Shown: positions 1 to 64,000 of the stretch, in pieces
How the letters are laid out: every line of letters starts with the position of its first letter
How positions within the stretch are numbered: position 1 is the first letter of the stretch
DNA from: Escherichia coli
GTDB taxonomy: Bacteria > Pseudomonadota > Gammaproteobacteria > Enterobacterales > Enterobacteriaceae
DNA length: 64,000 nt
Direction: 5' to 3' (one strand)
Assembly (NCBI RefSeq): GCF_030384885.1
Contig: NZ_CP128613.1
Made by a program: the position numbers and the translations under genes
Notes under the pieces: model-generated
Seen by the model: the letters and a program-made list of their open reading frames with translations, nothing else
Databases searched by the model: none
What the model was told of the DNA's origin: nothing

Positions 1-1082
<1,082 letters not shown>

Positions 1083-1149
1083 TAGCCTGCGCAGACAAAT
1101 CCGGCTTCACAGCGTAAGATAATTGTTCATTTCGCGCTGTGGAGTCGGT

Positions 1150-1725
1150 ATGACGCAACAAATCACCCTCATTAAAGACAAAATTCTCTCCGATAACTAT
1201 TTCACCCTGCACAACATTACTTACGATCTCACGCGAAAAGATGGCGAAGTTATCCGCCATAAACGTGAAGTTTATGATCGTGGTAATGGTGCGACGATCC
1301 TCCTGTACAACGCGAAGAAAAAGACCGTCGTTCTGATTCGTCAGTTCCGCGTCGCTACCTGGGTTAATGGCAATGACAGCGGGCAGCTGATTGAAACCTG
1401 CGCCGGGCTGCTGGATAACGACGAACCGGAAGTGTGTATTCGCAAAGAAGCGATTGAAGAGACGGGGTATGAAGTTGGCGAAGTGCGCAAATTATTTGAA
1501 CTGTATATGTCGCCAGGCGGTGTGACTGAGCTAATCCACTTTTTTATCGCCGAATACAGTGACAGCCAGCGCGCTAATGCGGGCGGTGGTGTCGAAGATG
1601 AAGATATTGAAGTGCTCGAGCTGCCGTTCAGCCAGGCGCTGGAGATGATCAAAAGCGGCGAAATACGTGACGGTAAGACGGTGTTATTGCTTAACTATTT
1701 GCAAACATCACATTTAATGGACTGA
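1150..1725 (+). CDS. nudK: GDP-mannose pyrophosphatase (Nudix hydrolase)
   Basis: ORF 1123-1725 in track; start placed at ATG 1150 ([11 protein letters not shown]); Nudix-box-like region; synteny. Confidence 0.8.
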
Positions 1726-1850
1726 AAAATAACAATAATATTTCGTTGTTTATTATTGGCTCAATCCGATAAATCCGATTGAGCCGCGCTACCTGCGCAA
1801 CGAAGATACGACTTGTGCTGTTTGTTTGAACTTCTGGGGTCGTACCGTCC

Positions 1851-2894
1851 ATGCGCTATCGCATTTTCCTTCTCTTTTTTTTCGCTTTGTTGCCGACGTC
1901 TTTGGTGTGGGCGGCACCAGCGCAACGGGCATTTTCCGACTGGCAGGTCACCTGTAATAATCAAAATTTCTGTGTGGCGCGCAATACGGGCAATCATAAT
2001 GGACTGGTGATGACCCTGAGCCGCAGCGCCGGGGCGCATACCGATGCCGTTTTACGTATTGAGCGCGGCGGGTTGAAGTCGCCGGATGCGTCGGAAGGGG
2101 AGATAGCGCCACGGCTGCTGTTAGATGGCGAGCCGTTGGCGTTGAGTGGTAACACGTGGCGGATTTCACCATGGTTATTAGTAACCGATGATACGACAAC
2201 CATCACCGCGTTTTTGCAGATGATTCAGGAAGGGAAAGCGATCACCTTACGCGACGGCGATCAGACCATTTCACTGAGTGGCTTAAAAGCAGCGTTGTTG
2301 TTTATTGATGCCCAGCAAAAGCGCCTCGGCAGTGAAACTGCGTGGATCAAGAAAGGGGACGAACCGCCGCTCAGTGTACCGCCAGCGCCTGCGCTAAAAG
2401 AGGTCGCGGTAGTGAACCCGACGCCGACCCCACTTTCTCGTGAAGAACGTAACGATTTGCTGGATTACGGTAACTGGCGGATGAATGGTCTGCGCTGTTC
2501 GCTTGATCCGTTGCGTCGTGAAGTGAGCGTTACGGCGCTGACCGACGATAAAGCATTAATGATGATTAGCTGTGAAGCAGGCGCGTATAACACCATTGAT
2601 CTTGCGTGGATTGTGTCGCGTAAAAAGCCACTGGCTTCGCGCCCGGTACGGTTGCGTTTGCCGTTCAACAACGGTCAGGAGACCAATGAACTGGAACTGA
2701 TGAACGCAACATTCGATGAAAAATCGCGTGAACTGGTGACCTTAGCAAAAGGGCGCGGATTAAGCGATTGTGGCATTCAGGCGCGCTGGCGCTTTGACGG
2801 TCAGCGTTTTCGCCTGGTGCGTTACGCCGCAGAACCCACCTGTGATAACTGGCATGGGCCAGACGCCTGGCCCACGTTGTGGATCACCCGTTAA
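1851..2894 (+). CDS. ypfG: DUF1176 exported protein YpfG
   Basis: 347-aa ORF with N-terminal signal peptide; synteny between nudK and tktB. Confidence 0.75.
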   Translation: MRYRIFLLFFFALLPTSLVWAAPAQRAFSDWQVTCNNQNFCVARNTGNHNGLVMTLSRSAGAHTDAVLRIERGGLKSPDASEGEIAPRLLLDGEPLALSGNTWRISPWLLVTDDTTTITAFLQMIQEGKAITLRDGDQTISLSGLKAALLFIDAQQKRLGSETAWIKKGDEPPLSVPPAPALKEVAVVNPTPTPLSREERNDLLDYGNWRMNGLRCSLDPLRREVSVTALTDDKALMMISCEAGAYNTIDLAWIVSRKKPLASRPVRLRLPFNNGQETNELELMNATFDEKSRELVTLAKGRGLSDCGIQARWRFDGQRFRLVRYAAEPTCDNWHGPDAWPTLWITR

Positions 2895-2919
2895 ACATAA
2901 TAGCGGGAACATGTCAGCC

Positions 2920-2958
2920 TGATAAGACGCGTCAGGCCGGATAAGACGCGTCAGCGTC
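2920..2958. repeat. REP-type palindromic element(s) between ypfG and tktB
   Basis: gcctgataagacgcgtcaggc / ggataagacgcgtc...gcatccggc imperfect palindromes typical of enterobacterial REP. Confidence 0.6.
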
Positions 2959-3014
2959 GCATCCGGCAATCAGCATCCGGCAATCAGCATCCGGCAATCA
3001 GCATCCGGCAATCA
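2959..3014. repeat. Perfect 14-bp tandem repeat (gcatccggcaatca) x4, plus partial fifth unit
   Basis: Read directly: four identical adjacent 14-mers 2959-3014, ending 3 bp before the tktB stop codon. Confidence 0.9.
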
Positions 3015-3017
3015 CCA

Positions 3018-5021
3018 TCAGGCACCTTTCACTCCCAGTACCTTATGCGCTTTTGCCACAATATTCTCGGCGGTAAAGCCAAAGAACGGGAACAGCTTAT
3101 CCGCAGGAGCAGATTCCCCATAACCCGTCATCCCGACAATTGCCCCTTTCAGACCAACATATTTGTACCAGTAATCGGCGATGCCTGCTTCCACCGCCAC
3201 GCGAGCCGCAACGTTAGAAGGCAACACCGACTCACGATATTCCTCATCCTGGGCGTCGAAAATATCGGTCGAGGGCAGGGAAACAACGCGTACATTGCGA
3301 CCTTCTCCCGCTAATTTCTCTGCCGCTTGCAGGGTGATTTCCATCTCTGAACCAGTGGCAATCAAAATAATATCCGGCTTGCCGCCGCTGTCTTTCAACA
3401 CATAACCACCGCGGGCAATCTCTTTTACCTGATCTGGCGTACGTTCCACCTGGGCCAGATTCTGCCTTGAGAGGATAAGCGCCGTCGGCCCGTTGTGACG
3501 CTCGACCGCCAGCTTCCAGCCCACCGCAGCTTCCACCTGATCACACGGTCGCCAGGTGCTAAAATTCGGCGTCAGGCGCAGACTGGCCAGTTGCTCAACG
3601 GCCTGGTGCGTCGGACCATCTTCCCCTAAGCCAATAGAGTCGTGGGTATAAACCATAATCTGCCGCGCTTTCATCAGTGCCGCCATCCGCGCGGCGTTAC
3701 GGGCGTATTCAACAAACATCAGGAACGTCGCGGTATACGGCACGAAGCCGCCGTGGTGCGCAATGCCATTGGCGATAGCGGTCATACCAAATTCACGCAC
3801 CCCGTAGTGAATATAGTTGCCCGCCGGATCTTCCTTCAGCGACACAGAACCTTTCCAGATGGTGAGGTTGCTGGGAGCCAGATCCGCCGAACCGCCGAGC
3901 AACTCAGGCAGCATGGGCCCGTAAGCGTTAAGCGTATTTTGCGAAGCCTTACGGGTCGCGATTTTCGCCGGATTCGCCTGCAACTCATTGATATATTTCT
4001 GCGTCGTTTTTTCCCAGTCTTTTGGTAAACCACCGCTCATCCGGCGAGTAAACTCTTCTGCCAGTTGCGGATGAGCCTTTTTATACGCGGCAAACTTCTC
4101 ATTCCAGCTCTGCTGTGCTTTTTCGCCTTTTTCGCGAGCGTCCCAGGCGTGATAAATCTCTTTGGGGATCTCAAATGGCGGATGATGCCAGCCCAGTTTC
4201 TGTCGAGCCAGCGCCACCTCTTCTTCACCCAGCGGTGCGCCGTGCGCCTCTTCTTTACCTGCTTTATTCGGTGAACCAAAGCCAATCACCGTACGGCAGA
4301 TAATCAGCGATGGCTTATCTTTTACGCTTTGCGCTTCAAGAATCGCTTCCTTCACCGCCTGCGGATCGTGACCGTCGATTTCATGGATCACATGCCAGTG
4401 ATAGGCTTCAAAACGTTTTGCCGTATCGTCGGTAAACCAGCCTTCGGTTTCACCGTCGATGGAAATACCATTGTGATCGTAAAAACCAATCAGCTTGCCC
4501 AGCCCCAGCGTGCCCGCCAGCGAACAGACTTCGTGAGAAATACCTTCCATCAGGCAGCCGTCACCCATAAACACATAGGTGAAGTGATCGACAATTTCAT
4601 GATCCGGCTGGTTAAACTGCGCCGCCAGTGTACGTTCTGCTATCGCCAGTCCGACCGCGTTCGCCAAACCTTGTCCAAGTGGACCGGTGGTGGTTTCAAC
4701 ACCAGGCGTATAGCCAATCTCCGGGTGACCAGGGGTTTTCGAATGCAACTGACGGAAGTTCTTCAGCTCTTCCAGCGGCAGGTCGTAACCGGTCAGATGA
4801 AGCAAACTGTAGAGCAGCATCGACGCGTGACCGTTGGAGAGAATAAAGCGGTCGCGATCATACCAGGTTGGATCGGTGGGGTTATGTTTAAGAAAATCGT
4901 TCCACAGCACTTCGGCAATATCAGCCATGCCCATCGGCGCGCCGGGATGACCAGAATTGGCTTTTTGTACCGCATCCATACTGAGCGCGCGAATCGCATT
5001 GGCAAGGTCTTTTCGGGACAT
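3018..5021 (-). CDS. tktB: Transketolase 2
   Basis: ORF 3018-5084 in track; start placed at [18 protein letters not shown] (ATG 5021); transketolase TPP-binding motifs; talA-tktB pairing. Confidence 0.9.
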
Positions 5022-5040
5022 ATAACACTCCGTGGCTGGT

Positions 5041-5991
5041 TTATAGTTTGACGGCAAGAAGATCTTCCAGTTTGCGTTGATCAACGGCGAACAGGCGGAT
5101 GCCTTCAGAGAGTTTTTCTACCGCCATTGCATCCTGATTGTGCTCCCAACGGAACTCCGCTTCGCTCATCGGGGCTGGGCGTGGGAACGTCTGAGAAGGC
5201 GGGATTAATTTACGCACTACTGGAGAAACTTTTTCCTGCAGCTCCTTCAGCAAATTCGGCGCAATAGTCAGTCGATCACAGCCGGTTAAGGCGAGGATTT
5301 GTTCGGTGCGACGGAAGCTCGCGCCCATTACAATGGTTTCGTAGTGGTGTTGCTTATAGTAGTCGTAGATATTGCGCACTGACTTAACGCCCGGATCTTC
5401 TTCCACCACATACGGGTCCATCGGCTTACGCGCCTGATACCAGTCATAAATACGCCCGACAAACGGCGAAATCAGAAAAACGCCTGCTTCTGCACAGGCC
5501 CGCGCCTGAGCAAAAGAAAACAGTAGCGTCAGGTTGCAGTTAATACCTTCTTTTTCCAGTTCTTCTGCCGCGCGAATTCCTTCCCAGGTTGAAGCCAGCT
5601 TGATCAGAATACGTGATTTCTCAACGCCTTGTTGCTGATACAAGTCCACCAAATGGCGCGCCTTCTCAATACTTTTTTCTTTATCAAAAGAGAGGCGTGC
5701 ATCAACTTCTGTTGACACGCGACCGGGTACGATTTTGAGAATTTCAGTACCGAAATTGACCGCCAGTTTGTCACATGCAGCGACCACCTGTTGTTCCTGG
5801 GTCTTGCCATTTTTTTTACCCCAGGCGATAGCATCGTCTATTAAATGCTCATATTGTGATAATCCGGCAGCCTTGAGTAACAGCGAAGGATTGGTGGTGG
5901 CATCCTGGGGATGATAATGGCGAATGGACTCAATATCGCCGCTGTCTGCCACGACAGTGGTGAACTGTTTGATGCCGTCTAACTCGTTCAT
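5041..5991 (-). CDS. talA: Transaldolase A
   Basis: 316-aa ORF, transaldolase sequence; immediately upstream of tktB on same strand. Confidence 0.9.
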
Positions 5992-6278
5992 AGGAAATAC
6001 TCCTTGAAAAGTAAAGTGTTAGATGAGTGCGTTAATTCACACTTCTGAGAAATTTCGCTAAACGCATCAAAAAAGCATAGCAGACAGGCATGGTATTGCT
6101 GGATTAAGCAGGTAACATCAGTGTTATAGGATTATTACCAAAACATTATGTTAATGGTGAGAGTTTGGACTTGCTCAAAGTCTGTAGGCTCCGGCAAGGT
6201 AATAATGTGCGCCACGTTGTGGGCAAGGCTGTTGCTCACACACTTTATTTGTGAACGTTACGTGAAAGGAACAACCAA

Positions 6279-8558
6279 ATGGATGACCAGTTAAAACAAA
6301 GTGCACTTGATTTCCATGAATTTCCAGTTCCAGGGAAAATCCAGGTTTCTCCAACCAAGCCTCTGGCAACGCAGCGCGATCTGGCGCTGGCCTACTCACC
6401 AGGCGTTGCCGCACCTTGTCTTGAAATCGAAAAAGACCCGTTAAAAGCCTACAAATATACCGCTCGTGGTAACCTGGTGGCGGTGATCTCTAACGGTACG
6501 GCGGTGCTGGGGTTAGGCAACATTGGCGCGCTGGCAGGCAAACCGGTGATGGAAGGCAAGGGCGTTCTGTTTAAGAAATTCGCCGGGATTGATGTATTTG
6601 ACATTGAAGTTGATGAACTTGACCCGGACAAATTTATTGAAGTCGTCGCTGCGCTCGAACCGACCTTCGGCGGCATCAACCTCGAAGACATTAAAGCGCC
6701 AGAATGTTTCTATATTGAACAGAAACTGCGCGAGCGGATGAATATTCCAGTATTCCACGACGATCAGCACGGCACGGCAATTATCAGCACTGCAGCCATC
6801 CTCAACGGATTGCGCGTGGTGGAGAAAAACATCTCCGACGTGCGAATGGTGGTTTCCGGCGCGGGTGCAGCAGCAATTGCCTGTATGAACCTGCTGGTGG
6901 CGCTGGGGCTGCAAAAACATAACATCGTGGTTTGTGATTCAAAAGGCGTTATCTATCAGGGCCGTGAGCCAAATATGGCGGAAACCAAAGCCGCATATGC
7001 GGTGGTGGATGACGGCAAACGTACCCTCGATGATGTAATTGAAGGCGCGGATATTTTCCTGGGCTGTTCCGGCCCGAAAGTGCTGACCCAGGAAATGGTT
7101 AAGAAAATGGCTCGTGCGCCGATGATCCTGGCGCTTGCGAACCCGGAACCAGAAATTCTGCCGCCGCTGGCGAAAGAAGTGCGTCCGGATGCCATCATCT
7201 GTACCGGCCGTTCCGACTACCCGAACCAGGTTAATAACGTGCTTTGCTTCCCGTTCATCTTCCGTGGCGCGCTGGACGTTGGCGCAACCGCCATCAACGA
7301 AGAGATGAAACTGGCGGCGGTACGCGCGATTGCAGAACTGGCCCATGCGGAACAGAGCGAAGTCGTTGCTTCGGCGTATGGCGATCAAGATCTGAGCTTC
7401 GGCCCGGAATACATCATTCCAAAACCGTTTGATCCGCGTTTGATCGTTAAGATCGCTCCTGCGGTCGCTAAAGCGGCGATGGAGTCGGGCGTGGCGACGC
7501 GTCCGATTGCTGATTTCGACGTCTACATCGACAAGCTGACTGAGTTCGTTTACAAAACCAACCTGTTTATGAAGCCGATTTTCTCCCAGGCCCGCAAAGC
7601 GCCGAAGCGCGTTGTTTTGCCGGAAGGGGAAGAGGCTCGCGTTCTGCATGCTACTCAGGAACTGGTGACGCTGGGACTGGCGAAACCGATCCTTATCGGT
7701 CGTCCGAACGTGATCGAAATGCGCATTCAAAAACTGGGCTTGCAGATCAAAGCGGGCGTTGATTTTGAGATCGTCAATAACGAATCCGATCCGCGTTTTA
7801 AAGAATACTGGACCGAATACTTCCAGATCATGAAGCGCCGTGGTGTAACTCAGGAGCAGGCGCAGCGGGCACTGATCAGTAACCCGACAGTGATCGGCGC
7901 GATCATGGTTCAGCGTGGCGAAGCCGATGCAATGATTTGCGGTACGGTGGGCGATTATCATGAACACTTCAGCGTGGTGAAAAATGTCTTTGGTTATCGC
8001 GATGGCGTTCACACCGCAGGCGCAATGAACGCGCTGCTATTGCCGAGTGGTAACACTTTTATTGCCGATACCTACGTCAATGACGAGCCAGACGCAGAAG
8101 AGCTGGCGGAGATCACCTTGATGGCGGCAGAAACTGTTCGTCGTTTTGGTATTGAGCCGCGTGTGGCTCTGTTGTCGCACTCCAACTTTGGTTCTTCTGA
8201 CTGCCCGTCGTCGAGCAAAATGCGTCAAGCGCTGGAACTGATCAGAGAGCGTGCGCCAGAACTGATGATTGATGGTGAAATGCACGGCGATGCAGCGCTG
8301 GTGGAAGCGATTCGCAGCGATCGAATGCCGGACAGTCCTTTGAAAGGTTCTGCCAATATTCTGGTGATGCCGAACATGGAAGCTGCCCGTATTAGTTACA
8401 ACTTACTGCGTGTTTCCAGCTCGGAAGGTGTGACTGTCGGTCCGGTGCTGATGGGTGTGGCGAAACCGGTTCACGTGTTAACACCAATCGCATCCGTACG
8501 TCGTATCGTCAACATGGTGGCGCTGGCCGTGGTTGAAGCGCAAACCCAACCGCTGTAA
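6279..8558 (+). CDS. maeB: NADP-dependent malic enzyme (malic enzyme + phosphotransacetylase-like domain)
   Basis: 759-aa ORF; N-terminal malic-enzyme region and C-terminal PTA-like region; synteny. Confidence 0.9.
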
Positions 8559-8575
8559 TTCATTCTTAACTCTCA

Positions 8576-8608
8576 CGCTTACCCTGAATATTCAGGGTAA
8601 GCGGTTTT
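8576..8608 (+). terminator. Rho-independent terminator downstream of maeB
   Basis: Perfect hairpin cgcttaccctgaatattcagggtaagcg followed by gtttt. Confidence 0.6.
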
Positions 8609-8850
8609 ACTGTAATATATTAGTAAAGCTTATTACTAAGTTTTCGAATAATAAAAAAAGCAGCATATAAACTATCTCGATATCATTTTATTTATATTCA
8701 TGCGTTGCATATGAAAGTTTATGCATCACAGTAAATATCTCTCCATTCTTAGTGATCTACCTCACCTTTTAAACGCGCTTGCCGAATTTTGTTATTTACT
8801 CTGACGAAAAATTGTCACGATACACGAAAGTTTTTCACAGGCGGCGACTC
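8609..8850 (+). promoter_or_regulatory. AT-rich upstream region of eutS (eut operon promoter expected here)
   Basis: 292-bp AT-rich intergenic region preceding the first eut gene; the exact promoter and EutR site are not determined. Confidence 0.3.
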
Positions 8851-9186
8851 ATGGATAAAGAACGCATCATTCAGGAATTTGTGCCCGGCAAACAGGTCAC
8901 ACTGGCGCATCTCATCGCGCATCCCGGCGAGGAACTGGCGAAGAAAATCGGCGTTCCGGATGCGGGCGCAATTGGCATTATGACGCTAACTCCCGGCGAA
9001 ACGGCGATGATCGCCGGTGATTTAGCGCTGAAAGCCGCCGATGTGCATATCGGTTTTCTCGACCGTTTTAGCGGCGCACTGGTGATTTATGGTTCGGTGG
9101 GCGCAGTAGAAGAAGCGTTATCACAAACCGTCAGCGGTTTAGGTCGCTTATTAAATTATACGCTGTGTGAAATGACCAAAAGTTAA
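8851..9186 (+). CDS. eutS: Ethanolamine-utilisation microcompartment shell protein EutS
   Basis: Start placed at ATG 8851 ([10 protein letters not shown]), 111 aa; BMC-type shell protein; first gene of eut operon. Confidence 0.85.
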
Positions 9187-9198
9187 TACGAGGCATTC

Positions 9199-9678
9199 AT
9201 GAAACGAATTGCGTTTGTGGGTGCCGTCGGGGCAGGAAAAACAACGTTATTTAATGCATTACAGGGGAATTATACCCTCGCAAGAAAAACACAGGCCGTG
9301 GAATTTAATGATAAGGGTGATATTGATACGCCGGGTGAATATTTTAGCCATCCCCGCTGGTATCACGCCTTAATTACCACGCTACAGGATGTGGACATGC
9401 TGATTTATGTCCACGGCGCGAATGACCCGGAAAGCCGATTGCCTGCCGGGTTGCTGGATATTGGTGCCAGCAAACGGCAAATCGCCGTCATCAGTAAAAC
9501 GGACATGCCGGATGCTGACGTCGCAGCAACGCGAAAGTTATTGCTTGAAACTGGTTTTGAAGAGCCGATTTTCGAGCTAAACAGCCACGACCCGCAAAGC
9601 GTGCAGCAACTGGTGGATTATCTGGCATCTCTCACCGAACAGGAGGAAGCAGGTGAAAAAACTCATCACAGCGAATGA
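9199..9678 (+). CDS. eutP: Ethanolamine-utilisation protein EutP (P-loop NTPase)
   Basis: 159-aa ORF with Walker A GAVGAGKTT; operon position. Confidence 0.85.
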   Translation: MKRIAFVGAVGAGKTTLFNALQGNYTLARKTQAVEFNDKGDIDTPGEYFSHPRWYHALITTLQDVDMLIYVHGANDPESRLPAGLLDIGASKRQIAVISKTDMPDADVAATRKLLLETGFEEPIFELNSHDPQSVQQLVDYLASLTEQEEAGEKTHHSE

Positions 9679-10354
9679 TATTCGTGAAGCACATGCGCGC
9701 GGCGAACAGGCAATGTCCGTGGTTCTGCGCGCCAGCATTATTACCCCGGAAGCCCGTGAAGTGGCGGATCTGTTGGGTTTTACCATCACCGAATGTGATG
9801 AATCGACTGCGGTAACGACGTCCGTTCCCGCCAGCGTGCCAGCCGATAAAACCGAAAGCCAGCGCATCCGCGAAACCATCATCGCCCAGCTACCGGAAGG
9901 CCAGTTTACCGAAAGCCTGGTCGCGCAGCTGATGGAAAAAGTGATGAAGGAAAAACAGTCGCTGGAGCAGGGGGCAATGCAGCCGAGTTTTAAATCGGTG
10001 ACCGGCAAAGGCGGCATCAAAGTTATTGATGGCAGCAGCGTGAAGTTTGGTCGTTTCGATGGCGCGGAACCGCACTGCGTAGGCTTGACTGATCTCGTGA
10101 CCGGAGACGACGGCAGCAGCATGGCCGCCGGTTTTATGCAGTGGGAGAACGCCTTCTTCCCGTGGACCCTGAACTACGACGAAATCGACATGGTACTGGA
10201 AGGGGAGCTTCATGTTCGCCATGAAGGCGAAACCATGATCGCTAAAGCAGGCGACGTGATGTTTATCCCGAAAGGTTCCAGCATCGAATTTGGTACGACA
10301 TCCAGCGTGAAATTCCTGTATGTCGCCTGGCCGGCTAACTGGCAATCCCTATGA
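9653..10354 (+). CDS. eutQ: Ethanolamine-utilisation protein EutQ (cupin)
   Basis: 233-aa ORF overlapping eutP 3' end; operon position. Confidence 0.85.
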   Translation: MKKLITANDIREAHARGEQAMSVVLRASIITPEAREVADLLGFTITECDESTAVTTSVPASVPADKTESQRIRETIIAQLPEGQFTESLVAQLMEKVMKEKQSLEQGAMQPSFKSVTGKGGIKVIDGSSVKFGRFDGAEPHCVGLTDLVTGDDGSSMAAGFMQWENAFFPWTLNYDEIDMVLEGELHVRHEGETMIAKAGDVMFIPKGSSIEFGTTSSVKFLYVAWPANWQSL

Positions 10355-11154
10355 AAGATTTCATCACCGAAGCATGGCTAAGAGCGAACCATACGCTCAG
10401 CGAAGGCGCAGAGATCCATCTCCCTGCGGACAGTCGCCTGACGCCCTCTGCCCGGGAGTTACTGGAAAGCCGCCATCTGCGCATCAAGTTTATTGACGAG
10501 CAGGGCCGCCTGTTTGTTGACGATGAACAGCAGCAGCTACAGCCCGTTCACGTGCTGACCAGTAGTGATGAACATCCGCAGGCGTGCTGCGAACTGTGTC
10601 ACCAGCCAGTGGCGAAAAAGCCGGACACGCTGACTCACCTGTCGGCGGAAAAAATGGTCGCCAAAAGCGATCCGCGCCTGGGTTTTCGCGCTGTTCTCGA
10701 CAGCACCATTGCGCTGGTAGTGTGGCTGCAAATTGAACTGACAGAACCGTGGCAGCCGTGGCTGGCGGATATCCGTTCGCGTCTTGGCAACATTATGCGT
10801 GCCGATGTGTTGGGCGAACCGCTGGGCTGCCAGGCGATTGTCGGGTTTTCTGACGAAGATCTGCATCGACTTTCTCACCAGCCACTACGTTATCTCGACC
10901 ACGATCATCTGGTGCCGGAAGCCAGCCACGGACGTGATGCGGCGTTGCTGAATCTGCTACGCACCAAAGTGCGGGAAACCGAAACCGTCGCGGCGCAGGT
11001 GTTTATTACCCGTAGTTTTGAAGTATTACGCCCGGACATCTTGCAGGCGCTGAACCGCCTTTCCAGCACGGTTTACGTGATGATGATTTTGAGCGTAACG
11101 AAGCAGCCGCTAACGGTGAAGCAGATCCAACAACGACTGGGGGAAACGCAATGA
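10351..11154 (+). CDS. eutT: Ethanolamine-utilisation cobalamin adenosyltransferase EutT
   Basis: 267-aa ORF, 4-bp overlap with eutQ; operon position. Confidence 0.85.
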
Positions 11155-12167
11155 TTATTGAACGTTGTCGTGAACTGGCGTTGCGAGCGCCCGCCAGAGT
11201 GGTATTTCCGGATGCGTTAGATCAACGTGTGCTGAAAGCTGCGCAATATTTACATCAACAAGGTCTGGCAACGCCCATTCTGGTCGCCAATCCGTTTGAA
11301 CTTCGTCAGTTTGCGCTCAGTCACGGCGTGGCGATGGACGGGCTACTGGTGATTGATCCTCATAGCAACCTCGCAATGCGGGAAGAATTTGCTGACCGCT
11401 GGCAGGCCCGTGCGGGAGATAAAACGCCGTCGGATGCGCTGGAAAAACTTACCGATCCACTGATGTTCGCTGCCGCAATGGTCAGCGCTGGTAAAGCGGA
11501 TGTCTGTATCGCGGGCAACCTCTCTTCAACGGCAAATGTACTACGTGCCGGATTACGCGTTATCGGCTTGCAGCCTGGCTGTAAAACGCTCTCCTCCATT
11601 TTCCTGATGCTGCCACAGTACAGCGGTCCAGCGATGGGCTTTGCCGATTGCAGCGTAGTGCCACAGCCGACGGCGGCACAACTGGCGGATATCGCGCTTG
11701 CCAGCGCCGAAACCTGGCGAGCCATCACTGGAGAAGAGCCGCGCGTGGCGATGTTGTCGTTTTCCAGTAACGGCAGCGCCCGTCACCCCTGCGTTGCCAA
11801 CGTGCAGCAAGCGACAGAAATCGTCCGTGAGCGCGCGCCGCAGCTGGTCGTCGATGGCGAGTTGCAGTTTGACGCCGCCTTTGTGCCGGAAGTGGCGGCG
11901 CAAAAAGCGCCAGCCAGCCCGCTACAGGGCAAAGCCAATGTGATGGTTTTTCCGTCGCTGGAGGCGGGAAATATTGGCTACAAAATCGCACAACGACTTG
12001 GCGGATATCGTGCCGTCGGGCCATTGATACAAGGACTTGCCGCGCCGATGCACGATCTCTCTCGTGGTTGTAGCGTGCAGGAAATTATCGAGCTGGCGCT
12101 GGTGGCAGCTGTGCCGCGTCAGACAAAAGTGAACCGCGAAAGCAGTTTACAAACACTGGTTGAATGA
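11151..12167 (+). CDS. eutD: Phosphotransacetylase EutD
   Basis: 338-aa ORF, PTA-family sequence; operon position. Confidence 0.85.
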
Positions 12168-12205
12168 ACGGTCCCGTTCTGGACCCCTATAAAGAGGAAA
12201 ACACA

Positions 12206-12499
12206 ATGGAAGCATTAGGAATGATCGAAACCCGGGGCCTGGTTGCACTGATTGAGGCTTCTGATGCGATGGTGAAAGCTGCGCGCGTCAAACTGGTCGG
12301 CGTGAAGCAGATTGGCGGCGGCCTGTGTACTGCCATGGTTCGCGGTGATGTTGCAGCCTGTAAAGCCGCGACCGATGCCGGTGCCGCAGCGGCACAGCGT
12401 ATCGGTGAACTGGTATCCGTACATGTTATTCCGCGTCCGCACGGCGATCTGGAAGAGGTCTTCCCGATCGGCCTGAAAGGCGATAGCAGCAACCTGTAA
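12206..12499 (+). CDS. eutM: Microcompartment shell protein EutM (BMC hexamer)
   Basis: Start placed at [12 protein letters not shown] (ATG 12206), 97 aa; canonical BMC-domain sequence. Confidence 0.9.
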
Positions 12500-12604
12500 T
12501 CACCCTGTGTGACGTCGATCCGGGCGTCACGCTCTCTCCTTTTTCTTTTACCTTCCGCGGAGGGTAGGGGGAGTTTTTACCTGAAATACGCCACGGAGGC
12601 GGGT

Positions 12605-12892
12605 ATGAAACTGGCAGTCGTCACAGGACAAATTGTTTGTACCGTACGCCATCACGGACTGGCGCATGACAAATTGCTGATGGTGGAAATGATTGATCCA
12701 CAAGGTAATCCTGATGGGCAATGTGCTGTCGCCATCGACAATATTGGCGCGGGAACCGGGGAGTGGGTGTTGCTGGTGAGTGGCAGTTCCGCCCGCCAGG
12801 CGCATAAAAGCGAAACGTCACCGGTCGATCTGTGCGTGATTGGCATCGTCGATGAGGTGGTGTCTGGCGGTCAGGTAATTTTCCACAAATAA
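12605..12892 (+). CDS. eutN: Microcompartment vertex protein EutN
   Basis: Start placed at MKLAVVTGQIV (ATG 12605), 95 aa; EutN/CcmL family. Confidence 0.85.
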   Translation: MKLAVVTGQIVCTVRHHGLAHDKLLMVEMIDPQGNPDGQCAVAIDNIGAGTGEWVLLVSGSSARQAHKSETSPVDLCVIGIVDEVVSGGQVIFHK

Positions 12893-12903
12893 GGCAGAAC
12901 ATC

Positions 12904-14307
12904 ATGAATCAACAGGATATTGAACAGGTGGTGAAAGCGGTACTGCTGAAAATGCAAAGCAGTGACACGTCGCCCGCCGCCGTTCATGAGATGGGCGTTT
13001 TTGCTTCCCTGGATGACGCCGTTGCGGCGGCCAAAATTGCCCAGCAAGGGTTAAAAAGCGTGGCAATGCGCCAGTTAGCCATTGCTGCTATTCGTGAAGC
13101 AGGCGAAAAACACGCCAGAGATTTAGCAGAACTTGCCGTCAGTGAAACGGGTATGGGCCGCGTAGAAGATAAATTTGCCAAAAACGTCGCTCAGGCACGC
13201 GGTACGCCAGGCGTTGAGTGCCTCTCTCCACAGGTGCTGACCGGTGACAACGGCCTGACTTTAATTGAAAACGCGCCCTGGGGCGTGGTGGCTTCGGTGA
13301 CGCCTTCCACTAACCCGGCGGCAACCGTAATTAATAACGCCATCAGCCTGATTGCCGCGGGCAACAGCGTCATTTTTGCCCCGCATCCGGCGGCGAAAAA
13401 AGTCTCCCAGCGGGCGATTACGCTGCTCAACCAGGCGATTGTTGCCGCAGGCGGGCCGGAAAACTTACTGGTTACCGTGGCAAACCCGGATATCGAAACC
13501 GCGCAACGCTTGTTCAAGTTTCCGGGCATCGGCCTGCTGGTGGTGACCGGCGGCGAAGCGGTAGTAGAAGCGGCGCGTAAACACACCAATAAACGTCTGA
13601 TTGCCGCAGGTGCCGGTAATCCGCCTGTGGTGGTGGATGAAACCGCCGACCTCGCCCGTGCCGCTCAGTCCATCGTCAAAGGCGCTTCTTTCGATAACAA
13701 CATCATTTGTGCCGATGAAAAGGTGCTGATTGTTGTTGATAGCGTAGCCGATGAACTAATGCGTCTGATGGAAGGCCAGCATGCGGTGAAACTGACCGCA
13801 GAACAGGCACAGCAGTTACAACCGGTGTTGCTGAAAAATATCGATGAGCGCGGAAAAGGCACCGTCAGCCGTGACTGGGTGGGTCGCGATGCGGCGAAAA
13901 TCGCGGCGGCAATCGGCCTGAACGTGCCGCAAGAAACGCGCTTGCTGTTTGTAGAAACCCCCGCAGAACATCCGTTTGCCGTGACCGAACTGATGATGCC
14001 AGTGCTGCCGGTCGTGCGCGTCGCCAACGTGGCGGATGCCATTGCGCTGGCGGTGAAACTGGAAGGCGGTTGCCACCACACGGCAGCAATGCACTCGCGC
14101 AATATCGAGAACATGAACCAAATGGCGAACGCCATTGATACCAGTATTTTCGTTAAGAACGGACCGTGCATTGCCGGGCTGGGGCTGGGCGGGGAAGGCT
14201 GGACCACGATGACCATCACCACGCCAACCGGTGAAGGGGTAACCAGCGCGCGTACGTTTGTCCGTCTGCGTCGCTGTGTATTAGTCGATGCGTTTCGCAT
14301 TGTTTAA
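12904..14307 (+). CDS. eutE: Acetaldehyde dehydrogenase (acetylating) EutE
   Basis: 467-aa ORF, aldehyde dehydrogenase family; operon position. Confidence 0.9.
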   Translation: MNQQDIEQVVKAVLLKMQSSDTSPAAVHEMGVFASLDDAVAAAKIAQQGLKSVAMRQLAIAAIREAGEKHARDLAELAVSETGMGRVEDKFAKNVAQARGTPGVECLSPQVLTGDNGLTLIENAPWGVVASVTPSTNPAATVINNAISLIAAGNSVIFAPHPAAKKVSQRAITLLNQAIVAAGGPENLLVTVANPDIETAQRLFKFPGIGLLVVTGGEAVVEAARKHTNKRLIAAGAGNPPVVVDETADLARAAQSIVKGASFDNNIICADEKVLIVVDSVADELMRLMEGQHAVKLTAEQAQQLQPVLLKNIDERGKGTVSRDWVGRDAAKIAAAIGLNVPQETRLLFVETPAEHPFAVTELMMPVLPVVRVANVADAIALAVKLEGGCHHTAAMHSRNIENMNQMANAIDTSIFVKNGPCIAGLGLGGEGWTTMTITTPTGEGVTSARTFVRLRRCVLVDAFRIV

Positions 14308-14317
14308 GGAGCAACCG

Positions 14318-15154
14318 ATGGCGCACGACGAACAATGGCTTACCCCGCGTCTGCAAACGGCGGCAACGCTGTGTAACCAGACGCCCGCCACCACGGAGTC
14401 TCCGTTGTGGTTAGGGGTGGATCTGGGCACCTGCGATGTGGTGTCGATGGTTGTCGACTGCGACGGTCAGCCGGTGGCGGTATGTCTCGACTGGGCCGAT
14501 GTGGTCCGCGACGGCATCGTCTGGGATTTCTTCGGTGCTGTCACCATTGTTCGTCGCCATCTCGACACCCTCGAGCAGCAATTCGGTCGCCGTTTTAGCC
14601 ATGCGGCGACCTCATTTCCACCAGGTACGGATCCGCGTATTTCCATCAACGTGCTGGAGTCTGCCGGGCTGGAAGTGAGCCATGTGCTGGATGAGCCAAC
14701 CGCAGTCGCGGATCTGCTGCAACTGGACAACGCCGGTGTAGTGGATATTGGCGGCGGCACTACCGGAATTGCCATCGTGAAAAAGGGCAAGGTGACTTAT
14801 TCAGCGGATGAAGCGACCGGCGGACATCACATTTCTCTGACTCTCGCCGGAAATCGCCGTATTTCGCTGGAAGAGGCAGAGCAGTACAAGCGCGGTCACG
14901 GTGACGAGATTTGGCCTGCGGTGAAGCCGGTGTACGAAAAAATGGCGGACATTGTTGCCCGGCATATTGAAGGGCAGGGCATTACTGATTTATGGCTGGC
15001 GGGCGGCTCCTGTATGCAACCGGGCGTGGCGGAACTGTTTTGCAAACAATTCCCGGCGTTACAGGTGCATCTACCGCAGCACAGTTTGTTTATGACCCCG
15101 CTGGCGATCGCCAGTAGCGGGCGAGAGAAAGCGGAGGGACTATATGCAAAATGA
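14318..15154 (+). CDS. eutJ: Ethanolamine-utilisation chaperonin-like protein EutJ
   Basis: Start placed at MAHDEQ (ATG 14318); actin/Hsp70-like ATPase; operon position. Confidence 0.85.
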   Translation: MAHDEQWLTPRLQTAATLCNQTPATTESPLWLGVDLGTCDVVSMVVDCDGQPVAVCLDWADVVRDGIVWDFFGAVTIVRRHLDTLEQQFGRRFSHAATSFPPGTDPRISINVLESAGLEVSHVLDEPTAVADLLQLDNAGVVDIGGGTTGIAIVKKGKVTYSADEATGGHHISLTLAGNRRISLEEAEQYKRGHGDEIWPAVKPVYEKMADIVARHIEGQGITDLWLAGGSCMQPGVAELFCKQFPALQVHLPQHSLFMTPLAIASSGREKAEGLYAK

Positions 15155-16331
15155 ATTGCAGACCGCGCTCTTTCAGGCGTTCGATACCCTGAATCTGCAA
15201 CGGGTAAAAACATTTAGCGTTCCACCGGTGACGCTTTGCGGTCCGGGCGCGGTGAGCAGTTGCGGACAGCAAGCACAAACGCGTGGGCTGAAACATCTGT
15301 TCGTGATGGCAGACAGCTTTTTGCATCAGGCGGGGATGACCGCTGGGCTGACGCGTAGCCTGGCCGTTAAAGGCATCGCCATGACGCTCTGGCCATGTCC
15401 GGTGGGCGAACCGTGCATCACCGACGTGTGTGCCGCCGTGGCGCAGTTGCGTGAATCAGGCTGTGACGGAGTGATCGCGTTTGGCGGTGGCTCGGTGCTG
15501 GATGCGGCAAAAGCCGTTGCGTTGCTGGTGACGAACCCCGACCGCACGCTGGCAGAAATGTCAGAAACCAGCGTTCTGCAACCGCGTCTGCCGCTGATTG
15601 CCATTCCAACTACCGCCGGAACCGGCTCTGAAACCACCAACGTAACGGTGATTATCGACGCGGTGAGCGGGCGCAAGCAGGTGTTAGCCCATGCCTCGCT
15701 GATGCCGGATGTGGCGATTCTCGACGCCGCGCTGACCGAAGGCGTGCCGTCGCATGTCACGGCGATGACCGGTATCGACGCGTTAACCCATGCCATTGAA
15801 GCGTACAGTGCGCTGAACGCTACACCGTTTACAGACAGCCTGGCGATTGGCGCAATTGCGATGATTGGTAAATCACTGCCGAAAGCAGTGGGTTACGGTC
15901 ATGACCTTGCCGCGCGCGAGAGTATGTTGCTGGCTTCATGCATGGCGGGAATGGCATTTTCCAGTGCCGGACTTGGGTTATGTCACGCGATGGCGCATCA
16001 GCCGGGGGCGGCGCTGCATATTCCGCACGGACTGGCGAACGCCATGCTGCTGCCCACGGTGATGGAGTTTAACCGGATGGTCTGTCGCGAACGGTTTAGT
16101 CAGATTGGTCGGGCGCTGCGAACTAAAAAATCAGACGATCGTGACGCTATTAACGCGGTAAGTGAGCTGATTGCGGAAGTCGGGATTGGTAAACGGCTGG
16201 GCGATGTTGGCGCGACATCTGCGCATTACGGTGCATGGGCGCAGGCCGCGCTGGAAGATATTTGTCTGCGTAGCAACCCGCGTACTGCCAGCCTGGAGCA
16301 GATCGTCGGCCTGTACGCGGCGGCGCAATAA
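15144..16331 (+). CDS. eutG: Iron-containing alcohol dehydrogenase EutG
   Basis: 395-aa ORF; Fe-ADH family; operon position. Confidence 0.9.
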   Translation: MQNELQTALFQAFDTLNLQRVKTFSVPPVTLCGPGAVSSCGQQAQTRGLKHLFVMADSFLHQAGMTAGLTRSLAVKGIAMTLWPCPVGEPCITDVCAAVAQLRESGCDGVIAFGGGSVLDAAKAVALLVTNPDRTLAEMSETSVLQPRLPLIAIPTTAGTGSETTNVTVIIDAVSGRKQVLAHASLMPDVAILDAALTEGVPSHVTAMTGIDALTHAIEAYSALNATPFTDSLAIGAIAMIGKSLPKAVGYGHDLAARESMLLASCMAGMAFSSAGLGLCHAMAHQPGAALHIPHGLANAMLLPTVMEFNRMVCRERFSQIGRALRTKKSDDRDAINAVSELIAEVGIGKRLGDVGATSAHYGAWAQAALEDICLRSNPRTASLEQIVGLYAAAQ

Positions 16332-16333
16332 AT

Positions 16334-16517
<184 letters not shown>

Positions 16518-16547
16518 ATAAATAACAACTAACAGGGAGTAAAGGCG

Positions 16548-17774
16548 ATGGGAATTAACGAAATCATCATGTACATCATGATGTTCTTTATGCTGATAGC
16601 TGCCGTAGACAGGATCCTGTCGCAGTTCGGCGGTTCTGCTCGTTTCCTCGGTAAGTTCGGTAAAAGTATCGAAGGATCAGGCGGTCAGTTCGAAGAAGGC
16701 TTTATGGCAATGGGCGCTCTGGGTCTGGCGATGGTCGGTATGACCGCGCTGGCACCGGTACTGGCCCACGTACTTGGGCCGGTGATTATCCCGGTTTACG
16801 AAATGCTCGGCGCAAACCCGTCAATGTTCGCCGGAACGCTGCTGGCGTGCGATATGGGCGGCTTCTTCCTCGCCAAAGAGCTGGCGGGCGGCGACGTAGC
16901 AGCGTGGCTATACTCTGGGTTAATTCTCGGGTCGATGATGGGGCCAACGATTGTGTTTTCCATTCCGGTGGCGCTCGGCATTATCGAACCTTCTGACCGT
17001 CGTTATCTGGCGCTCGGCGTGCTGGCGGGCATTGTTACCATTCCGATTGGCTGTATTGCTGGTAGTCTGGTGGCTATGTACTCCGGTGTGCAGATCAACG
17101 GTCAGCCGGTGGAATTCACCTTTGCCCTGATCCTGATGAACATGATCCCGGTACTTATCGTCGCGGTACTGGTGGCGCTGGGGCTGAAATTCATCCCGGA
17201 AAAAATGATCAACGGCTTCCAGATCTTCGCCAAGTTCCTCGTTGCATTGATCACCCTCGGTCTTGCCGCTGCGGTAGTGAAATTCCTCCTTGGCTGGGAA
17301 CTGATCCCCGGTCTGGATCCGATCTTTATGGCCCCTGGCGATAAACCCGGTGAAGTGATGCGCGCCATTGAAGTTATCGGTTCTATCTCCTGCGTTCTGT
17401 TAGGGGCGTATCCGATGGTGCTGCTGCTGACCCGCTAGTTTGAAAAACCGCTGATGAGCGTCGGTAAGGTGCTGAATATGAACAATATCGCGGCAGCTGG
17501 CATGGTGGCAACGCTTGCTAACAACATCCCGATGTTCGGCATGATGAAGCAGATGGATACCCGCGGCAAAGTGATCAACTGTGCCTTCGCCGTTTCCGCT
17601 GCTTTCGCCCTGGGTGACCACTTAGGCTTCGCCGCTGCCAACATGAACGCCATGATCTTCCCGATGATTGTCGGCAAGTTGATCGGCGGCGTAACGGCGA
17701 TTGGCGTGGCGATGATGCTGGTGCCAAAAGAAGACGCGACCGCGGCTAAAACCGAAGCGGAGGCACAATCGTGA
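16548..17774 (+). pseudogene. eutH: Ethanolamine permease EutH interrupted by an in-frame amber codon (TAG at 17436-17438)
   Basis: Track ORFs 16548-17438 and 17454-17774 are in the same frame; 296 + 1 + 5 + 106 codons = 408, the EutH length; the sequence reads ...MVLLLTR*FEKPLMSVGK... Confidence 0.8.
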
Positions 17775-19174
17775 ACACTCGCCAGCTACTGAGCGTCGGT
17801 ATCGATATCGGCACTACCACCACCCAGGTGATCTTCTCCCACCTGGAGCTGGTTAACCGTGCGGCGGTGTCGCAGGTGCCGCGCTACGAATTCATCAAAC
17901 GCGAAATTAGCTGGCAAAGCCCGGTGTTCTTTACCCCTGTCGATAAACAGGGCGGTTTAAAAGAAGCGGAACTGAAATCCTTAATCCTCGAGCAATATCA
18001 GGCTGCGGGCATTGCGCCGGAAAGCGTTGATTCTGGTGCCATCATCATCACCGGTGAAAGCGCGAAAACCCGTAATGCTCGCCCAGCGGTGATGACGCTT
18101 TCTCAGTCGCTGGGCGATTTTGTCGTCGCCAGCGCCGGGCCGCATCTCGAATCCGTGATCGCCGGTCACGGTGCCGGGGCGCAAACCCTTTCTGAACAAC
18201 GGTTATGTCGGGTACTGAATATCGATATCGGCGGTGGCACCGCGAACTACGCTTTGTTCGATGCCGGAAAAATCAGCGGCACTGCCTGCCTTAACGTCGG
18301 CGGTCGCCTGCTGGAAACCGACAGCCAGGGGCGCGTGGTTTACGCTCATAAACCGGGGCAGATGATAGTGGATGAGTGCTTCGGTGCAGGCACTGACGCC
18401 CGTTCGCTGACCGGCGCGCAGCTGGTGCAGGTTACCCGCCGGATGGCAGAGCTGATTGTCGAAGTGATTGACGGAACGCTCTCGCCGCTCGCGCAGGCAT
18501 TAATGCAAACCGGTTTGCTGCCCGCAGGTGTTACTCCCGAAATCATTACGCTTTCTGGCGGCGTGGGCGAATGTTATCGCCACCAGCCCGCCGACCCGTT
18601 CTGTTTTGCCGATATCGGCCCGCTTCTGGCAACGGCGCTGCATGACCATCCGCGCCTGCGTGAGATGAACGTGCAGTTTCCGGCGCAAACCGTACGCGCC
18701 ACGGTGATTGGCGCGGGTGCACATACCCTTTCGCTCTCTGGCAGCACAATCTGGCTGGAGGGCGTACAACTGCCGCTGCGCAATTTGCCGGTGGCGATCC
18801 CAATTGATGAAACGGATCTGGTGAGTGCCTGGCAACAGGCGCTGATTCAGCTGGATCTTTGCCCCAAAACTGACGCGTACGTGCTGGCGCTTCCCGCCTC
18901 GCTGCCTGTGCGTTACGCCGCGGTACTGACGGTCATCAACGCGCTGGTCGATTTCGTCACGCGTTTTCCGAATCCGCATCCCCTGCTGGTGGTGGCCGGG
19001 CAGGACTTTGGTAAAGCTCTGGGCATGTTGTTGCGCCCACAGCTACAACAACTCCCGTTGGCAGTCATTGACGAAGTGATTGTCCGCGCGGGGGACTATA
19101 TCGACATTGGTACGCCTCTTTTTGGCGGATCGGTTGTGCCGGTGACGGTGAAATCACTCGCATTTCCTTCCTGA
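17771..19174 (+). CDS. eutA: Ethanolamine ammonia-lyase reactivase EutA
   Basis: 467-aa ORF; 4-bp overlap with eutH stop; operon position. Confidence 0.9.
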   Translation: MNTRQLLSVGIDIGTTTTQVIFSHLELVNRAAVSQVPRYEFIKREISWQSPVFFTPVDKQGGLKEAELKSLILEQYQAAGIAPESVDSGAIIITGESAKTRNARPAVMTLSQSLGDFVVASAGPHLESVIAGHGAGAQTLSEQRLCRVLNIDIGGGTANYALFDAGKISGTACLNVGGRLLETDSQGRVVYAHKPGQMIVDECFGAGTDARSLTGAQLVQVTRRMAELIVEVIDGTLSPLAQALMQTGLLPAGVTPEIITLSGGVGECYRHQPADPFCFADIGPLLATALHDHPRLREMNVQFPAQTVRATVIGAGAHTLSLSGSTIWLEGVQLPLRNLPVAIPIDETDLVSAWQQALIQLDLCPKTDAYVLALPASLPVRYAAVLTVINALVDFVTRFPNPHPLLVVAGQDFGKALGMLLRPQLQQLPLAVIDEVIVRAGDYIDIGTPLFGGSVVPVTVKSLAFPS

Positions 19175-19185
19175 GGGAACGACTT

Positions 19186-20547
19186 ATGAAACTAAAGACC
19201 ACATTGTTCGGCAATGTATATCAGTTTAAGGATGTAAAAGAGGTGCTGGCTAAAGCCAACGAACTGCGTTCGGGGGATGTGCTGGCGGGCGTTGCAGCGG
19301 CAAGCTCACAGGAGCGCGTGGCGGCAAAGCAGGTGTTGTCGGAAATGACCGTAGCGGACATCCGCAATAATCCGGTGATTGCCTATGAAGATGACTGCGT
19401 GACGCGGCTGATTCAGGACGACGTTAACGAAACGGCCTACAACCAGATTAAAAACTGGAGCATCAGCGAGCTGCGTGAGTATGTGCTGAGTGATGAAACC
19501 AGCGTTGACGACATTGCTTTTACCCGCAAAGGGCTGACCTCGGAAGTGGTCGCGGCGGTAGCGAAGATTTGCTCTAACGCGGATCTGATCTACGGCGCGA
19601 AGAAAATGCCGATTATCAAAAAGGCCAATACTACCATCGGTATTCCGGGCACCTTTAGCGCCCGTTTGCAGCCAAACGATACCCGCGACGACGTGCAAAG
19701 TATCGCCGCGCAAATCTACGAAGGGCTTTCTTTCGGGGTGGGCGATGCGGTGATCGGCGTTAACCCGGTGACTGACGACGTGGAAAACTTAAGCCGCGTG
19801 CTGGATACCATCTATGGCGTGATCGACAAATTCAACATTCCGACCCAGGGCTGCGTGCTGGCGCACGTTACTACCCAGATTGAAGCGATCCGTCGCGGCG
19901 CGCCGGGCGGGCTGATTTTCCAGAGCATCTGCGGCAGCGAAAAAGGGCTGAAAGAATTTGGCGTGGAGCTGGCGATGCTCGATGAAGCACGCGCAGTGGG
20001 CGCAGAGTTTAACCGTATCGCCGGGGAAAACTGCCTCTACTTCGAAACCGGGCAGGGTTCTGCGCTATCGGCGGGCGCTAACTTCGGTGCAGATCAGGTA
20101 ACGATGGAAGCGCGTAACTACGGGCTGGCACGTCATTACGATCCGTTTATCGTCAACACCGTAGTGGGCTTTATTGGGTCAGAGTATCTCTACAACGACC
20201 GGCAGATTATCCGTGCGGGCTTAGAAGATCACTTTATGGGCAAACTGAGCGGCATTTCTATGGGCTGTGACTGCTGCTACACCAACCACGCTGACGCTGA
20301 CCAGAACCTCAACGAAAACCTGATGATCTTGCTCGCCACCGCAGGCTGTAACTACATCATGGGGATGCCGCTGGGTGATGACATCATGCTCAACTACCAG
20401 ACTACGGCCTTCCACGACACCGCCACTGTGCGTCAGTTACTCAACCTGCGCCCGTCACCGGAGTTTGAACGCTGGCTGGAAAGCATGGGCATTATGGCAA
20501 ACGGTCGCCTGACCAAACGGGCGGGCGATCCGTCACTGTTCTTCTGA
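19186..20547 (+). CDS. eutB: Ethanolamine ammonia-lyase large subunit EutB
   Basis: 453-aa ORF immediately after eutA, with no intervening prophage. Confidence 0.9.
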   Translation: MKLKTTLFGNVYQFKDVKEVLAKANELRSGDVLAGVAAASSQERVAAKQVLSEMTVADIRNNPVIAYEDDCVTRLIQDDVNETAYNQIKNWSISELREYVLSDETSVDDIAFTRKGLTSEVVAAVAKICSNADLIYGAKKMPIIKKANTTIGIPGTFSARLQPNDTRDDVQSIAAQIYEGLSFGVGDAVIGVNPVTDDVENLSRVLDTIYGVIDKFNIPTQGCVLAHVTTQIEAIRRGAPGGLIFQSICGSEKGLKEFGVELAMLDEARAVGAEFNRIAGENCLYFETGQGSALSAGANFGADQVTMEARNYGLARHYDPFIVNTVVGFIGSEYLYNDRQIIRAGLEDHFMGKLSGISMGCDCCYTNHADADQNLNENLMILLATAGCNYIMGMPLGDDIMLNYQTTAFHDTATVRQLLNLRPSPEFERWLESMGIMANGRLTKRAGDPSLFF

Positions 20548-20567
20548 TGACGCGGAGATAACACATC

Positions 20568-21455
20568 ATGGATCAAAAACAGATTGAAGAAATTGTACGC
20601 AGCGTGATGGCGTCAATGGGACAAGCGGCCCCCGCGCCGTCAGAAGCAAAATGCGCCACTACCACCTGTGCAGCACCGGTGACCTCGGAAAGCTGCGCGC
20701 TGGATTTAGGTTCCGCAGAAGCAAAAGCGTGGATTGGCGTTGAAAACCCGCATCGCGCAGACGTATTAACAGAACTGCGCCGCAGCACCGTGGCCCGCGT
20801 CTGTACCGGTCGTGCCGGTCCGCGTCCGCGTACCCAGGCGTTGCTGCGTTTCCTGGCCGATCACTCTCGTTCGAAAGATACCGTACTGAAAGAAGTGCCG
20901 GAAGAGTGGGTGAAAGCGCAGGGCTTGCTGGAAGTCCGCTCTGAAATTAGCGACAAAAATCTCTATCTGACTCGCCCGGATATGGGCCGCCGCTTGTGTG
21001 CAGAGGCTGTTGAAGCGCTGAAAGCGCAGTGTGTTGCCAATCCGGACGTACAGGTGGTTATTTCCGATGGTCTGTCTACTGATGCGATCACCGTGAACTA
21101 TGAAGAGATTCTGCCACCGCTGATGGCGGGCCTGAAACAGGCCGGGTTGAAAGTCGGCACACCGTTCTTTGTGCGTTACGGTCGCGTGAAGATTGAAGAT
21201 CAGATTGGCGAACTTCTTGGCGCGAAAGTGGTGATCCTGCTGGTGGGTGAACGTCCGGGGTTGGGGCAGTCAGAAAGTCTCTCCTGCTACGCCGTTTACT
21301 CGCCGCGTATGGCAACCACCGTTGAGGCCGACCGTACCTGTATCTCTAACATTCACCAGGGCGGCACGCCGCCGGTTGAAGCCGCAGCCGTCATTGTGGA
21401 TTTGGCGAAACGTATGCTGGAGCAGAAAGCATCCGGCATCAACATGACCCGATAA
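20568..21455 (+). CDS. eutC: Ethanolamine ammonia-lyase small subunit EutC
   Basis: 295-aa ORF; operon position. Confidence 0.9.
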
Positions 21456-21464
21456 GGAGGCATC

Positions 21465-22124
21465 ATGCCAGCTTTAGATTTGATTCGACCGTCGGTAACC
21501 GCCATGCGGGTGATTGCCTCTGTTAACGCCGAATTTGCGCGTGAACTGAAATTGCCGCCGCATATTCGTAGCCTCGGGCTGATTTCTGCTGATTCCGATG
21601 ACGTCACCTACATTGCGGCTGACGAAGCGACCAAGCAGGCGATGGTTGAAGTCGTGTATGGTCGCTCGCTGTATGCGGGAGCTGCACACGGGCCGTCACC
21701 GACTGCCGGTGAAGTGCTGATTATGCTCGGGGGGCCAAACCCGGCGGAAGTGCGTGCCGGTCTGGATGCGATGGTTGCGCATATTGAAAATGGCGCTGCT
21801 TTCCAGTGGGCTAATGATGCAGAAAACACAGCCTTCCTGGCGCATGTCGTTTCGCGTACCGGCTCTTATCTCTCATCAACCGCCGGGATCACGCTTGGCG
21901 ATCCGATGGCGTATCTGGTGGCACCGCCGCTGGAAGCGACCTACGGCATTGATGCAGCCCTGAAATCTGCCGACGTGCAGCTGGTGACCTATGTCCCGCC
22001 ACCGTCTGAAACCAACTACTCGGCAGCATTTTTAACCGGTAGCCAGGCCGCGTGTAAAGCAGCCTGTAACGCCTTTACCGATGCAGTGCTGGAAATCGCG
22101 CGTAATCCAATCCAGCGTGCGTAA
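21465..22124 (+). CDS. eutL: Microcompartment shell protein EutL (tandem BMC)
   Basis: 219-aa ORF; operon position. Confidence 0.9.
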
Positions 22125-22136
22125 CGGAGGTTGCCG

Positions 22137-22637
22137 ATGATCAATGCACTGGGATTGCTGGAAGTGGACGGCATGGTCGCCGCGATAGATGCAGCTGATG
22201 CCATGCTCAAAGCAGCTAACGTTCGTCTGCTCAGTCACGAAGTGCTTGACCCTGGTCGCCTAACGCTAGTGGTGGAAGGCGATCTGGCGGCGTGTCGTGC
22301 GGCGCTGGACGCAGGTTGTGCTGCCGCGATGCGTACCGGGCGTGTCATCAGCCGTAAGGAGATCGGTCGGCCAGACGATGACACCCAGTGGCTGGTTACT
22401 GGCTTTAACCGCCAGCCGAAGCAACCCGTAAAGGAACCCGACGCGCCAGTTATCGTCGGGGAATCTGCTGACGAGTTGTTGGCGCTGTTAACATCAGTAC
22501 GTCAGGGAATGACGGCAGGAGAAGTGGCTGCCCACTTTGGCTGGCCGCTGGAAAAAGCCAGAAATGCGCTCGAACAGCTCTTTTCTGCCGGGACGTTACG
22601 TAAACGCAGTAGTCGTTATCGTCTCAAGCCCCATTAA
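22137..22637 (+). CDS. eutK: Microcompartment shell protein EutK
   Basis: Start placed at MINALGLLEVDG; N-terminal BMC domain and C-terminal basic tail. Confidence 0.85.
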   Translation: MINALGLLEVDGMVAAIDAADAMLKAANVRLLSHEVLDPGRLTLVVEGDLAACRAALDAGCAAAMRTGRVISRKEIGRPDDDTQWLVTGFNRQPKQPVKEPDAPVIVGESADELLALLTSVRQGMTAGEVAAHFGWPLEKARNALEQLFSAGTLRKRSSRYRLKPH

Positions 22638-22682
22638 CCTGTCGGAGGTGCCGGGTGTCCTACAACACCCGGCATTAACATC

Positions 22683-23735
22683 ATGAAAAAGACCCGTACA
22701 GCCAATTTGCACCATCTTTATCATGAACCCTTACCCGAAAACCTGAAGCTCACGCCGAAGGTCGAAGTGGATAATGTTCATCAACGACAGACAACGGATG
22801 TCTATGAACATGCTTTGACGATTACCGCCTGGCAGCAGATTTACGATCAGCTGCATCCGGGCAAATTTCATGGTGAATTTACGGAAATTCTGCTCGATGA
22901 TATTCAGGTTTTCCGTGAATACACGGGGCTGGCGCTGCGTCAGTCGTGCCTGGTCTGGCCGAACTCGTTCTGGTTTGGCATTCCGGCGACGCGCGGTGAG
23001 CAGGGATTTATCGGTTCGCAATGTCTGGGAAGCGCAGAAATTGCGACACGCCCTGGAGGAACCGAGTTTGAATTAAGTACGCCGGACGATTACACGATCC
23101 TTGGCGTGGTGCTTTCTGAAGATGTCATCACCCGTCAGGCTAACTTTTTGCATAACCCGGAAAGGGTGCTGCATATGTTACGTAACCAGTCGGCGCTGGA
23201 AGTGAAAGAGCAGCATAAAGCCGCGCTGTGGGGCTTTGTCCAACAGGCTCTGGCGACATTTTGCGAGAACCCGGAAAATCTCCATCAGCCTGCAGTGCGA
23301 AAAGTGCTGGGGGATAATTTGCTAATGGCGATGGGGGCGATGCTGGAAGAAGCGCAGCCAATGATGACGGCGGAAAGTATAAGTCATCAGAGTTACCGCC
23401 GATTGCTTTCCCGGGCCCGTGAATATGTGCTGGAAAACATGTCCGAACCAGTGACGGTACTGGACTTGTGTAATCAACTGCACGTCAGCCGCCGCACCTT
23501 GCAAAACGCATTTCACGCTATTTTGGGCATTGGCCCAAACGCGTGGCTGAAACGCATTCGCCTGAACGCCGTGCGCCGTGAACTGATTAGCCCGTGGTCG
23601 CAAAGTATGACGGTAAAAGACGCCGCCATGCAGTGGGGATTCTGGCATCTTGGGCAGTTTGCCACGGATTATCAGCAATTGTTTGCAGAAAAGCCTTCAC
23701 TGACGCTGCATCAGCGGATGCAGGAACTGGAGTGA
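22683..23735 (+). CDS. eutR: AraC-family transcriptional activator of the eut operon
   Basis: 350-aa ORF; C-terminal AraC-type helix-turn-helix; last gene of eut operon. Confidence 0.9.
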
Positions 23736-23842
23736 AAACGACTGGTATCGCTTTTCGCCATATTTGTGTAACGAGAAAAGCCATGCAAATACTATAATTC
23801 GTATTTCTCTCAAAGAGAGTGAAGATAATCAGGAGGTCCAGG

Positions 23843-36902: not shown

Positions 36903-37694
36903 ATGGGTAAACTCACGGGCAAGACAGCACTGATTACGGGCGCATTGCAGGGAATTGGCGAAGGAATTGCCAGAACTTTTGCGCGTCATGGCGCAAACCT
37001 AATCTTGCTGGATATCTCCCCTGAGATCGAAAAGCTGGCGGACGAACTGTGTGGTCGTGGTCATCGCTGTACGGCGGTTGTCGCCGATGTGCGTGACCCG
37101 ACGTCGGTAGCCGCAGCTATCAAGCGCGCAAAGGAAAAAGAAGGGCGCATTGATATCCTGGTGAATAACGCAGGCGTTTGTCGTCTGGGCAGTTTCCTCG
37201 ATATGAGCGATGAAGATCGCGATTTCCATATTGATATCAATATAAAAGGCGTATGGAACGTCACGAAGGCGGTGCTGCCGGAGATGATTGCCCGCAAAGA
37301 TGGTCGCATTGTGATGATGTCTTCGGTCACTGGCGATATGGTGGCCGATCCGGGCGAAACGGCGTATGCCTTAACGAAAGCGGCGATTGTTGGCCTGACT
37401 AAATCGCTGGCGGTGGAGTACGCGCAGTCTGGTATTCGCGTTAACGCAATCTGCCCTGGATACGTTCGCACGCCAATGGCTGAAAGCATTGCCCGCCAGT
37501 CGAATCCGGAAGATCCAGAATCGGTGCTGACTGAAATGGCGAAAGCAATCCCGCTGCGTCGCCTCGCCGATCCGCTGGAAGTCGGCGAACTGGCGGCCTT
37601 CCTCGCATCCGATGAATCCAGCTATTTAACCGGTACACAGAATGTGATTGATGGCGGCAGCACACTGCCGGAGACGGTTAGCGTCGGCATCTGA
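36903..37694 (+). CDS. ucpA: Short-chain dehydrogenase/reductase UcpA
   Basis: Start placed at MGKLTGKTALITG (ATG 36903), 263 aa; SDR TGxxxGxG motif. Confidence 0.85.
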   Translation: MGKLTGKTALITGALQGIGEGIARTFARHGANLILLDISPEIEKLADELCGRGHRCTAVVADVRDPTSVAAAIKRAKEKEGRIDILVNNAGVCRLGSFLDMSDEDRDFHIDINIKGVWNVTKAVLPEMIARKDGRIVMMSSVTGDMVADPGETAYALTKAAIVGLTKSLAVEYAQSGIRVNAICPGYVRTPMAESIARQSNPEDPESVLTEMAKAIPLRRLADPLEVGELAAFLASDESSYLTGTQNVIDGGSTLPETVSVGI

Positions 37695-37997
37695 TTCACC
37701 TCTGTTTCCTCCCTGCATGTGTGGGGAGGATTTCGTCTTGAACTAAGTTCACCAGGCTATTTTATTTGTCATTTTGGCCCCGGGCAGTGCTCGAAATCCT
37801 CACGTACTATGTGTACGCTCCGGTTTCTCCGCGCTGTTCGTGTCCAAACTGACTGCAACAATTACGCCTGTTGAACCAAGTTCTTATTCCCTTTTCAACT
37901 TCCAAATCACCAAACGGTATATAAAACCGTTACTCCTTTCACGTCCGTTATAAATATGATGACTAATAGAAAGTCATTTAATTAATAAGGGTGCGCA

Positions 37998-39014
37998 ATG
38001 GCCGTTAACTTACTGAAAAAGAACTCACTCGCGCTGGTCGCTTCTCTGCTGCTGGCGGGCCATGTACAGGCAACGGAACTGCTGAACAGTTCTTATGACG
38101 TCTCCCGCGAGCTCTTTGCCGCCCTGAATACCCCGTTTGAGCAACAATGGGCGAAAGATAACGGTGGCGACAAGCTAACGATTAAACAATCTCATGCCGG
38201 GTCATCAAAACAGGCGCTGGCGATTTTGCAGGGCTTAAAAGCAGACGTTGTCACTTATAACCAGGTGACCGACGTGCAGATCCTGCATGATAAAGGCAAG
38301 CTGATCCCGGCTGACTGGCAGTCGCGCCTGCCGAATAACAGCTCGCCGTTTTACTCCACCATGGGCTTCCTGGTGCGAAAGGGCAACCCGAAGAATATCC
38401 ATGACTGGAACGATCTGGTGCGCTCCGACGTGAAGCTGATTTTCCCGAACCCAAAAACCTCCGGTAACGCGCGTTATACCTATCTGGCGGCATGGGGTGC
38501 AGCGGATAAAGCCGACGGTGGCGACAAAGCCAAAACCGAACAGTTTATGACTCAGTTCCTGAAAAACGTGGAAGTGTTCGATACCGGCGGTCGTGGCGCG
38601 ACCACTACTTTTGCCGAGCGCGGGCTGGGCGATGTGCTGATTAGCTTCGAATCGGAAGTGAACAACATCCGCAAGCAGTATGAAGCGCAGGGCTTTGAAG
38701 TGGTGATTCCGAAAACCAACATTCTGGCGGAATTCCCGGTAGCGTGGGTCGATAAAAACGTGCAGGCCAACGGTACGGAAAAAGCGGCAAAAGCTTACCT
38801 GAACTGGCTCTACAGCCCACAGGCGCAAACGATCATTACCGATTATTACTACCGCGTGAATAACCCGGAAGTCATGGACAAACTGAAAGACAAATTCCCG
38901 CAGACCGAGCTGTTTCGCGTGGAAGATAAATTTGGCTCCTGGCCGGAAGTGATGAAAACCCACTTCAACAGCGGCGGCGAGTTAGACAAGCTGTTAGCGG
39001 CGGGGCGTAACTAA
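37998..39014 (+). CDS. cysP: Thiosulfate-binding periplasmic protein
   Basis: 338-aa ORF with signal peptide; first gene of cysPUWAM. Confidence 0.9.
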
Positions 39015-39847
39015 TGTTTGCAGTTTCTTCCAGACGCGTGCTGCCGGGCTTTACCTTAAGCCTCGGCACCAGTCTGCTGTTTGTGTGCCTGATTTTGCTG
39101 CTGCCGCTCTCCGCACTGGTGATGCAACTGGCTCAGATGAGCTGGGCGCAGTACTGGGAGGTGATCACCAACCCGCAGGTGGTCGCGGCCTATAAAGTGA
39201 CGCTGCTGTCGGCGTTTGTGGCATCGATTTTTAACGGCGTTTTCGGCCTGCTGATGGCGTGGATTTTAACCCGCTATCGCTTTCCGGGCCGCACGCTGCT
39301 TGATGCGCTGATGGATTTACCGTTTGCGCTACCAACGGCGGTAGCAGGTTTAACGCTGGCTTCGCTCTTTTCCGTGAACGGTTTTTACGGCGAGTGGCTG
39401 GCGAAGTTTGATATCAAAGTCACCTACACCTGGCTTGGTATCGCGGTGGCGATGGCCTTTACCAGCATTCCGTTTGTGGTGCGCACCGTGCAGCCGGTGC
39501 TGGAGGAGTTGGGCCCGGAATATGAAGAAGCGGCAGAAACGCTCGGCGCAACGCGCTGGCAGAGTTTCTGCAAAGTGGTGCTGCCGGAGCTTTCTCCGGC
39601 GCTGGTGGCGGGCGTGGCGCTGTCGTTTACCCGTAGTCTCGGTGAGTTTGGTGCGGTGATTTTTATCGCCGGGAACATCGCCTGGAAGACGGAAGTGACG
39701 TCGCTGATGATTTTTGTTCGCTTACAGGAGTTTGATTACCCGGCGGCGAGCGCAATTGCTTCGGTGATCCTCGCTGCATCCCTGCTGCTGCTGTTCTCAA
39801 TTAACACTCTGCAAAGTCGCTTTGGTCGGCGTGTGGTAGGTCATTAA
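39014..39847 (+). CDS. cysU: Sulfate/thiosulfate ABC transporter permease CysU (CysT)
   Basis: 277-aa polytopic ORF; operon position. Confidence 0.9.
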   Translation: MFAVSSRRVLPGFTLSLGTSLLFVCLILLLPLSALVMQLAQMSWAQYWEVITNPQVVAAYKVTLLSAFVASIFNGVFGLLMAWILTRYRFPGRTLLDALMDLPFALPTAVAGLTLASLFSVNGFYGEWLAKFDIKVTYTWLGIAVAMAFTSIPFVVRTVQPVLEELGPEYEEAAETLGATRWQSFCKVVLPELSPALVAGVALSFTRSLGEFGAVIFIAGNIAWKTEVTSLMIFVRLQEFDYPAASAIASVILAASLLLLFSINTLQSRFGRRVVGH

Positions 39848-40722
39848 TGGCGGAAGTGACACAGTTGAAGCGTTATGACGCGCGCCCGATTAACTGGGGC
39901 AAATGGTTTTTGATTGGCACCGGAATGCTGGTTTCGGCGTTCATCCTGCTGGTGCCGATGATTTACATTTTCGTGCAGGCATTCAGCAAAGGGCTGATGC
40001 CGGTTTTACAGAATCTGGCTGATCCGGACATGCTACATGCCATCTGGCTAACGGTGATGATTGCGCTGATTGCCCTCCCGGTAAACCTGGTGTTCGGGAT
40101 TCTGCTGGCCTGGCTGGTGACGCGCTTTAACTTCCCCGGACGCCAGTTGCTGCTGACGCTGCTGGACATTCCGTTTGCTGTGTCGCCGGTGGTTGCCGGT
40201 CTGGTCTATCTGCTTTTCTACGGCTCTAACGGCCCGCTCGGCGGCTGGCTGGATGAACATAATCTGCAAATTATGTTCTCCTGGCCGGGAATGGTGCTGG
40301 TCACCATCTTCGTGACCTGTCCGTTTGTGGTGCGCGAGCTGGTGCCAGTGATGTTAAGCCAGGGCAGCCAGGAAGACGAAGCGGCGATTTTGCTTGGCGC
40401 GTCTGGCTGGCAGATGTTCCGGCGCGTCACGCTGCCGAACATCCGCTGGGCGCTGCTTTATGGCGTGGTGCTGACCAACGCCCGCGCGATTGGCGAGTTT
40501 GGTGCGGTGTCGGTGGTTTCCGGCTCGATTCGCGGCGAAACACTTTCGCTGCCGTTACAGATTGAATTGCTGGAGCAGGACTACAACACCGTCGGCTCCT
40601 TTACCGCCGCGGCGCTGTTGACGCTGATGGCGATTATCACCCTGTTTTTAAAGAGTATGTTGCAGTGGCGCCTGGAGAATCAGGAAAAACGCGCGCAACA
40701 GGAGGAACATCATGAGCATTGA
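39847..40722 (+). CDS. cysW: Sulfate/thiosulfate ABC transporter permease CysW
   Basis: 291-aa polytopic ORF; operon position. Confidence 0.9.
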
Positions 40723-41809
40723 GATTGCCAATATTAAGAAGTCGTTTGGTCGCACCCAGGTGCTGAACGATATCTCACTGGATATTCCTTCTGGTCAGAT
40801 GGTCGCATTGCTGGGGCCGTCCGGTTCCGGGAAAACCACGCTGCTGCGGATTATCGCCGGGCTGGAGCATCAAACCAGCGGGCATATTCGTTTCCACGGC
40901 ACCGACGTCAGCCGCCTGCATGCACGCGATCGTAAAGTCGGTTTCGTGTTTCAGCATTACGCGCTGTTCCGCCATATGACGGTGTTCGACAATATCGCCT
41001 TTGGCCTGACGGTGCTGCCGCGTCGCGAGCGCCCGAATGCCGCGGCGATCAAAGCGAAAGTGACAAAATTACTGGAAATGGTGCAGCTTGCCCATCTGGC
41101 GGATCGTTATCCGGCGCAGCTTTCCGGCGGTCAGAAACAGCGTGTGGCGCTGGCGCGCGCGCTGGCTGTCGAACCGCAAATTCTGCTGCTTGATGAACCG
41201 TTTGGCGCGCTGGATGCGCAGGTGCGTAAAGAGCTGCGTCGCTGGCTGCGTCAACTTCATGAAGAGCTGAAATTCACCAGTGTGTTCGTGACCCATGACC
41301 AGGAAGAGGCGATGGAAGTCGCCAACCGCGTAGTGGTGATGAGCCAGGGCAATATCGAACAGGCTGATGAACCCGATCAGGTCTGGCGCGAACCGGCGAC
41401 CCGTTTTGTGCTGGAGTTTATGGGCGAAGTAAACCGCTTGCAGGGAACGATTCGCGGAGGGCAGTTCCACGTTGGCGCACATCGCTGGCCGCTGGGATAT
41501 ACCCCTGCGTACCAGGGGCCGGTGGATCTCTTCCTGCGCCCGTGGGAAGTGGATATCAGCCGCCGCACCAGCCTCGATTCGCCGCTGCCGGTACAGGTGC
41601 TGGAAGCCAGCCCGAAAGGCCACTACACCCAATTAGTCGTGCAGCCGCTGGGGTGGTATGAAGATCCGCTCACCGTGGTAATGCGTGGCGATGATGCGCC
41701 AGTGCGCGGCGATCGTTTGTTCGTCGGGCTGCAACATGCGCGGCTGTATAACGGCGACGAGCGTATTGAAACCCGCGATGAGGAACTTGCTCTCGCACAA
41801 AGCGCCTGA
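40712..41809 (+). CDS. cysA: Sulfate/thiosulfate ABC transporter ATP-binding protein
   Basis: 365-aa ORF; Walker [10 protein letters not shown] and ABC signature LSGGQKQR. Confidence 0.9.
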
Positions 41810-41830
41810 TAGGTTGAGTGAATGTTAAAC

Positions 41831-41863
41831 GCCCGGAGGCGCTTCCCGCGATCCGGGCTTTTT
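41831..41863 (+). terminator. Hairpin plus T-tract after cysA
   Basis: cccgga...tccggg stem followed by cttttt. Confidence 0.5.
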
Positions 41864-41882
41864 AATGGCAAGGTTTTGTAAC

Positions 41883-41925
41883 CTGTAGGCCTGATAAGAC
41901 GGTAAACGTCGCATCAGGCAACACC
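41883..41925. repeat. REP element between cysA and cysM
   Basis: gtaggcctgataagacg...cgcatcaggc REP-type palindrome. Confidence 0.6.
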
Positions 41926-41942
41926 ACGTATGGACAGAGATC

Positions 41943-42854
41943 GTGAGTACATTAGAACAAACAATAGGCAATACGCCTCTGGTGAAATTACAACGAATGG
42001 GGCCGGATAACGGCAGTGAAGTGTGGTTAAAGCTGGAAGGCAATAATCCAGCCGGTTCGGTGAAAGATCGTGCGGCGCTTTCGATGATCGTCGAGGCGGA
42101 AAAGCGCGGGGAAATTAAACCGGGTGATGTGTTAATCGAAGCCACCAGTGGTAACACCGGGATTGCGCTGGCAATGATTGCCGCGCTAAAAGGCTATCGC
42201 ATGAAATTGCTGATGCCCGATAACATGAGCCAGGAGCGTCGCGCGGCGATGCGTGCCTACGGTGCGGAGCTGATTCTGGTCACCAAAGAGCAGGGCATGG
42301 AAGGCGCGCGCGATCTGGCGCTGGAAATGGCAAATCGTGGGGAAGGCAAGCTGCTCGATCAGTTCAACAATCCCGATAATCCCTATGCACATTACACCAC
42401 CACCGGGCCGGAAATCTGGCAGCAAACCGGCGGTCGCATTACCCATTTTGTCTCCAGCATGGGGACGACCGGTACGATTACCGGTGTGTCGCGCTTTATG
42501 CGCGAGCAATCCAAATCGGTGACCATTGTCGGCCTGCAGCCGGAAGAGGGCAGCAGCATTCCCGGCATTCGTCGCTGGCCTGAGGAATATCTGCCAGGCA
42601 TCTTCAACGCTTCGCTGGTGGATGAGGTGCTGGATATTCATCAGCGCGATGCGGAAAACACCATGCGCGAACTGGCAGTGCGGGAAGGGATTTTCTGCGG
42701 TGTAAGTTCCGGCGGCGCGGTTGCCGGAGCACTGCGGGTGGCAAAAGCCAACCCCGGCGCTGTAGTGGTGGCGATCATCTGCGATCGCGGCGATCGCTAC
42801 CTTTCTACCGGGGTGTTTGGGGAAGAGCACTTTAGTCAGGGGGCGGGGATTTAA
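41943..42854 (+). CDS. cysM: Cysteine synthase B (O-acetylserine sulfhydrylase B)
   Basis: 303-aa ORF with GTG start; PLP-dependent sequence closely related to cysK. Confidence 0.9.
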   Translation: MSTLEQTIGNTPLVKLQRMGPDNGSEVWLKLEGNNPAGSVKDRAALSMIVEAEKRGEIKPGDVLIEATSGNTGIALAMIAALKGYRMKLLMPDNMSQERRAAMRAYGAELILVTKEQGMEGARDLALEMANRGEGKLLDQFNNPDNPYAHYTTTGPEIWQQTGGRITHFVSSMGTTGTITGVSRFMREQSKSVTIVGLQPEEGSSIPGIRRWPEEYLPGIFNASLVDEVLDIHQRDAENTMRELAVREGIFCGVSSGGAVAGALRVAKANPGAVVVAIICDRGDRYLSTGVFGEEHFSQGAGI

Positions 42855-42856
42855 GA

Positions 42857-43225
42857 TTATTGTGCAGGCACCGTTTTATCCGTCTGCGCAATTAAAGCAT
42901 GTAAAAAAGGTTGCGCGTTTTCATCGCTCTTACCGGGCATCTTCACGATATACGGCTTCCCGGTAATCGATGATGACGAAGCAACCTTATCAATAAATTG
43001 CTCAGCAGTATCAATACGATTACGGGTATTGCCCAGCTTCAGACGCAAATGGGAAACCGCTTCATCGCAGGTATGTTCATCGCCGTTGCGCACAAATATC
43101 AAATCCTTTTTCTGTGCTAATCCCTCCAGCATGGCGTTGATGCGGGCTTCTTCGTGGGCGGTTAACTTCGCGTAAGCGGGGAGTGTCATTAGCAGCGTAA
43201 TGACCAGACAAATGATTTTCTTCAT
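42857..43225 (-). CDS. yfeK: Exported protein YfeK
   Basis: 122-aa ORF with signal peptide [19 protein letters not shown]; divergent from pdxK. Confidence 0.75.
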
Positions 43226-43250
43226 TGAATTACCTTATCCTTGTTTTGTG

Positions 43251-43316
<66 letters not shown>

Positions 43317-43329
43317 GAGAAAAAATTAA

Positions 43330-44181
43330 ATGAGTAGTTTGTTGTTGTTTAACGATAAGAGCAGGGCATTGCAGGCGGATATCGTCGCCGTGCAGTCGCA
43401 GGTAGTGTACGGCAGCGTAGGCAACAGCATTGCCGTGCCTGCTATCAAACAGAACGGCCTGAATGTCTTTGCCGTGCCGACGGTATTGCTGAGCAATACG
43501 CCGCATTATGACACTTTCTACGGTGGTGCGATTCCGGACGAATGGTTTAGCGGTTATTTGCGTGCGCTTCAGGAGCGTGATGCGCTGCGCCAGCTGCGCG
43601 CTGTCACCACGGGCTATATGGGAACGGCATCGCAAATCAAAATCCTTGCCGAGTGGCTGACTGCGCTACGCAAAGACCATCCTGACTTATTGATTATGGT
43701 CGATCCGGTGATTGGCGATATTGATAGCGGAATTTATGTCAAACCTGACCTTCCTGAGGCATACCGACAATATTTACTGCCTCTGGCGCAGGGTATTACG
43801 CCTAATATCTTTGAGCTGGAAATCCTGACCGGTAAAGATTGCCGCGATCTCGACAGCGCCATTGCTGCCGCAAAAAGTCTGCTTTCAGACACATTAAAAT
43901 GGGTGGTGATTACCAGTGCCTCCGGTAACGAAGAAAATCAGGAGATGCAGGTGGTGGTGGTCAGTGCCGACAGCGTGAATGTCATTTCCCATTCTCGGGT
44001 AAAGACGGATCTTAAAGGAACAGGCGATCTGTTTTGCGCCCAGCTTATCAGTGGCTTGTTGAAAGGTAAGGAATTAACTGACGCGGTACATAGCGCGGGA
44101 TTACGCGTGCTGGAGGTGATGCGCTATACCCAGCAGCATGGTAGTGATGAATTGATTTTGCCGCCGCTGACTGAAGCATAA
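43330..44181 (+). CDS. pdxK: Pyridoxal/pyridoxine/pyridoxamine kinase
   Basis: 283-aa ORF; ribokinase-family sequence; synteny next to crr. Confidence 0.9.
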
Positions 44182-44210
44182 AAAAATGGCGCCGATGGGC
44201 GCCATTTTTC
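44181..44210. terminator. Bidirectional rho-independent terminator between pdxK and crr
   Basis: aaaaaaa-tggcgcc-gatg-ggcgcca-ttttt: perfect stem flanked by an A-tract and a T-tract. Confidence 0.8.
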
Positions 44211-44223
44211 ACTGCGGCAAGAA

Positions 44224-44733
44224 TTACTTCTTGATGCGGATAACCGGGGTTTCACCCACAGTCACGCTACCGGACAGTTTGATCAGTTCTTTGATTTCGT
44301 CCATGTTGGAGATAACAACCGGAGTCAGGGTAGACTTGGCTTTCTCTTCCAGCAGCGGCAGATCGAATTCAATCACGGTATCACCAACTTTCACGCGCTG
44401 ACCTTCTTCAGCAATACGCTTGAAGCCTTCGCCTTTCAGTTCAACGGTGTCGATACCGAAGTGGACGAACAGTTCAACGCCGCTATCAGATTCGATAGAG
44501 AACGCGTGGTTGGTCTCAAAGATTTTACCAATGGTGCCGTCTACAGGCGCGACCATTTTGTTACCAGTTGGTTTGATAGCAATACCATCACCAACGATTT
44601 TTTCCGCAAAAACGACATCCGGCACGTCTTCGATATTGACGATCTCGCCAGAGAGCGGAGCAATGATCTCAATAGTTCCGGTATCCTTCTTGTCGTCGGA
44701 AACCAGAGATTTCAGTTTATCGAACAAACCCAT
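44224..44733 (-). CDS. crr: PTS glucose-specific EIIA component
   Basis: 169-aa ORF; EIIA-Glc sequence. Confidence 0.95.
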
Positions 44734-44773
44734 GATCTTCTCCTAAGCAGTAAATTGGGCCGCATCTCGTGGA

Positions 44774-46501
44774 TTAGCAGATTGTTTTTTCTTCAATGAA
44801 CTTGTTAACCAGCGTCATTAACTCGTCCGTTGTCGGTTGAGCAAGAGCCTGCTCTGCTAACACCTTCGCATCTTCGAAGTTCGTGTTACGGATAATCTTC
44901 TTAATGCGCGGGATAGAAATGGCGCTCATAGAGAATTCGTCCAGACCCATCCCCAGCAACAGAAGTGTAGCACGTTCATCGCCAGCAAGCTCACCACACA
45001 TGCCAGTCCATTTGCCTTCAGCATGAGAAGCATCAATAACTTGCTTGATCAAGTTCAGCACGGACGGTGACATTGGCTGGTAAAGGTGTGAAATCATATC
45101 ATTACCACGGTCAACTGCCAGAGTGTACTGCGTTAAATCATTGGTGCCGATACTAAAGAAATCAACTTCTTTGGCTAAATGACGTGCAATTGTTGCGGCA
45201 GCCGGTGTTTCCACCATTACGCCGATTTCAATTGACTCGTCAAACGCTTTACCTTCGTCGCGCAGTTCCTGTTTGTAGATTTCGATCTCTTTGCGCAGTG
45301 CACGCACTTCTTCAACAGAGATGATCATCGGGAACATGATGCGCAATTTACCGAAAGCAGAGGCACGCAGGATAGCGCGGAGCTGATCGCGCAGGATCTC
45401 TTTACGATCCATCGCGATACGGATAGCGCGCCAGCCGAGGAACGGGTTCTCTTCTTTCGGGAAGTTCATGTATGGCAGCTCTTTGTCGCCGCCGATGTCC
45501 ATGGTACGAACGATAACCGCTTGTGAGCCACACGCTTCAGCTACTGCTTTGTAAGCAGCAAACTGTTCTTCTTCAGTGGGCAGCGCGTCGCGGTCCATGA
45601 ACAGGAACTCAGTACGATAAAGACCAACGCCTTCAGCGCCGTTACGCTCAGCACCTTCAACGTCACGAACCGTACCGATGTTAGCGCACACTTCTACCTG
45701 GTGACCGTCCAGCGTAATAGCTGGCAGATCTTTCAGTTTAGCAAGCTCTGCTTTTTCAGAAGCCACTTGCTCCTGAACAGCGCGCATTTTATCAATAACT
45801 TCGTTGGTTGGATTGACGTAAACCTGATTATTTACGGCATCCAGAATCAGATAGTCGTCATTTTTCACCTGAGAGGTGACGCTACCGGTACCCACGATAG
45901 CAGGCAGTTCCAGAGAACGCGCCATGATAGAGGTGTGGGAAGTACGGCCACCCGCGTCGGTGATGAAACCCAGCACCTTCTTCAGGTTCAGCTGTGCGGT
46001 TTCGGACGGCGTCAGATCAGCGGCAACCAGAATGACTTCATCCTGAATGGCGCTCAGGTCGATAATCTTCAGGCCCAGGATGTTGCGCAGCAGGCGCTTA
46101 CCGATATCACGTACGTCAGCCGCACGTTCTTTCAGGTATTCATCATCCAGCTCTTCCAGGGCAGAAGCCTGACCTTCGATAACTTCATGAGCAGCTGCGT
46201 CAGCTGTCATGTGCTTATCTTTAATCAGGGCTATGATTTCCTGCTCCAGCTCCTCATCTTCGAGTAGCATAATATGCCCTTCAAAGATGGCTTCTTTTTC
46301 TTCACCGAACGTTTCACCAGCTTTCGTTTTGATCGTTTCCAGCTGGGCTGATGCCTTGGCACGACCGCTCAGAAAACGTTCAACTTCCTGATCAACCTGG
46401 TCGGCAGAAATTTTTTTCCGGTCAATGACAATTTCGTCTTCTTTCAGAAGCAGAGCTTTACCGAAAGCGATACCCGGGGATGCTAAAATGCCTGAAATCA
46501 T
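44774..46501 (-). CDS. ptsI: PTS enzyme I
   Basis: 575-aa ORF; PEP-utilising enzyme. Confidence 0.95.
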
Positions 46502-46545
46502 AACCCTACCTTACTTGTGACTGATTTTTAAAAGAACCCGGGAAA

Positions 46546-46803
46546 TTACTCGAGTTCCGCCATCAGTTTAACCAGATGTTCAACCGCTTTCTGTTCGTCT
46601 TCGCCTTCTGCGGAGATAGTCACAACGGTACCTTGAGTCAGGCCCAGAGTCTGCAGTTTAAACAGGCTTTTCGCGCTGGCGCTTTTGCCGTTGGAAGTCA
46701 CAGTAATTTCAGAAGTGAAGCCCTTAGCTTCTTTTACAAACTGGGCAGCAGGGCGGGTGTGCAGACCGTTCGGAGCGGTAATGGTAACTTCTTGCTGGAA
46801 CAT
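46546..46803 (-). CDS. ptsH: PTS phosphocarrier protein HPr
   Basis: 85-aa [26 protein letters not shown] with active-site His15. Confidence 0.95.
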
Positions 46804-47136
46804 TGTATTTCCCCAACTTATAGGTTTAGTGTTGTGGAACTAAAGTCTAGCCTGGCGGTTCGACTTTAGCCTGTATTGTTAGCGCCAGTTTTTAACAGAC
46901 GCGACGCACGAAGAGCGCAATACAGTCCTTTGCTGGCGGGTGTTGACCGCTGACGTTTCGTACGTCATTAAACATTATGCCGCTAAAGGAAGAATTGAAC
47001 CAAATCATAAAATCGATTCAGCTATGGCTTTTCCTGTAACGATTAATTTCGCGCATCAAAATAATTAGTCTGGTTAAATACCAGTTCCGACAGGCTGAAT
47101 CAATGCCAGGAGGGGCGAAAGTTTGAAGCAGGCCAC
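46804..47136 (-). promoter_or_regulatory. ptsHI-crr upstream control region
   Basis: Intergenic region upstream of ptsH on its strand; individual promoters and sites not resolved. Confidence 0.35.
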
Positions 47137-47164
47137 AAAAAAGCACCTGAAAAGGTGCTTTTTT
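47137..47164 (-). terminator. Rho-independent terminator downstream of cysK
   Basis: aaaaaa-gcacc-tgaaaa-ggtgc-tttttt symmetric hairpin. Confidence 0.75.
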
Positions 47165-47186
47165 ACGCATTTTTAACAAGCTGGCA

Positions 47187-48158
47187 TTACTGTTGCAATT
47201 CTTTCTCAGTGAAGAGATCGGCAAACAATGCGGTGCTTAAATAACGCTCACCCGATGACGGTAGAATAACCACAATATTCTTGTTGGTAAAGCTTTCATC
47301 TTCTTGTAGTTTCAACGCTGCAGCAACAGCCGCTCCAGAAGAGATACCTGCAAGAATACCTTCCTCTTCCATCAGACGACGCGCGGTAGAAATAGCTTCT
47401 TCATTGGTGATGCCAATGACTTTATCGACCAGTTTGAGATCAAGGTTAGCCGGGATAAAACCAGCGCCAATCCCCTGAATTTTATGCGGGCCAGGTTTAA
47501 TCTCTTCACCTGCCAGCGCCTGGGCGATAACCGGAGAATCGGTTGGCTCCACGGCGACAGAGATGAGATCAGTCTTGCCTTTGGTGCCTTTAATGTAGCG
47601 GCTGACGCCGGTCAGCGTACCGCCAGTCCCAACACCAGCAATAAATACATCAACCTGACCGTCGGTATCTTCCCAGATCTCCGGACCGGTGGTTTTTTCG
47701 TGAATTTCAGGGTTTGCCGGATTGCTGAATTGTTGCAGCAGTAGGTATTTCTCTGGATTGCTGGCGACAATTTCTTCTGCTTTTTGGATTGCGCCTTTCA
47801 TGCCTTTAGCACCTTCGGTCAGCACCAGGTTTGCACCTAACGCTTTCAGCAGCTTGCGGCGTTCAATACTCATGGTTTCTGGCATGGTCAGGGTGAGTTT
47901 GTAACCGCGAGCGGCAGCCACATAGGCCAGTGCAATCCCGGTATTACCGCTGGTTGGTTCAACCAGTTCAACGCCTGGTTTCAGCACGCCGCGCTTTTCG
48001 GCATCCCAAATCATGTTGGCACCGATACGGCACTTAACGCTGAAGCTGGGGTTACGGGATTCCACCTTCGCCAGAATGCGTCCGTTACCGATGCGATTCA
48101 GGCGAACCAGCGGCGTGTGACCGATAGTCAGCGAGTTATCTTCAAAAATCTTACTCAT
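47187..48158 (-). CDS. cysK: Cysteine synthase A (O-acetylserine sulfhydrylase A)
   Basis: 323-aa ORF; PLP-dependent sequence. Confidence 0.95.
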
Positions 48159-48342
48159 GGCCTGTCCTTAACTGTATGAAATTGGGATACAACAGGTAGC
48201 ATACCCGCTCAGAGAATATGCGGAAGTAAGGATTTAGCATATCTATATGCAGAAGGGAAATAATGACATGCAAGATGGAATAAGGGGTGGCATAAGCCAC
48301 CCCTGTTTCACACAAACGGTTTACAAAATAACCGGTAGATTG

Positions 48343-49104
48343 TTACCGCCACATCGCGTGTTTATCGCGATAGCAATCGACCCACATCGCCGTCGCGCCA
48401 CAAACGGCAACGGGCATAATGAACAGATTAAGCAGCGGGATCATCGTAAACAGGCTGGTTAAAGCACCAAACTGCATATTGGTGATTTTGCGTGTGCGCA
48501 GGGCGGTGCGCATCTCTTTAAACGGCACTTTGTGGTTATCGAAGGGGTAATCGCAATACTGGATGGCTAACATCCAGGCGCTAAACAGGAACCACAGTAC
48601 CGGTGCGACGGTTTGCCCAATGCCAGGGATGAAGTAAAGAATTAGCAATACAATTGCGCGCGGCAGATACCAGGCAAATTTTTGCCATTCGCGTTTCATG
48701 ATTCGCGGCACATCTTTCATGATACCGAAAATTCCGGTATCTGGCGGTGTAGCGCCAGTCAGTCTTGCTTCCAGTTGTTCAGCCAATAAACCGTTGAACG
48801 GAGCAGCAATCCAGTTAGCAATCGTTGAGAAGAAATAGCCAAACACTAACAGCACAGAGATGACAGCCAGGGGCCACAACAGATAGCTCAGCCATTGTAA
48901 CCAGTCCGGAACATAACTCATGAGAGTCGGGATCCAGACATCGAGTTGCGTAAAGAGCCACCAGAATGCGCCCCCCATCAACAAAATATTGACCAGCAGC
49001 GGTAAAATAACGAAACGCCGAATCCCAGGTTGCGAGACGAGCTTCCAGCCTTGCGCAAAATAGTAAAAACCGCTGCGTGGGGCAGATGTGAATGATGAAA
49101 CCAT
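48343..49104 (-). CDS. cysZ: Sulfate transporter CysZ
   Basis: 253-aa polytopic ORF; synteny. Confidence 0.85.
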
Positions 49105-49333
49105 AATCAGGATGAGCTCCTTTTGACCAATCCCAGGAAAATTCTGCGTATTTTACCGGGTAATTGCGCAATGGACAGTTAGGATATGTTCGAAAAAACA
49201 GCAAAAAGCACGATTTCATCTATCTTTGTGCTGTGAAAGTTAATAGTGCACTTGCACTTGAGGTAATCGGCAAATACTCTTAGTGAGTAAATGTTTGCCG
49301 TGGTGGCAAGGTGTTAGAACAACAGAGAATATA

Positions 49334-50332
49334 ATGATGCAGGATTTGCGTCTGATATTAATCATTGTTGGCGCGATCGCCATAATCGCTTTACTGGTAC
49401 ATGGTTTCTGGACCAGCCGTAAAGAACGATCTTCTATGTTCCGCGATCGGCCATTAAAACGAATGAAGTCAAAACGTGACGACGATTCTTATGACGAGGA
49501 TGTCGAAGATGATGAGGGCGTTGGTGAGGTTCGTGTTCACCGCGTGAATCATGCCCCGGCTAACGCCCAGGAGCATGAGGCTGCTCGTCCGTCGCCGCAA
49601 CACCAGTACCAACCGCCTTATGCGTCTGCGCAGCCGCGTCAACCGGTCCAGCAGCCGCCTGAAGCGCAGGTACCGCCGCAACATGCTCCGCGTCCAACGC
49701 AGCCGGTGCAGCAACCCGTGCAGCAGCCTGCCTATCAGCCTCAGCCTGAACAGCCGTTGCAGCAGCCAGTTTCGCCACAGGTCGCGTCAGCGCCGCAGCC
49801 AGTGCATTCAGCGCCGCAACCGGCACAACAGGCTTTCCAGCCTGCAGAACCCGTAGCGGCACCACAGCCTGAGCCTGTCGCGGAACCGACTCCAGTTGTG
49901 GATAAGCCGAAGCGCAAAGAAGCAGTGATCATCATGAACGTCGCGGCGCATCACGGTAGCGAGCTAAACGGTGAACTGCTTCTTAACAGCATTCAACAAG
50001 CGGGCTTCATTTTTGGCGATATGAATATTTACCATCGTCATCTTAGCCCGGATGGCAGCGGCCCGGCGTTATTCAGCCTGGCGAATATGGTGAAACCGGG
50101 AACCTTCGATCCTGAAATGAAGGATTTCACTACTCCGGGTGTCACTATCTTTATGCAGGTACCGTCTTACGGTGACGAGCTGCAGAACTTTAAGCTGATG
50201 CTGCAATCTGCGCAGCATATTGCCGATGAAGTGGGCGGTGTAGTGCTTGACGATCAGCGCCGTATGATGACTCCGCAGAAATTGCGCGAGTACCAGGACA
50301 TCATCCGCGAAGTCAAAGACGCCAACGCCTGA
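49334..50332 (+). CDS. zipA: Cell-division protein ZipA
   Basis: Start placed at [17 protein letters not shown] (ATG 49334); N-terminal TM anchor, long P/Q-rich linker, C-terminal FtsZ-binding domain. Confidence 0.9.
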
Positions 50333-50363
50333 TACACTTAAGGCAAATTAACTCCTCTTCGAA

Positions 50364-50385
50364 CCCCCGCTTGTCGGGGGTTTTT
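50364..50385 (+). terminator. Hairpin plus T-tract between zipA and ligA
   Basis: cccccg-cttgt-cggggg-ttttt. Confidence 0.6.
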
Positions 50386-50393
50386 AGCATTGA

Positions 50394-52418
<2,025 letters not shown>

Positions 52419-52419
52419 G

Positions 52420-52638
52420 ATGGAAAAAGAGCAGCTGATTGAAATAGCCAATACGATAATGCCGTTTGGCAAATACAAAGGGCGTCGCTTAATCGACCTG
52501 CCGGAGGAGTATCTTCTGTGGTTTGCCCGCAAAGATGAGTTCCCGGCAGGGAAGCTCGGTGAGCTAATGCAAATCACGCTGCTGATTAAAACCGAGGGGC
52601 TGACGCAACTGGTCCAGCCCCTGAAACGCCCACTTTAA
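52420..52638 (+). CDS. ypeB: Small protein YpeB (DUF3820)
   Basis: 72-aa ORF starting 2 bp after the ligA stop; MEKEQLIEIANTIMPFGKYKGRRLIDLPEEYLLWF. Confidence 0.7.
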   Translation: MEKEQLIEIANTIMPFGKYKGRRLIDLPEEYLLWFARKDEFPAGKLGELMQITLLIKTEGLTQLVQPLKRPL

Positions 52639-53633
52639 GCTTTATCGGCGCTGCTTTCCTGCTGCGCCTGTAACTGTTCGGTCTGGCGTTTGTATCGACG
52701 CGCCAGCACCGCACAGACCATCAATTGGATCTGATGGAAAATCATCAGAGGCAGCACCATCATACCGATCACCGATGTGGGGAACAGAATGTTTGCCATC
52801 GGGATGCCATTTGCCAGACTCTTTTTCGAACCACAAAAGACGATAGTAATTTCATCTGCCTTATTGAAGCCCAGTCGGCGTGCCATAAAGACGTTAACTA
52901 CAATCACGATAGCCAGAAGAACGCAGCTAACCACCACGATAAATAGCAATGATCCCCAGCCAACTTTATGCCAGATGCCGTTAACGACGGCTTCGCTGAA
53001 CGCAGTATAAACCACCAACAGAATGGACGTCTGGTCAGTTTTCGCAATCCATTTTTTATTTCGTGATACCCAGTTGCCAATCCAAGGGCGAGAAAGATGT
53101 CCCAGCACAAATGGCAGCAACAGTTGCAGCATAATTTTACCGACCTGCTCAAGGCTGCCCCCTGCACCGTGAACATTCATCACCAGACCAACCAGCAATG
53201 GTGAAAGGAAAATCCCCAGCAGGCTGGATGCTGACGCAGAACAAACCGCCGCCGCGACGTTACCGCCCGCCATTGACGTGAAGGCGATTGCAGACTGCAC
53301 GGTCGCGGGGAGAATGCACAAGTAGAGAAAACCGGAGTAGAGCATCGGGTCGACATTTACCGGTTTCCACCAGGCAAACAGCACGCCCAAAATTGGGAAC
53401 AGCACGAAGGTGCTGCACATTACCCACAAATGCAGTCGCCAATGACCACCGCCTGCAATAATCGCCTCTCGCGATAACTTCGCGCCGTGCATAAAGAACA
53501 GCAGAGCAATGGCTGCGGTAGTCAGATTTTCAAAGAAGGGAACGAAATCGCCCCTGGCCGGAAAGAAAGAGGCCAGCAACACCACCGTGATCAGGGTTAA
53601 GGTGAAAGGATCGAGGATACGAAAAAGTTTCAT
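52635..53633 (-). CDS. yfeH: Bile acid:sodium symporter-family membrane protein YfeH
   Basis: 332-aa polytopic ORF; synteny. Confidence 0.85.
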   Translation of the reverse strand: MKLFRILDPFTLTLITVVLLASFFPARGDFVPFFENLTTAAIALLFFMHGAKLSREAIIAGGGHWRLHLWVMCSTFVLFPILGVLFAWWKPVNVDPMLYSGFLYLCILPATVQSAIAFTSMAGGNVAAAVCSASASSLLGIFLSPLLVGLVMNVHGAGGSLEQVGKIMLQLLLPFVLGHLSRPWIGNWVSRNKKWIAKTDQTSILLVVYTAFSEAVVNGIWHKVGWGSLLFIVVVSCVLLAIVIVVNVFMARRLGFNKADEITIVFCGSKKSLANGIPMANILFPTSVIGMMVLPLMIFHQIQLMVCAVLARRYKRQTEQLQAQQESSADKA

Positions 53634-53722
53634 AAAGACTCCAGATGATCGATGGTTCTATTGTGCTTCTTCCAGTTTGAGAAATAAAATTGATTTATTG
53701 CATCCATTCATGAAGAAAAAAG

Positions 53723-54649
53723 ATGAATTATTCTTTAAAGCAATTAAAGGTTTTCGTCACAGTAGCGCAGGAGAAAAGTTTTAGTCGTGCAGGAGAGCGT
53801 ATCGGCCTGAGCCAGTCGGCAGTGAGTCACAGTGTGAAGGAGCTGGAAAATCATACTGGTGTTCGCCTGCTGGACAGAACCACGCGTGAAGTGGTGCTTA
53901 CAGATGCAGGGCAGCAGTTGGCTTTGCGTCTTGAGCGACTGCTGGATGAACTTAACAGCACGTTGCGCGATACCGGGCGTATGGGGCAACAACTGAGCGG
54001 AAAAGTTCGGGTCGCTGCCAGCCAGACCATTTCCGCGCATCTTATTCCGCAATGCATTGCTGAAAGCCATCGCCGCTATCCAGATATTCAGTTTGTCCTG
54101 CACGATCGTCCGCAGCAGTGGGTGATGGAAAGTATTCGCCAGGGAGATGTCGATTTTGGCATCGTCATCGATCCAGGCCCAGTGGGCGATCTGCAATGTG
54201 AAGCGATTCTTTCCGAGCCTTTCTTTCTGCTTTGCCATCGCGATAGCGCTTTGGCCGTGGAAGATTATGTACCCTGGCAAGCATTACAGGGAGCGAAATT
54301 GGTGTTGCAGGATTACGCGTCAGGCAGCCGACCGCTGATTGACGCAGCGCTGGCGCGCAATGGTATTCAGGCGAATATTGTGCAGGAGATTGGTCATCCG
54401 GCGACGCTGTTCCCGATGGTAGCCGCAGGCATCGGCATCAGTATTCTTCCCGCACTGGCGCTACCATTGCCTGAAGGTAGCCCGCTGGTGGTAAAGCGCA
54501 TTACGCCGGTGGTTGAACGCCAGTTGATGCTGGTGCGCAGGAAGAACCGTTCACTTTCCACCGCCGCTGAAGCGTTATGGGACGTAGTACGAGACCAGGG
54601 CAATGCGCTAATGGCTGGGCGGGAAGGGGATCCGTTGTATCAGATATAG
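53723..54649 (+). CDS. yfeR: LysR-family transcriptional regulator YfeR
   Basis: 308-aa ORF; N-terminal LysR HTH ([24 protein letters not shown]). Confidence 0.85.
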
Positions 54650-54687
54650 AGTGAATTCATACTGCCGGGAGCTCCGGCAGTAATCAA

Positions 54688-55452
54688 TCAAAAATTAAAT
54701 TTGATGGAGTAGATTATCGCATCCTGGTAAAAATCTTCGCCCAGTTTGTCATCCGCATAACGATACTGAATCCCTGTGGTGATGTGTGAAGTTGCATTCC
54801 ACCAAAGTGCGACGGCACCATTCAGACCTTCTTTGCCGCCATTACCTGCCGCGTAGGTGGCATCACGATCAAACTCGTACTCGTTCCAGTTGGTGAGGGT
54901 GAATTTCTCACTGCCCAGCATAAAGCTGTAACCTGCAACCCAACCGGCGACATAACCGTTATCGCCGGTATAATAGGTTTGGTCTGTATAGCGTTTTGCA
55001 AAGAACGGTTTGAACCACCAACCGCTGCCGGTGAAATTGTAGCCGATCCCGTAAAGGAACATATCGTCATGGAAATTCACACGATTCGCAGAACCGTAGG
55101 TGCCATACGCATGCAAGTAGAGATTAAATCCGGTGTCACCCAGGTAAATACGGTTGGTATTTTTAAATGTATAACGCTGCTCGCTACCCTGTTTATCATG
55201 ACGATCATTATAAAAGTTTTCCCAGTCGAAGAACCCGTACATTTCTCCCCAACTAAAGTTAGCGCCGCCTTCCAGTTCCAGATATCCAAAATCATCTTTG
55301 TGTGATTTGGTCGACGATTTCTCAGTGGTTCTGCTAGTCCAGTCAAGATAATGAATACCTATATCAGCAAAACCGCCTTTAAATTCTGCATGGGATACTG
55401 CTGGTATCGCCAATACAGAAGAGAGTGTCAGAGTAAAAAGATGTTTTTTCAT
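54688..55452 (-). CDS. yfeN: Outer-membrane beta-barrel protein YfeN (Tsx-like)
   Basis: 254-aa ORF with signal peptide and C-terminal ...KFNF; adjacent to xapAB. Confidence 0.8.
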   Translation of the reverse strand: MKKHLFTLTLSSVLAIPAVSHAEFKGGFADIGIHYLDWTSRTTEKSSTKSHKDDFGYLELEGGANFSWGEMYGFFDWENFYNDRHDKQGSEQRYTFKNTNRIYLGDTGFNLYLHAYGTYGSANRVNFHDDMFLYGIGYNFTGSGWWFKPFFAKRYTDQTYYTGDNGYVAGWVAGYSFMLGSEKFTLTNWNEYEFDRDATYAAGNGGKEGLNGAVALWWNATSHITTGIQYRYADDKLGEDFYQDAIIYSIKFNF

Positions 55453-55700
55453 AGCATAATTCCCTATGCCGATCGTTATTAGTTGATTGCTTAATAAAAA
55501 GGTTGATTAAAAGCGGCATATTGTTAATGCAAGGGAAAGGAGAGTACCAATACAGTTTTTTCAGCCTATTAATAGTGAAAAAATATAAATATATCGATAT
55601 CGAATAACTATCGGATACATGAAAAAAGTGTATTGGTATGAGGTAGGGCAATCTCGTTATAAAAAGGCGTTAGATTCCACCCTACAAAAAAAGGATATAT
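55453..55700. promoter_or_regulatory. Divergent yfeN / xapA control region (XapR-dependent xapA promoter expected)
   Basis: 248-bp AT-rich intergenic region; individual sites not resolved. Confidence 0.3.
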
Positions 55701-56534
55701 ATGTATCAGGCTCAGTTTTCTCATAACCCACTGTATTGCGTAGATATTATCAAGACTTATAAACCTGATTTCACGCCACGAGTGGCCTTTATTTTAGGTT
55801 CCGGGCTGGGCGCGCTGGCCGATCAGATTGAGAACGCGGTCGCAATTTCCTACGAAAAGCTGCCTGGGTTCCCGGTAAGTACCGTACACGGTCATGCGGG
55901 TGAGCTGGTGCTGGGTTATCTCCAGGGGGTGCCAGTGGCGTGCATGAAAGGTCGCGGACATTTCTACGAAGGTCGTGGGATGACCATCATGACGGATGCA
56001 ATCCGTACCTTTAAGTTGCTGGGCTGCGAGTTGCTGTTCTGCACCAATGCGGCTGGCTCACTGCGTCCTGAAGTGGGGGCCGGCAGTCTGGTCGCATTGA
56101 AAGATCACATCAACACCATGCCGGGAACGCCGATGGTGGGTCTTAATGATGAACGTTTTGGTGAGCGCTTCTTCTCGCTGGCGAATGCCTACGATGCGGA
56201 ATACCGCGCACTGTTACAAAAAGTGGCGAAAGAAGAGGGGTTCCCTCTGACGGAGGGCGTGTTCGTCTCGTATCCGGGGCCGAATTTCGAGACTGCGGCG
56301 GAAATTCGCATGATGCAAATTATTGGTGGGGATGTTGTTGGTATGTCTGTGGTGCCTGAGGTTATTTCAGCTCGCCATTGCGAACTTAAAGTCGTTGCGG
56401 TCTCTGCGATTACCAACATGGCGGAAGGTCTGAGTGACGTGAAGCTTTCTCATGCCCAAACGCTGGCAGCAGCGGAACTCTCAAAGCAAAACTTTATTAA
56501 TCTTATTTGCGGCTTTCTGCGCAAAATTGCCTGA
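55701..56534 (+). CDS. xapA: Xanthosine phosphorylase (purine nucleoside phosphorylase II)
   Basis: 277-aa ORF; PNP family. Confidence 0.9.
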   Translation: MYQAQFSHNPLYCVDIIKTYKPDFTPRVAFILGSGLGALADQIENAVAISYEKLPGFPVSTVHGHAGELVLGYLQGVPVACMKGRGHFYEGRGMTIMTDAIRTFKLLGCELLFCTNAAGSLRPEVGAGSLVALKDHINTMPGTPMVGLNDERFGERFFSLANAYDAEYRALLQKVAKEEGFPLTEGVFVSYPGPNFETAAEIRMMQIIGGDVVGMSVVPEVISARHCELKVVAVSAITNMAEGLSDVKLSHAQTLAAAELSKQNFINLICGFLRKIA

Positions 56535-56594
56535 GTAAAACAACAATAAACGGCCTCACTGAGTGAGGCCATATGATGCGACAAGGAAACGATT

Positions 56595-57851
56595 ATGAGC
56601 ATCGCTTTGCGCTTAAAGGTAATGTCTTTTTTGCAATATTTTATCTGGGGGAGCTGGCTGGTTACCCTCGGTTCTTACATGATTAATACCCTTCATTTCA
56701 CCGGCGCTAATGTTGGCATGGTTTACAGTTCCAAAGGGATCGCCGCGATTATTATGCCTGGTATAATGGGGATCATCGCAGACAAATGGCTGCGTGCAGA
56801 ACGTGCATACATGCTGTGTCACCTGGTGTGTGCAGGCGTACTTTTTTATGCGGCATCCGTAACTGATCCGGATATGATGTTTTGGGTGATGTTAGTCAAT
56901 GCGATGGCGTTTATGCCGACTATTGCGTTATCGAACAGCGTCTCTTATTCCTGTCTTGCCCAGGCAGGGCTTGACCCGGTGACCGCTTTCCCGCCCATTC
57001 GCGTTTTTGGTACGGTGGGGTTCATTGTCGCCATGTGGGCAGTAAGCCTGCTGCATCTGGAATTGAGTAGTCTGCAACTGTATATCGCGTCCGGTGCGTC
57101 ATTGCTGCTGTCGGCTTATGCGCTGACTTTGCCGAAGATTCCGGTTGCGGAGAAAAAAGCGACTACATCGCTTGCCAGCAAGCTGGGTCTGGATGCCTTC
57201 GTGCTGTTTAAAAATCCACGCATGGCTATCTTTTTCCTCTTCGCCATGATGCTGGGTGCGGTGCTGCAAATTACCAACGTTTTTGGCAACCCGTTCCTGC
57301 ATGATTTCGCCCGTAATCCTGAGTTTGCTGATAGCTTCGTGGTGAAATATCCGTCCATTTTACTGTCAGTTTCACAGATGGCTGAAGTCGGTTTCATTCT
57401 GACGATACCGTTCTTTTTGAAGCGTTTCGGTATTAAAACCGTCATGCTGATGAGTATGGTGGCGTGGACGCTGCGCTTTGGCTTCTTTGCCTATGGCGAT
57501 CCATCACCAACCGGGTTTATTTTGCTGTTGCTGTCGATGATTGTTTACGGTTGTGCATTCGATTTCTTCAATATTTCTGGTTCGGTCTTTGTCGAACAGG
57601 AAGTTGATTCCAGCATTCGTGCCAGCGCCCAGGGCCTTTTTATGACGATGGTAAATGGCGTCGGCGCATGGGTTGGCTCGATTCTGAGCGGTATGGCAGT
57701 GGATTACTTCTCGGTGGATGGCGTAAAAGATTGGCATACCATTTGGCTGATGTTTGCAGGGTATGCTCTTTTCCTCGCAGTGATATTTTTCTTTGGGTTT
57801 AAATATAACCATGACCCTGAAAAGATAACGCATCGTTCAGTTACACATTAA
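56595..57851 (+). CDS. xapB: Xanthosine/nucleoside:H+ symporter (MFS)
   Basis: 418-aa polytopic ORF; NHS-family sequence. Confidence 0.9.
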   Translation: MSIALRLKVMSFLQYFIWGSWLVTLGSYMINTLHFTGANVGMVYSSKGIAAIIMPGIMGIIADKWLRAERAYMLCHLVCAGVLFYAASVTDPDMMFWVMLVNAMAFMPTIALSNSVSYSCLAQAGLDPVTAFPPIRVFGTVGFIVAMWAVSLLHLELSSLQLYIASGASLLLSAYALTLPKIPVAEKKATTSLASKLGLDAFVLFKNPRMAIFFLFAMMLGAVLQITNVFGNPFLHDFARNPEFADSFVVKYPSILLSVSQMAEVGFILTIPFFLKRFGIKTVMLMSMVAWTLRFGFFAYGDPSPTGFILLLLSMIVYGCAFDFFNISGSVFVEQEVDSSIRASAQGLFMTMVNGVGAWVGSILSGMAVDYFSVDGVKDWHTIWLMFAGYALFLAVIFFFGFKYNHDPEKITHRSVTH

Positions 57852-57903
57852 AAGGATTCGCAGCTCTGTTCCTTGGGGCTGCTTTTATGATAAAGGTTAA
57901 TTA

Positions 57904-58062
57904 GTGAAAGATATTTTATTTTCTTCTGGCGTTGGTTTTGGCATTGGTGCTTTGTTTACAATCGTGCGATTACCTATTCCTGTTCCAAATGTATTGCCGG
58001 GTATATTATCCATCGTGTTTATGTATGTCGGATATCTGGTGGTGAAATACTTTATGCCATGA
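57904..58062 (+). CDS. Candidate small two-helix membrane protein (XapX-like, 52 aa)
   Basis: GTG-initiated ORF VKDILFSSGVGFGIGALFTIVRLPIPVPNVLPGILSIVFMYVGYLVVKYFMP with two hydrophobic segments, between xapB and xapR. Confidence 0.45.
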   Translation: MKDILFSSGVGFGIGALFTIVRLPIPVPNVLPGILSIVFMYVGYLVVKYFMP

Positions 58063-58102
58063 TAATTTAATACGATGTATTTTTTATATGGAGCACTTAA
58101 TT

Positions 58103-58987
58103 ATGGAACGCGTATATAGAACAGATCTTAAGTTGCTCCGTTATTTTCTTGCCGTAGCGGAAGAGTTGCATTTTGGTCGCGCAGCAGCGCGTTTAAATAT
58201 GTCTCAGCCTCCGCTCAGTATTCATATTAAAGAGCTGGAAAATCAACTCGGCACGCAGCTTTTTATTCGCCATTCGCGCAGCGTCGTACTGACACACGCG
58301 GGCAAAATCTTGATGGAAGAATCGCGTCGATTGCTGGTGAATGCAAATAATATATTGGCTCGGGTTGAACAAATAGGTCGGGGAGAAGCAGGGCGGATTG
58401 AACTCGGGGTTGTGGGAACGGCAATGTGGGGACGGATGCGCCCGGTTATGCGGCGATTCCTTAGAGAAAATCCTAACGTTGAAGTTCTGTTTCGCGAAAA
58501 GATGCCCGCGATGCAAATGGCCTTGCTGGAACGCCGCGAACTTGATGCCGGGATCTGGCGAATGGCGACAGAACCACCGACTGGTTTTACCAGCTTACGG
58601 TTGCATGAATCGGCGTTTCTGGTGGCGATGCCTGAAGAGCATCATCTCTCATCATTTTCCACCGTCCCGCTGGAAGCGCTACGTGACGAGTATTTCGTTA
58701 CAATGCCGCCCGTGTACACTGACTGGGATTTTTTGCAGCGAGTTTGCCAGCAGGTGGGATTTTCACCGGTTGTTATTCGCGAAGTTAATGAACCGCAAAC
58801 GGTACTCGCCATGGTCAGTATGGGTATTGGTATCACATTGATAGCGGACAGCTACGCGCAGATGAACTGGCCCGGTGTCATATTCCGTCCGCTCAAAGAA
58901 CGCATCCCGGCAGACTTATATATTGTTTATGAAACGCAGCAGGTGACGCCCGCGCTGGTTAAACTGCTGGCGGCGTTGGCGCAGTAG
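58103..58987 (+). CDS. xapR: LysR-family activator of xapAB
   Basis: Start placed at MERVYRTDLKLLRYF (ATG 58103); LysR HTH; synteny. Confidence 0.85.
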   Translation: MERVYRTDLKLLRYFLAVAEELHFGRAAARLNMSQPPLSIHIKELENQLGTQLFIRHSRSVVLTHAGKILMEESRRLLVNANNILARVEQIGRGEAGRIELGVVGTAMWGRMRPVMRRFLRENPNVEVLFREKMPAMQMALLERRELDAGIWRMATEPPTGFTSLRLHESAFLVAMPEEHHLSSFSTVPLEALRDEYFVTMPPVYTDWDFLQRVCQQVGFSPVVIREVNEPQTVLAMVSMGIGITLIADSYAQMNWPGVIFRPLKERIPADLYIVYETQQVTPALVKLLAALAQ

Positions 58988-59056
58988 ATGAGAGGCACGG
59001 GAACTGCCGGACATAGTTGGTCTGATAAGCGAAGCGCATCAGGCAATTTCGCAAAT

Positions 59057-59113
59057 TGCAGATAGCAAAAAAGCGCCTTTAGGGCGCTTTTTTACATTGG
59101 TGGGTCGTGCAGG
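59057..59113 (-). repeat. 57-bp direct-repeat copy: terminator hairpin plus the 3'-terminal 16 nt of tRNA-Lys (partner copy at 59213-59269)
   Basis: Identical 57-mer gcagatagcaaaaaagcgcctttagggcgcttttttacattggtgggtcgtgcagga at both positions. Confidence 0.85.
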
Positions 59114-59253
59114 ATGACTCGCTTCGCTCGCCCTTCGGGCCGTCGCCGCGAGCGGCTCCGTTGTTTCGCTGCGCTCAACTCGAACCTGCTGCAGGTTCGA
59201 ATCTTTGAGTATCGCAGATAGCAAAAAAGCGCCTTTAGGGCGCTTTTTTACAT

Positions 59254-59329
59254 TGGTGGGTCGTGCAGGATTCGAACCTGCGACCAATTGATTAAAAGTC
59301 AACTGCTCTACCAACTGAGCTAACGACCC
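59254..59329 (-). tRNA. lysV: tRNA-Lys (anticodon UUU)
   Basis: Reverse complement matches GGGTCGTTAGCTCAGTTGGTAGAGCAGTTGACTTTTAATCAATTGGTCGCAGGTTCGAATCCTGCACGACCCACCA. Confidence 0.95.
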
Positions 59330-59333
59330 GAAG

Positions 59334-59409
59334 TGGTGGGTGATGACGGGATCGAACCGCCGACCCCCTCCTTGTAAGGGAGGTGCTCTCCCAGCTGAGC
59401 TAATCACCC
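59334..59409 (-). tRNA. valY: tRNA-Val (anticodon UAC)
   Basis: Reverse complement matches GGGTGATTAGCTCAGCTGGGAGAGCACCTCCCTTACAAGGAGGGGGTCGGCGGTTCGATCCCGTCATCACCCACCA; gene name by position. Confidence 0.95.
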
Positions 59410-59455
59410 ACTTCGGTACTTCACATTTTTACAAGAAATCTAGCTGGCGAGAAAG

Positions 59456-59531
59456 TGGTGGGTGATGACGGGATCGAACCGCCGACCCCCTCCTTGTAAG
59501 GGAGGTGCTCTCCCAGCTGAGCTAATCACCC
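59456..59531 (-). tRNA. valX: tRNA-Val (anticodon UAC)
   Basis: Identical 76-nt tRNA-Val sequence; gene name by position. Confidence 0.95.
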
Positions 59532-59574
59532 ACTTCTCAATTTCTTGCTACACGGCGGAGACTACATAAGTAGT

Positions 59575-59650
59575 TGGTGGGTGATGACGGGATCGAACCG
59601 CCGACCCCCTCCTTGTAAGGGAGGTGCTCTCCCAGCTGAGCTAATCACCC
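59575..59650 (-). tRNA. valU: tRNA-Val (anticodon UAC)
   Basis: Identical 76-nt tRNA-Val sequence; gene name by position. Confidence 0.95.
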
Positions 59651-59908
59651 CCGCTGTGTGGAGTCGCATTATAGGGAGAGTTCAAAATGAGTCAACGCAT
59701 TTTCTAAAGAAATTGTTCGTTCGTCGTAAATTTAAGCAAGATGATCGCAAAACAGACCGTGTTGCGCAATTTCTCAACGAAAACAATAATGCATCATGTA
59801 GCAACCCGAACTACATTGAGGAATCAGGCGGGAGTGATAGAATATCGCCCACTCAATTTTTCCAGGATTTGCCGGTTGTCGGCATCTTTCTAAACGTAAG
59901 GCCATTTC

Positions 59909-61324
59909 ATGAAAATCAAAACTCGCTTCGCGCCAAGCCCAACAGGCTATCTGCACGTTGGCGGCGCGCGTACTGCTCTTTACTCCTGGCTTTTTGCACG
60001 TAACCACGGCGGTGAGTTCGTGCTGCGTATTGAAGACACCGATCTTGAGCGTTCCACGCCGGAAGCTATCGAAGCCATTATGGATGGTATGAACTGGCTG
60101 AGCCTGGAGTGGGATGAAGGTCCGTACTTCCAGACCAAACGTTTTGATCGCTACAACGCGGTGATCGATCAGATGCTGGAAGAGGGCACAGCTTATAAAT
60201 GCTATTGCTCTAAAGAGCGCCTGGAAGCGCTGCGTGAAGAGCAAATGGCAAAAGGTGAGAAACCACGTTATGACGGTCGTTGCCGCCACAGCCATGAGCA
60301 TCACGCTGATGATGAACCGTGCGTTGTACGTTTTGCTAACCCGCAGGAAGGTTCCGTTGTTTTTGACGATCAGATCCGTGGTCCGATCGAGTTCAGCAAC
60401 CAGGAGCTTGATGATCTGATTATCCGTCGTACCGATGGTTCCCCGACCTATAACTTCTGTGTGGTTGTCGATGACTGGGATATGGAAATCACCCACGTTA
60501 TCCGTGGCGAAGACCATATCAACAACACGCCACGCCAGATCAACATTCTTAAAGCCCTGAAAGCGCCGGTACCGGTTTACGCGCACGTTTCTATGATCAA
60601 CGGCGATGACGGTAAAAAACTGTCCAAACGTCACGGGGCGGTCAGCGTAATGCAGTATCGTGATGATGGTTATCTGCCTGAAGCACTGCTGAACTATCTG
60701 GTGCGTCTGGGCTGGTCCCACGGCGATCAGGAAATCTTCACTCGTGAAGAGATGATTAAATACTTCACTCTGAATGTCGTCAGCAAATCTGCCAGTGCGT
60801 TCAACACCGACAAGCTGCTGTGGCTGAACCATCACTACATTAACGCGTTGCCGCCGGAGTATGTTGCTACTCATTTACAGTGGCACATTGAGCAGGAAAA
60901 TATCGATACCCGTAACGGCCCGCAGCTGGCTGATCTGGTGAAACTGCTGGGCGAACGCTGCAAGACGCTGAAAGAGATGGCTCAGAGCTGCCGTTATTTC
61001 TACGAAGATTTTGCTGAGTTCGATGCCGACGCCGCGAAAAAACATCTGCGTCCGGTAGCGCGTCAGCCGCTGGAAGTGGTTCGTGACAAACTGGCCGCGA
61101 TTACTGACTGGACCGCTGAAAACGTTCATCACGCTATTCAGGCGACGGCGGATGAGCTGGAAGTGGGTATGGGCAAAGTTGGTATGCCGCTGCGTGTCGC
61201 CGTAACCGGTGCGGGGCAATCTCCGGCACTGGATGTTACCGTTCACGCAATCGGTAAGACCCGCAGTATCGAGCGTATCAACAAAGCGCTGGCTTTTATT
61301 GCGGAACGCGAAAATCAGCAGTAA
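59909..61324 (+). CDS. gltX: Glutamyl-tRNA synthetase
   Basis: 471-aa [33 protein letters not shown]; class I HIGH-type and KMSKS-type (KLSKR) motifs. Confidence 0.95.
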
Positions 61325-61343
61325 TTAGCGCATAAAAGATAAA

Positions 61344-61372
61344 CGGCAGGAGAGATACCCCTGCCGTTTTTT
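61344..61372. terminator. Bidirectional terminator between gltX and yfeD
   Basis: cggcagg-agagatacc-cctgccg-tttttt. Confidence 0.75.
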
Positions 61373-61374
61373 AT

Positions 61375-64000: not shown

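Follow-up and report, generated by a model that had tools for sequence, protein, structure and literature searches.

A 14-bp tandem repeat carrying a REP arm tip varies in copy number beside the tktB stop codon of Escherichia coli

The array, its flanking genes and the REP hairpin

The window analysed here is a 64-kb stretch of E. coli DNA in which a short, perfect tandem array lies between ypfG, on the plus strand, and tktB, on the minus strand, a convergent arrangement that had been described from the letters and agrees with the annotation. Gene annotation was taken from RefSeq record NZ_CP027579.1 (strain 2013C-4282), which is 100% identical to the window. The window crosses the start of this circular record at about position 27499/27500, a point that is biologically meaningless and relevant to coordinate mapping: window position 2650 is record position 5,005,195 of 5,030,044, and window position 30000 is record position 2,501. 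The features of the locus are as follows.

1851 to 2894, plus strand: ypfG (DUF1176 protein) coding sequence, from the open-reading frame list and RefSeq annotation
2913 to 2954, plus strand: other REP arm, in tandem; 19-bp unit GTCAGGCCGGATAAGACGC, 2.3 copies, from Tandem Repeats Finder
2936 to 2967, plus strand: REP hairpin from an inverted-repeat search, with arms GCCGGATAAGACGC and GCGTCGCATCCGGC of 14 nt each
2959 to 3014, plus strand: array of four perfect copies of GCATCCGGCAATCA, from direct reading, Tandem Repeats Finder and the exact-match count
3015 to 3024, plus strand: degenerate fifth copy CCATCAGGCA, matching 8 of 10 unit positions
3018 to 3020, minus strand: tktB stop codon, TCA on the plus strand and TGA on the minus strand
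3018 to 5021, minus strand: tktB (transketolase 2) coding sequence, from RefSeq annotation and the open-reading frame list

Direct reading of the window gives four copies of the unit without a single mismatch, and Tandem Repeats Finder reports 2959-3024 at period 14 (4.7 copies, 96% matches, score 118), so that the four identical copies and partial fifth first noticed here are borne out. Exact matches to the unit number four in the whole window, all at this array, where 0.09 were expected, none of 100 dinucleotide shuffles reached four copies, and within the window only this array has two arm tips 12 nt or less apart. The ypfG stop lies 64 nt upstream of the array. At the other end the tktB 3' untranslated region begins with the array; the earlier note had it abutting the tktB stop codon, which is true of the degenerate fifth copy, as this holds both the stop and the last sense codon, but the perfect copies end 3 nt short of the stop, the gap being CCA at 3015-3017. 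The minus-strand translation ends ...KVLGVKGA*W*, with a second in-frame TGA one codon past the stop; on the tktB-sense strand this second TGA opens the first repeat unit. A coding potential of the array was considered and rejected, as TGA occurs in every frame within three units. A search of the region for intrinsic-terminator-like sites found none. One sigma-70-like match was seen on the minus strand at 2925 to 2897 (TTATCA, 17-nt spacer, TATTAT; 9/12), in the REP tail region and directed toward ypfG antisense; with 0.5 expected, this single match is no more than chance would give.

The unit is made of the last 9 nt of a REP arm followed by a 5-nt linker, AATCA, and the first copy of the array is itself part of the REP hairpin. 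The arms of this hairpin (2936-2949 and 2954-2967) are 86% complementary with two stem mismatches around the loop GTCA, and as RNA, folded alone, the hairpin reaches -22.1 kcal/mol. The Rfam family naRNA4, which was derived from the REP325 element (PMC4550694), matches at 2935-2995 (E=3.6e-5) with a score of 39.2 bits, its gathering score being 59.5, and we read this sub-threshold match as an independent sign of REP homology and nothing more. Along the plus strand the layout is the 5' arm in 2.3 copies, the loop, then the 3' arm tip with its linker in 4.7 copies; what had been called a REP cluster is instead one REP hairpin with both arms separately amplified. The 19-bp unit is TGTAGGCCGGATAAGACGC in most strains, the REP motif GTAG included, and allele comparison gives it 1, 2, 2.3 or 3.3 copies across strains. 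In the K-12 haplotype each of the two 19-bp units holds a GTAG; the window haplotype reads GTCAG, with no GTAG on either strand in 2895-3024.

In most strains, then, the locus is a REP, and in the window strain it is a REP whose GTAG is mutated. Among the marks of a REP, the window haplotype has the palindrome with its stem mismatches and the extragenic, dispersed occurrence, arm motifs being present at other intergenic sites of the window, and lacks the 5' foot GTAG. The likeness to the Z2-type REPs of E. coli lies in the imperfect palindrome with 14-nt arms, two stem mismatches and a 4-nt loop, in the extragenic position between convergent genes and in the GTAG foot of most strains; the difference is that only a 9-nt arm tip and a 5-nt linker are repeated here, and not the palindrome. 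No REP feature is listed in the ypfG-tktB intergenic region of the K-12 reference record.

Copy number across E. coli

Of 5,426 complete E. coli genomes, 5,425 gave a match to a 701-nt query over the locus, with matched spans of different lengths. We counted alleles using N units plus a unique tktB anchor as the query, the aligned query start giving the copy number, and split the classes by an 80% coverage threshold with tktB-side anchors of 60-99 nt, on a base of 5,418 genomes with the locus. The copy number of the 14-bp unit runs from 1 to 7 in these genomes, which bears out the suggestion that it might vary between strains. Frequencies of the classes with two units or fewer (1-copy, 2-copy, B2-type and boxC-type) were estimated from a systematic 60-record sample.

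At least 3 units: 229 of 5,418 genomes (4.2%)
At least 4 units: 106 of 5,418 genomes
At least 5 units: 71 of 5,418 genomes, re-verified with a cleaner threshold
Exactly 3 units: 123 of 5,418 genomes
Exactly 4 units, the window allele: 35 of 5,418 genomes (0.65%)
Exactly 5 units: 65 of 5,418 genomes
6 units: 5 of 5,418 genomes
7 units: 1 of 5,418 genomes, strain 8GC
2 perfect units, the mode: 35 of 60 sampled records (58%), including K-12, BL21, O157:H7 and O26
B2-type: 12 of 60 sampled records (20%)
boxC-type single unit: 9 of 60 sampled records (15%)
3, 4 and at least 5 units: one record each of the 60, with one shorter match unclassified

Individual alleles illustrate the range.

W5-6: 5 units
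Z1323HEC0399: 3 units
K-12 MC4100 and Ecol_224: 2 units
E200139: 2 units, with a single 19-bp unit
AHS8C65RI: one perfect and one diverged unit, in a class that includes ST131
Z226-7: a single unit beside the tktB stop, with an element that is presumably boxC-like in place of the REP core

In the AHS8C65RI allele the tktB-proximal unit has diverged to GCATCTGCCGGTCA and is followed by GTATCA instead of CCATCA; such divergence should block slippage, and the aligned array length did not differ among 12 sampled members of this type. The Z226-7 allele has its REP core and 19-bp units replaced by the element, which carries CCCCTCGCCCCTCTGGGGAGAGGGTTAGGGTGAGGGG, and keeps one G-type unit. Structures as different as these (B2-type or boxC-type) make up about 35% of the sampled genomes.

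These counts bear directly on the two outcomes that the earlier note had set against its own claim, namely that the four copies are an assembly artefact or that they are a fixed REP variant identical in all strains. The window's exact haplotype is found in one genome of the collection (query at >=99%), which leaves its count with no second assembly. Nothing else was found in favour of either outcome. Against both stand the length of the array, at 56 bp shorter than any sequencing read, the 34 further independent assemblies (35 in all) with four copies on at least four sampled haplotypes, the window's included, and the 3-7 copies that differ between strains across the 229 genomes. Repeat assemblies of the same strains also agree, 2018-01-1CC and 2018-11-3CC each having two assemblies, both with 5 units. 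We therefore regard either explanation as extremely improbable, and at the species level the artefact and the fixed variant are excluded by differing counts on identical flanking haplotypes.

Those haplotypes come from a flank comparison of 13 genomes with 2-7 units, covering 1,100 nt toward ypfG and 1,400 nt toward tktB. K-12 and BL21 (2 units each), KL53 (4 units) and RM9088 (5 units) show 0 SNPs in the 2,500 nt of flanks, and the remainder of their intergenic region is identical too. W5-6 (5 units) and 8GC (7 units) likewise have 0 SNPs between them, and the 6-unit CP53 and HS30-1 differ from these two by 1 SNP. Conversely, four different haplotypes (KL53, VTB97420v, EC42405 and the window) carry 4-unit alleles, and at least two, 41 SNPs apart, carry 3-unit alleles. 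Since different counts occur on flanks with 0-1 SNPs, the change of copy number is recurrent, and it repeatedly outpaces point substitution in the surrounding 2.5 kb; the number of independent events drawn from this haplotype comparison is a lower bound only.

Within lineages the picture is calmer. Five units are kept by 65 genomes, nearly all the listed ones of which share one sequence pattern at the tktB end, and the locus is only moderately unstable and is stably inherited within lineages. The counts for 3 to 7 copies (123, 35, 65, 5 and 1) do not follow a smooth stepwise decay because one lineage inflates the 5-copy class. The suspicion that the array is prone to slippage is supported by the recurrent change, with the refinement that the instability is moderate.

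The window strain, 2013C-4282, is an outlier. It is about 3-5% divergent from all other genomes, both at the tktB locus and 27 kb away, and at both loci (window positions 1400-4600 and 30000-31200) its own record alone matches at >=99%, the other 5,425 genomes being 95-99% identical. Its TktB and the K-12 protein are identical and share one WP accession, although 1,400 nt of tktB hold 73 differences, all of which must therefore be synonymous. EC42405 is its nearest relative at the tktB locus. The strain may belong to a cryptic Escherichia clade, and the same architecture in so divergent a genome suggests that the ypfG-tktB repeat locus is old. Six human isolates (Z0117EC0005, 2020CK-00188, E200086, E400634, E500002 and E600003), found by a 40-nt anchor with the window SNPs (1,183 genomes seeded), have 3 units and a tktB 3' end nearly identical to that of the window, and may represent a third background for the expanded array.

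Origin of the array and change of unit number

The array behaves as a variable-number tandem repeat (VNTR): its units run head to tail without spacers, their number varies between strains, and the number changes recurrently and independently of haplotype. We consider it likely that the array is a REP-derived minisatellite resized by replication slippage, where the slippage itself is what we infer from this pattern. A Z2-type REP lies between ypfG and tktB, and the 9-nt tip of its tktB-side arm has been duplicated head to tail together with the 5-nt linker. In the proposed course of events, the first misalignment probably used an older imperfect repeat at the tktB stop, GCATCCGGC[A/G]ATCA followed by CCATCAGGCA; this imperfect 1.7-copy repeat of unit and CCATCAGGCA is seen beside the stop even where the REP core is missing (Z226-7). 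Once at least two perfect units were in place, slipped-strand mispairing would gain or lose whole 14-bp units, and pausing of the polymerase at the neighbouring REP hairpin may promote it. Polymerase stalling sites that depend on BIMEs have been described in vitro, and the number of tandem BIMEs differs between strains (PMC3333891). An A-to-G variant of the unit, GCATCCGGCGATCA, is confined to the tktB-proximal unit and all added units are A-type, so the expansion must have taken place among the perfect distal units, in keeping with misalignment inside the perfect stretch.

The other candidate agent is the REP transposase (RAYT, TnpA-REP), which would have built and resized the array by cleaving single-stranded DNA at C|T near a REP and rejoining the strands. 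Such cleavage and rejoining has been proposed for the amplification of tandem BIMEs, for which strand transfer in vitro and strain-variable tandem numbers are reported; the sites are type I TGCC|TGAT, type II GGCC|TACA and, minimally, C|T in linkers (PMC3333891). On the tktB-sense strand each unit junction reads GGATGC|TGATTGCC, a C|T followed by TGAT, so that the junctions GC|TGAT resemble a REP-transposase cleavage site, and the region of the tktB stop, GTGCC|TGATGG, fits the type I site. The strand is the wrong one, however: TnpA-REP binding needs a 5' GTAG REP on the same single strand, intact and with no mutation of GTAG tolerated (PMC3333891), but CT is absent from the whole 14-bp array on the GTAG-bearing plus strand, and the minus strand, with CT at the junctions, carries only the inverted REP, which TnpA-REP does not bind. 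GTAG is moreover missing from both strands of the window haplotype, which reads GTCAG and has four copies all the same; where only one unit is present, its borders are not C|T sites; and the unit is a 14-bp fragment of a REP and not a REP/iREP pair. The two features that mark RAYT-driven BIMEs, a REP plus inverted REP in each unit and a C|T on the strand of the GTAG REP, are thus both missing from the 14-bp array, and we think it quite unlikely that this enzyme built it. The 19-bp repeat is a different matter. In the K-12 haplotype its junction does place a C|T on the REP strand, where it reads GC|TGTAG, and the other strand reads CCGGCC|TACA, the type II site; by its sequence this junction is a plausible REP-transposase cleavage site in the K-12 haplotype.

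The array stands apart from the tandem BIMEs (Ton-Hoang et al. 2012, PMC3333891), which it resembles in being an intergenic, REP-based tandem of strain-variable count; the BIME unit is about 100 bp, with two inverted REPs and linkers and RAYT as its proposed agent, whereas the array unit is 14 bp and holds no complete REP. An ordinary BIME tandem is present in the same window at 16333-16517 (period 100, 1.9 copies, 92% matches). With VNTR/MLVA loci the array shares short perfect units, discrete alleles and a count that changes recurrently on one haplotype and is passed on within lineages, but it is less variable than the usual typing loci, about 58% of genomes sharing 2 copies. The contingency loci of phase variation likewise change tandem copy number beside a gene; here the array follows the stop codon and lies in neither promoter nor reading frame, its unit length has no link to frame, no on/off logic applies and it is far less unstable. 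Finally, the short direct repeats recall a CRISPR array, a reading that had been dismissed from the start for want of spacers, and rightly, as the units abut (spacing 0) and no cas genes are nearby.

The array is a real and well-behaved polymorphism, an ordinary variable repeat of the slippage type that would not surprise a specialist. It adds a previously unlisted marker with seven length alleles, readable from any assembly or from a 200-bp PCR product, which is possibly useful for typing and tells apart sub-lineages with identical sequence in the surrounding 2.5 kb. It also indicates that REP fragments, and not only whole BIMEs, can seed minisatellites, and that one REP can have each of its arms amplified separately, giving a variable 3' untranslated region common to two convergent genes. 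For annotators, such arrays can be taken for CRISPR-like repeats or assembly errors.

Possible effects on tktB RNA, and related sequences elsewhere

With each unit, the 3' untranslated region of the tktB mRNA would gain a further copy of the REP 5' arm, and the distance from the tktB stop to the strong REP hairpin would grow by 14 nt. We folded the RNA from the stop codon onward, leaving out the coding sequence, since translating ribosomes would remove pairings with it; when it was included, the coding region paired with the stop-proximal region. In the predicted folds the innermost REP hairpin forms with a probability of about 1 for two or more units and starts 8, 22, 36 and 50 nt after the UGA with 1, 2, 3 and 4 units. 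The first copy of the REP arm thus lies 8 nt after the UGA, and the complete strong hairpin of the 4-copy allele lies at 50 nt. A second tier is predicted, in which the next arm copy pairs with the second 19-bp unit. For the stop-proximal arm, pairing is predicted with a probability of 0.88-1.0 at 1-2 units and of about 0.5-0.6 at four or more, the 4-copy allele having about 0.6.

As PMC12306157 reports Liang et al. (2015), REPs reduce translation of the upstream gene only when less than 16 nt from its stop codon; REPs between convergent genes have been proposed as bidirectional terminators or decay blocks (bioRxiv 10.64898/2026.03.23.713779). By analogy, the REP itself most likely acts as a bidirectional decay block or terminator, and additional units are probably neutral or close to it. 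A copy number selected as an expression dial for tktB, the added units moving the hairpin beyond the range of <16 nt, would accord with the start of the first arm inside that range, with the stepwise retreat of the strong hairpin and with the looser stop-proximal pairing at higher copy number. This reading is drawn purely from in silico folds, however, and the minimum-energy structures retain some pairing near the stop at all copy numbers; alleles of three or more copies are rare (the 4.2% above), no association with host, pathotype or phenotype was seen, and the quite different intergenic structures in about 35% of the sampled genomes speak against tight constraint. We judge such a dial unlikely. 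Somewhat less likely still is its fuller form, a heritable rheostat in the 3' untranslated region, in which slippage of 14-nt decoy REP arms would shift the hairpin into and out of a 15-nt zone and so tune TktB. Were it true, it would act through ribosome stalling and tmRNA tagging and through talA-tktB mRNA stability, leaving promoter and coding sequence untouched, and would be a natural case of copy-number-encoded post-transcriptional tuning by a REP fragment; any effect of copy number on TktB output would link REP biology, RNA structure near the stop and repeat instability.

In the literature searched we found no publication that names the locus or the unit, nor one that names tktB and ypfG together. 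The only match there to the unit sequence was a different REP listed as a questionable CRISPR (PMC11434687), a source that also records REPs sometimes being miscalled in this way by automated tools. Species-representative genomes were scanned with the pattern GCATCCGGC N{1,12} repeated three times, which self-overlaps at period 7; no enterobacterial REP-arm array, and so no outgroup, was found among the matches listed. Most of the listed matches belong to a heptamer microsatellite, (GCATCCG)n, with no relation to the array, or to further repeats in distant taxa. Among these matches perfect (GCATCCG)n occurs in many unrelated bacterial assemblies, and in the Acidobacteriota MAG CSMAG_2587 it lies at or near the ends of at least 14 contigs, a position that points to a dispersed repeat at which assemblies break, or to a terminal structure, in either case unrelated to the tktB array.

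Follow-up and report, generated by a model that had tools for sequence, protein, structure and literature searches.

Is the in-frame amber codon that interrupts eutH, the ethanolamine permease gene, in an Escherichia coli genome a genuine allele, and if so, what remains of the channel and of the strain's ability to use ethanolamine? These questions were addressed for a stretch of 64,000 nucleotides from contig NZ_CP128613.1 (assembly GCF_030384885.1); this whole stretch is hereafter referred to as the window, and all coordinates are those of the window.

An amber codon interrupts eutH in an otherwise open eut operon

The eutH gene is flanked by eutG on one side and eutA on the other, and its 1,227 bases match 5,411 of 5,426 complete E. 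coli genomes. Translation of positions 16548-17774 in one frame yields 408 codons with codon 297 as the sole internal stop, such that an uninterrupted frame for a complete EutH domain is not present. The first-pass annotation had described open reading frames of 296 and 106 amino acids in a single frame with TAG and five codons between them, and this description is borne out (296 + 1 + 5 + 106 = 408). The features referred to throughout are as follows, all on the plus strand.

8851-23735, eut operon (eutS, P, Q, T, D, M, N, E, J, G, H, A, B, C, L, K, R), delimited from the annotation of strain 2013C-4282 and a frame check of the coding sequences
16548-17774, eutH, 408 codons, a pseudogene interrupted at codon 297
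16548-17438, truncated EutH product, the N-terminal 296 residues followed by TAG
17064, G173S, the second derived G>A change in eutH (codon 173, GGT>AGT)
17436-17438, amber codon TAG (codon 297), with a derived G>A change at 17437; ancestral TGG (Trp)
17454-17774, longer remnant open reading frame, 106 amino acids (the ATG at 17454 is Met303)
17478-17774, remnant open reading frame, 98 amino acids, in frame, starting at Met311
17771-17774, GTGA overlap of the eutA start and the eutH stop, a translational-coupling junction

In its place in the operon (eutG-eutA) and in its 408-codon frame, the gene resembles those for EutH (PF04346) of E. coli and Salmonella enterica. At the DNA level it is 97.6-99.8% identical to E. 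coli eutH, and the protein obtained when codon 297 is repaired fits the full Pfam model. It differs from annotated reference proteins, which are uninterrupted over 408 amino acids, by the TAG at codon 297 and by G173S. The ancestral codon had been predicted to be TGG, and TGG (Trp) is indeed what is read at codon 297 in strain 2013C-4282, in 2017-02-2CC, and in a K-12-type genome; the latter two also have GGT at codon 173. The eutH TAG is a real allele that differs from TGG by a single base.

All genes of the eut operon other than eutH have full-length frames, in keeping with the earlier statement that the remaining eut genes are intact. Likewise, every other coding sequence annotated in 2013C-4282 across the window is open and of equal length, leaving eutH alone broken, and no insertion elements or further broken genes were found in the 64-kb window. 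The spacer between eutG and eutH contains a tandem duplication (16330-16517) of a 100-nucleotide REP-type palindromic unit, present as two 88-nucleotide copies that are 92% identical, and measures 216 nucleotides in the window versus 116 nucleotides in the K-12-type genome.

Lineage of the source strain and polarity of its substitutions

The closest genome, that of E. coli 2013C-4282 (NZ_CP027579.1), aligns colinearly with the whole window and differs from it by 11 substitutions and no indels. Identity between the window and other E. coli genomes is about 98%. Strain 2013C-4282 is a stx1a-positive human stool isolate of cryptic clade I with serotype OG9:H45 (PMC10100065). By sequence, the source strain is placed in the cryptic clade I lineage as close kin of this stx1a-positive isolate. 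The eutH of 2013C-4282 is intact (WP_000512386.1) and 99.8% identical to that of the window at the DNA level, with only two base differences, at 17437 (W297*) and 17064 (G173S). With 2017-02-2CC as the outgroup, the state in the window is the derived one at both positions.

The 11 substitutions relative to NZ_CP027579.1 are located at positions 5395, 13130, 17064, 17437, 20179, 22917, 25995, 27140, 40075, 42896, and 60777. Six are transversions and ten are nonsynonymous, a striking pattern that is consistent with weak purifying selection in a clone of very recent origin. The lineage of the window accounts for eight of the derived states and that of 2013C-4282 for three (talA, eutE, and eutR). 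The eut operon as a whole carries 3 of the 8 derived substitutions in 23% of the window, which is not a significant excess (P about 0.28 by our own binomial estimate).

Among these is a derived C>T change at 20179, in eutB codon 332, that is private to the source genome and results in EutB P332S. Proline 332 lies within VNTVVGFIGPEYLY, a motif shared without change by the EutB structures of E. coli (3ABO) and Listeria (2QEZ). EutB P332S may represent a second hit on ethanolamine catabolism, or it may be a base error in the source assembly.

Two other regions of the window are of note in their own right. Following eutR, positions 23736-26197 hold an insert that is absent from most E. coli (their alignments break off at 23735 and start again at 26198) and that is common to the window, 2013C-4282, and 2017-02-2CC; it encodes two TPR/SEL1 proteins, a T6SS immunity protein of the Tli3 family, and one hypothetical protein. 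A DUF1963 gene (26197-27450) adjoins the insert where the alignments of other E. coli resume. In addition, the RtT sRNA annotated in the colinear 2013C-4282 record corresponds to window positions of about 59098-59223 on the minus strand, adjoining a tRNA-Lys/Val/Val/Val cluster at 59254-59650.

The amber allele recurs in independent assemblies of one small clone

A 35-mer spanning the TAG matches 5,217 complete E. coli genomes, and the matches listed are 97.1% identical to it, with a single G/A mismatch. None of those listed is a full-length 100% match to the TAG-bearing 35-mer. One record in the band of at least 99% identity, outside the matches listed, is taken to be a partial match, since a full-length perfect match would rank first. 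The exact 296-amino-acid product, with S173, is found on about 10 contigs, which come from at least 3 NCBI or SRA accessions, as follows.

GCA_036346665.1, on a 253-kb contig
SRR18593988, and 6 similar places
SRR34489103, and 1 further place

Inside eutH, the DNA of these sister assemblies (NCBI and Logan) agrees with the window at every base, and TAG and G173S always occur together in the assemblies recovered. Because independently assembled genomes carry an identical eutH, the TAG is an allele rather than an artifact of one assembly. The first-pass annotation had kept open the alternative of a sequencing error. The source genome does carry 3 or 4 private substitutions in the 64-kb window, of which the 3 that can be checked are each on one contig only, and some base errors in the source assembly are therefore conceivable. 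However, given that TAG and G173S recur together in GCA_036346665.1, SRR18593988, and SRR34489103, and that about 10 assemblies made independently contain the allele, an error of sequencing or assembly over a genomic TGG is dismissed as extremely improbable.

The source genome is distinct from its sister assemblies, as it has T at 20179 where two of them (L008 and L009) have C. Contig counts for the derived alleles range from 17 for gltX A290V, through about 7-10 for the eutH allele and 3 for the R48M change in a hypothetical protein, to one contig each for eutB P332S (WJS56863.1), cysW V77L (WJS56886.1), and DUF1963 Y104C (WJS56872.1). The last three share a single contig of 4,736,822 bp, presumably the source chromosome. 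These nested counts fit a stepwise accumulation of substitutions within one clone. A full-length EutH combining S173 with W297 is absent from a collection of 15 billion proteins.

Two further sets of fragments were considered and rejected. First, 296-amino-acid fragments with Gly at 173 were considered as evolutionary intermediates. Of ten occurrences listed, however, eight are cut by contig ends, and the other two are a TGA allele on another backbone and a junction contig; the fragments cut by contig ends reflect a selection effect of looking up an exact length. Second, occurrences elsewhere of the 106-amino-acid C-terminal open reading frame were considered as recurrent decay. Nearly all of these loci belong to assemblies, probably noisy long-read ones, that contain several frameshifts and in which eutA and eutB are often affected as well, and the mutation concerned differs from the TAG of the window.

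The junction contig (L026; ENA ERZ27230261 k141_124501) is metagenomic and follows eutH to codon 296, after which it continues into unrelated sequence, TGACTTCACCGGCCTCATGAAG, at about locus position 1060. This switch may reflect a chimeric assembly of the contig or the junction of an insertion at eutH codon 296.

The truncated protein is predicted to be non-functional

An exhaustive search of representative sequences recovered 1,353 EutH relatives, while a word-indexed homologue search gave close relatives only. The repaired protein (W297) matches Pfam PF04346 with E = 8.6e-131 across the whole model (positions 1-351 of 351; residues 3-391), and it was aligned with 74 full-length relatives of 31-56% identity. 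The first-pass annotation had asked whether reference EutH proteins might simply end at this position. None of the 75 aligned homologues ends at codon 297, the Pfam domain reaches residue 391, and past the column of residue 297 every one of the aligned sequences runs on for 98-132 residues. Conservation in the lost segment is no lower than in the remainder of the protein (mean majority fraction of 0.48 versus 0.42), and this segment holds the invariant K377 and the near-invariant M336 and G340. Trp297 itself is variable across the aligned homologues. Residue 173 is Gly in 71 of the 75 aligned sequences, Ala in 3, Thr in 1, and Ser in none.

An AlphaFold model of the repaired protein, built from the homologue alignment, has a pLDDT of 93.4 and a pTM of 0.92. 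In this model the stop falls at the end of the helix formed by residues 273-297, and the helices 299-308, 313-324, 326-331, 338-351, 357-365, and 367-391 are lost, along with a short C-terminal helix at 397-407. Judged from the alignment and the model, truncated EutH with G173S is most likely non-functional as a channel. A profile search for a solved structure related to EutH by sequence found none, and a Foldseek comparison of the model against the PDB gave no significant match (best E = 0.096, TM-score of at most 0.22); the EutH fold thus seems unrepresented among solved structures.

Could the two halves of the protein still be made and act together as a split EutH? Such a scheme would have ribosomes re-initiate at Met311 (17478), so that pieces of 296 and 98 amino acids form a working channel. 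A Shine-Dalgarno-like AAGGUG (17466-17471), 6 nucleotides upstream of the ATG at 17478, pairs with the 3' end of 16S rRNA at a duplex energy of -7.5 kcal/mol, close to the -7.7 of the native eutH site, whereas the ATG at 17454 has essentially none (-0.9). The 98-amino-acid frame is called by gene callers in the sister assemblies and might be translated from this site. In addition, the stop falls between helices 273-297 and 299-308 in the model, and no mutation has accumulated downstream of it. However, the same Shine-Dalgarno-like site and ATG are present in intact eutH and are therefore not an adaptation to the stop, and the undamaged downstream region is equally well explained by the youth of the lesion. 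Further, the two pieces would lack residues 297-310, including the conserved K300-P301-L302, and the co-occurring G173S suggests that constraint on the protein has gone. A working split channel is accordingly considered quite unlikely, and a non-functional truncated protein is preferred.

Full-length EutH might also be produced despite the stop, through an amber-suppressor tRNA or efficient readthrough of UAG. No support for suppression was found, and it comes into consideration solely because the stop happens to be UAG. Natural isolates seldom carry amber suppressors, since UAG is the terminator of several hundred E. coli genes. Six tRNAs are encoded in the window (one Lys-UUU, three Val-UAC, and two Ala-GGC); all are ordinary, with no CUA anticodon among them. 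Moreover, any read-through EutH would keep serine at the near-invariant glycine 173. While some low-level natural readthrough of the eutH UAG is conceivable, suppression or readthrough efficient enough to supply the channel has a very low probability, and truncation after residue 296 remains the preferred reading.

Consequences of the stop for the genes downstream

Ribosomes that stop at the TAG end their translation 333 nucleotides upstream of the junction at which the eutH stop overlaps the eutA start. The start of eutA has a strong Shine-Dalgarno sequence of its own (GGAGG at 17759-17763; duplex energy of -9.5 kcal/mol). The region after the TAG is not markedly C-rich (C/G ratio of 0.88), with one 78-nucleotide stretch containing 30 C versus 17 G. 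Speculatively, lost translational coupling or Rho-dependent polarity may leave eutA, B, C, L, K, and R less strongly expressed.

Neutral loss or selected loss

The preferred explanation, to which we assign a probability of about 0.85, is that the window carries a young, clone-specific loss-of-function allele of eutH, a gene for a channel that is needed conditionally. In this explanation, a single G>A transition would have converted the TGG of Trp297 to an amber codon in a recent ancestor of the source strain, and translation would end after residue 296 to give a product that is missing the final quarter of its EutH domain and has the G173S change as well. The lesion is young, since the 111 codons beyond the stop are undamaged and only a small clone carries the allele. 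The allele resembles the young, single-hit pseudogenes of recently emerged pathogenic clones of E. coli and Shigella in that one nonsense mutation is present with no secondary decay, in its restriction to a small clone, and in the excess of nonsynonymous changes nearby (10 of 11). It is unlike those clones in that the 64-kb window has no sign of wider decay. The gene is a known one and the lesion an ordinary young pseudogene; it is no new kind of element.

Loss of eutH could instead have been favored by positive selection, for example because it restricts the flux of ethanolamine or acetaldehyde or restricts EutR signaling, rather than having resulted from neutral decay. Two of the eight substitutions in the lineage of the window fall within the 1.2-kb eutH (P about 0.01 by our own post hoc binomial estimate). 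An independent TGG>TGA change at codon 297 is found in an unrelated E. coli lineage with intact eutA and eutB, and an allele of EutH with an in-frame deletion of 13 amino acids is common in E. coli. The opal allele was found on a Logan contig of ERR12666636 (locus L021; 21,455 bp, with eutH at locus positions 61-1287) and is seen in 3 samples. It is like the allele of the window in being a G>A change at codon 297 that truncates the protein to the same 296 residues beside intact eutA and eutB, and unlike it in having TGA rather than TAG, Gly at 173, and differences at 37 of 1,227 bases; it arose separately, as its eutH backbone differs at those 37 bases.

Nevertheless, TGG becomes a stop by either of two G>A transitions, and with so very many E. 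coli genomes sequenced, mutation alone would be expected to hit a Trp codon in this way more than once. The nonsynonymous excess would reflect weak purifying selection everywhere in a young clone rather than at eutH in particular, the amber allele is rare, with no match listed among the 5,217 complete genomes, and eutH mutants of enterohemorrhagic E. coli (EHEC) are reportedly outcompeted in bovine intestinal content (PMC5821096). Selected loss is thus regarded as unlikely. Similarly doubtful is the more general proposition that EutH has not simply been lost, in which either fragments 1-296 and 311-408 form a working or altered channel, or recurrent, selected inactivation at Trp297 tunes uptake and EutR signaling in gut E. 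coli. A young loss-of-function allele without selection for the loss is therefore retained as the preferred explanation.

The deletion allele deserves a brief description. Many EutH entries from E. coli and Shigella (P0040 and others) are 395 amino acids long and lack 13 residues in frame, IIEPSDRRYLALG. These correspond to EutH residues 145-157 (window positions of about 16980-17018) and are flanked by a repeated ALG. The 395-amino-acid EutH appears to be a common natural allele.

Expected phenotype and implications

According to a review, ethanolamine diffuses into cells when the pH is neutral, and cells make use of EutH or Eat when it is acidic (PMC5821096; see also PMC7677406). Since the genes for catabolism and for the shell are open, the source strain would still be able to use ethanolamine that diffuses into the cell unprotonated at neutral or alkaline pH, while its use at acidic pH or at low ethanolamine concentrations would be impaired, as extrapolated from published EutH phenotypes. 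Thus, a conditional impairment is expected rather than a complete loss of ethanolamine use, and there may be some cost in the gut. The first-pass annotation had suggested that loss of the permease might be tolerated. This agrees with diffusion at neutral pH (PMC5821096, PMC7677406), yet it does not extend to all conditions: in bovine intestinal content, an EHEC eutH mutant is reported to lose out to the wild type (PMC5821096), and loss of eutH is therefore not necessarily free of cost.

For annotation, eutH should be flagged as a pseudogene in this clone. The co-occurrence of W297* with EutB P332S hints at relaxed selection on ethanolamine catabolism in the clone, albeit with weak statistics. 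The allele predicts poor use of ethanolamine at acidic pH or at low ethanolamine concentrations in a Shiga-toxin-related lineage of cryptic clade I. Ethanolamine use and EutR signaling matter for colonization of the gut by EHEC (PMC5821096), and given this role, a naturally eutH-null clone could serve as a comparison strain.

Follow-up and report, generated by a model that had tools for sequence, protein, structure and literature searches.

The eutA-eutB junction of the Escherichia coli DNA analysed here (the window, meaning the whole stretch of 64 kb) is almost certainly an unoccupied attachment site, attB, within a contiguous and ancestral 17-gene eut operon, and no evidence contradicts this structural reading of the junction. 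The contiguous eutA-eutB state is ordinary in E. coli and has already been published (PMC6379469, PMC6652756).

Organization and integrity of the eut operon

The complete operon, which matches the enterobacterial EUT1 type in gene content and order, spans 8851..23735 on the plus strand in the order eutS, P, Q, T, D/pta, M, N, E, J, G, H, A, B, C, L, K and R. Gene names were carried across via ungapped alignment from the RefSeq annotation of a 99.97%-identical record (NZ_CP027579.1), and each eut ORF was inspected for its start, its stop and internal stops. The operon is colinear with that of Salmonella and, once the cryptic prophage CPZ-55 is subtracted, with that of K-12. Its DNA is ~95.5% identical to that of K-12, and as this value is even throughout the operon, a recombination signature in the form of a local divergence anomaly at the junction is ruled out.

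The two genes that form the junction are intact. eutA, encoding the ethanolamine ammonia-lyase reactivase (17771..19174, plus strand, 467 aa), begins with a GTG that overlaps the eutH stop (GTGA), and eutB, encoding the full-length large subunit of the lyase (19186..20547, plus strand, 453 aa), begins with ATG. Their products pass NCBIfam models of the equivalog/subfamily type, EutA scoring 1071.9 bits (NF007991, cutoff 799) and EutB 659 bits (NF011649, cutoff 554), and both genes bear the same names in the annotation of the near-identical record. The preliminary description spoke of an uninterrupted 17-gene arrangement, which holds in so far as all 17 genes lie in order on one strand, but is true of gene order only: reading frames are intact in 16 of the 17 genes, and eutH is split by an in-frame TAG at codon 297.

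In eutH (16548..17774, plus strand) the change of TGG to TAG at 17436-17438 (W297*) leaves fragments of 296 and 106 aa, both of which match the EutH equivalog NF011665 (positions 1-296 and 303-408), and the gene also carries G173S. None of the 5,426 complete E. coli genomes has the W297* allele, and with this unique nonsense codon in eutH, gene order by itself is no proof of a working pathway. No variation is seen at W297 or G173 in 24-25 other loci, the window carrying the derived state, and EutB has serine at position 332 (P332S), where 24/24 other sequences have proline. Ten of the 11 differences that separate the window from strain 2013C-4282 over 64 kb are nonsynonymous, as is typical of changes that are not under selection. 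It is therefore a serious possibility, which we place slightly short of an even call, that the operon is organisationally intact and functionally decaying, with eutH a pseudogene and EutH G173S and EutB P332S at invariant residues. On the other side, the changes may be sequencing or assembly errors or may have been introduced into the sequence; at eutE-76 and eutR-79 the window agrees with the consensus and it is 2013C-4282 that deviates, thus errors or mutations occur in both records. Penrod, Mace and Roth are reported to have found in 2004 that ethanolamine can be used without EutH when the pH is neutral and the substrate concentration high, in which case the pathway could still work, and an ATG at 17454 could permit re-initiation of the C-terminal EutH fragment. 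Judged from its sequence, a functional operon is not guaranteed, given the eutH stop and EutB P332S.

The eutA-eutB junction

The coordinates given at the outset, eutA ending at 19174 and eutB starting at 19186, proved exact, and the 11-nt spacer between them (GGGAACGACTT, 19175..19185, plus strand, read from the window sequence) contains no integrase or prophage DNA. The last codons of eutA together with its TGA stop make up an 8-bp core, CTTCCTGA (19167..19174, plus strand), which we read as the core of the unoccupied attB. A Shine-Dalgarno-like GAGGGA lies at 19173-19178, 7 nt upstream of the eutB ATG. The core stands at the eutA stop in one copy, with no duplication flanking an insert, and no integrase or att-arm remnants are present at 19167-19186. 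Neither blastn nor tblastn returned a match to CPZ-55, to the VG888-type island or to an IntZ homologue anywhere in the 64-kb window. Further copies of CTTCCTGA in the window, at 24958, 43750, 46384 and 2225 (minus strand), are unrelated chance 8-mers.

Islands inserted at the junction

The preliminary description placed CPZ-55 between eutA and eutB in MG1655, and NC_000913.3 bears it out: "cryptic prophage CPZ-55" is annotated at 2558691-2565480 (6,790 bp), directly between eutB (b2441) and eutA (b2451), and contains intZ and yffL-yffS. K-12 ER1709 has eutA and eutB split in the same arrangement. In the MG1655 interval, the comparison proposed in the preliminary description, CTTCCTGA flanks CPZ-55 as an 8-bp direct repeat, the two junctions being identical over these 8 bp and no further, and the same core is single in the window. 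A second island, VG888-46E9, has the identical 8-bp core on both flanks, its termini and integrase are 84-86% similar to those of CPZ-55, and both islands encode a tyrosine-type integrase beside the eutB-side junction. The literature agrees with this picture, as PMC6379469 places an insertion right after the eutA stop, with an 8-bp duplication (given on the opposite strand as 5'-TCAGGAAG-3'), in 8% of 638 strains, and PMC6652756 names the eutA/eutB locus a "prophage insertion hot spot". Integrase islands of one family, differing in their cargo, have repeatedly settled at this site.

On the reading that we favour, an island encoding IntZ, a tyrosine integrase, has integrated at the CTTCCTGA core in MG1655 and in a small share of other strains, appearing as CPZ-55 in K-12 and with different cargo elsewhere. 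Integration duplicates the core and parts eutA from eutBCLKR by 6.8-10 kb of DNA of opposite orientation. In the window the single core leads directly to the ribosome-binding site and ATG of eutB, an arrangement that allows co-transcription of the two genes, which are probably translationally coupled, as in Salmonella.

On this mechanism the 8-bp repeat would be the overlap region, where IntZ exchanges strands in site-specific recombination, and not a transposition target duplication. The overlap region of tyrosine recombinases is usually 7-8 bp. A transposition-type target-site duplication would suit both the wording "transposon-like integration" used in PMC6379469 and the end of shared identity between the two CPZ-55 junctions at 8 bp, but we consider it improbable: CPZ-55 has no annotated transposase, and CPZ-55 and VG888-46E9, with their differing cargo, sit at one exact nucleotide with the same 8-mer and ~85% similar ends. 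In addition, the CPZ-55 match is weaker or partial in ~200 further genomes and, among the matches listed, mostly covers the intZ end only. Recurrence at one site, exact to the base, is what marks integration as site-specific.

Prevalence and ancestral state

eutA and eutB are contiguous in 4,964 of the 5,426 complete E. coli genomes (91.5%), and CPZ-55 is found at a coverage of at least 80% in 213 of them, mostly K-12 laboratory strains. The outgroup junction (eutA stop, GGGAACGACTT, eutB ATG) is identical in 35/35 species of Citrobacter, Salmonella, Klebsiella, Yokenella, Pluralibacter, Intestinirhabdus, Pseudocitrobacter and Escherichia, loci that were chosen by the exact motif of EutB residues 8-20, which adjoins the conserved block described below; independently found Salmonella enterica and K. 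pneumoniae junction sequences are also 98.5% identical. Two contrary states, the island as the common outgroup condition and an MG1655 free of an insertion here, were looked for and came out opposite. Together, the outgroups and the E. coli majority support the contiguous junction as the ancestral one.

The word "ancestral" as first applied to the locus is accordingly sound for the junction and fails at the far end, where a low-GC islet of 3.85 kb (23736..27588), outside the eut operon, separates eutR from hemF. It encodes two Sel1-repeat proteins, a Tli3-family T6SS immunity protein, a hypothetical protein and a DUF1963 protein. The islet is rare, and its presence shows that the locus is not ancestral throughout. 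The remark that this genome is not MG1655-like at eut stands, there being no CPZ-55 DNA in the 64 kb, and is unremarkable, because several K-12 derivatives lack the prophage too (PMC11148124, PMC5379014, PMC11334477).

We infer that the site was never occupied in the lineage of the window. Scarless CPZ-55-free junctions in records labelled K-12 MG1655 (NZ_CP010439.1) and DH5a, and prophage-free stocks of XL1-Blue, RR1 and one laboratory's W3110, indicate that loss, or absence in an otherwise carrying lineage, does occur, and so perfect a restoration makes a never-occupied site indistinguishable from a scarless excision; that an IntZ-type island was once present here and was precisely excised by its integrase, leaving an ancestral-looking junction, is nevertheless very improbable, the empty state of most E. 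coli and of 100% of outgroups rendering past occupation needless, the window holding no island remnant, and the site being empty also in the closest genome, 2013C-4282.

A conserved block at the junction

The junction lies in a block (19091..19210, plus strand, -95 to +24 relative to the eutB ATG) whose identity across 30 non-Escherichia species is 99.6%, where the operon averages 83.1% (sd 5.2), ranking first of 948 windows. In the sample of 35 loci, selected by a motif beside the block, no other part of the operon is as conserved across Enterobacteriaceae. The core used by the IntZ-type island family is contained in it. Its left edge is abrupt, at -96, and synonymous third positions are variable in 4/28 codons inside the block versus 255/296 outside (p ~4e-15). 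The most divergent genera, Yokenella and Intestinirhabdus, show graded extra changes in the block, which fits vertical inheritance under constraint.

Searches for a known element gave no explanation of the block. Rfam at a permissive E-value yielded only noise-level snoRNA matches (E 2.3 and above, far under gathering scores), and no unusually stable fold was found over 191 nt (z = +0.43 sense, -1.22 antisense). A local hairpin between UUCCUUC and the eutB Shine-Dalgarno GAGGGAA (-6.2 kcal/mol, z = -0.55) is not statistically distinctive, and might plausibly act as a coupling device; covariation is not assessable, the columns being invariant. No sigma-70 promoter was found inside the block; TGGCGGATCGGTTGTG resembles a sigma-54 site by eye but agrees with the consensus at only ~8/13 positions, without the -12 GC. 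An antisense ORF of 49 aa with a TTG start (19214-19065, minus strand) is open in 31/35 loci and has no Shine-Dalgarno; openness is nearly automatic in so invariant a stretch. Homogenisation by a mobile element was likewise set aside, CPZ-55 and VG888 sharing just the 8-bp core with the site. In phage and plasmid collections the block was found only within chromosomal-type eutA-eutB segments. For carrying the conservation comparison to taxa at intermediate distance, a tblastn of EutA against the plasmid collection was of no use, identity falling from 86% straight to <40%. A literature search for an internal promoter or transcription start site at eutB returned only unrelated papers on the ectoine eutA/eutB.

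Our tentative suggestion, which we think less likely than not, is that the block may be a discrete constrained nucleic-acid element and not the product of ordinary ribosome-binding-site constraint, perhaps an mRNA element that sets EutB/EutC relative to EutA output, and that its near-invariance may be why IntZ-type islands adopted the site. Such a putative element would act on EutB/EutC output via translational coupling, processing or stabilisation.

Significance

By itself the junction is of little weight, as it represents the common ancestral eut layout and it is MG1655 that is atypical. Its use is in recalling that the exceptional strain is K-12, whose prophage blocks both eutB induction and microcompartment formation; in BW25113 eutB is not induced and microcompartments are absent (PMC7617246). 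Of more weight, if followed up, are the eutH nonsense codon, the recurrent island landing pad and the conservation of the junction, where the frozen synonymous sites hint at an uncharacterised cis-acting element governing the lyase genes.

Comparison with known eut loci

Among occupied sites, K-12 MG1655 has the same 8-bp core and the same 11-nt spacer before eutB as the window, and differs in that the core is duplicated around the 6,790-bp insert, of which the window has nothing. The E. coli island VG888-46E9 (10.3 kb, intZ with murI/gadC/IS1 cargo) occupies the same eutA/eutB site, as does the island of UPEC U71 (PMC6652756) at the same attachment core; both encode an IntZ-like integrase with variable cargo, and the window, its site unoccupied, has neither. 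The window shares its adjacent eutA and eutB with the loci that are free of an insert, and differs from them in that its eutH has a premature stop and its eutR is followed by the 3.85-kb islet, whereas in the reference loci of Salmonella enterica and Nissle 1917 hemF follows. The 17-gene operon of Salmonella enterica (Kofoid et al. 1999, J Bacteriol 181:5317, as cited in PMC7617246) has an identical gene set and gene order, likewise all on one strand, eutA being followed at once by eutB, and eut+ E. coli such as Nissle 1917 share this order with eutA and eutB adjacent. A Salmonella enterica-derived record is 98.5% identical to a 131-nt junction query, and in Salmonella arizonae the junction is identical to that of the window.

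The eutA-eutB junction of the window

In the window eutA (17771-19174, plus strand, GTG start, 467 aa) is followed directly by eutB (19186-20547, plus strand, 453 aa), with 11 bases, GGGAACGACTT, between them. The ORF list thus confirms the observation of contiguity made in the preliminary description, in which the end of eutA and the start of eutB were placed exactly. Both proteins are assigned to EutA and EutB at the NCBIfam curated thresholds, and the RefSeq annotation of the near-identical genome 2013C-4282 (NZ_CP027579.1), whose names for the two genes agree, gives the full series eutS-P-Q-T-pta(eutD)-M-N-E-J-G-H-A-B-C-L-K-R. Reading on in the eutA frame (19172-19189), a second TGA lies four codons after the TGA stop and overlaps the eutB start (TT-ATG-A); these tandem stops and the AUGA-type overlap are a layout compatible with termination-reinitiation coupling.

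In NC_000913.3 the 'cryptic prophage CPZ-55' (intZ and yffL-yffS) is annotated at 2558691-2565480, 6,790 bp; one end abuts the eutA stop codon and the other lies 11 nt from the eutB start. The prophage thus sits between eutA and eutB in MG1655, as the preliminary description says, and K-12 ER1709 has the same arrangement. Alignment of the window with K-12 MG1655 across this interval shows that CPZ-55 is flanked on both sides by an 8-bp direct repeat, CTTCCTGA, formed by the last bases of eutA with the TGA stop, whereas the window carries this core once, at 19167-19174, followed by the spacer and eutB. As the core is single and neither CPZ-55 DNA nor a homologue of its tyrosine-type integrase IntZ was found anywhere in the 64-kb window, the junction is an unoccupied attachment site. 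The 8-mer is probably the overlap region used by the recombinase and not the footprint of a transposition.

Contiguity is common and ancestral

Among the complete E. coli genomes searched (5,426), 4,964 (91.5%) give a single contiguous eutA-eutB match. CPZ-55 at a coverage of at least 80% was found in 213 genomes, largely K-12 laboratory derivatives among the matches listed, and about 200 further genomes gave weaker or partial matches, among those listed mostly to the intZ end only. To sample outgroups, a degenerate motif covering aa 8-20 of EutB was searched for in one genome per species, and 35 loci were obtained, from Citrobacter, Salmonella, Klebsiella, Yokenella, Pluralibacter, Intestinirhabdus, Pseudocitrobacter and non-coli Escherichia. 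The eutA stop, an identical 11-nt spacer and the eutB ATG were present in 35/35, including two seeming exceptions in which eutA is frameshifted and the junction intact. These contiguous outgroup loci and the duplicated core on both flanks in K-12 establish that insertion at eutA/eutB is the derived state. The interpretation put on contiguity is therefore supported, and the contiguous state is common, ancestral and already published.

From maeB through eut (7772-22384) the window is uniformly only ~95.5% identical to K-12. The best non-self match of eutA-eutB among the 5,426 genomes is 97.0%, and for maeB 17 genomes reach at least 99%. By these identities the lineage is a fairly divergent E. 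coli, nearer to E. coli than to the representatives of other Escherichia species (92-94%).

That the locus is not MG1655-like holds true in that CPZ-55 is missing, though there is little information in it, since K-12 records and stocks with a contiguous junction exist as well. NZ_CP010439.1 (locus L004, labelled K-12 MG1655, 4.60 Mb) and the DH5a record NZ_CP076470.1 have a contiguous, scarless junction free of CPZ-55, XL1-Blue and RR1 are described in the literature as lacking the prophage, and the K-12 W3110 stock used in PMC11334477 has an intact operon. This suggests either that the prophage can excise precisely and spontaneously or that K-12 lineages differ in carrying it. BW25113 shows no eutB induction and forms no microcompartments (PMC7617246), and an intact operon was reconstituted in this strain by deleting the prophage without a scar (PMC11334477).

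The eutH nonsense codon and the eutR-hemF islet

The description of the locus as the uninterrupted ancestral 17-gene arrangement stands for the junction and for the full gene series, and has to be qualified for a nonsense codon in eutH and an islet between eutR and hemF. Both the unique nonsense codon and the rare islet, like the ultra-conservation of the junction, are more noteworthy than contiguity itself.

Within eutH (16548-17774) an in-frame change of TGG to TAG at 17436-17438 (W297*) yields ORFs of 296 and 106 aa. Codon 297 is TGG in 2013C-4282, the closest genome, W297 is invariant across 25 other loci, and the exact 61-mer with the TAG occurs in no complete E. coli genome. Over the 64 kb the window and 2013C-4282 differ at 11 positions (5395, 13130, 17064, 17437, 20179, 22917, 25995, 27140, 40075, 42896 and 60777), six by transition and five by transversion; ten are nonsynonymous, among them the nonsense change, and a single one is synonymous. 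Neither genome has all the derived states: EutH G173S (17064) and EutB P332S are window-specific and fall on invariant residues, and conversely 2013C-4282 departs from the consensus residue at eutE-76 and eutR-79, where the window has it. With so few synonymous differences the changes look unselected, be it through very recent divergence, error or alteration. Between 27499 and 27500 the window passes through the point at which the circular record NZ_CP027579.1 is arbitrarily opened, so its source is another assembly, of a sister isolate or of the same clone in a different orientation.

The islet, a 3.85-kb segment of low GC (37-44%) at 23736-27588, encodes two Sel1-repeat proteins, a Tli3-family T6SS immunity protein, a hypothetical protein and a DUF1963 protein. 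Only 28 of the 5,426 E. coli genomes share any of it, in most cases the DUF1963 gene alone, and just two have the greater part. In K-12 and VG888-46E9 hemF adjoins eutR, and the two genes would also be adjacent in S. arizonae and the other Escherichia loci, judging from colinear alignments that skip the islet interval.

The largest intergenic gap of the operon is that between eutG and eutH (16332-16547, 216 nt); there, alignments with other Escherichia species are interrupted or overlap, and minus-strand ORFs encode arginine-rich repeats, presumably of the kind produced by REP-type palindromic elements.

An ultra-conserved block at the junction

In the outgroup alignment, the stretch from ~90 nt before the end of eutA through the spacer into the first eutB codons is almost invariant at the nucleotide level between genera in which EutA itself is only 82-91% identical to the window's protein. 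Among 16 genomes of 83-96% pairwise identity, most of eutA and eutB has 8-18 variable columns per 30 nt, but the 120 nt between -95 and +24 of the eutB ATG (19091-19210) have only 5 in all; the left edge of this block, at -96, is abrupt and the decay into eutB gradual. Against 30 non-Escherichia loci, 19100-19189 is 99.6% identical (operon mean 83.1%, sd 5.2) and ranks top of 948 windows, the next-best being other gene boundaries at 94-96%. Of the eutA codons whose amino acid is invariant, 4 of 28 inside the block differ at the third position, against 255 of 296 outside (Fisher p ~4e-15). The 35 loci were ascertained by an amino-acid motif 22-59 nt downstream of the eutB ATG, a selection that forces first and second codon positions there and cannot force the upstream nucleotides; Salmonella enterica-derived and K. 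pneumoniae sequences that were retrieved without the motif are 98.5% identical to a 131-nt junction query. No other part of the eut operon is thus conserved to the same degree across Enterobacteriaceae, and the synonymous sites of the block are frozen. The junction also occurs, at 98.5% identity, at 1202-1332 of OR850921.1 ('Salmonella phage S.Kent 1-2-1', 4,935 bp, unannotated), probably as packaged or mis-binned host chromosomal DNA and not phage sequence.

In a modest predicted hairpin the eutB Shine-Dalgarno pairs with the last codons of eutA, and the att core coincides with the 5' arm and loop. This hairpin would fit translational coupling, yet would explain only ~25 of the 120 nt. An antisense ORF is weak only. 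Searches of the block gave no Rfam family accounting for its conservation, no unusually stable fold on either strand and no sigma-70 promoter, and no mobile element carrying a copy was found in CPZ-55, the VG888-46E9 island or phage and plasmid collections. The junction that serves as the IntZ attachment site is the most invariant sequence in the operon, and may for that reason be what the integrases target.

Islands at the eutA-eutB site

CPZ-55 has a counterpart in VG888-46E9 (NZ_CP128581.1), one of the genomes with a weaker or partial CPZ-55 match, in which a 10.3-kb island (21405-31666 of the locus, L005) separates eutA from eutB and carries an IntZ-like integrase, hypothetical genes, gadC, murI, a decarboxylase pseudogene and IS1. 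This genome also carries eutS and eutP pseudogenes. The island has the identical core CTTCCTGA, and its ends match those of CPZ-55 at 84-86% identity; the eutA/eutB site is thus a recurrent target for a family of islands of the IntZ type whose cargo varies. The same site has been labelled a 'prophage insertion hot spot', with a novel prophage there in UPEC U71 (PMC6652756).

Follow-up and report, generated by a model that had tools for sequence, protein, structure and literature searches.

A conserved RNA hairpin between a distal Shine-Dalgarno sequence and the eutR start codon as a putative part of a split ribosome-binding site

To our knowledge, essentially all demonstrated cases in which a hairpin bridges the Shine-Dalgarno (SD) sequence and the AUG come from T4 phages. 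Intercistronic stabilizer hairpins, such as the REP element in malE-malF, also place a stable stem-loop between cistrons, without terminator function. In E. coli thrS, a hairpin bound by the repressor ThrRS lies upstream of the SD. Sacerdot et al. reportedly described this thrS operator in 1998 as a ribosomal binding site that is split, with a hairpin interrupting it. In T4, hairpins shorten an SD-AUG spacing of 22 nt to 5 nt in gene 38 and one of 27 nt to 11 nt in gene 25, and mutations that destabilize these hairpins lower translation (PMC3014915). The T4 gene 37-38 junction consists of UAAGGAG, an 8-bp hairpin with a UUCG loop flush with the SD, the spacer UAAAU and the AUG. When folded with the same tool, this junction gave -16.7 kcal/mol and a z score of -2.8, as compared with -23.6 kcal/mol and -2.9 for the eutR junction described here. 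A literature search for other reports of split ribosome-binding sites returned only the T4 work.

EutR is the master activator of ethanolamine utilization and also regulates virulence genes in enterohemorrhagic E. coli and Salmonella. Its dosage is critical, given a weak constitutive promoter and an autoinduction loop. The DNA that we analyzed, referred to here as the window, is a 64,000-nt stretch of an E. coli genome (NZ_CP128613.1), and it carries the E. coli eut operon. A first-pass annotation of the window had reported a palindrome at 22649-22674, between eutK and eutR, composed of TGCCGGGTGT, CCTACA and ACACCCGGCA. Both direct reading of the sequence and a repeat finder bore this out, with arms of 10 nt that are 100% complementary. 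The resulting 26-nt hairpin, termed HP1, begins 11 nt past the eutK stop codon (TAA, 22635-22637 in the list of open reading frames) and ends 8 nt ahead of the eutR ATG; the gaps of 12 and 9 bp given earlier were off by one, a trivial difference. The earlier observation that no T-tract accompanies the palindrome also held, as the stem is followed by ATTAACATCATG and a terminator scan was silent. The annotation of eutK was based on RefSeq annotation of identical E. coli DNA and on the Pfam domains BMC and EutK_C (PF16365). The features of the junction are listed in Table 1.

Table 1. Features of the eutK-eutR junction, with positions in the window.
Feature	Position	Strand	Sequence or content	Remarks	Basis or confidence
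eutK CDS	22131..22637	+		BMC shell protein with C-terminal EutK_C helix-turn-helix	ORF list, Pfam, RefSeq
Leader block	22638..22648	+	CCTGTCGGAGG	conserved; contains SD core GGAGG (22644-22648)	
P0 candidate closing helix, 5' strand	22643..22645	+	CGG	includes first two G of the SD	RNAalifold, MFE; low confidence
HP1 5' arm	22649..22658	+	TGCCGGGTGT		sequence, fold, repeat finder, covariation
HP1 loop	22659..22664	+	CCTACA	6 nt; varies freely	
HP1 3' arm	22665..22674	+	ACACCCGGCA		sequence, fold, repeat finder, covariation
Spacer	22675..22682	+	TTAACATC	A/U-rich, unpaired, from stem base to start codon; 8 nt here	
Predicted HP2 5' arm	22681..22692	+	TCATGAAAAAGA	holds eutR start codon	inverted repeat, fold in context, RNAalifold
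eutR CDS	22683..23735	+		AraC-type activator; ATG 22683-22685	
Predicted HP2 3' arm	22715..22726	+	TCTTTATCATGA	eutR codons 11-15 (CAT CTT TAT CAT GAA)	moderate confidence
P0 candidate closing helix, 3' strand	22735..22737	+	CCG	in eutR codons 18-19	low confidence

A description of HP1 was not found in a review of the eut system (PMC5821096), in a report on small RNA control of eutR (PMC8565329), in a study of CsrA (PMC10433801) or in two recent papers on E. coli eut (one of them PMC11334477); the older Salmonella eut literature could mention it. The element therefore appears to be undescribed, and the mechanism that we propose for it below, drawn from sequence comparison, has its precedent in T4.

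HP1 was the centroid RNA structure of the junction, at -21.5 kcal/mol. In the minimum free energy structure (-23.6 kcal/mol), two G.U pairs were added that use the last two G of GGAGG. The folding z score was -2.9, and 1 of 200 shuffled sequences folded equally well. Perfect 10-bp hairpins were about 20-fold over-represented in the window, occurring at 7 places (15 registers) as compared with 0.75 registers expected from Markov simulations, and the six besides HP1 were flanked by A/T runs and resembled terminators. On comparative grounds, it is conservation that really shows HP1 to lie beyond chance, both among E. coli genomes and through covariation across genera.

Within E. coli, the 34-nt segment was found in 5389 of 5426 complete genomes, with at least 99% identity in 5367 records. 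The number of copies per genome had a median of 1 and a maximum of 3 in a sensitive search (E <= 10). Among the E. coli variants that were checked, the divergent allele differed from the window in the HP1 loop only. Junctions from a wider range of bacteria were collected from species-representative genomes, from a pattern scan of metagenomes and from contigs with intermediate EutR homologues. About half of the variants recovered by the metagenome scan were unrelated chance matches, and those derived from eut loci contributed 10 new leader variants, including the Salmonella enterica type. Altogether, 38 distinct leaders had a hairpin at the HP1 position. They came from Escherichia, Salmonella, Citrobacter, the Klebsiella oxytoca group, Phytobacter, Pseudocitrobacter, a Pluralibacter metagenome-assembled genome and Intestinirhabdus, as well as from a very large cluster at 85% identity and a bee-gut enterobacterium (EutR identity 77%). 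Conservation in related eut operons, which the first-pass annotation had proposed as a check on the palindrome and the lack of which it would have counted against it, was thus clearly present.

The raw MAFFT/RNAalifold alignment mis-registered the upper stem because stem lengths differ, and a base-anchored count and a covariance-model alignment were used instead. In the covariance-model alignment of the 38 leaders, which is fitted to its own model and so leans towards the structure built into it, pairing was retained in 97.7% of stem cells, and compensatory changes on both sides were seen at 7 of the 11 HP1 pairs. On the same alignment, there were 56 double-change cells as compared with 19 +/- 3.5 in shuffles (0/500), the covariation score was 0.424 as compared with 0.205 in shuffles (0/500), and control registers slid along the stem paired at 28-51%. 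The compensatory changes were phylogenetically clustered. The base-anchored count, an independent measure taken over 11 levels, gave 96% canonical cells, with 27 pair types and 46 G.U cells; when the partner was slid by 1-3 nt, 29-50% of cells were canonical. A compensatory change was evident within one genus, with U-A in E. coli and C-G in E. whittamii at the same level. At one level in Klebsiella, K. grimontii has G-C, K. michiganensis has A.C and a metagenome variant has A-U, a repair of A.C to A-U. The lower five pairs (GCCGG/CCGGC) were nearly invariant in sequence, whereas the upper stem and loop differed between genera. Hairpin energies ranged from -15 to -24 kcal/mol across genera, with -48 kcal/mol for an expanded form.

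At synonymous third positions of eutR, E. coli was 54-64% identical to the other genera, which is near saturation. Because these sites have diverged so far, conservation of the junction reflects selection and not recent common ancestry. Because the 46 G.U cells can pair only in RNA of the + strand, neither a DNA palindrome nor an antisense RNA can be the conserved entity. Collectively, these comparisons indicate that HP1 is a selected RNA structure of the + strand.

The first-pass annotation had not included the context of the palindrome, namely an invariant GGAGG flush with the 5' side of the stem and the lack of an SD near the ATG. GGAGG was found in 37 of the 38 distinct leaders, and GGAGA in one. 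In every HP1-bearing leader, 6 nt separated the eutK stop from this motif, and 0-2 nt separated the motif from the stem. Predicted pairing with the anti-SD at the 3' end of 16S rRNA was -10.8 kcal/mol at GGAGG in the window, as compared with -1.7 kcal/mol in the 16 nt before the ATG; across leaders, the predicted medians were -10.0 kcal/mol for the distal GGAGG and -1.7 kcal/mol for the last 16 nt. No SD adjoining the eutR ATG was found in the last 16 nt of HP1 leaders, with the single exception of leader L151, which has AAGGA 2 nt from the AUG.

In linear sequence, SD and AUG were 34 nt apart in the window and 34-38 nt apart in other genera, except for one genus with 86 nt. The hairpins themselves ranged in length from 24 to 77 nt. 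The spacer between the stem base and the AUG was 8-11 nt in the other genera, and the unpaired nucleotides between SD and AUG numbered 8-13, mostly 8-11. The longest distance was that of Intestinirhabdus alba, in which a hairpin of about 77 nt (up to about 30 bp, -48 kcal/mol) fills an SD-AUG interval of 86 nt; this expanded stem still begins flush with the SD, and 9 nt lie between its end and the AUG. The position of the eutR start was confirmed by a conserved N-terminus, MKKTRTxNLHHL, and, in several genera, by a stop codon in frame 9 nt upstream, which excludes a longer form. In one large EutR cluster, the annotated start codon falls within the loop of the hairpin.

All sampled eutR orthologues that lack the hairpin had an SD adjoining the ATG (-3.9 to -10.6 kcal/mol), at a distance of 8-10 nt in the clearest cases. 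Lonsdalea, Brenneria, Dickeya and Pectobacterium have GGAGG followed by 9-10 nt and no hairpin. In Buttiauxella, where eutK lies upstream, AAGGA or AAGGAG is followed by 7 nt. Yokenella has GGAGG with a degenerate, bulged hairpin remnant, and a new GGAGGGG adjoins its ATG. Entomohabitans has a different hairpin, and a G-rich SD-like sequence adjoins the ATG. When HP1 was removed from the E. coli sequence in silico, the product was GGAGG, 8 nt and ATG, as in the outgroups. In the simplest history suggested by these comparisons, an ancestral SD was probably separated from its spacer by an inserted palindrome, which became HP1.

A second hairpin, HP2, was predicted over the eutR start codon, at about -9.7 kcal/mol, and is weaker than HP1. 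We have moderate confidence that HP2, as modeled, sequesters the AUG. Synonymous positions in codons 11-15 were 95-100% fixed among 56 distinct sequences, as compared with 40-75% at many neighboring codons, and synonymous conservation was also raised in codons 17-21. No covariation was detected in HP2, because its pairs are invariant, and none was detected in the candidate helix P0, which has only 3-4 bp. HP2 was lost in two lineages that keep HP1 (L149 and L151), in which the amino acids have changed. In a predicted 200-nt context, the SD was partly paired (unpaired probability 0.04-0.72), and the unpaired probability of the AUG was about 0.

From the conserved layout of the junction, we consider it probable that HP1 forms part of a split eutR ribosome-binding site, in which the SD and the AUG are bridged by the hairpin. 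At 34 nt from the AUG in linear sequence, GGAGG would be too distant to function alone. Folding of HP1 would loop out 26 nt and leave the SD about 8 unpaired nt from the AUG, a functional spacing. The 30S subunit would pair with the SD while the stable hairpin protrudes from the platform, and the AUG, once free of the weaker HP2, would enter the P site. Comparative anatomy thus points to ribosomal use of the distal SD across HP1, and suggests that the stem may be kept by selection since an unfolded stem would leave the SD at too great a distance from the AUG. Sequence features that mark split initiation regions of the T4 gene 38/25 type were found at this locus, with an SD separated from the start codon by more than about 15 nt, no proximal SD, a spacer filled by a hairpin, conservation of this layout in relatives and an ordinary ribosome-binding site in distant ones. 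In Salmonella, overproduction of CsrA lowers expression of a translational fusion, P2-eutR'-'lacZ (PMC10433801). Inspection by eye of the Salmonella-type leaders examined showed no GGA besides that of the SD, whether in the hairpin or the spacer that precedes the ATG. The effect of CsrA on this fusion is a weak, indirect hint that the distal SD is used. The literature searched yielded no experiments on eutR translation and none that used structure probing, toeprinting or ribosome profiling on eutR.

Several observations fit a split ribosome-binding site less easily and lead to other readings of HP1. Many genes of E. coli are translated from starts that lack an SD, and at eutR such SD-independent initiation could be supported by the A-rich spacer and the AAA AAG codons. 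The stem, at 10-13 bp, exceeds the 8-bp hairpin of T4 gene 38, and the comparative case includes compensatory changes that are clustered and a covariance-model alignment that leans towards its own structure. In addition, the predicted pairing of part of the SD and of the entire AUG in the 200-nt fold raises the prospect that the region is mainly repressive. HP1 would then be one arm of a three-way junction with P0 and HP2 that buries the AUG and keeps EutR low, and ribosomes terminating at the eutK stop would open P0 and so couple the two genes. Such coupling would favor long induced transcripts from P1 over P2 transcripts that start inside eutK. Consistent with this model, RNAalifold predicted P0, HP1 and HP2 unprompted on 23 leaders, the E. 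coli minimum free energy structure agreed, and the AUG and SD were largely paired in the prediction. The unusual fixation of synonymous sites in codons 11-15 and 17-21 and the constant 6 nt from stop to SD in all HP1-bearing leaders point the same way, as does the expression of eutR from an inducible P1 and a weak constitutive P2 (PMC5821096); a promoter scan found no promoter-like site upstream of eutR. However, P0 has only 3-4 bp, neither P0 nor HP2 has compensatory changes, E. coli lacks the outer extension that P0 has in other genera, and L149 and L151 lost HP2 but kept HP1. Further, imperfect 12-nt inverted repeats such as HP2 are common by chance, and the Salmonella P2-eutR'-'lacZ fusion is still expressed from an insert that starts inside eutK (PMC10433801), in which eutK is presumably untranslated, judging from the forward primer. 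We regard a mainly repressive junction of this kind as unlikely, although it would extend the split ribosome-binding site model and is compatible with it. It is similarly unlikely that HP1 is mainly an intercistronic element of mRNA stability or processing, whether as a 3' barrier to exonucleases for the eutS-eutK message after cleavage in the spacer or as a boundary to decay on which the ratio of eutR to the structural genes depends, with GGAGG being incidental. Stabilization of the upstream mRNA had also been suggested in the first-pass annotation. A role of this type would suit a GC-rich hairpin of -17 to -24 kcal/mol in all genera that precedes a single-stranded, A/U-rich segment such as RNase E prefers, and would suit the need for EutR to be far scarcer than the shell and enzyme proteins. 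The eutR mRNA is controlled through RNase E (PMC8565329), and proteomics lists EutK but not EutR among the quantified Eut proteins (PMC11334477). In the supplementary text files of an E. coli Term-seq study, in which eut was probably unexpressed, there was no 3' end at HP1, and the eut entries were antisense start sites only, one of them in eutR. A stabilizer, however, would have no need for a base flush with the SD or for a constant 8-11 nt to the AUG while hairpin length varies from 24 to 77 nt, and it leaves unexplained why the proximal SD was lost in exactly the lineages that bear HP1.

Pairing alone, as the split ribosome-binding site would use it, does not require that the lower five pairs be nearly invariant. 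The fixation of GCCGG/CCGGC in nearly every leader, next to an upper stem that covaries freely, suggests a sequence-specific constraint, as would be expected if HP1 were an RNA operator at which a trans-acting factor (the EutK C-terminal helix-turn-helix, EutR or a small RNA) gated access to the SD. EutK is encoded immediately upstream, and its C-terminal domain (PF16365) is nucleic-acid-binding-like and has no assigned role (PMC5821096). Against such an operator, the loop is not conserved, and GC clamping could explain the invariant lower stem. EutK_C also occurs where HP1 is absent or different, as in Entomohabitans, and Buttiauxella and Yokenella keep full-length EutK. Binding of the small RNA MavR takes place away from HP1, in the 3' part of the coding sequence of eutR (PMC8565329). 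We consider an operator of this type highly improbable. A feedback loop onto EutR synthesis, in which a factor such as the helix-turn-helix of free, unassembled EutK reads the lower stem or in which eutK translation acts through P0 and HP2, is a candidate that we judge very unlikely. Least probable, to the point of being nearly negligible, is that HP1 brings about intrinsic termination or attenuation, belongs to the REP-type repeats or is bound as a DNA palindrome by a dimeric regulator, even though it is a GC-rich, perfect intergenic palindrome with GCCGG...CCGGC termini that faintly recall REP ends. Termination, the sense in which the first-pass annotation had suggested modulated read-through into eutR, was unsupported: there was no U-tract on either strand, with AUUAACAUC after the stem here and CUUAAAAGAUC in other genera, and neither a terminator call nor an Rfam family. 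Rfam searches gave no match at the gathering score in the whole window, and a permissive scan of the region gave only chance-level matches (E of about 8). A REP or BIME was rejected on the median of one copy per E. coli genome and on a REP head pattern that matched 40 sites in the window, HP1 not among them. The protein-binding DNA palindrome, also suggested earlier, is contradicted by an upper stem that changes with pairing kept and by the 46 G.U cells, which would be mismatched in DNA and would read A.C on the opposite strand.

Other readings of the junction concerned translation through it. A mini-ORF that begins at GTG 22655, 6 nt after the SD, and runs for 7 codons to TAA 22676-22678 was rejected, as its start is absent in E. 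whittamii and all other genera. In E. coli, eutK and eutR share a frame with no stop between them besides that of eutK. A read-through fusion of EutK and EutR as a conserved function was nonetheless rejected, since Citrobacter, Klebsiella and Salmonella have an in-frame TAA or TAG 9 nt before the ATG.

If eutR does have a split ribosome-binding site, this structured initiation region would represent a previously unnoticed post-transcriptional layer in the setting of EutR levels, and a rare chromosomal example of a hairpin-bridged SD and AUG that is conserved across many genera. Constructs that tidy the eutK-eutR junction would then alter EutR output. Sites of this kind are mishandled by predictors of ribosome-binding sites and by gene callers. 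Further, the natural series of hairpins from 24 to 77 nt with constant junctions would provide a test set for the amount of structure that the 30S subunit tolerates between SD and AUG.

The closest likeness is to T4 gene 38, with which eutR shares an upstream stop codon, an SD, a GC-rich hairpin flush with it, a short A/U spacer (5 nt in T4) and the AUG. The two differ in that eutR is a chromosomal bacterial regulator gene, whereas gene 38 is a phage late gene. The eutR hairpin is longer (10-13 bp, and about 30 bp in one genus), and the spacing that remains is larger, at 8-11 nt. The eutR SD lies 6 nt past the upstream stop, whereas that of T4 overlaps it, and eutR has a second, predicted hairpin over the AUG. 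The T4 case has been proven experimentally, and that of eutR is proposed from sequence comparison. T4 gene 25, at the gene 26-25 junction, has a hairpin in close relatives and a normal ribosome-binding site in distant ones (Nivinskas 1999, Malys & Nivinskas 2009, as summarized in PMC3014915); by this description it resembles HP1, and it differs from eutR in the same respects as gene 38. Like eutR, thrS is a chromosomal E. coli gene with a ribosome-binding region interrupted by a stable hairpin, but the hairpin of eutR sits between SD and AUG and has no known binding protein. Unlike stabilizers of the malE-malF type, HP1 is single-copy and is not a REP, and it keeps its place between SD and AUG to within a few nucleotides, a precision that a stabilizer would not need.

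The start codon of eutR is predicted to lie within a second hairpin, HP2, downstream of the hairpin HP1 that separates eutK from eutR. The 3' arm of HP2 corresponds to eutR codons 11-15 (CAT CTT TAT CAT GAA), in which synonymous sites are nearly invariant between genera. Covariation was sought for the HP2 pairs across genera, and none was found. RNAalifold modeling predicted that HP1 and HP2 would be joined as a three-way junction through a short closing helix, which involves part of the GGAGG Shine-Dalgarno (SD) sequence abutting HP1. Synonymous conservation was likewise elevated in eutR codons 17-21, and in genera other than Escherichia a TTAAC at the eutK stop is able to form additional pairs with GTTAA in eutR codons 21-22.

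Comparison of homologous eut loci revealed several variants of this junction. In Intestinirhabdus alba (L028 1407-1503), the hairpin reaches about 77 nt (-48 kcal/mol). Additional palindromic sequence in its upper part, partly REP-like (GCCTGATGGC), accounts for this expansion, and the junctions of the hairpin with the SD and with the spacer are the same as elsewhere. Two alternative junction designs were also found. The GC hairpin of Entomohabitans (L154 741-800) is a different one, whose loop contains GGAGAG; the exact complement of this motif, CTCTCC, lies shortly downstream, and an SD-like sequence adjoins the ATG. Yokenella (L030 1455-1500) combines a degraded hairpin with a new proximal GGAGGGG.

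In E. coli (window positions 22635-22685), eutK and eutR share one reading frame, and a single TAA is the only stop between them. Several unusual E. coli "EutR" records in the protein database unite BMC and AraC domains, or other eut domains (P0055, P0084, P0003, P0004 and P0009); these are presumably deletions or fusions. In protein cluster P0015 (2937 members; L149 780-824), gene callers place the EutR start at a TTG within the hairpin loop, bypassing the conserved ATG and yielding an annotated protein of 357 aa beginning LPPALTIMKK. This TTG start is an annotation artefact, called because the ribosome-binding site is unusual. Within eutR itself, an antisense transcription start is recorded at E. 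coli K-12 coordinate 2554640 (+) in a published transcription start site table supplementing PMC7815308.

Immediately 3' of eutR, GC content is low (37-44%) at window positions 23800-26200. The two Sel1-repeat ORFs in this stretch are possibly one split gene. In the other enterics fetched, the place of this stretch is taken by a coproporphyrinogen oxidase gene, which follows eutR.

Features at the eutK-eutR junction and elsewhere in the window
Feature	Position	Remark
HP2	22681-22692 with 22715-22726	inverted repeat; eutR start codon sequestered in stem
Closing helix	22643-22645 with 22735-22737	3 bp, RNAalifold prediction; uses first two G of SD
Sel1-repeat ORF	23819-24175	low-GC stretch
Sel1-repeat ORF	24203-24640	adjoins preceding ORF
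T6SS Tli3-like immunity protein	24637-25437	low-GC stretch
ORF without assignment	25472-26137	minus strand; low-GC stretch
naRNA4 (nucleoid-associated ncRNA, REP325-type)	16386-16467	Rfam match
REP heads	16334, 16434	at naRNA4 match
Other REP-like clusters	2958-3009	
Terminator-like hairpins, two identical copies	59067-59093, 59223-59249	beside RtT RNA match
Two further tRNAs	62349-62536	
Other perfect 10-12 bp hairpins	8576-8603, 44182-44209, 47137-47164, 61341-61369	

An RtT RNA match lies between the two identical AAAAAAGCGCCTTTAGGGCGCTTTTTT hairpins and adjoins a cluster of four tRNA genes, in the interval 59098-59650. Among the other perfect hairpins, three (44182, 47137 and 61341) are preceded by A runs and followed by T runs, resembling bidirectional intrinsic terminators; the one at 8576 is free of such flanking runs.

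Follow-up and report, generated by a model that had tools for sequence, protein, structure and literature searches.

The convergent genes cysM and yfeK of Escherichia coli K-12 are separated by a third gene, yfeS, that has no counterpart at the same place in the 64,000-nucleotide stretch of E. coli DNA analyzed here (the window), and the locus raises the question of whether yfeS has been lost from this genome or has been gained by K-12. In the window, cysM (cysteine synthase B; 41943..42854, + strand, from the list of open reading frames) encodes 303 amino acids and ends in a TAA stop at 42852-42854. The neighboring yfeK (DUF5329 family, predicted exported protein; 42857..43225, − strand) encodes 122 amino acids with the C-terminus ...TVPAQ* and stops at 42857-42859 (TTA on the + strand, TAA on the − strand). 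The strictly intergenic DNA is thus reduced to the dinucleotide GA at 42855-42856, and positions 42845-42865 read ...GGGGATT-TAA-GA-TTA-TTGTGC..., in agreement with the first-pass annotation of the window, which had placed the two stops 2 bp apart. Both gene assignments are secure: CysM is a full-length family match to TIGR01138 (residues 3-292 of 303; 563 bits, with a cutoff of 394), and YfeK matches NF007646 (residues 1-122 of 122; 280 bits, with a cutoff of 171) as well as Pfam PF17263, DUF5329 (109 bits). The right-hand conserved neighbor of the locus is pdxK (pyridoxine/pyridoxal/pyridoxamine kinase; 43330..44181, + strand; NF006034, 528 bits), which diverges from yfeK.

The intervals 41943..42854 and 43330..44181 are annotated as cysM and pdxK, respectively, in the near-identical genome of E. 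coli 2013C-4282 (NZ_CP027579.1), where cysM and yfeK likewise lie side by side with nothing between them. This genome differs from the window by two SNPs in 7,101 nt. The first, at 42896 (A in the window; C in 2013C-4282, N96, MFDS1022581, and K-12), is a synonymous change of an Ala codon in yfeK, and the second, at 40075, is C in the window and G in 2013C-4282.

The first-pass annotation of the window had proposed that K-12 encodes yfeS between yfeK and cysM and had reasoned that, if so, this genome lacks it. The MG1655 annotation confirms the proposal, with yfeK (b2419) at 2537342-2537716, yfeS (b2420) at 2537749-2538483, and cysM (b2421) at 2538672-2539583 on the opposite strand, and comparison of the interval with K-12 shows that the close juxtaposition of cysM and yfeK is not shared by that strain. 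Breakpoints were mapped by anchoring the window against a K-12-type genome. The distance from the cysM stop to the point where yfeK homology resumes is 968 bp in K-12 versus 9 bp in the window, so that 959 bp of K-12 are missing here; the putative empty insertion point is the 9-bp sequence GATTATTGT at 42855..42863, with the K-12 yfeK homology resuming as GCAGGCACCG at 42864. A tblastn search with K-12 YfeS as the query detected no YfeS coding sequence across the 64-kb window (best E-value 1.6), and no open reading frame with a WGR domain (PF05406) is present at the cysM/yfeK junction or elsewhere in the window.

In the orientation of the window, the additional K-12 DNA comprises a 188-bp stretch with GGATTAAT at its start and a BIME made up of two REP-type palindromes (inverted repeats I1 and I2), followed by yfeS itself (735 bp, antisense) and by a 32-bp spacer that carries the ribosome-binding site AGGAGG. 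A second copy of GGATTAAT comes after the spacer and overlaps the new yfeK stop; the two copies form perfect 8-bp direct repeats on either side of the cassette, 952 bp apart from start to start. Because the second GGATTAAT supplies this stop, the C-terminus of YfeK is altered in yfeS-bearing genomes, where the protein has 124 amino acids and ends in ...TVPAEGN*, compared with 122 amino acids and ...TVPAQ* in the window. We found neither terminal inverted repeats nor a recombinase gene in the K-12 cassette, in which the internal inverted repeats are the REP/BIME palindromes, and the empty site differs from a simple one-copy version of the GGATTAAT repeat. Apart from its REP portions, the cassette has no match elsewhere in the window. 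REP-type sequences at 16382-16525 and 59016-59052 show 84-92% identity over 36-44 nt to the cassette REP/BIME and are ordinary dispersed REP elements. In its other features the K-12 locus resembles the window, with the same convergent flanking genes, the same pdxK/crr/ptsI and cysA/W/U/P neighbors, and an identical sigma-E-like yfeK promoter; it differs in the 959 bp of REP/BIME, yfeS, and spacer DNA and in the longer YfeK, and the region as a whole is ~93% identical.

To place the two arrangements within the species, a 200-nt query centered on the junction was compared with 5,426 complete E. coli genomes. Nothing interrupts the junction in 4,038 of them (74.4%), which rules out a chance coincidence or an assembly artefact as the source of the juxtaposition, and K-12 yfeS DNA is present in 1,387 (25.6%). 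The two counts add up to 5,425, which is every genome with the locus, and the cysM/yfeK junction is a clean two-state presence/absence polymorphism. Genomes without yfeS include the type strain ATCC 11775, UTI89, Nissle 1917, and O157:H7 strains; those with it include the K-12 derivatives and BL21. Divergence from the window over the 200 nt is 5-8% in most yfeS-less genomes, but their junction architecture is the same. The difference between K-12 and the window is therefore an accessory-gene polymorphism and not a peculiarity of this genome, and the yfeS-less junction is ordinary, being already annotated in thousands of public genomes. The “absence” proposed in the first-pass annotation stands in the sense that yfeS is lacking, but the word suggests a loss and needs a change of emphasis, the yfeS-less state being that of the E. 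coli majority and occurring in outgroup species and genera as well.

The direct repeats offer a route by which the cassette might be deleted. Illegitimate recombination or replication slippage between the two copies of GGATTAAT would excise yfeS de novo, leaving the scar TTTAAGGATTAATTTCCTTCCGCAGG with a single GGATTAAT, a YfeK tail of AEGN*, and stops 3 bp apart. In the window, the corresponding sequence is TTTAAGATTATTGTGCAGG, with a YfeK ending in AQ* and stops 2 bp apart; the junction reads TAAGATTATTGTGCAGG and is of the same type as in other E. coli and in Pseudocitrobacter faecalis. Comparison of a synthetic 208-nt scar with the 5,426 genomes did not yield any full-length match with an identity higher than 96.6%. 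The best hits cover 201-202 nt, which corresponds to the ancestral-type junction, and the predicted scar was not seen among them. Given the junction sequence and the scar search, repeat-mediated deletion can be regarded as effectively refuted, and we consider it extremely improbable. Since the junction differs from the predicted scar, the window allele is best read as the ancestral empty type and not as a fresh deletion.

For the outgroups, species-representative genomes were scanned with YfeK, four genes were mapped by tblastn, and the junctions were read. The window combines an uninterrupted cysM-yfeK junction with a YfeK ending in ...PAQ* and stops arranged as TAA-NN-TTA. This last architecture is common to the window, E. 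coli N96, the GTDB representative L004 (labeled ‘E. coli’), and P. faecalis: the junction is empty in L004 (TAA TC TTA, 2 bp) and in P. faecalis (TAA AC TTA, 2 bp), where YfeK also ends in PAQ*. In Enterobacteriaceae UBA5654 the two stops are 1 bp apart, and short spacers of ~30-80 bp separate the genes in Citrobacter amalonaticus, Superficieibacter sp., and Entomohabitans, those of the first two being ~30 bp long. The convergent open reading frames of Escherichia sp. E1V33 (L005 1410-1430) overlap by ~10 nt, with the TGA stop of cysM inside the last yfeK codons (...TVPSNP*). Because a tight junction recurs across other Escherichia species, P. faecalis, and other genera, the empty architecture is probably ancestral and K-12 would be the derived, insertion-bearing genome. 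The reading that we favor, at a probability of roughly 85% for the explanation as a whole, is that the window carries an unoccupied, ancestral-type cysM/yfeK allele, and that K-12 together with about a quarter of E. coli carries a 959-bp horizontally acquired cassette at the same point.

A copy of yfeS on a contig of a Pseudocitrobacter MAG sits exactly where it does in E. coli, with matching boundaries and likewise with a YfeK ending in AEGN*. This shared placement would also be expected if yfeS were ancestral to E. coli or to the Enterobacteriaceae and had been lost repeatedly, with the window as one of many losers, and the existence of two yfeS allele classes in E. coli (1,223 genomes at ≥99% identity and 165 at 95-99%) points in the same direction. 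The divergence of the cassette argues otherwise. Between K-12 and the Pseudocitrobacter MAG, yfeS is 95.9% identical in nucleotide sequence (92% at third codon positions), whereas the flanking genes are 89.6% (cysM; 73% at third positions) and 80.5% identical (yfeK; 59%). A cassette so much less diverged than its flanks indicates horizontal transfer and appears to be much younger than its surroundings. Full-length relatives of YfeS in the protein database consist of an Escherichia cluster at ≥89% identity, followed directly by proteins at ≤65%, of which those with a named source are from Paenibacillus, Lysinibacillus, Clostridium, and Dysgonomonas, with Fusobacterium represented in a plasmid collection; the protein database search returned no homologs of intermediate identity in other Enterobacteriaceae. 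The GC content of yfeS is 39.2%, against 56.5% for cysM, 52.2% for pdxK, and 52.0% for the window. This taxonomic distribution and the low GC fit a foreign origin of yfeS, and both count against an ancestral gene, as do the structural conservation of the empty junction across genera and the failure of the scar search to recover deletion scars. We consequently regard repeated loss of an ancestral yfeS as improbable, and the extra 959 bp of K-12 look like a horizontally acquired cassette. The 2.9% difference in yfeS between K-12 and E. coli MFDS1022581 shows that the species acquired the cassette some time ago and not recently. A separate, unannotated YfeS paralog with 70% amino-acid identity over 96% of the protein is encoded at 3366-4067 of the 50-kb E. 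coli plasmid NZ_CP098226.1, which, judged by its accession number, probably comes from strain Z0117EC0005, a strain that shares the haplotype of the window.

That haplotype bears on how this particular strain came by its allele. Positions 30000-50000 of the window match 2013C-4282 at 100.0% identity, and their identity to 5,423 other genomes is 95-99%. A 1.1-kb query from the locus is only ~93% identical to nearly all E. coli, and we considered whether the window might derive from a non-coli Escherichia or a cryptic clade; this was rejected on the basis of the 95-100.0% identity over 20 kb. The low local identity instead reflects a divergent haplotype of ~12 kb. From ~32000 to 44500 (murP/pbp4b via the cys operon to pdxK) the window is 92-96% identical to K-12, against 97-100% for the neighboring crr-ptsI-ptsH-cysK region. 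The divergent murP-pdxK haplotype is shared at 98-99% identity with only ~17 of the 5,426 E. coli genomes, and the block may represent an old imported or deeply diverged allele block. At 32093, in the yfeX/pbp4b intergenic region, K-12 has 182 bp more than the window, probably a REP/BIME-type intergenic insertion.

Both states of the junction occur within this haplotype family, as MFDS1022581 carries yfeS (a 975-bp insert) and N96 does not. By match length, ~12 of the 17 haplotype-sharing genomes appear to be yfeS-bearing, with MFDS1022581 as the one confirmed by annotation. MFDS1022581 is 97.1% identical to K-12 in yfeS and ~94% identical in the flanks; relative to the window, its flanks show 0 differences in 200 nt of cysM and 2 in 200 nt of yfeK. 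In N96 (L027 12760-12800), six clustered SNPs relative to the window and MFDS1022581, several of them K-12-like, fall in the last ~100 nt of cysM, a pattern at this 3′ end that resembles a short mosaic left by recombination and terminating close to the junction.

These observations leave room for a second route to the same allele, in which a recent ancestor of the strain carried yfeS and the empty junction was then brought in on a short tract by homologous recombination with an E. coli donor lacking yfeS. Such a secondary loss agrees with our main explanation on the identity of the allele and differs only on the path by which the strain reached it. It draws on the ~976 bp of additional length seen here in the majority of the genomes nearest to the window over 20 kb (98.1-98.6% identity), on the match between the flanks of the window and those of the confirmed yfeS carrier MFDS1022581, and on the mosaic patch of N96, which implies that recombination occurs at the junction. 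On the other hand, donor SNPs are not visible in the window flanks relative to MFDS1022581, at least four other genomes of the haplotype family (H66, H74, H76, and H78) are empty as well, and the reverse event, in which the MFDS1022581 sublineage acquired the cassette from a donor of the same haplotype, fits equally well. The immediate ancestor of the window strain may thus have had yfeS and exchanged it for the empty allele, a history that we hold to be possible but doubtful. The resulting ancestral-type allele is the same whether yfeS was exchanged in the line of this strain or was never present in it.

The contents of the cassette offer few clues to its role. K-12 YfeS matches the WGR domain (PF05406) at residues 9-71 only (65 bits), and in a PDB sequence search 2ra8 matches just this WGR N-terminal part. 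PADLOC returned no family at E ≤ 0.01 for YfeS, for YfeK, or for two E. albertii proteins encoded at the same junction (see below), and a search of a phage collection gave no functional lead for YfeS. Previous work has described yfeK and yfeS as an operon under the sigma-24 promoter yfeKp, and has reported that loss of yfeS in the Keio mutant reduces the MIC of boric acid from 100 mM to 45-50 mM, an effect that complementation reverses only in part (PMC11502571). In the window, a pattern match identifies a sigma-E-type promoter-like site (GAAACTT, 16 nt, TCAAA; 43259..43286, − strand) in the yfeK-pdxK intergenic region, 33 nt before the yfeK start codon. The 28-nt site is identical in K-12, MFDS1022581, and N96, E. 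albertii and Escherichia sp. E1V33 have a version that differs by one base in the spacer, and a sigma-E promoter probably drives yfeK in the window strain also.

How the two converging transcripts end is a small question raised by genes that lie 2 bp apart with no recognizable terminators. A scan of 42300-43400 detected no sigma-70 promoter-like or intrinsic-terminator-like sites, and no hairpin followed by a U-tract emerged when the 100 nt after each stop were folded as RNA (z = -1.17 and -2.70). These scans and folds lend no support to intrinsic termination at the junction. The cysM and yfeK transcripts presumably run into each other's antisense, where termination would be Rho-dependent or non-canonical in some other way. 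The BIME of K-12 is located between the two converging transcription units.

Taken together, these results suggest a simple model of the locus. The convergent core genes cysM and yfeK would originally have abutted with 2 bp between their stops, and in the K-12 lineage a cassette would have been inserted exactly there, consisting, from cysM to yfeK, of GGATTAAT, the REP/BIME, the AT-rich WGR-domain gene yfeS, the 32-bp spacer, and the second GGATTAAT. Insertion would place yfeS behind yfeK and thereby under transcription from the sigma-E promoter of yfeK, and homologous recombination within the conserved flanks would since have moved the occupied and empty alleles from strain to strain. A bolder version, which we think unlikely, holds that the junction is a recurrent and possibly sequence-specific integration point of the Enterobacteriaceae, that the yfeS cassette with its GGATTAAT repeats and REP/BIME moves between Escherichia and Pseudocitrobacter by an undescribed mechanism, and that the two alleles form an old balanced polymorphism in which yfeS has been captured, by way of the yfeK promoter, into the sigma-E envelope-stress regulon.

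The importance of the locus for biology at large is slight, and its lesson is mainly one of reference choice. K-12 is not the reference state at every E. coli locus, and a gene that seems to be missing by comparison with it can be an acquisition of the K-12 lineage; annotation and scanning pipelines should accordingly compare a genome with the species pangenome before flagging an absence. For yfeS itself, the picture is that of an accessory, low-GC gene wired into a sigma-E operon that ~74% of E. coli naturally do without.

Other lineages carry other DNA between the same two genes. In E. albertii NBRC 107761 (L006 3376-5194), the junction holds a different insert of 1.8 kb with 34.5% GC, which contains two open reading frames of 280 and 175 amino acids co-oriented with cysM and gives YfeK the tail ...TVELKNK*. 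Searches of Pfam and PADLOC with these two proteins produced no significant match, the sole hit being a weak one to DKNYY (E = 0.003). A third kind of cargo, a 140-amino-acid SnoaL-like/DUF4440 open reading frame, lies between yfeK and cysM in Superficieibacter electus (L013 3473-3895). Judged from these arrangements, the junction appears to be a place where small cargo has landed repeatedly.

Bacterial chromosomes contain integration ‘hot spots’ for accessory genes between conserved core genes. The cysM/yfeK junction is unlike these in that its cargo is tiny (one or two genes), no integrase, tRNA, or mobile-element genes accompany it, and the cargo has no PADLOC match. It is like them in that a single point between two core genes has received differing AT-rich cargo by lineage: yfeS in E. 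coli, the two-ORF insert in E. albertii, and the SnoaL-like gene in S. electus.

Follow-up and report, generated by a model that had tools for sequence, protein, structure and literature searches.

The zipA gene in a 64-kb stretch of an Escherichia coli chromosome carries the long form of a common linker-length polymorphism

How long is the ZipA protein of Escherichia coli, and is a copy that exceeds the K-12 length anything out of the ordinary? ZipA is the inner-membrane anchor of the FtsZ ring, in which a transmembrane helix at the N-terminus is joined to an FtsZ-binding domain at the C-terminus by a disordered tether of ~100 residues rich in Pro and Gln. In a stretch of 64,000 nucleotides of an E. 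coli chromosome (contig NZ_CP128613.1; hereafter the window), a first-pass annotation singled out the zipA linker as a possible length variant, about four codons longer than the 328-residue protein of K-12. The comparisons described below indicate that the zipA of the window is very probably an ordinary "long" allele of E. coli, that the K-12 type probably arose by deletion and that the difference in length is most likely effectively neutral.

The zipA coding sequence occupies positions 49334..50332 on the + strand (999 nt including the stop codon, 332 aa), and the identical sequence is recorded in RefSeq as WP_001353054.1. The region highlighted by the first-pass annotation, 49560-49900, lies inside a single long + strand frame of the ORF list and corresponds to ZipA residues 76-189, spanning the P/Q domain. 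The mechanically derived frame begins at a GTG at 49283 and so adds 17 codons (window 49283-49333) ahead of the annotated zipA ATG. The RefSeq start for the identical sequence in strain 2013C-4282 is the ATG equivalent to window position 49334, and the K-12 annotation, like RefSeq, places the start of zipA at the ATG corresponding to 49334; the 17-codon extension is most likely an artefact of choosing the longest frame. The protein of the window thus begins MMQDL, and its 332 residues are counted from there. Its identity as ZipA is given by the TIGR02205 septum_zipA equivalog, which matches residues 4-324 over profile positions 1-284 of 284 with 414.5 bits against a cut-off of 119.65, by the Pfam family PF04354 (ZipA_C; residues 198-321, E = 3.2e-46) and by the PDB entries 1f7w, 1f47 and 1f46, which match residues 189-332 with E = 1e-88 to 1e-92; the full-length K-12 ZipA entry 9iue also matches. 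The gene order cysZ (-), zipA (+), ligA (+) is the same in the window, in K-12 and in 2013C-4282. Judging by the identity of its binding domain with that of the K-12 protein, the gene product presumably binds FtsZ and is needed for division.

The exact allele of the window was found at 100% identity in 2013C-4282 only, and only four records reach at least 99% identity over the whole gene. The chromosome of this strain (NZ_CP027579.1; human stool, USA) is 100% identical across the searched parts of the window, with window positions 1-25000 corresponding to 5002546-5027545 of the record and zipA to 21835-22833, so that the window crosses the coordinate origin of the record. Over the first 25 kb the runner-up among the complete genomes is just 98.0% identical, and one record only reaches at least 99%. 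At least for this region, 2013C-4282 looks like the lone representative of its own lineage among 5,426 complete genomes.

Where in the protein does the window differ from K-12? The domain limits were adopted from a published description in which the ZipA helix comprises residues 7-28, the charged region residues 29-85 and the P/Q domain K-12 residues 86-185, the latter being an intrinsically unstructured flexible tether (PMC6904479, citing Ohashi et al., 2002). The disorder of the linker is likewise taken from this source, and the layout of the N-terminus follows from identity with K-12. On this basis the membrane anchor together with the charged region spans residues 1-85 (49334..49588, + strand), the Pro/Gln-rich linker residues 86-189 (49589..49900, +) and the FtsZ-binding globular domain residues 190-332 (49901..50329, +). 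The N-terminal region and the C-terminal domain are identical in protein sequence to those of K-12, and the linker, 55% of which is Pro+Gln, contains the indel and all five amino-acid differences. In window numbering these substitutions are R120 for H, T122 for A, S152 for P, T186 for A and V189 for M in K-12. Non-synonymous differences between window and K-12 are accordingly distributed 0, 5 and 0 over N-terminal region, linker and C-terminal domain, and synonymous differences 1, 5-6 and 6. This pattern of substitution indicates strong purifying selection on the functional ends of ZipA and a linker that drifts freely in sequence and length.

Pairwise alignment with K-12 zipA, the check that the first-pass annotation had proposed, gave different lengths for the two genes, 987 nt and 328 aa for MG1655 (b2412) versus 999 nt and 332 aa for the window, and the estimate of about four extra codons turned out to be exact. 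Protein and DNA alignments agree on one indel only, of 12 nt or four codons, inside the linker, and the four-residue gap recurs in the alignment with PDB 9iue. K-12 ZipA (NP_416907.1) resides in the same cysZ-zipA-ligA context and has an identical anchor, charged region and FtsZ-binding domain, with a DNA identity of 98.3% over the aligned positions, but it lacks the second VQQP and carries the five linker substitutions. At the site itself, the window contains a first 12-nt copy GTGCAGCAACCC (VQQP; 49706..49717, +), which the alignment marks as the block missing in K-12, directly followed by a second copy GTGCAGCAGCCT (VQQP; 49718..49729, +), which differs from the first at two synonymous positions. 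Read across the site, the window has CAGCCG-GTGCAGCAACCC-GTGCAGCAGCCT-GCC and K-12 has CAGCCG-GTGCAGCAGCCT-GCC. The K-12 junction is obtained by removing any 12 nt that start between 49706 and 49714, and these nine equivalent registers imply an 8-nt microhomology, GTGCAGCA, common to both 12-nt copies. The copies, starting at 49706 and 49718, are spaced by the length of the indel, which is the direct-repeat arrangement of a slippage-type event. The two GTGCAGCA octamers, whose spacing is 12 nt, would then have given rise to the K-12-type allele through replication slippage or deletion at short homology, and this allele would subsequently have spread with the lineage that gave rise to phylogroups A and B1.

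How common are the two lengths? The E. coli set comprised 5,426 complete genomes (5,427 chromosome records), and whole zipA matches were obtained in 5,425 of the 5,426. A 200-nt query from the window centred on the indel, for which alleles are told apart by identity band, aligned with a 12-nt gap in 3,042 records and without it in 2,384, as many as 64 of which are partial matches; the reciprocal 188-nt query of the short type produced the gap in 2,322 records. The long form (999 nt, 332 aa) is therefore carried by ~2,322 records (~43%), the short form (987 nt, 328 aa) by ~3,042 (~56%) and other linker forms by ~60 (~1%). Hence the designation as a length variant stands relative to K-12, but only against this laboratory strain, as the long form is encoded by ~43% of the complete genomes and is probably older. 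It is an already catalogued, common polymorphism, with named RefSeq protein records in thousands of genomes. The 332-aa alleles of O157:H7 (WP_001299866.1), U12A (WP_001296279.1) and ampC_0069 (WP_001317975.1) are also 999 nt long and contain the GTGCAGCAACCC-GTGCAGCAGCCT pair, differing from the window by one to four substitutions in the linker and at a small number of synonymous positions. Strains with the long form include O157:H7, O55:H7, O25b:H4-ST131, UTI89, S88, APEC O1, IHE3034, IAI39, SMS-3-5 and CE10, and strains with the short form K-12, BL21(DE3), O111:H8 and O103. We take the former to belong to phylogroups B2, E and F and the latter to A and B1, as is generally held for these reference strains. 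Most short alleles are K-12-like, one SNP apart. The short alleles fell into identity classes of 92.0% and 91.5%, and a reading of these classes as two frequent independent deletions was discarded, since the second junction is rare (at most 11 records). The ~60 complete genomes with other linker forms either fall below 80% coverage in the central linker, with more than 40 nt missing, or have additional gaps in the flanks, and only four of them are accounted for by the deletions of 60 and 111 nt described below.

What makes the linker prone to such changes? The first-pass annotation had attributed this to imperfect cagccg/cagcag repeats. The hexamers are indeed dense, with four CAGCCG and three CAGCAG in 49560-49900 compared to a window average of 0.21 each per 341 nt, i.e., they are ~15-20 times denser in the linker than in the window overall, and short degenerate repeats do exist. 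However, the hexamers do not form an array. Shuffling the order of the codons equalled the observed number of CAGCCG in 28% and of CAGCAG in 71% of the trials, and since shuffled codons reach the same counts, the density follows from composition (55% Pro+Gln, mostly encoded by CCG and CAG). With the minimum score set to 30, Tandem Repeats Finder reported no array in 49300-50350. A tandem repeat array of the VNTR or contingency-locus type was consequently rejected, given the empty output of this program, the presence of imperfect two-copy pairs only and a hexamer count no higher than in the shuffle. The linker is coding sequence of biased composition in which short, degenerate direct repeats occur. 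Among these are a degenerate 26-nt direct-repeat family in 49631..49767 (+) with copies at 49631, 49703 and 49742, each of which ends in CAGCAGCC, and two 21-nt units in tandem at 49787 and 49808 (49787..49828, +) that encode SAPQPVH and SAPQPAQ. The indels map to these short degenerate direct repeats, namely the 26-nt family, the 21-nt pair and the 12-nt pair, and the rare larger in-frame deletions have their endpoints in the 26-nt family. The rarer changes in length probably arose by the same mechanism as proposed for the K-12 type, acting on other short repeats of the biased sequence.

Length changes at this linker have occurred independently more than once, as is evident from two 12-nt junctions on different SNP haplotypes and from 60-, 111- and 21-nt events. 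The zipA of strain 2012C-4221 is also 987 nt long but retains GTGCAGCAA-CCT (haplotype table of 13 alleles), and its SNPs on both flanks are those of the long-type haplotype (ampC_0069 / Z30). Its junction (CAA-CCT) requires the deletion to start at 49715-49717 and is carried by at most 11 records. The different junction on a long-type haplotype implies that this 12-nt deletion was independent of that in K-12. Strain EM10-18-28 has lost 111 nt (37 codons), a size equal to the spacing of copies 1 and 3 of the 26-nt family, and encodes a ZipA of 295 aa. A 60-nt deletion between CAGCAGCC at 49649 and 49721 (copies 1 and 2) was predicted from the repeats and then found in three genomes, ECCHD184, EH2252 and HCP5S3_I4, which originate from chicken, human and pig in different countries and have different ligA alleles; their zipA of 927 nt encodes 308 aa (WP_032211564.1), with 20 residues deleted. 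For both deletions, junction queries of 39-45 nt were designed such that non-carriers yield no 28-nt seed, and by its junction-specific query the 111-nt deletion is present in EM10-18-28 alone. An earlier 200-nt query across the 111-nt junction was non-discriminating, as normal genomes were returned as two joined pieces at 100% identity, although it did reveal UTI89, S88, IAI39 and others as long-type. In the related Escherichia sp. MOD1-EC7003, one of the two 21-nt units is missing. None of these length changes within E. coli (two of 12 nt, one of 60 nt and one of 111 nt) disrupts the reading frame or extends beyond the linker. In Escherichia, Salmonella and Citrobacter taken together, ZipA lengths lie between 320 and 350 aa, again with all of the variation in length located in the linker, which bears out the expectation that linkers of this kind expand and contract. 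At the upper end, the 350-aa ZipA of Citrobacter portucalensis has a block of ~13 residues duplicated (QQPMQHQPVAPQV).

Which of the two common lengths is the older one? For this comparison, zipA sequences from E. albertii, three other Escherichia lineages, Salmonella and Citrobacter were obtained by a DNA-pattern scan of species-representative genomes. E. albertii, Escherichia lineage L009 and most Citrobacter sequences have two QPVQQP-type units at the site of the indel, and Escherichia sp. E1V33 has three. Moreover, the first copy of the window (...CAA CCC) resembles unit 1 of the outgroups (...CAA CCG) and the second copy (...CAG CCT) resembles unit 2 (...CAG CCG). Two synonymous differences separate the copies, and each has its own counterpart among the outgroup units, which indicates that the pair is old and not a fresh duplication. 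The long two-unit form is thus probably the older state and K-12 carries a derived deletion, a polarity derived by parsimony from a small number of outgroups, for a stretch that is difficult to align and prone to indels. The opposite direction, in which an ancestor with one unit, as in K-12, gained a tandem duplication of the 12-nt VQQP block through slippage in E. coli, appears unlikely. It could draw on MOD1-EC7003, which at 97% zipA identity is the nearest to E. coli of the sequences obtained from outside the species and carries a single unit, QPGQQP, and on the fact that slippage adds units as readily as it removes them. Yet the junction of MOD1-EC7003 keeps CAA CCG, unlike that of K-12, which suggests that its single unit results from a separate deletion of its own, at least two units are found in E. 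albertii, in Escherichia L009 and E1V33 and in Citrobacter, and a fresh duplication would begin with identical copies, whereas those of the window differ at 2 of 12 positions.

Does the difference in length matter for division? Four residues in a tether of ~104 amount to ~4% of its contour length (~1.5 nm). Considering that tethers 20 and 37 residues shorter occur in sequenced isolates and that a change of four residues is small, there is probably no consequence, and the four-residue difference is most likely without measurable effect on division and effectively neutral. Other disordered tethers of the divisome, for example the C-terminal linker of FtsZ, are low-complexity, poorly conserved spacers that vary in length and sequence between species. 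As generally described, the FtsZ linker resembles that of ZipA in being a spacer that joins a folded domain to an anchoring element, but it belongs to a different protein and has a different composition. In the literature searched, neither experimental work on ZipA linker length, engineered or otherwise, nor a description of natural ZipA length polymorphism was found.

It could be imagined instead that the two lengths are adaptive, tuning the distance between Z ring and membrane or the dynamics of the ring by lineage and being kept by selection. Both alleles do occur at high frequency (43% and 56%), and the split between long and short appears to track major lineages. The same lineage-structured split would, however, be expected from one ancient neutral event passed on by descent, the change concerns 4 of ~104 disordered residues, and amino-acid substitutions, too, accumulate in the linker only; linkers that are 20 and 37 residues shorter, along with the 320-350 aa found in related genera, argue for a loose constraint on length. 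The evidence gathered here gives no pointer to selection on ZipA linker length, and the adaptive reading is very improbable. The same low probability applies to its broader version, in which the spacing or dynamics of ring and membrane would vary with all four lengths (328 and 332 aa, and the rarer 295 and 308 aa) and the split would reflect selection on division geometry. Least probable of all, to a degree that makes it negligible, is that the extra 12 nt are an assembly or sequencing artefact of a repetitive, GC-rich stretch. The linker region of zipA is repetitive and has a G+C content of 66%, but the 12-nt block is in frame, RefSeq annotates an intact zipA, and the 999-nt form with consistent linked SNPs in ~2,300 independently sequenced complete genomes refutes such a reading. 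The preferred explanation remains an ordinary long allele, probably shortened by deletion in the K-12 type.

The biological importance of a routine in-frame indel in the disordered spacer of an essential division protein is very small. Nevertheless, the 328 aa of K-12 should not be regarded as "the" length of ZipA, and residue numbers in 332-aa strains are shifted by four after approximately position 123. The indel may serve as a lineage marker that distinguishes A/B1 (short) from B2/E/F (long), for which the basis is a handful of named strains. Furthermore, the natural 295- and 308-aa alleles provide a ready series for testing how long a tether ZipA needs.

Several other elements of the window were recorded alongside. 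The interval from the zipA stop codon to the start of ligA (50403) contains a hairpin rich in G+C, AACCCCCGCTTGTCGGGGGTT, with TTT after it, at 50361..50385 (+); it folds with -15.5 kcal/mol (z = -3.26) and resembles an intrinsic terminator or attenuator, although a consensus terminator scan did not list it. Intergenic repeat clusters are present at 2913-3024 (19-nt and 14-nt units) and at 16333-16517 (a 100-nt unit in 1.9 copies), and the motifs GCCGGATGCGACGC and GCCTGATAAGACGC in these clusters suggest REP/BIME-type elements, which are ordinary for E. coli. Finally, tRNA genes are clustered at 59254-59650 (-), with Lys(ttt)-Val(tac) x3, and at 62349-62539 (+), with Ala(ggc) x2; both clusters match annotated tRNA genes flanking gltX, and an 'RtT sRNA' is annotated beside the Lys tRNA.

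Follow-up and report, generated by a model that had tools for sequence, protein, structure and literature searches.

xapX, a conserved gene for a predicted two-helix membrane protein within the xanthosine utilization cassette of Escherichia coli

Results

The window, that is, the whole 64,000-nucleotide stretch of Escherichia coli DNA that was analyzed, contains the genes for xanthosine utilization. The annotation places three of them on the + strand: xapA (55701..56534), the first gene of the cassette, which encodes xanthosine phosphorylase; xapB (56595..57851), which encodes a xanthosine:H+ symporter of the NHS/MFS family; and xapR (58103..58987), which encodes the LysR-type activator of xapAB. 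An earlier sequence-only reading of this DNA had described a 52-codon, GTG-initiated frame in a gap of about 250 bp between xapB and xapR. The gap measures 251 bp from the xapB stop (57851) to the PGAP start of xapR (58103), and the frame was found exactly as described. The coding sequence, xapX (57904..58062, + strand), has xapB directly 5' of it, starts with GTG, runs for 52 codons, ends in TGA 40 nt before the start of xapR, and coincides with the PGAP CDS WP_000651752.1 at identical coordinates. Its translation is a 52-amino-acid product, MKDILFSSGVGFGIGALFTIVRLPIPVPNVLPGILSIVFMYVGYLVVKYFMP. A Shine-Dalgarno sequence, AAGG, can be read at 57893..57896 (+ strand), 7 nt 5' of the GTG, and an in-frame TAA upstream of the GTG, at 57898-57900, means that the N terminus cannot be longer. 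A frame of this length could by itself arise by chance, as 75 ORFs of 25 or more amino acids overlap the 5.5 kb around xapX; it is the family profile score and the conservation pattern, both described below, that make xapX more than a chance ORF.

Divergent from xapA lies yfeN (54688..55452, - strand), which is annotated as "OmpK" and matches Pfam Channel_Tsx at 151.6 bits, identifying its product as a Tsx-family outer-membrane nucleoside channel. The locus thus encodes an outer-membrane channel, a phosphorylase, an inner-membrane permease, XapX, and a regulator, and yfeN, as read from its sequence, would complete an envelope-spanning nucleoside uptake locus.

We assign the 52-amino-acid protein to the XapX family (NCBIfam TIGR03510) with near certainty. 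XapX scored 64.2 bits against the TIGR03510 "XapX" model (E 5.8e-18; cutoff, 27.8), with residues 4 to 50 aligned to model positions 2 to 48 of 49. The score, the near-full coverage of the domain, the helix-turn layout, and the name-giving position beside xanthosine genes all place it in TIGR03510, a short form of PF07235 (DUF1427) that is named after its position beside the xap genes. The E. coli protein shares the two-helix layout and the LP[IV]P[AV]P turn with members from Vibrio, Bacillus, Exiguobacterium, Rubritalea, and Pandoraea; it differs in that enteric XapX has Ser and Phe at the helix 2 positions that are G36 and G39 in most members. The sequence-only reading had pointed to a XapX family annotated beside xapB in some genomes and had suggested a profile search for XapX/DUF1427. 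The pointer proved correct, and the XapX half of the search succeeded at the score given above, whereas the DUF1427 half did not, as XapX had no Pfam match at E<=10, including to PF07235 DUF1427 (gathering threshold, 27.1 bits). Because E. coli XapX itself does not match PF07235, the link to DUF1427 runs through relatives: 35 of 39 XapX relatives matched this model (best E, 1.6e-7), and a ten-member subset, all short except the 71-amino-acid P0058, scored 16 to 27 bits, short of the threshold, over model positions 1 to 50 of 84.

The same reading had called the gene unlisted, which holds for the curated K-12 record and fails for RefSeq genomes annotated by PGAP. In NC_000913.3, no feature is annotated between xapR (b2405) and xapB (b2406), and an intact xapX ORF is present at complement(2522518..2522676). 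PGAP names the RefSeq protein "DUF1427 family protein" (WP_000651752.1), including in strain 2013C-4282, whose record matches the window exactly, and in a K-12 derivative, and the CDS was annotated in all 29 full-length matches that we sampled down the ranking. For this sequence, the name is not reproduced by the current Pfam model, because the PF07235 match is absent. As an entity, xapX is therefore already known: it is a member of TIGR03510, in effect its namesake, and is annotated in thousands of genomes. A literature search for functional work on XapX, DUF1427, TIGR03510, or PF07235 found none. The family does appear in a gene list in Citrobacter koseri, and a 2005 domain census speculatively tied DUF1427 to plant association (PMC554113), an idea that the distribution seen here does not support.

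The way in which xapX varies among genomes indicates that it is very probably a genuine protein-coding gene. Between the window and E. coli K-12, xapX has seven nucleotide differences, all seven of them synonymous, in a region that diverges by 4 to 11% (6 of 52 positions in the spacer flanking xapX; 3.6 to 7.8% in xapA, xapB, and xapR). Comparison of Escherichia, Salmonella, Citrobacter, and Chimaeribacter gave a dN/dS of about 0.06 to 0.2, with synonymous sites near saturation, and the values for xapA, xapB, and xapR spanned an equal range; these comparisons establish that xapX is under purifying selection. The variable columns across nine enterobacterial genera fell on codon positions 1, 2, and 3 in the ratio 23:14:45. 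Among ten enteric homologues, 24 of the 52 residues were invariant, including the entire RLPIPxPxVLPG turn, and the identical XapX protein occurs on at least 1000 contigs. The Shine-Dalgarno sequence (AAGG/AGGAGG) and the start codon are aligned in E. coli, Salmonella, Citrobacter, and Chimaeribacter, with ATG as the start in Salmonella.

Conservation of the frame across species had been suggested as a check on the ORF, with stops or frameshifts in close relatives counting against it. We found neither in any of the nine genera, and in a six-frame comparison the xapX frame was the only one free of stops. Two ORFs that overlap xapX, at 57932-58045 (+ strand) and 57897-58013 (- strand), were considered as genes and rejected; their residues differ between the window and K-12, and in other genera they gain stops or lose starts. 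An Rfam search of 57700-58250 returned no credible family, and hence none that would account for the conservation. We also looked for XapX in the searchable supplementary tables of three E. coli ribosome-profiling studies, by coordinates (2522518/2522676), gene names, and peptide, and found no entry; the xap genes are uninduced without xanthosine, and at 52 amino acids XapX lies just above the 50-amino-acid limit of those studies.

The gene order xapA-xapB-xapX-xapR is kept in Salmonella serovar Portland, Citrobacter enshiensis, Chimaeribacter, Pseudocitrobacter, Entomohabitans, Phytobacter, and Pragia, demonstrating synteny in these genera. A gene for an NHS permease occupies the position immediately before xapX in seven of seven enterobacterial loci, and a LysR gene lies 3' of xapX in all enteric loci. 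In Pragia, the LysR gene follows a deoC inserted between xapX and xapR, and deoB lies upstream. The Chimaeribacter xap block is found between metG and AraC/rha genes and not beside gltX. Across loci, the distance from xapX to xapR ranges from 7 to 119 nt by our own gene calls, which do not always use the xapR start of PGAP. Among 5426 complete E. coli genomes, xapB was found in 4088 and the xapX region in 4086, with a median of one xapX copy per genome having any.

To describe how xapX might be transcribed, we considered the signals around it. A terminator-like hairpin (57860..57889, + strand; stem-loop, 57860-57882) with a 9-bp stem and a 5-nt loop, followed by TTTTAT, separates the xapB stop from the xapX Shine-Dalgarno sequence. 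The stem folds at about -13 kcal/mol, but with z = -0.53 against shuffles of a 66-nt stretch, this stability is nothing out of the ordinary for the base composition. Escherichia, Salmonella, Pseudocitrobacter, and Phytobacter all keep the stem and the T-run; every change in the stem among them is one-sided (wobble), and none is compensatory. The hairpin is probably a leaky terminator or a 3'-stabilizing structure for the xapAB mRNA. Because it stands between xapB and xapX, coexpression of the two genes is not assured; and because no promoter would fit into the stretch that joins the T-run to the Shine-Dalgarno sequence, transcription of xapX would come from the xapA promoter by read-through or else from a promoter in the 3' end of xapB.

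According to Seeger et al. 1995, cited in PMC7205307, expression of xapR is constitutive and free of autoregulation. Since only 40 nt separate xapX from xapR, the xapR promoter should lie in or upstream of xapX. A sigma70 consensus scan of 57500-58300 found no promoter, and a relaxed scan gave matches of at most 8 of 12 positions, the best placed of which has a -10 element, TATTAT, that ends at 58009, inside xapX. A genomic-SELEX study reported an in vitro RNA polymerase-sigma54 binding peak in the xapB-xapR spacer and assigned it to xapR (PMC8743547). Shifted to current coordinates, this peak falls inside xapX, but we found no sigma54 GG/GC core.

We next modeled the XapX protein. The sequence-only reading had described two hydrophobic helices rich in Gly and Pro, and its description agrees with the Gly-rich stretches and Pro-rich turn of the sequence and with the model. 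AlphaFold2, run with a 39-sequence family alignment, predicted a helical hairpin (mean pLDDT, 94.6) with helices at residues 2 to 20 and 31 to 50 and a turn at residues 21 to 30. Among the 39 diverse members, P26, P28, and G43 are invariant and G11, G15, L23, P24, and I37 nearly so; the glycines form a G11xxxG15 pattern in helix 1 and, in most members, GxxGxxGxxxG in helix 2. The hydrophobic helices, together with the charge of the tail in longer relatives, suggest that XapX resides in the inner membrane. These long forms carry about 2.9 Lys/Arg in the C-terminal tail, which under the positive-inside rule would put the N and C termini on the cytoplasmic side and the Pro-rich turn on the outer side of the membrane; for the short forms, charge gives no clear answer, so that we infer this orientation for XapX from its relatives. 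A profile search of the PDB with XapX gave one chance-level match (E 0.53), and a Foldseek search of the PDB with the predicted fold found no relative.

Two groups of small two-helix pore formers, the holins (Pfam Phage_holin_3_3, LydA) and SpoVAB, are similar to XapX in size and hydrophobic hairpin character; a few XapX members have weak profile matches to these families, and the gene for one member is found within a phage-like block. E. coli XapX itself has no such match, and its strong purifying selection within a catabolic cassette is atypical of holins. We rejected the SpoVAB/holin similarity as evidence of membership, as the scores are far under the cutoffs. A holin or type I toxin-like peptide was likewise rejected: the neighbors of xapX are xapB and xapR, the window contains no lysis cassette or phage context, there is no Rfam match within 57700-58250, and the antisense ORF is not conserved.

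To see where related genes occur, we performed an exhaustive profile search, which yielded 75 cluster representatives at E<=1e-3, and scanned reference genomes with one turn pattern as the seed, LPIP[AV]P[NPT]V[LF][PGA], which gave 69 loci. Since a single pattern was used, the 69-locus survey samples only part of the XapX family. The loci come from Enterobacterales, Burkholderiales, Alphaproteobacteria, Vibrionaceae, Oceanospirillales, Bacillota, Verrucomicrobiota, and other groups, and the frame is intact in all 69. Ten representatives drawn from all context groups scored 57 to 78 bits against TIGR03510, and all pass its cutoff. Neighboring genes were called with a greedy ORF picker, clustered by BLASTP, and identified by Pfam through cluster representatives; these gene calls are rough, above all in high-GC genomes, and the counts are uncorrected for phylogeny.

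With these qualifications, nucleoside genes lie within four genes of the XapX member at 25 of the 69 loci. The seven enteric loci have the arrangement xapA-xapB-X-xapR, with the MFS permease gene xapB upstream. Eleven loci of Vibrio/Photobacterium and one uncultured Enterobacterales genome have tatD-nupC-X-deoC-deoA-deoB-deoD, in which nupC encodes a carrier of the CNT family and the XapX gene is about 130 to 570 bp from both neighbors in Vibrionaceae. Two Endozoicomonas/Oceanospirillales loci have nupC-X. The arrangement is pdp-deoC-X-cdd in Bacillus taeanensis and pdp-X, with a separation of 15 nt, in Ammoniphilus, and at two Bacillus loci X is followed by two PNP-family genes. At 20 of the 25 nucleoside-linked loci, a nucleoside transporter gene precedes the XapX gene in the same orientation, and no more than one short ORF call, probably spurious, intervenes; at one Mesobacillus locus (L067), an NHS permease gene is adjacent on the opposite strand. 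These data demonstrate that nucleoside clusters of no fewer than four designs contain a XapX family member. What is new here is that XapX-domain genes recur in nucleoside utilization clusters of differing design, across phyla, including clusters with CNT-type carriers.

Other contexts were also found. Longer forms, of about 60 to 93 amino acids, accompany formamidase/acetamidase genes at 16 of the 26 long-form loci. Ten Exiguobacterium genomes have ppx-ppk-X; because they represent one genus, this arrangement counts as one event. Further members lie after an FMN reductase gene, at the end of a sugar-catabolic operon, before rlmH, and in the phage-like block mentioned above. The core of enteric XapX is 52% identical to the formamidase-linked long forms and 49% identical to the Vibrio forms.

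Discussion

The explanation of these data that we favor overall, by a little more than even chances, is that xapX is a real gene of the xap cassette whose product, a small membrane protein, assists nucleoside uptake or catabolism as an accessory subunit. In this scheme, XapX would be part of the xanthosine utilization cassette yfeN / xapA-xapB-xapX-xapR. Its mRNA would most likely originate at the xanthosine-induced xapA promoter and extend through the weak hairpin terminator after xapB, and translation would start from the gene's own Shine-Dalgarno sequence and GTG. The protein would fold as two transmembrane helices joined by a Pro-rich turn (RLPIPxPNVLPG), seated in the inner membrane, and most likely serve as a small accessory subunit in nucleoside uptake or catabolism. 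Within the scheme, it would probably act on the permease encoded directly upstream, which is XapB here and a NupC-type carrier in Vibrionaceae. These elements differ in how firmly they can be held: gene neighborhoods make it reasonably probable that the role of XapX is tied to nucleoside utilization, while a direct accessory function on the permease, suggested by gene adjacency, is a tentative proposal that we consider open to considerable doubt.

KdpF, AcrZ, CydX, and MgtS are operon-encoded small membrane proteins that bind and tune a transporter or membrane complex, and XapX most plausibly works like proteins of this KdpF/AcrZ-type class. The likeness is that XapX has about 50 amino acids, is predicted to be nearly all membrane embedded, and is encoded directly 3' of a large transporter gene. 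The differences are that those proteins mostly have one transmembrane helix, whereas two are predicted in XapX; that there is no relationship in sequence or fold, XapX having no PDB relative by either search; and that for XapX the association with a transporter is one of gene adjacency. An accessory role on XapB is favored because, as for the transporter-tuning small proteins, the transporter gene lies directly 5' and on the same strand at 20 of the 25 nucleoside-linked loci.

Several observations do not sit easily with the accessory view. XapB (MFS) and NupC (CNT) have unrelated folds, so that a single specific binding mode is not obviously expected. At four Bacillales loci, XapX is found among cytoplasmic nucleoside enzymes with no transporter nearby; conversely, NupG and NupC of E. 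coli have no XapX-like neighbor. Many XapX members occur in nonnucleoside contexts. Finally, a terminator-like hairpin separates xapB and xapX, and the gaps in Vibrionaceae reach from about 130 to 570 bp.

Four other readings were weighed against a real gene with an accessory role, and two of these concern whether the peptide matters at all. That xapX is a chance ORF in an AT-rich spacer would fit the abundance of short ORFs (the 75 counted in 5.5 kb), the curated K-12 record without xapX, and the ribosome-profiling supplements in which no expression data for xapX were found. Such an ORF should not score more than twice the TIGR03510 cutoff, remain intact in nine genera in which the overlapping ORFs break, change only synonymously relative to K-12, or lie in a cassette whose synteny is kept; the profile score, the synonymous K-12 changes, the dN/dS, and the open frame in nine genera already refute this reading, and we give it next to no credence. 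The frame might instead be a regulatory upstream ORF only, whose translation opens or is coupled to that of xapR or modulates the hairpin after xapB, the peptide itself being irrelevant. Its placement is suggestive, as it begins directly after the hairpin and ends 40 nt before xapR; the xapR promoter has to lie in or upstream of the ORF, where only weak matches exist, the best placed of them inside it; and the in vitro RNA polymerase-sigma54 peak maps to the spacer (PMC8743547). However, selection acts on the amino acids (dN/dS of 0.06 to 0.2; 24 of 52 residues invariant in ten enteric homologues), xapR starts anywhere from 7 to 119 nt away, with deoC intervening in Pragia, and the XapX domain also occurs in unrelated operons without xapR. 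Because of the selection at the amino acid level and the retention of the domain in operons without xapR, this reading is largely refuted, and we regard it as very improbable.

The other two accept a real membrane protein. The main rival to an accessory role is that XapX hairpins self-assemble into a homo-oligomeric pore or facilitator for a small polar solute that works independently of a permease. This solute could be the free base after phosphorolysis in nucleoside clusters and the amide substrate or its products in formamidase clusters. The zipper-like Gly pattern (G11xxxG15 in helix 1 and GxxGxxGxxxG in helix 2 of most members) would suit such an assembly, but enteric XapX has lost two of the helix 2 glycines (S36 and F39). 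A pore would also explain why the family occurs beside two unrelated transporter folds, and without a transporter among the cytoplasmic nucleoside enzymes of Bacillales, and why formamidase, FMN reductase, and sugar-catabolic operons, which share only small-solute turnover, contain it as well. Weak recurrent profile matches to SpoVAB (10 members; best E, 7e-5) and to the LydA holin family (4 members) point in the same direction, yet they are far under the curated cutoffs (e.g., 14 versus 25 bits) and may reflect hydrophobic composition only. A unit of two transmembrane helices and 52 residues, with almost no extramembrane mass, would be an unusual transporter, and on balance we consider a pore unlikely. 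A real small membrane protein might also have a function that is not specific to nucleosides, for example a general membrane or stress role, in which case the gene would owe its place in xap and deo clusters to the history of gene order or to the convenience of coexpression. This would agree with the 44 of 69 loci that have no nucleoside gene nearby and with their very diverse contexts, in a survey that sampled the family partly, from one turn-pattern seed, and with the roughly equal similarity of enteric XapX to the formamidase-linked long forms (52%) and the Vibrio forms (49%). Against it, XapX members occur in at least four nucleoside cluster designs in Enterobacterales, Vibrionales, Oceanospirillales, and Bacillales, although nucleoside genes account for well under 1% of a genome; xapA-xapB-xapX-xapR of Chimaeribacter moved as a unit to another neighborhood; and the presence or absence of xapX in E. 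coli tracks that of xapB almost perfectly. We judge a nonnucleoside role to be distinctly unlikely.

A broader proposal goes beyond the accessory role in the xap cassette. XapX hairpins may be a dedicated, previously unrecognized membrane component of nucleoside utilization from Proteobacteria to Bacillota, recruited repeatedly beside unrelated carriers (the MFS protein XapB and the CNT protein NupC) and beside nucleoside phosphorylases. They would then act either as a universal small permease-regulating subunit or as a minimal two-helix channel that frees the base after phosphorolysis, and the formamidase-linked long forms would be the equivalent for small amides. We offer this as a speculation that is rather less likely to be right than wrong by a wide measure.

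The xap genes are a textbook inducible operon. They also serve as a model system in quantitative work on transporter-mediated genetic switching (PMC7205307). Models and knockouts of xapAB/xapR overlook a fourth conserved gene within the cassette, and removal or replacement of the "intergenic" xapB-xapR spacer in a construct eliminates a conserved, predicted membrane protein and possibly the xapR promoter too. A modest practical outcome is that xapX should be added to the K-12 annotation. For curators and researchers of small proteins, the gene is of interest as one that is absent from the K-12 reference, lies inside a model operon, and has a cross-phylum association with nucleoside clusters. 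Should XapX prove to tune nucleoside permeases or the efflux of bases, nucleoside salvage in enterics, vibrios, and bacilli would gain a further layer, formed by a small protein; otherwise, XapX would be one more conserved small membrane protein.

The xapX region is divergent and variably present in E. coli

We compared the window with the corresponding locus of E. coli K-12 (L002). Across window positions 54700-58000, which carry yfeN, xapA, xapB, and xapX, divergence from K-12 was 5 to 15% per 300 bp, except for a single stretch inside xapB that was only 1% diverged. From xapR through gltX, divergence dropped to 1 to 3%, with the exception of an 8% stretch in the spacer between xapR and the tRNA genes (58900-59199). 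Among complete E. coli genomes, the xapX region fell into two deep allele classes, one at 99% or higher (1,400 records) and one at 90 to 95% (2,422 records), and it was missing in about one-quarter of the genomes. This pattern is suggestive of an old boundary of recombination or import close to the junction of xapX and xapR.

In some records from E. coli and Shigella, the xapX ORF was truncated, frameshifted, or fused (NZ_CM177009.1 [hit H30] and protein-database entries P0021, P0025, P0034, and P0068), and in one strain the match to our 601-bp query was limited to 38 bp at the xapR end. Such cases may represent either sequencing errors or genuine deletions and pseudogenes.

In a published genomic-SELEX screen, the xapB-xapR spacer (window 57852-58102; NC_000913.3 2522478-2522728) is listed with a binding peak for RNA polymerase-sigma54, which the screen assigned to xapR (PMC8743547). 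When converted to current coordinates, this peak lies inside the 3' part of xapX; a search for the GG-N10-GC sigma54 core at the peak site found none. Downstream of xapR, the lysV-valY-valX-valU tRNA cluster occupies the minus strand (window 59098-59651; L001 4399-4951) and is accompanied by a PGAP "RtT sRNA" annotation. The peptides that recur among the listed ORFs (…GRAPPLQGGGRRFDPVITH…) are simply translations of these repeated tRNA-related sequences.

XapX-domain genes in other contexts and an apparent xap nucleoside route

Long-form DUF1427 genes (about 60 to 93 amino acids) were found in Pandoraea, Oxalicibacterium, and Afipia (L018 151-1833, L019 1384-2269, and L028-L045). These genes are followed by a conserved ORF of 63 to 64 amino acids, which had no match in Pfam, and then by a formamidase/acetamidase gene; a GntR/FCD regulator lies upstream in at least one case. 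In 10 Exiguobacterium genomes (L080-L089), the XapX-domain gene is located 68 to 81 nt after ppx (exopolyphosphatase) and ppk (polyphosphate kinase), and feoB is convergent directly downstream in 8 of them. A 51-amino-acid family member (L020 3065-3220) sits among closely spaced small ORFs, together with recA-like and MazG-like genes, in a block that appears to be of phage origin. Four XapX family members gave weak matches to the LydA holin family.

In Pragia fontium (L027 6001-6950 and flanks), deoB lies upstream of xapA-xapB-xapX, followed by deoC, which overlaps the end of xapX by 16 nt, and then xapR; in this hybrid cluster, the xap and deo functions are physically joined around xapX. In the window, xapA is divergently oriented from yfeN (54688-55452, minus strand), which is annotated as "outer membrane protein OmpK" and belongs to the Tsx family of nucleoside-specific channels (Pfam Channel_Tsx, 151.6 bits). 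Since yfeN encodes a Tsx-family channel, the xap locus together with yfeN looks like a complete nucleoside route from the outer membrane to the cytoplasm.

Follow-up and report, generated by a model that had tools for sequence, protein, structure and literature searches.

In Escherichia coli the 3' end of the tRNA gene lysV occurs a second time a short distance behind the gene, and the question raised by this locus is whether the duplication is the scar of an integrated phage or island, the remains of a duplicated tRNA gene, or part of an element in its own right. A preliminary description of the DNA analysed here, a stretch of 64,000 nucleotides (the window), saw no element between the two copies and took them for a relic. 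The interval is in fact occupied, and the duplicated tRNA-Lys ends are, very probably, the two edges of a single 156-bp RtT unit behind lysV. The RtT unit at this locus is already known and is annotated in public E. coli genomes; our literature search turned up no work on how RtT evolved or on the lysV copy.

lysV closes the valU-valX-valY-lysV operon, in which valU, valX and valY are three tRNA-Val(UAC) genes according to ARAGORN and the gene order is the same as in the MG1655 valU operon. The operon is convergent with xapR, which ends at 58987, and a REP sequence adjoins the locus at 59005-59045. The transcript that could reach RtT presumably starts at a promoter-like site in front of valU. 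The features of the locus, in the direction of operon transcription, are the following:

59668-59695, minus strand: promoter-like site upstream of valU (TTGACT, 16-nt spacer, TATAAT; 11/12 matches, from a consensus scan only)
59575-59650, minus strand: valU (ARAGORN)
59456-59531, minus strand: valX (ARAGORN)
59334-59409, minus strand: valY (ARAGORN)
59254-59329, minus strand: lysV, tRNA-Lys(UUU) (ARAGORN; Rfam tRNA model, 79.2 bits)
59211-59271, minus strand: proximal repeat copy, made up of the last 18 nt of lysV (59254-59271) and a 43-nt trailer (59211-59253)
59223-59249, minus strand: trailer hairpin 1, A6-GCGCC-CTAAA-GGCGC-U6, an inverted repeat between lysV and the RtT body
59098-59223, minus strand: RtT element (Rfam RF00391; PGAP annotation in RefSeq E. 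coli)
59180-59203, minus strand: T-arm palindrome, consisting of GATTCGAACCTGC (antisense T-arm, 59203-59191), A and GCAGGTTCGA (sense, 59189-59180)
59116-59179, minus strand: conserved core of 64 nt with three hairpins, at the T-loop position between TTCGA and AT
59145-59156, minus strand: core hairpin P2, GCCGC/GCGGC
59130-59140, minus strand: core hairpin P3, GCCC-GAA-GGGC
59121-59127, minus strand: core hairpin P4, GCGAAGC
59098-59115, minus strand: tRNA-Lys 3' fragment from T-loop A59 to CCA, the 3' end of the RtT element
59055-59115, minus strand: distal repeat copy, made up of the tRNA-Lys 3' fragment and a second trailer, with hairpin 2 at 59067-59093

The preliminary description reported a 57-mer repeated at 59057-59113 and 59213-59269, holding a terminator hairpin and the last 16 nt of tRNA-Lys. 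The repeat and its composition are confirmed, but its start was placed one base early, and the tRNA part is 18 nt long with CCA. The exact direct repeat is 58 nt (59058-59115 and 59214-59271), the bases just outside it differ (T at 59057, C at 59213), and a repeat search of the window that allowed one mismatch extends it to 61 nt (59055-59115 and 59211-59271). On the minus strand, each copy begins with the 18-nt 3' end of tRNA-Lys(UUU), ATCCTGCACGACCCACCA, in which CCA is included (59098-59115 and 59254-59271), and continues with the 43-nt trailer. The 18-mer and a 39-nt stretch of the trailer each occur exactly twice in the window, and two or more matches to either were obtained in 0 of 100 shuffled sequences, which excludes chance as the source of the repeat. 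The trailer hairpin A6-GCGCC-CTAAA-GGCGC-T6 is present in both copies, at 59067-59093 and 59223-59249. The segment around hairpin 1 (59205-59258) folds with a predicted energy of -19.1 kcal/mol (z = -4.8), and the fold looks like a bidirectional intrinsic terminator. A consensus terminator scan did not report the trailer hairpins, which were therefore checked by folding; we attribute the miss to pairing of the A-run with the T-run, which leaves no free T tail.

Such a repeat invites comparison with an attL/attR pair, the trace of a phage or island that entered lysV by site-specific recombination around the T-loop and was afterwards lost or decayed. It starts within the T-loop and runs through the tRNA 3' end, 18 nt of which are duplicated, and the T-loop position is, as Williams is said to have described in 2002, a common crossover point for integrases. 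However, the repeat also includes the trailer and continues 43 nt past the tRNA end, into the terminator-like hairpin.

Along the minus strand, lysV is followed by the 43-nt trailer with its hairpin, a 97-nt RtT body, 18 nt of tRNA-Lys and the 43-nt trailer again, the body being composed of the antisense/sense T-arm palindrome and the 64-nt three-hairpin core. The interval that was thought to hold no element is this body, and a full-length match to Rfam RF00391 (RtT RNA) extends over 59098-59223 on the minus strand, from model position 1 to 130 of 130. The match scores 51.6 bits against a gathering score of 45, with E = 1e-9 in a local search and 4e-7 in a search of the whole window, and a PGAP feature, ‘RtT sRNA’, is found at the homologous place in RefSeq E. 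coli genomes. The element begins 31 nt past the CCA end of lysV on the same strand, in the tRNA operon, and its 3' end copies the end of the upstream tRNA, 59098-59115 being identical to 59254-59271.

Similarity to the tRNA is not confined to the 3' end, as GCAGGTTCGA at 59189-59180 is the sense 5' half of the tRNA-Lys T-arm. The palindrome arms (59180-59189 and 59191-59200) are tRNA-Lys T-arm sequence and its inverse; they form an 11-bp hairpin in the minimum-free-energy fold, which aligns with the corresponding hairpin of other RtT types. The T-arm-like ggttcgaatc that had been noticed between the copies is indeed there, on the plus strand at 59194-59203, and belongs to the antisense arm of this palindrome. 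A pseudo-tRNA, for which a search of the interval had been proposed, was rejected: ARAGORN finds only the four intact genes, and 59098-59253 contains no cloverleaf and no match to the Rfam tRNA model at E values up to 1.

Two further features of the interval were considered and set aside. An arginine-rich ORF of 28 aa (59092-59178, minus strand) has RPEGR in common with the ‘protamine-like’ tpr ORF of tyrT; RPEGR is encoded by core sequence CCCGAAGGGCG, and the ORF was treated as a by-product of the RNA core. A hammerhead-like reading of GGAUGAGAAC was dropped, the sequence having neither the CUGAUGA core nor a match to an Rfam ribozyme.

A duplicated tRNA end is what RtT units look like elsewhere in the genome. 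In MG1655, four RtT units, among them the annotated rttR, score 133-137 bits and lie behind tyrT and tyrV; further units are found after all six Lys tRNA genes (the five of the lysT operon and lysV) and after proK (101 bits), and units with the common core lie after argV, argZ and argQ, all three below the Rfam cut-off. K-12 thus has at least 14 RtT units, all those found being in five tRNA operons, and the tail of each is the 3' end of its own tRNA. A core-pattern scan of one genome per bacterial species returned at least 120 loci. In nearly every unit with an adjacent tRNA on the same strand, the 18 nt past the core are the 3' end of that upstream tRNA; most departures from this are changes of one base, frequently in the distal members of arrays. 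The tRNAs involved are Lys UUU, Tyr GUA, Arg ACG, Arg CCG, Pro CGG/UGG/GGG, Gln CUG/UUG, Asp GUC and Ser GGA, and species-specific tRNA variants are also copied into the tails (loci L052, L057, L112, L113 and L121). This family-wide pattern indicates that a duplicated tRNA 3' end is the normal appearance and the signature of an RtT unit. In the terminal Lys variant the trailer hairpin is also part of the unit. The same 58-61 nt are thus found twice at lysV because the RtT tail copies the tRNA end and the terminal variant copies the trailer as well.

The association of RtT with this operon extends well beyond E. coli. Val-Val-Val-Lys followed by RtT is found in Citrobacter, Pseudocitrobacter, Leclercia, Enterobacter, Klebsiella, Brenneria, Acerihabitans and Photorhabdus, and Rosenbergiella has a shorter Val-Lys version. 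Two units lie behind the Val-Val-Val-Lys operon in E. cloacae and three in Klebsiella sp., and Pantoea has three behind a Lys-tRNA cluster. The occurrence of Val-Val-Val-Lys with one to three RtT units across these genera suggests that the unit is old at the lysV locus. The interval is no featureless relic, RtT (RF00391) being a structured element conserved behind lysV in many genera of Enterobacterales and present behind other tRNAs as well.

Within E. coli, the number of head-to-tail units at lysV is variable. A36 has no unit, the window and MG1655 have one and SW071618 has two, and these alleles differ in steps of exactly 156 bp. A query running from valY through lysV and the trailer to nucleotide 60 of RtT, applied with a threshold of at least 80% coverage, places one or more RtT units after valY-lysV in 2307 of 5426 complete E. 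coli genomes, the unit being absent from 57%; in the sampled matches with less than 80% coverage, similarity stops at the repeat boundary. The DNA beyond the distal copy also varies, xapR-xapB-xapA-yfeN being found in some E. coli and a FlxA-like gene in others, and in genomes where another flank replaces xapR, similarity to the window begins at about 59052, just outside the distal copy. All four combinations of flank and unit were seen: xapR with the unit (the window), xapR without it (A36), the FlxA-like gene with it (E6) and the FlxA-like gene without it (O157:H7). The presence of RtT is independent of the neighbouring flank.

Given its duplicated edges, the 156-bp unit is a short tandem repeat, and the alleles behave as such. 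The series of alleles is probably due to unequal crossing-over or replication slippage between the 58-61-nt edges, which would add or remove whole units; for the empty E. coli alleles the simplest reading is loss of a unit by deletion between these edges. The terminal modules of lysQ and lysV in K-12, about 1.7 Mb apart, are identical at 267 of 268 nt, which suggests concerted evolution by gene conversion.

These comparisons decide against the attL/attR reading, which we consider very improbable and have rejected. The variable flank past the distal copy is a point in its favour. Against it, only 97 nt separate the copies, and these are the conserved RNA element; no integrase, cargo or remnant of either was found between or next to the repeats, where the ORFs between the copies are all short and overlap the RNA element, and the neighbouring gene is xapR or the FlxA-like gene. 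In the 64-kb window, the tRNA-Lys 3' end and the trailer each have these two copies and no more. Searches for an attP-like copy gave no true phage match, and the plasmid-collection matches listed are Mb-sized or other non-mobilizable records that look chromosomal. Alleles with and without the unit do not differ by an integrated element, as occupied and empty sites would, but by whole 156-bp RtT units, irrespective of flank, and the same architecture is found inside tRNA operons, between genes.

The two identical hairpins with A and T runs between convergent transcription units raise another possibility, namely that the doubled bidirectional terminator between xapR and the valU operon is what matters, and that the RtT body is a passenger. 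We regard this as quite unlikely, given that most E. coli genomes have a single hairpin at this place, that the unit is also present at lysQ, where the downstream gene nadA is co-directional, and that internal RtT units are without the hairpin.

How the RtT unit relates to the tRNA is indicated by its internal organisation. From GCAGGTTCGA on, the lysV unit corresponds to the last third of tRNA-Lys, interrupted by the core between T-loop TTCGA and AT. The alignment shows that RtT units in general amount to such a 3' third of a tRNA, its T-loop divided by a conserved structured insert. In Photorhabdus caribbeanensis, 176-bp units lie behind a Val-Val-Val-Lys-Lys operon, each a complete tRNA-Lys gene whose T-loop is interrupted at this point by a 65-nt core; RtT matches these units at 89-90 bits, and their 5' part is matched by the tRNA model. 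The split form could be ancestral, or could be the product of crossing-over between lysV and RtT at their common 10 nt. Part of the earlier suggestion of tRNA duplication and decay therefore stands: the unit holds T-arm and acceptor 3' sequence of tRNA-Lys, and the homologous Photorhabdus units are complete tRNA-Lys genes with a T-loop insert. The interval is, however, a conserved structured module. A conserved tRNA-derived duplication with no inserted element, which the preliminary description had named as the outcome that would count against an integration relic, is essentially what the comparison found.

The position of the core also suggests a more mobile history. In this view, which we think unlikely, the 64-nt core would be, or once have been, a small structured element able to move, with the site between TTCGA and AT as its target, and would have passed from one tRNA family to others; the lysV unit would have arisen when the core entered a duplicated 3' portion of tRNA-Lys. 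Units derived from at least eight tRNA species have the core at one and the same point of the T-loop, and in Photorhabdus the core splits complete tRNA-Lys genes. In addition, a core with the same hairpins and a GGATG/CATCC closing helix is at the centre of dispersed repeats of about 280 bp with inverted ends, of which there are 18 copies in one MAG and similar ones in Rhodanobacteraceae and Photorhabdus cinerea. Taken to its full extent, RtT would be more than an operon spacer, namely a small structured module that splits tRNA-derived T-loops at TTCGA|AT and has colonised at least eight tRNA families in Gammaproteobacteria and apparently in a Candidatus Auribacterota genome, a proposal to which we give little credence. 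It is similarly unlikely, in our estimation, that the module fits its closing helices to the host tRNA and is also found, tail-less, at the centre of MITE-like dispersed repeats. If true, the lysV unit would be a presence/absence-polymorphic insertion of a tRNA-targeting element. Several observations stand against such mobility. No transposase or other mobility function is associated with the core, and part of the similarity is imposed by the search pattern. The linker GGATGAGAAC is common to the Tyr, Pro, Lys and Gln types, which suggests that whole units were inherited and then converted to match the local tRNA, and not that the core alone inserted repeatedly; the Photorhabdus chimeras could come from crossing-over between lysV and RtT at the common GCAGGTTCGA.

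The tandem RtT unit remains the preferred reading. A published analysis describes a covariation-supported structure for RtT (bioRxiv 10.1101/2020.02.04.933952). Our alignment comprised 71 RtT units, the lysV copy of the window and 70 others. RNAalifold on the MAFFT alignment recovered the invariant P3 alone, the variable-length P2 and P4 being misaligned, and the pairing of P4 was tested directly, end to end, against shuffles. P4 pairs end to end with a loop of up to 5 nt in 45 of 53 distinct variants, compared to 9% of shuffles, using 19 different stem strands and mostly GNA triloops. P2 has compensatory variants in orthologous lysV units (GCCGC/GCGGC, GTCGT/ACGAC, GCCAC/GTGGC and GCCGT/ACGGC). 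As judged from the aligned units, both P4 and P2 covary. The conserved core hairpins (P2, GCCC-GNA-GGGC and the GNA-capped P4) are all present in the lysV unit.

The outer helix is eroded at lysV. Of 15 Tyr-type units, 14 have a 5' segment complementary to their own tail, and none has one complementary to the tail of another type; the Arg(ACG) type is similar to the Tyr type in this respect. The best complement of the lysV copy to its own tail is 6/9, compared to 9/9 in tyrT units, and the Rfam alignment of this copy flags non-standard pairs. A 5-bp T-stem pairing, GCAGG/CCTGC, could replace the outer helix in the lysV copy, although the predicted pairing competes with the palindrome. Folded alone, the lysV element is moderately better than shuffles (z = -2.4). 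The lysV copy is thus a weak member of the RtT family, with an eroded outer helix and a T-arm hairpin extended into the 11-bp palindrome, and it scores 51.6 bits, compared to 133-137 for the tyrT copies.

At the RNA level, tyrT RtT RNA is released from the operon transcript and has been proposed to modulate the response to amino-acid starvation, according to the accounts of Bosl and Kersten (1991) given in later work (PMC3318445, PMC4986893, PMC7542023, 10.1101/2024.07.17.603846). rttR is one of the tyrT repeat units (PMC3318445), Northern blots detect RtT RNAs adjoining tRNA genes in Actinobacillus (PMC4986893), and differences in RtT between strains have been noted in Erwinia. Transcription of the lysV unit would require polymerase to read through the first hairpin, and, by analogy with tyrT RtT RNA, its tRNA-like CCA end would be trimmed by tRNA 3'-processing enzymes. 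The lysV copy may yield little or no RNA and may be dispensable, given its low score, its eroded outer helix, the terminator-like hairpin upstream and its absence from 57% of genomes.

The same four observations are those expected if the lysV copy is a neutral relic, that is a decaying RtT/tRNA-Lys remnant without RNA function, kept by gene conversion with the lysQ module and freely lost by recombination between its edges. The near-identity of the K-12 lysQ and lysV modules fits this as well, and we consider neutrality a serious possibility, though not the one we would favour. Against it, the long Lys-type unit with its trailer hairpin is retained behind lysV in several genera, and the core hairpins change compensatorily between genera, which indicates constraint on the structure.

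For genome annotation, a duplicated tRNA 3' end beside a tRNA gene is not always an integration scar, as RtT gives the same signature, and such repeats should be screened with Rfam RF00391 before an island remnant is called. The locus is otherwise ordinary, being a known element, annotated in RefSeq and one of at least 14 units in K-12. Its polymorphism of 0, 1 and 2 copies provides natural isogenic-like material for questions on RtT function, on how tails track their tRNAs and on tRNA copy number.

Among known systems, the RtT units of tyrT and tyrV are closest in plan. Like the lysV unit, they lie directly behind a tRNA gene on the same strand, have the same core hairpins, end in the last 18-19 nt of their own tRNA including CCA, are arranged head to tail in variable number and match the covariance model over its full length above the cut-off. 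The lysV unit has a tRNA-Lys tail and is 156 bp long, whereas the tyrT/tyrV units have a tRNA-Tyr tail and are 178 bp long; one unit is found at lysV, and the tyr operon has three after tyrV and one between tyrT and tyrV. Unlike the tyrT/tyrV units, the lysV unit includes the terminator-like trailer hairpin, has its RtT body behind that terminator, and combines an eroded outer helix with a T-arm hairpin lengthened to a near-perfect palindrome. The RtT unit at the end of the lysT operon, behind lysQ in K-12 (L002 1654-1850), resembles the lysV unit in trailer hairpin, palindrome and core, the 267 of 268 identical nt running from the tRNA start through the second trailer. It differs in lying in the cpoB-nadA interval and in its second trailer, which ends some bases earlier (gctat compared to gctatctgcgat at lysV).

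The attL/attR sites of phages and islands at tRNA genes have in common with lysV a direct repeat from the T-loop through the tRNA 3' end; at lysV, in contrast, there is no element, integrase or attP, the repeat takes in 43 nt of trailer and copies are gained or lost in 156-bp steps. A possible functional analogy is 3'ETS-leuZ, which, as Lalaouna et al. reportedly found in 2015, is released from the trailer of the glyW-cysT-leuZ tRNA operon and acts as a sponge for small RNAs; RtT might likewise be an RNA carved from a tRNA operon transcript by the tRNA processing machinery, and we know of no comparable sponge role for RtT. Finally, RtT shares with REP/BIME, ERIC and Box C sequences the character of short, GC-rich, hairpin-forming elements of variable copy number in transcribed intergenic regions; unlike these, it is not scattered over the E. 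coli genome but accompanies tRNA genes, from which its 3' end derives.

In E. coli K-12 MG1655, the lysQ and lysV modules, each made up of the tRNA gene, its hairpin-bearing trailer, the RtT element (Rfam RF00391) and a second trailer, share 267 of 268 nt (1578-1845 of extracted locus L002 against 1754-2021 of L003). This near-identity, across a distance of about 1.7 Mb and between unrelated outer flanks, suggests gene conversion between the two modules. The lysT operon of E. coli MS 145-7 (L005) contains six tRNA genes, compared with seven in MG1655 (L002), and two neighbouring Lys genes lie 33 nt apart with the RtT unit absent between them; tRNA gene number thus covaries with RtT units.

Units of related form were found behind tRNA genes in other loci and genomes:

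L025 9046-9668, L026 1-600 and L027 5400-7900: tandem arrays downstream of Lys tRNA genes, Photorhabdus caribbeanensis
L129 1667-1694, 1925-2052 and 2340-2450: short units resembling RtT, whose tail is from tRNA-Arg(ACG), MG1655 serV-argVYZQ
L033, L041, L056 and L083: further short units of this tRNA-Arg(ACG)-tailed type
L117 5614-5831 and L118 145-179: core-pattern matches behind tRNA-Pro(UGG), Candidatus Auribacterota MAG

The Photorhabdus caribbeanensis arrays behind Lys tRNA genes run to no fewer than 6 and 12 units, respectively, with a period of 174-176 bp. Each unit of L025 and L026 is an entire tRNA-Lys gene whose T-loop is interrupted, between TTCGA and AT, by a 65-nt RtT core, and the 5' part of these split genes is still called by ARAGORN and the Rfam tRNA model. 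The short units downstream of Arg tRNA genes score 29-31 bits or give no match, below the RF00391 gathering score of 45, so the model under-detects the Arg subtype. The Candidatus Auribacterota matches, an occurrence beyond Proteobacteria, have as their tail the 3' end of the upstream tRNA-Pro(UGG), in which CCA is not encoded; neither locus gave an RF00391 match at the gathering score.

An RtT-like three-hairpin core, with a GGATG/CATCC closing helix and without a tRNA tail, also forms the centre of dispersed repeats, each about 280 bp long and bounded by inverted ends (such as GGGCACCTCGAAAAACC ... GGTTTTTCGAGGTGCCC). These were located in the MAG 'Proteobacteria bacterium SZAS LIN-96' (L006-L023; 18 copies among the matches listed), in L064, L065, L067 and L108, and in Photorhabdus cinerea (L046). 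Their right half resembles the Xanthomonas sRNA sX9 at 33.6 bits, under the cut-off of 44.

The window itself holds the following further features:

16386-16467, + strand: Rfam naRNA4 (CssrE) match, 70.1 bits
59005-59045: REP-type palindromic element (ggtctgataagcgaagcgcatcaggca), with the stop codon of xapR on one side and the distal trailer hairpin on the other
59092-59178, - strand: 28-aa Arg-rich ORF (MSAAKQRSRSRRRPEGRAKRVILHDPPM)
62349-62421 and 62464-62536, + strand: two tRNA genes, probably the tRNA-Ala(GGC) pair that adjoins the valU-valX-valY-lysV-type operon in other genera

In some E. coli, a FlxA-like gene adjoining yfeR takes the place of the xapR-xapB-xapA-yfeN block beside lysV. 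When O157:H7 (L127 3083-3620) and strain E6 (L128 2586-3280) were compared with window positions 54000-59052, similarity to the window began at about 59052, just outside the distal trailer copy, which makes the lysV terminator the boundary of a variable segment. The same comparison showed neither an integrase nor a tRNA-derived repeat flanking this segment.

The 28-aa ORF parallels the annotated 'protamine-like' tpr ORF within the tyrT RtT (…RRQRPEGRSAQR). Both encode RPEGR, and since the coding sequence for this motif is the conserved RtT core CCCGAAGGGCG, the window ORF and tpr may alike be by-products of the RNA element.
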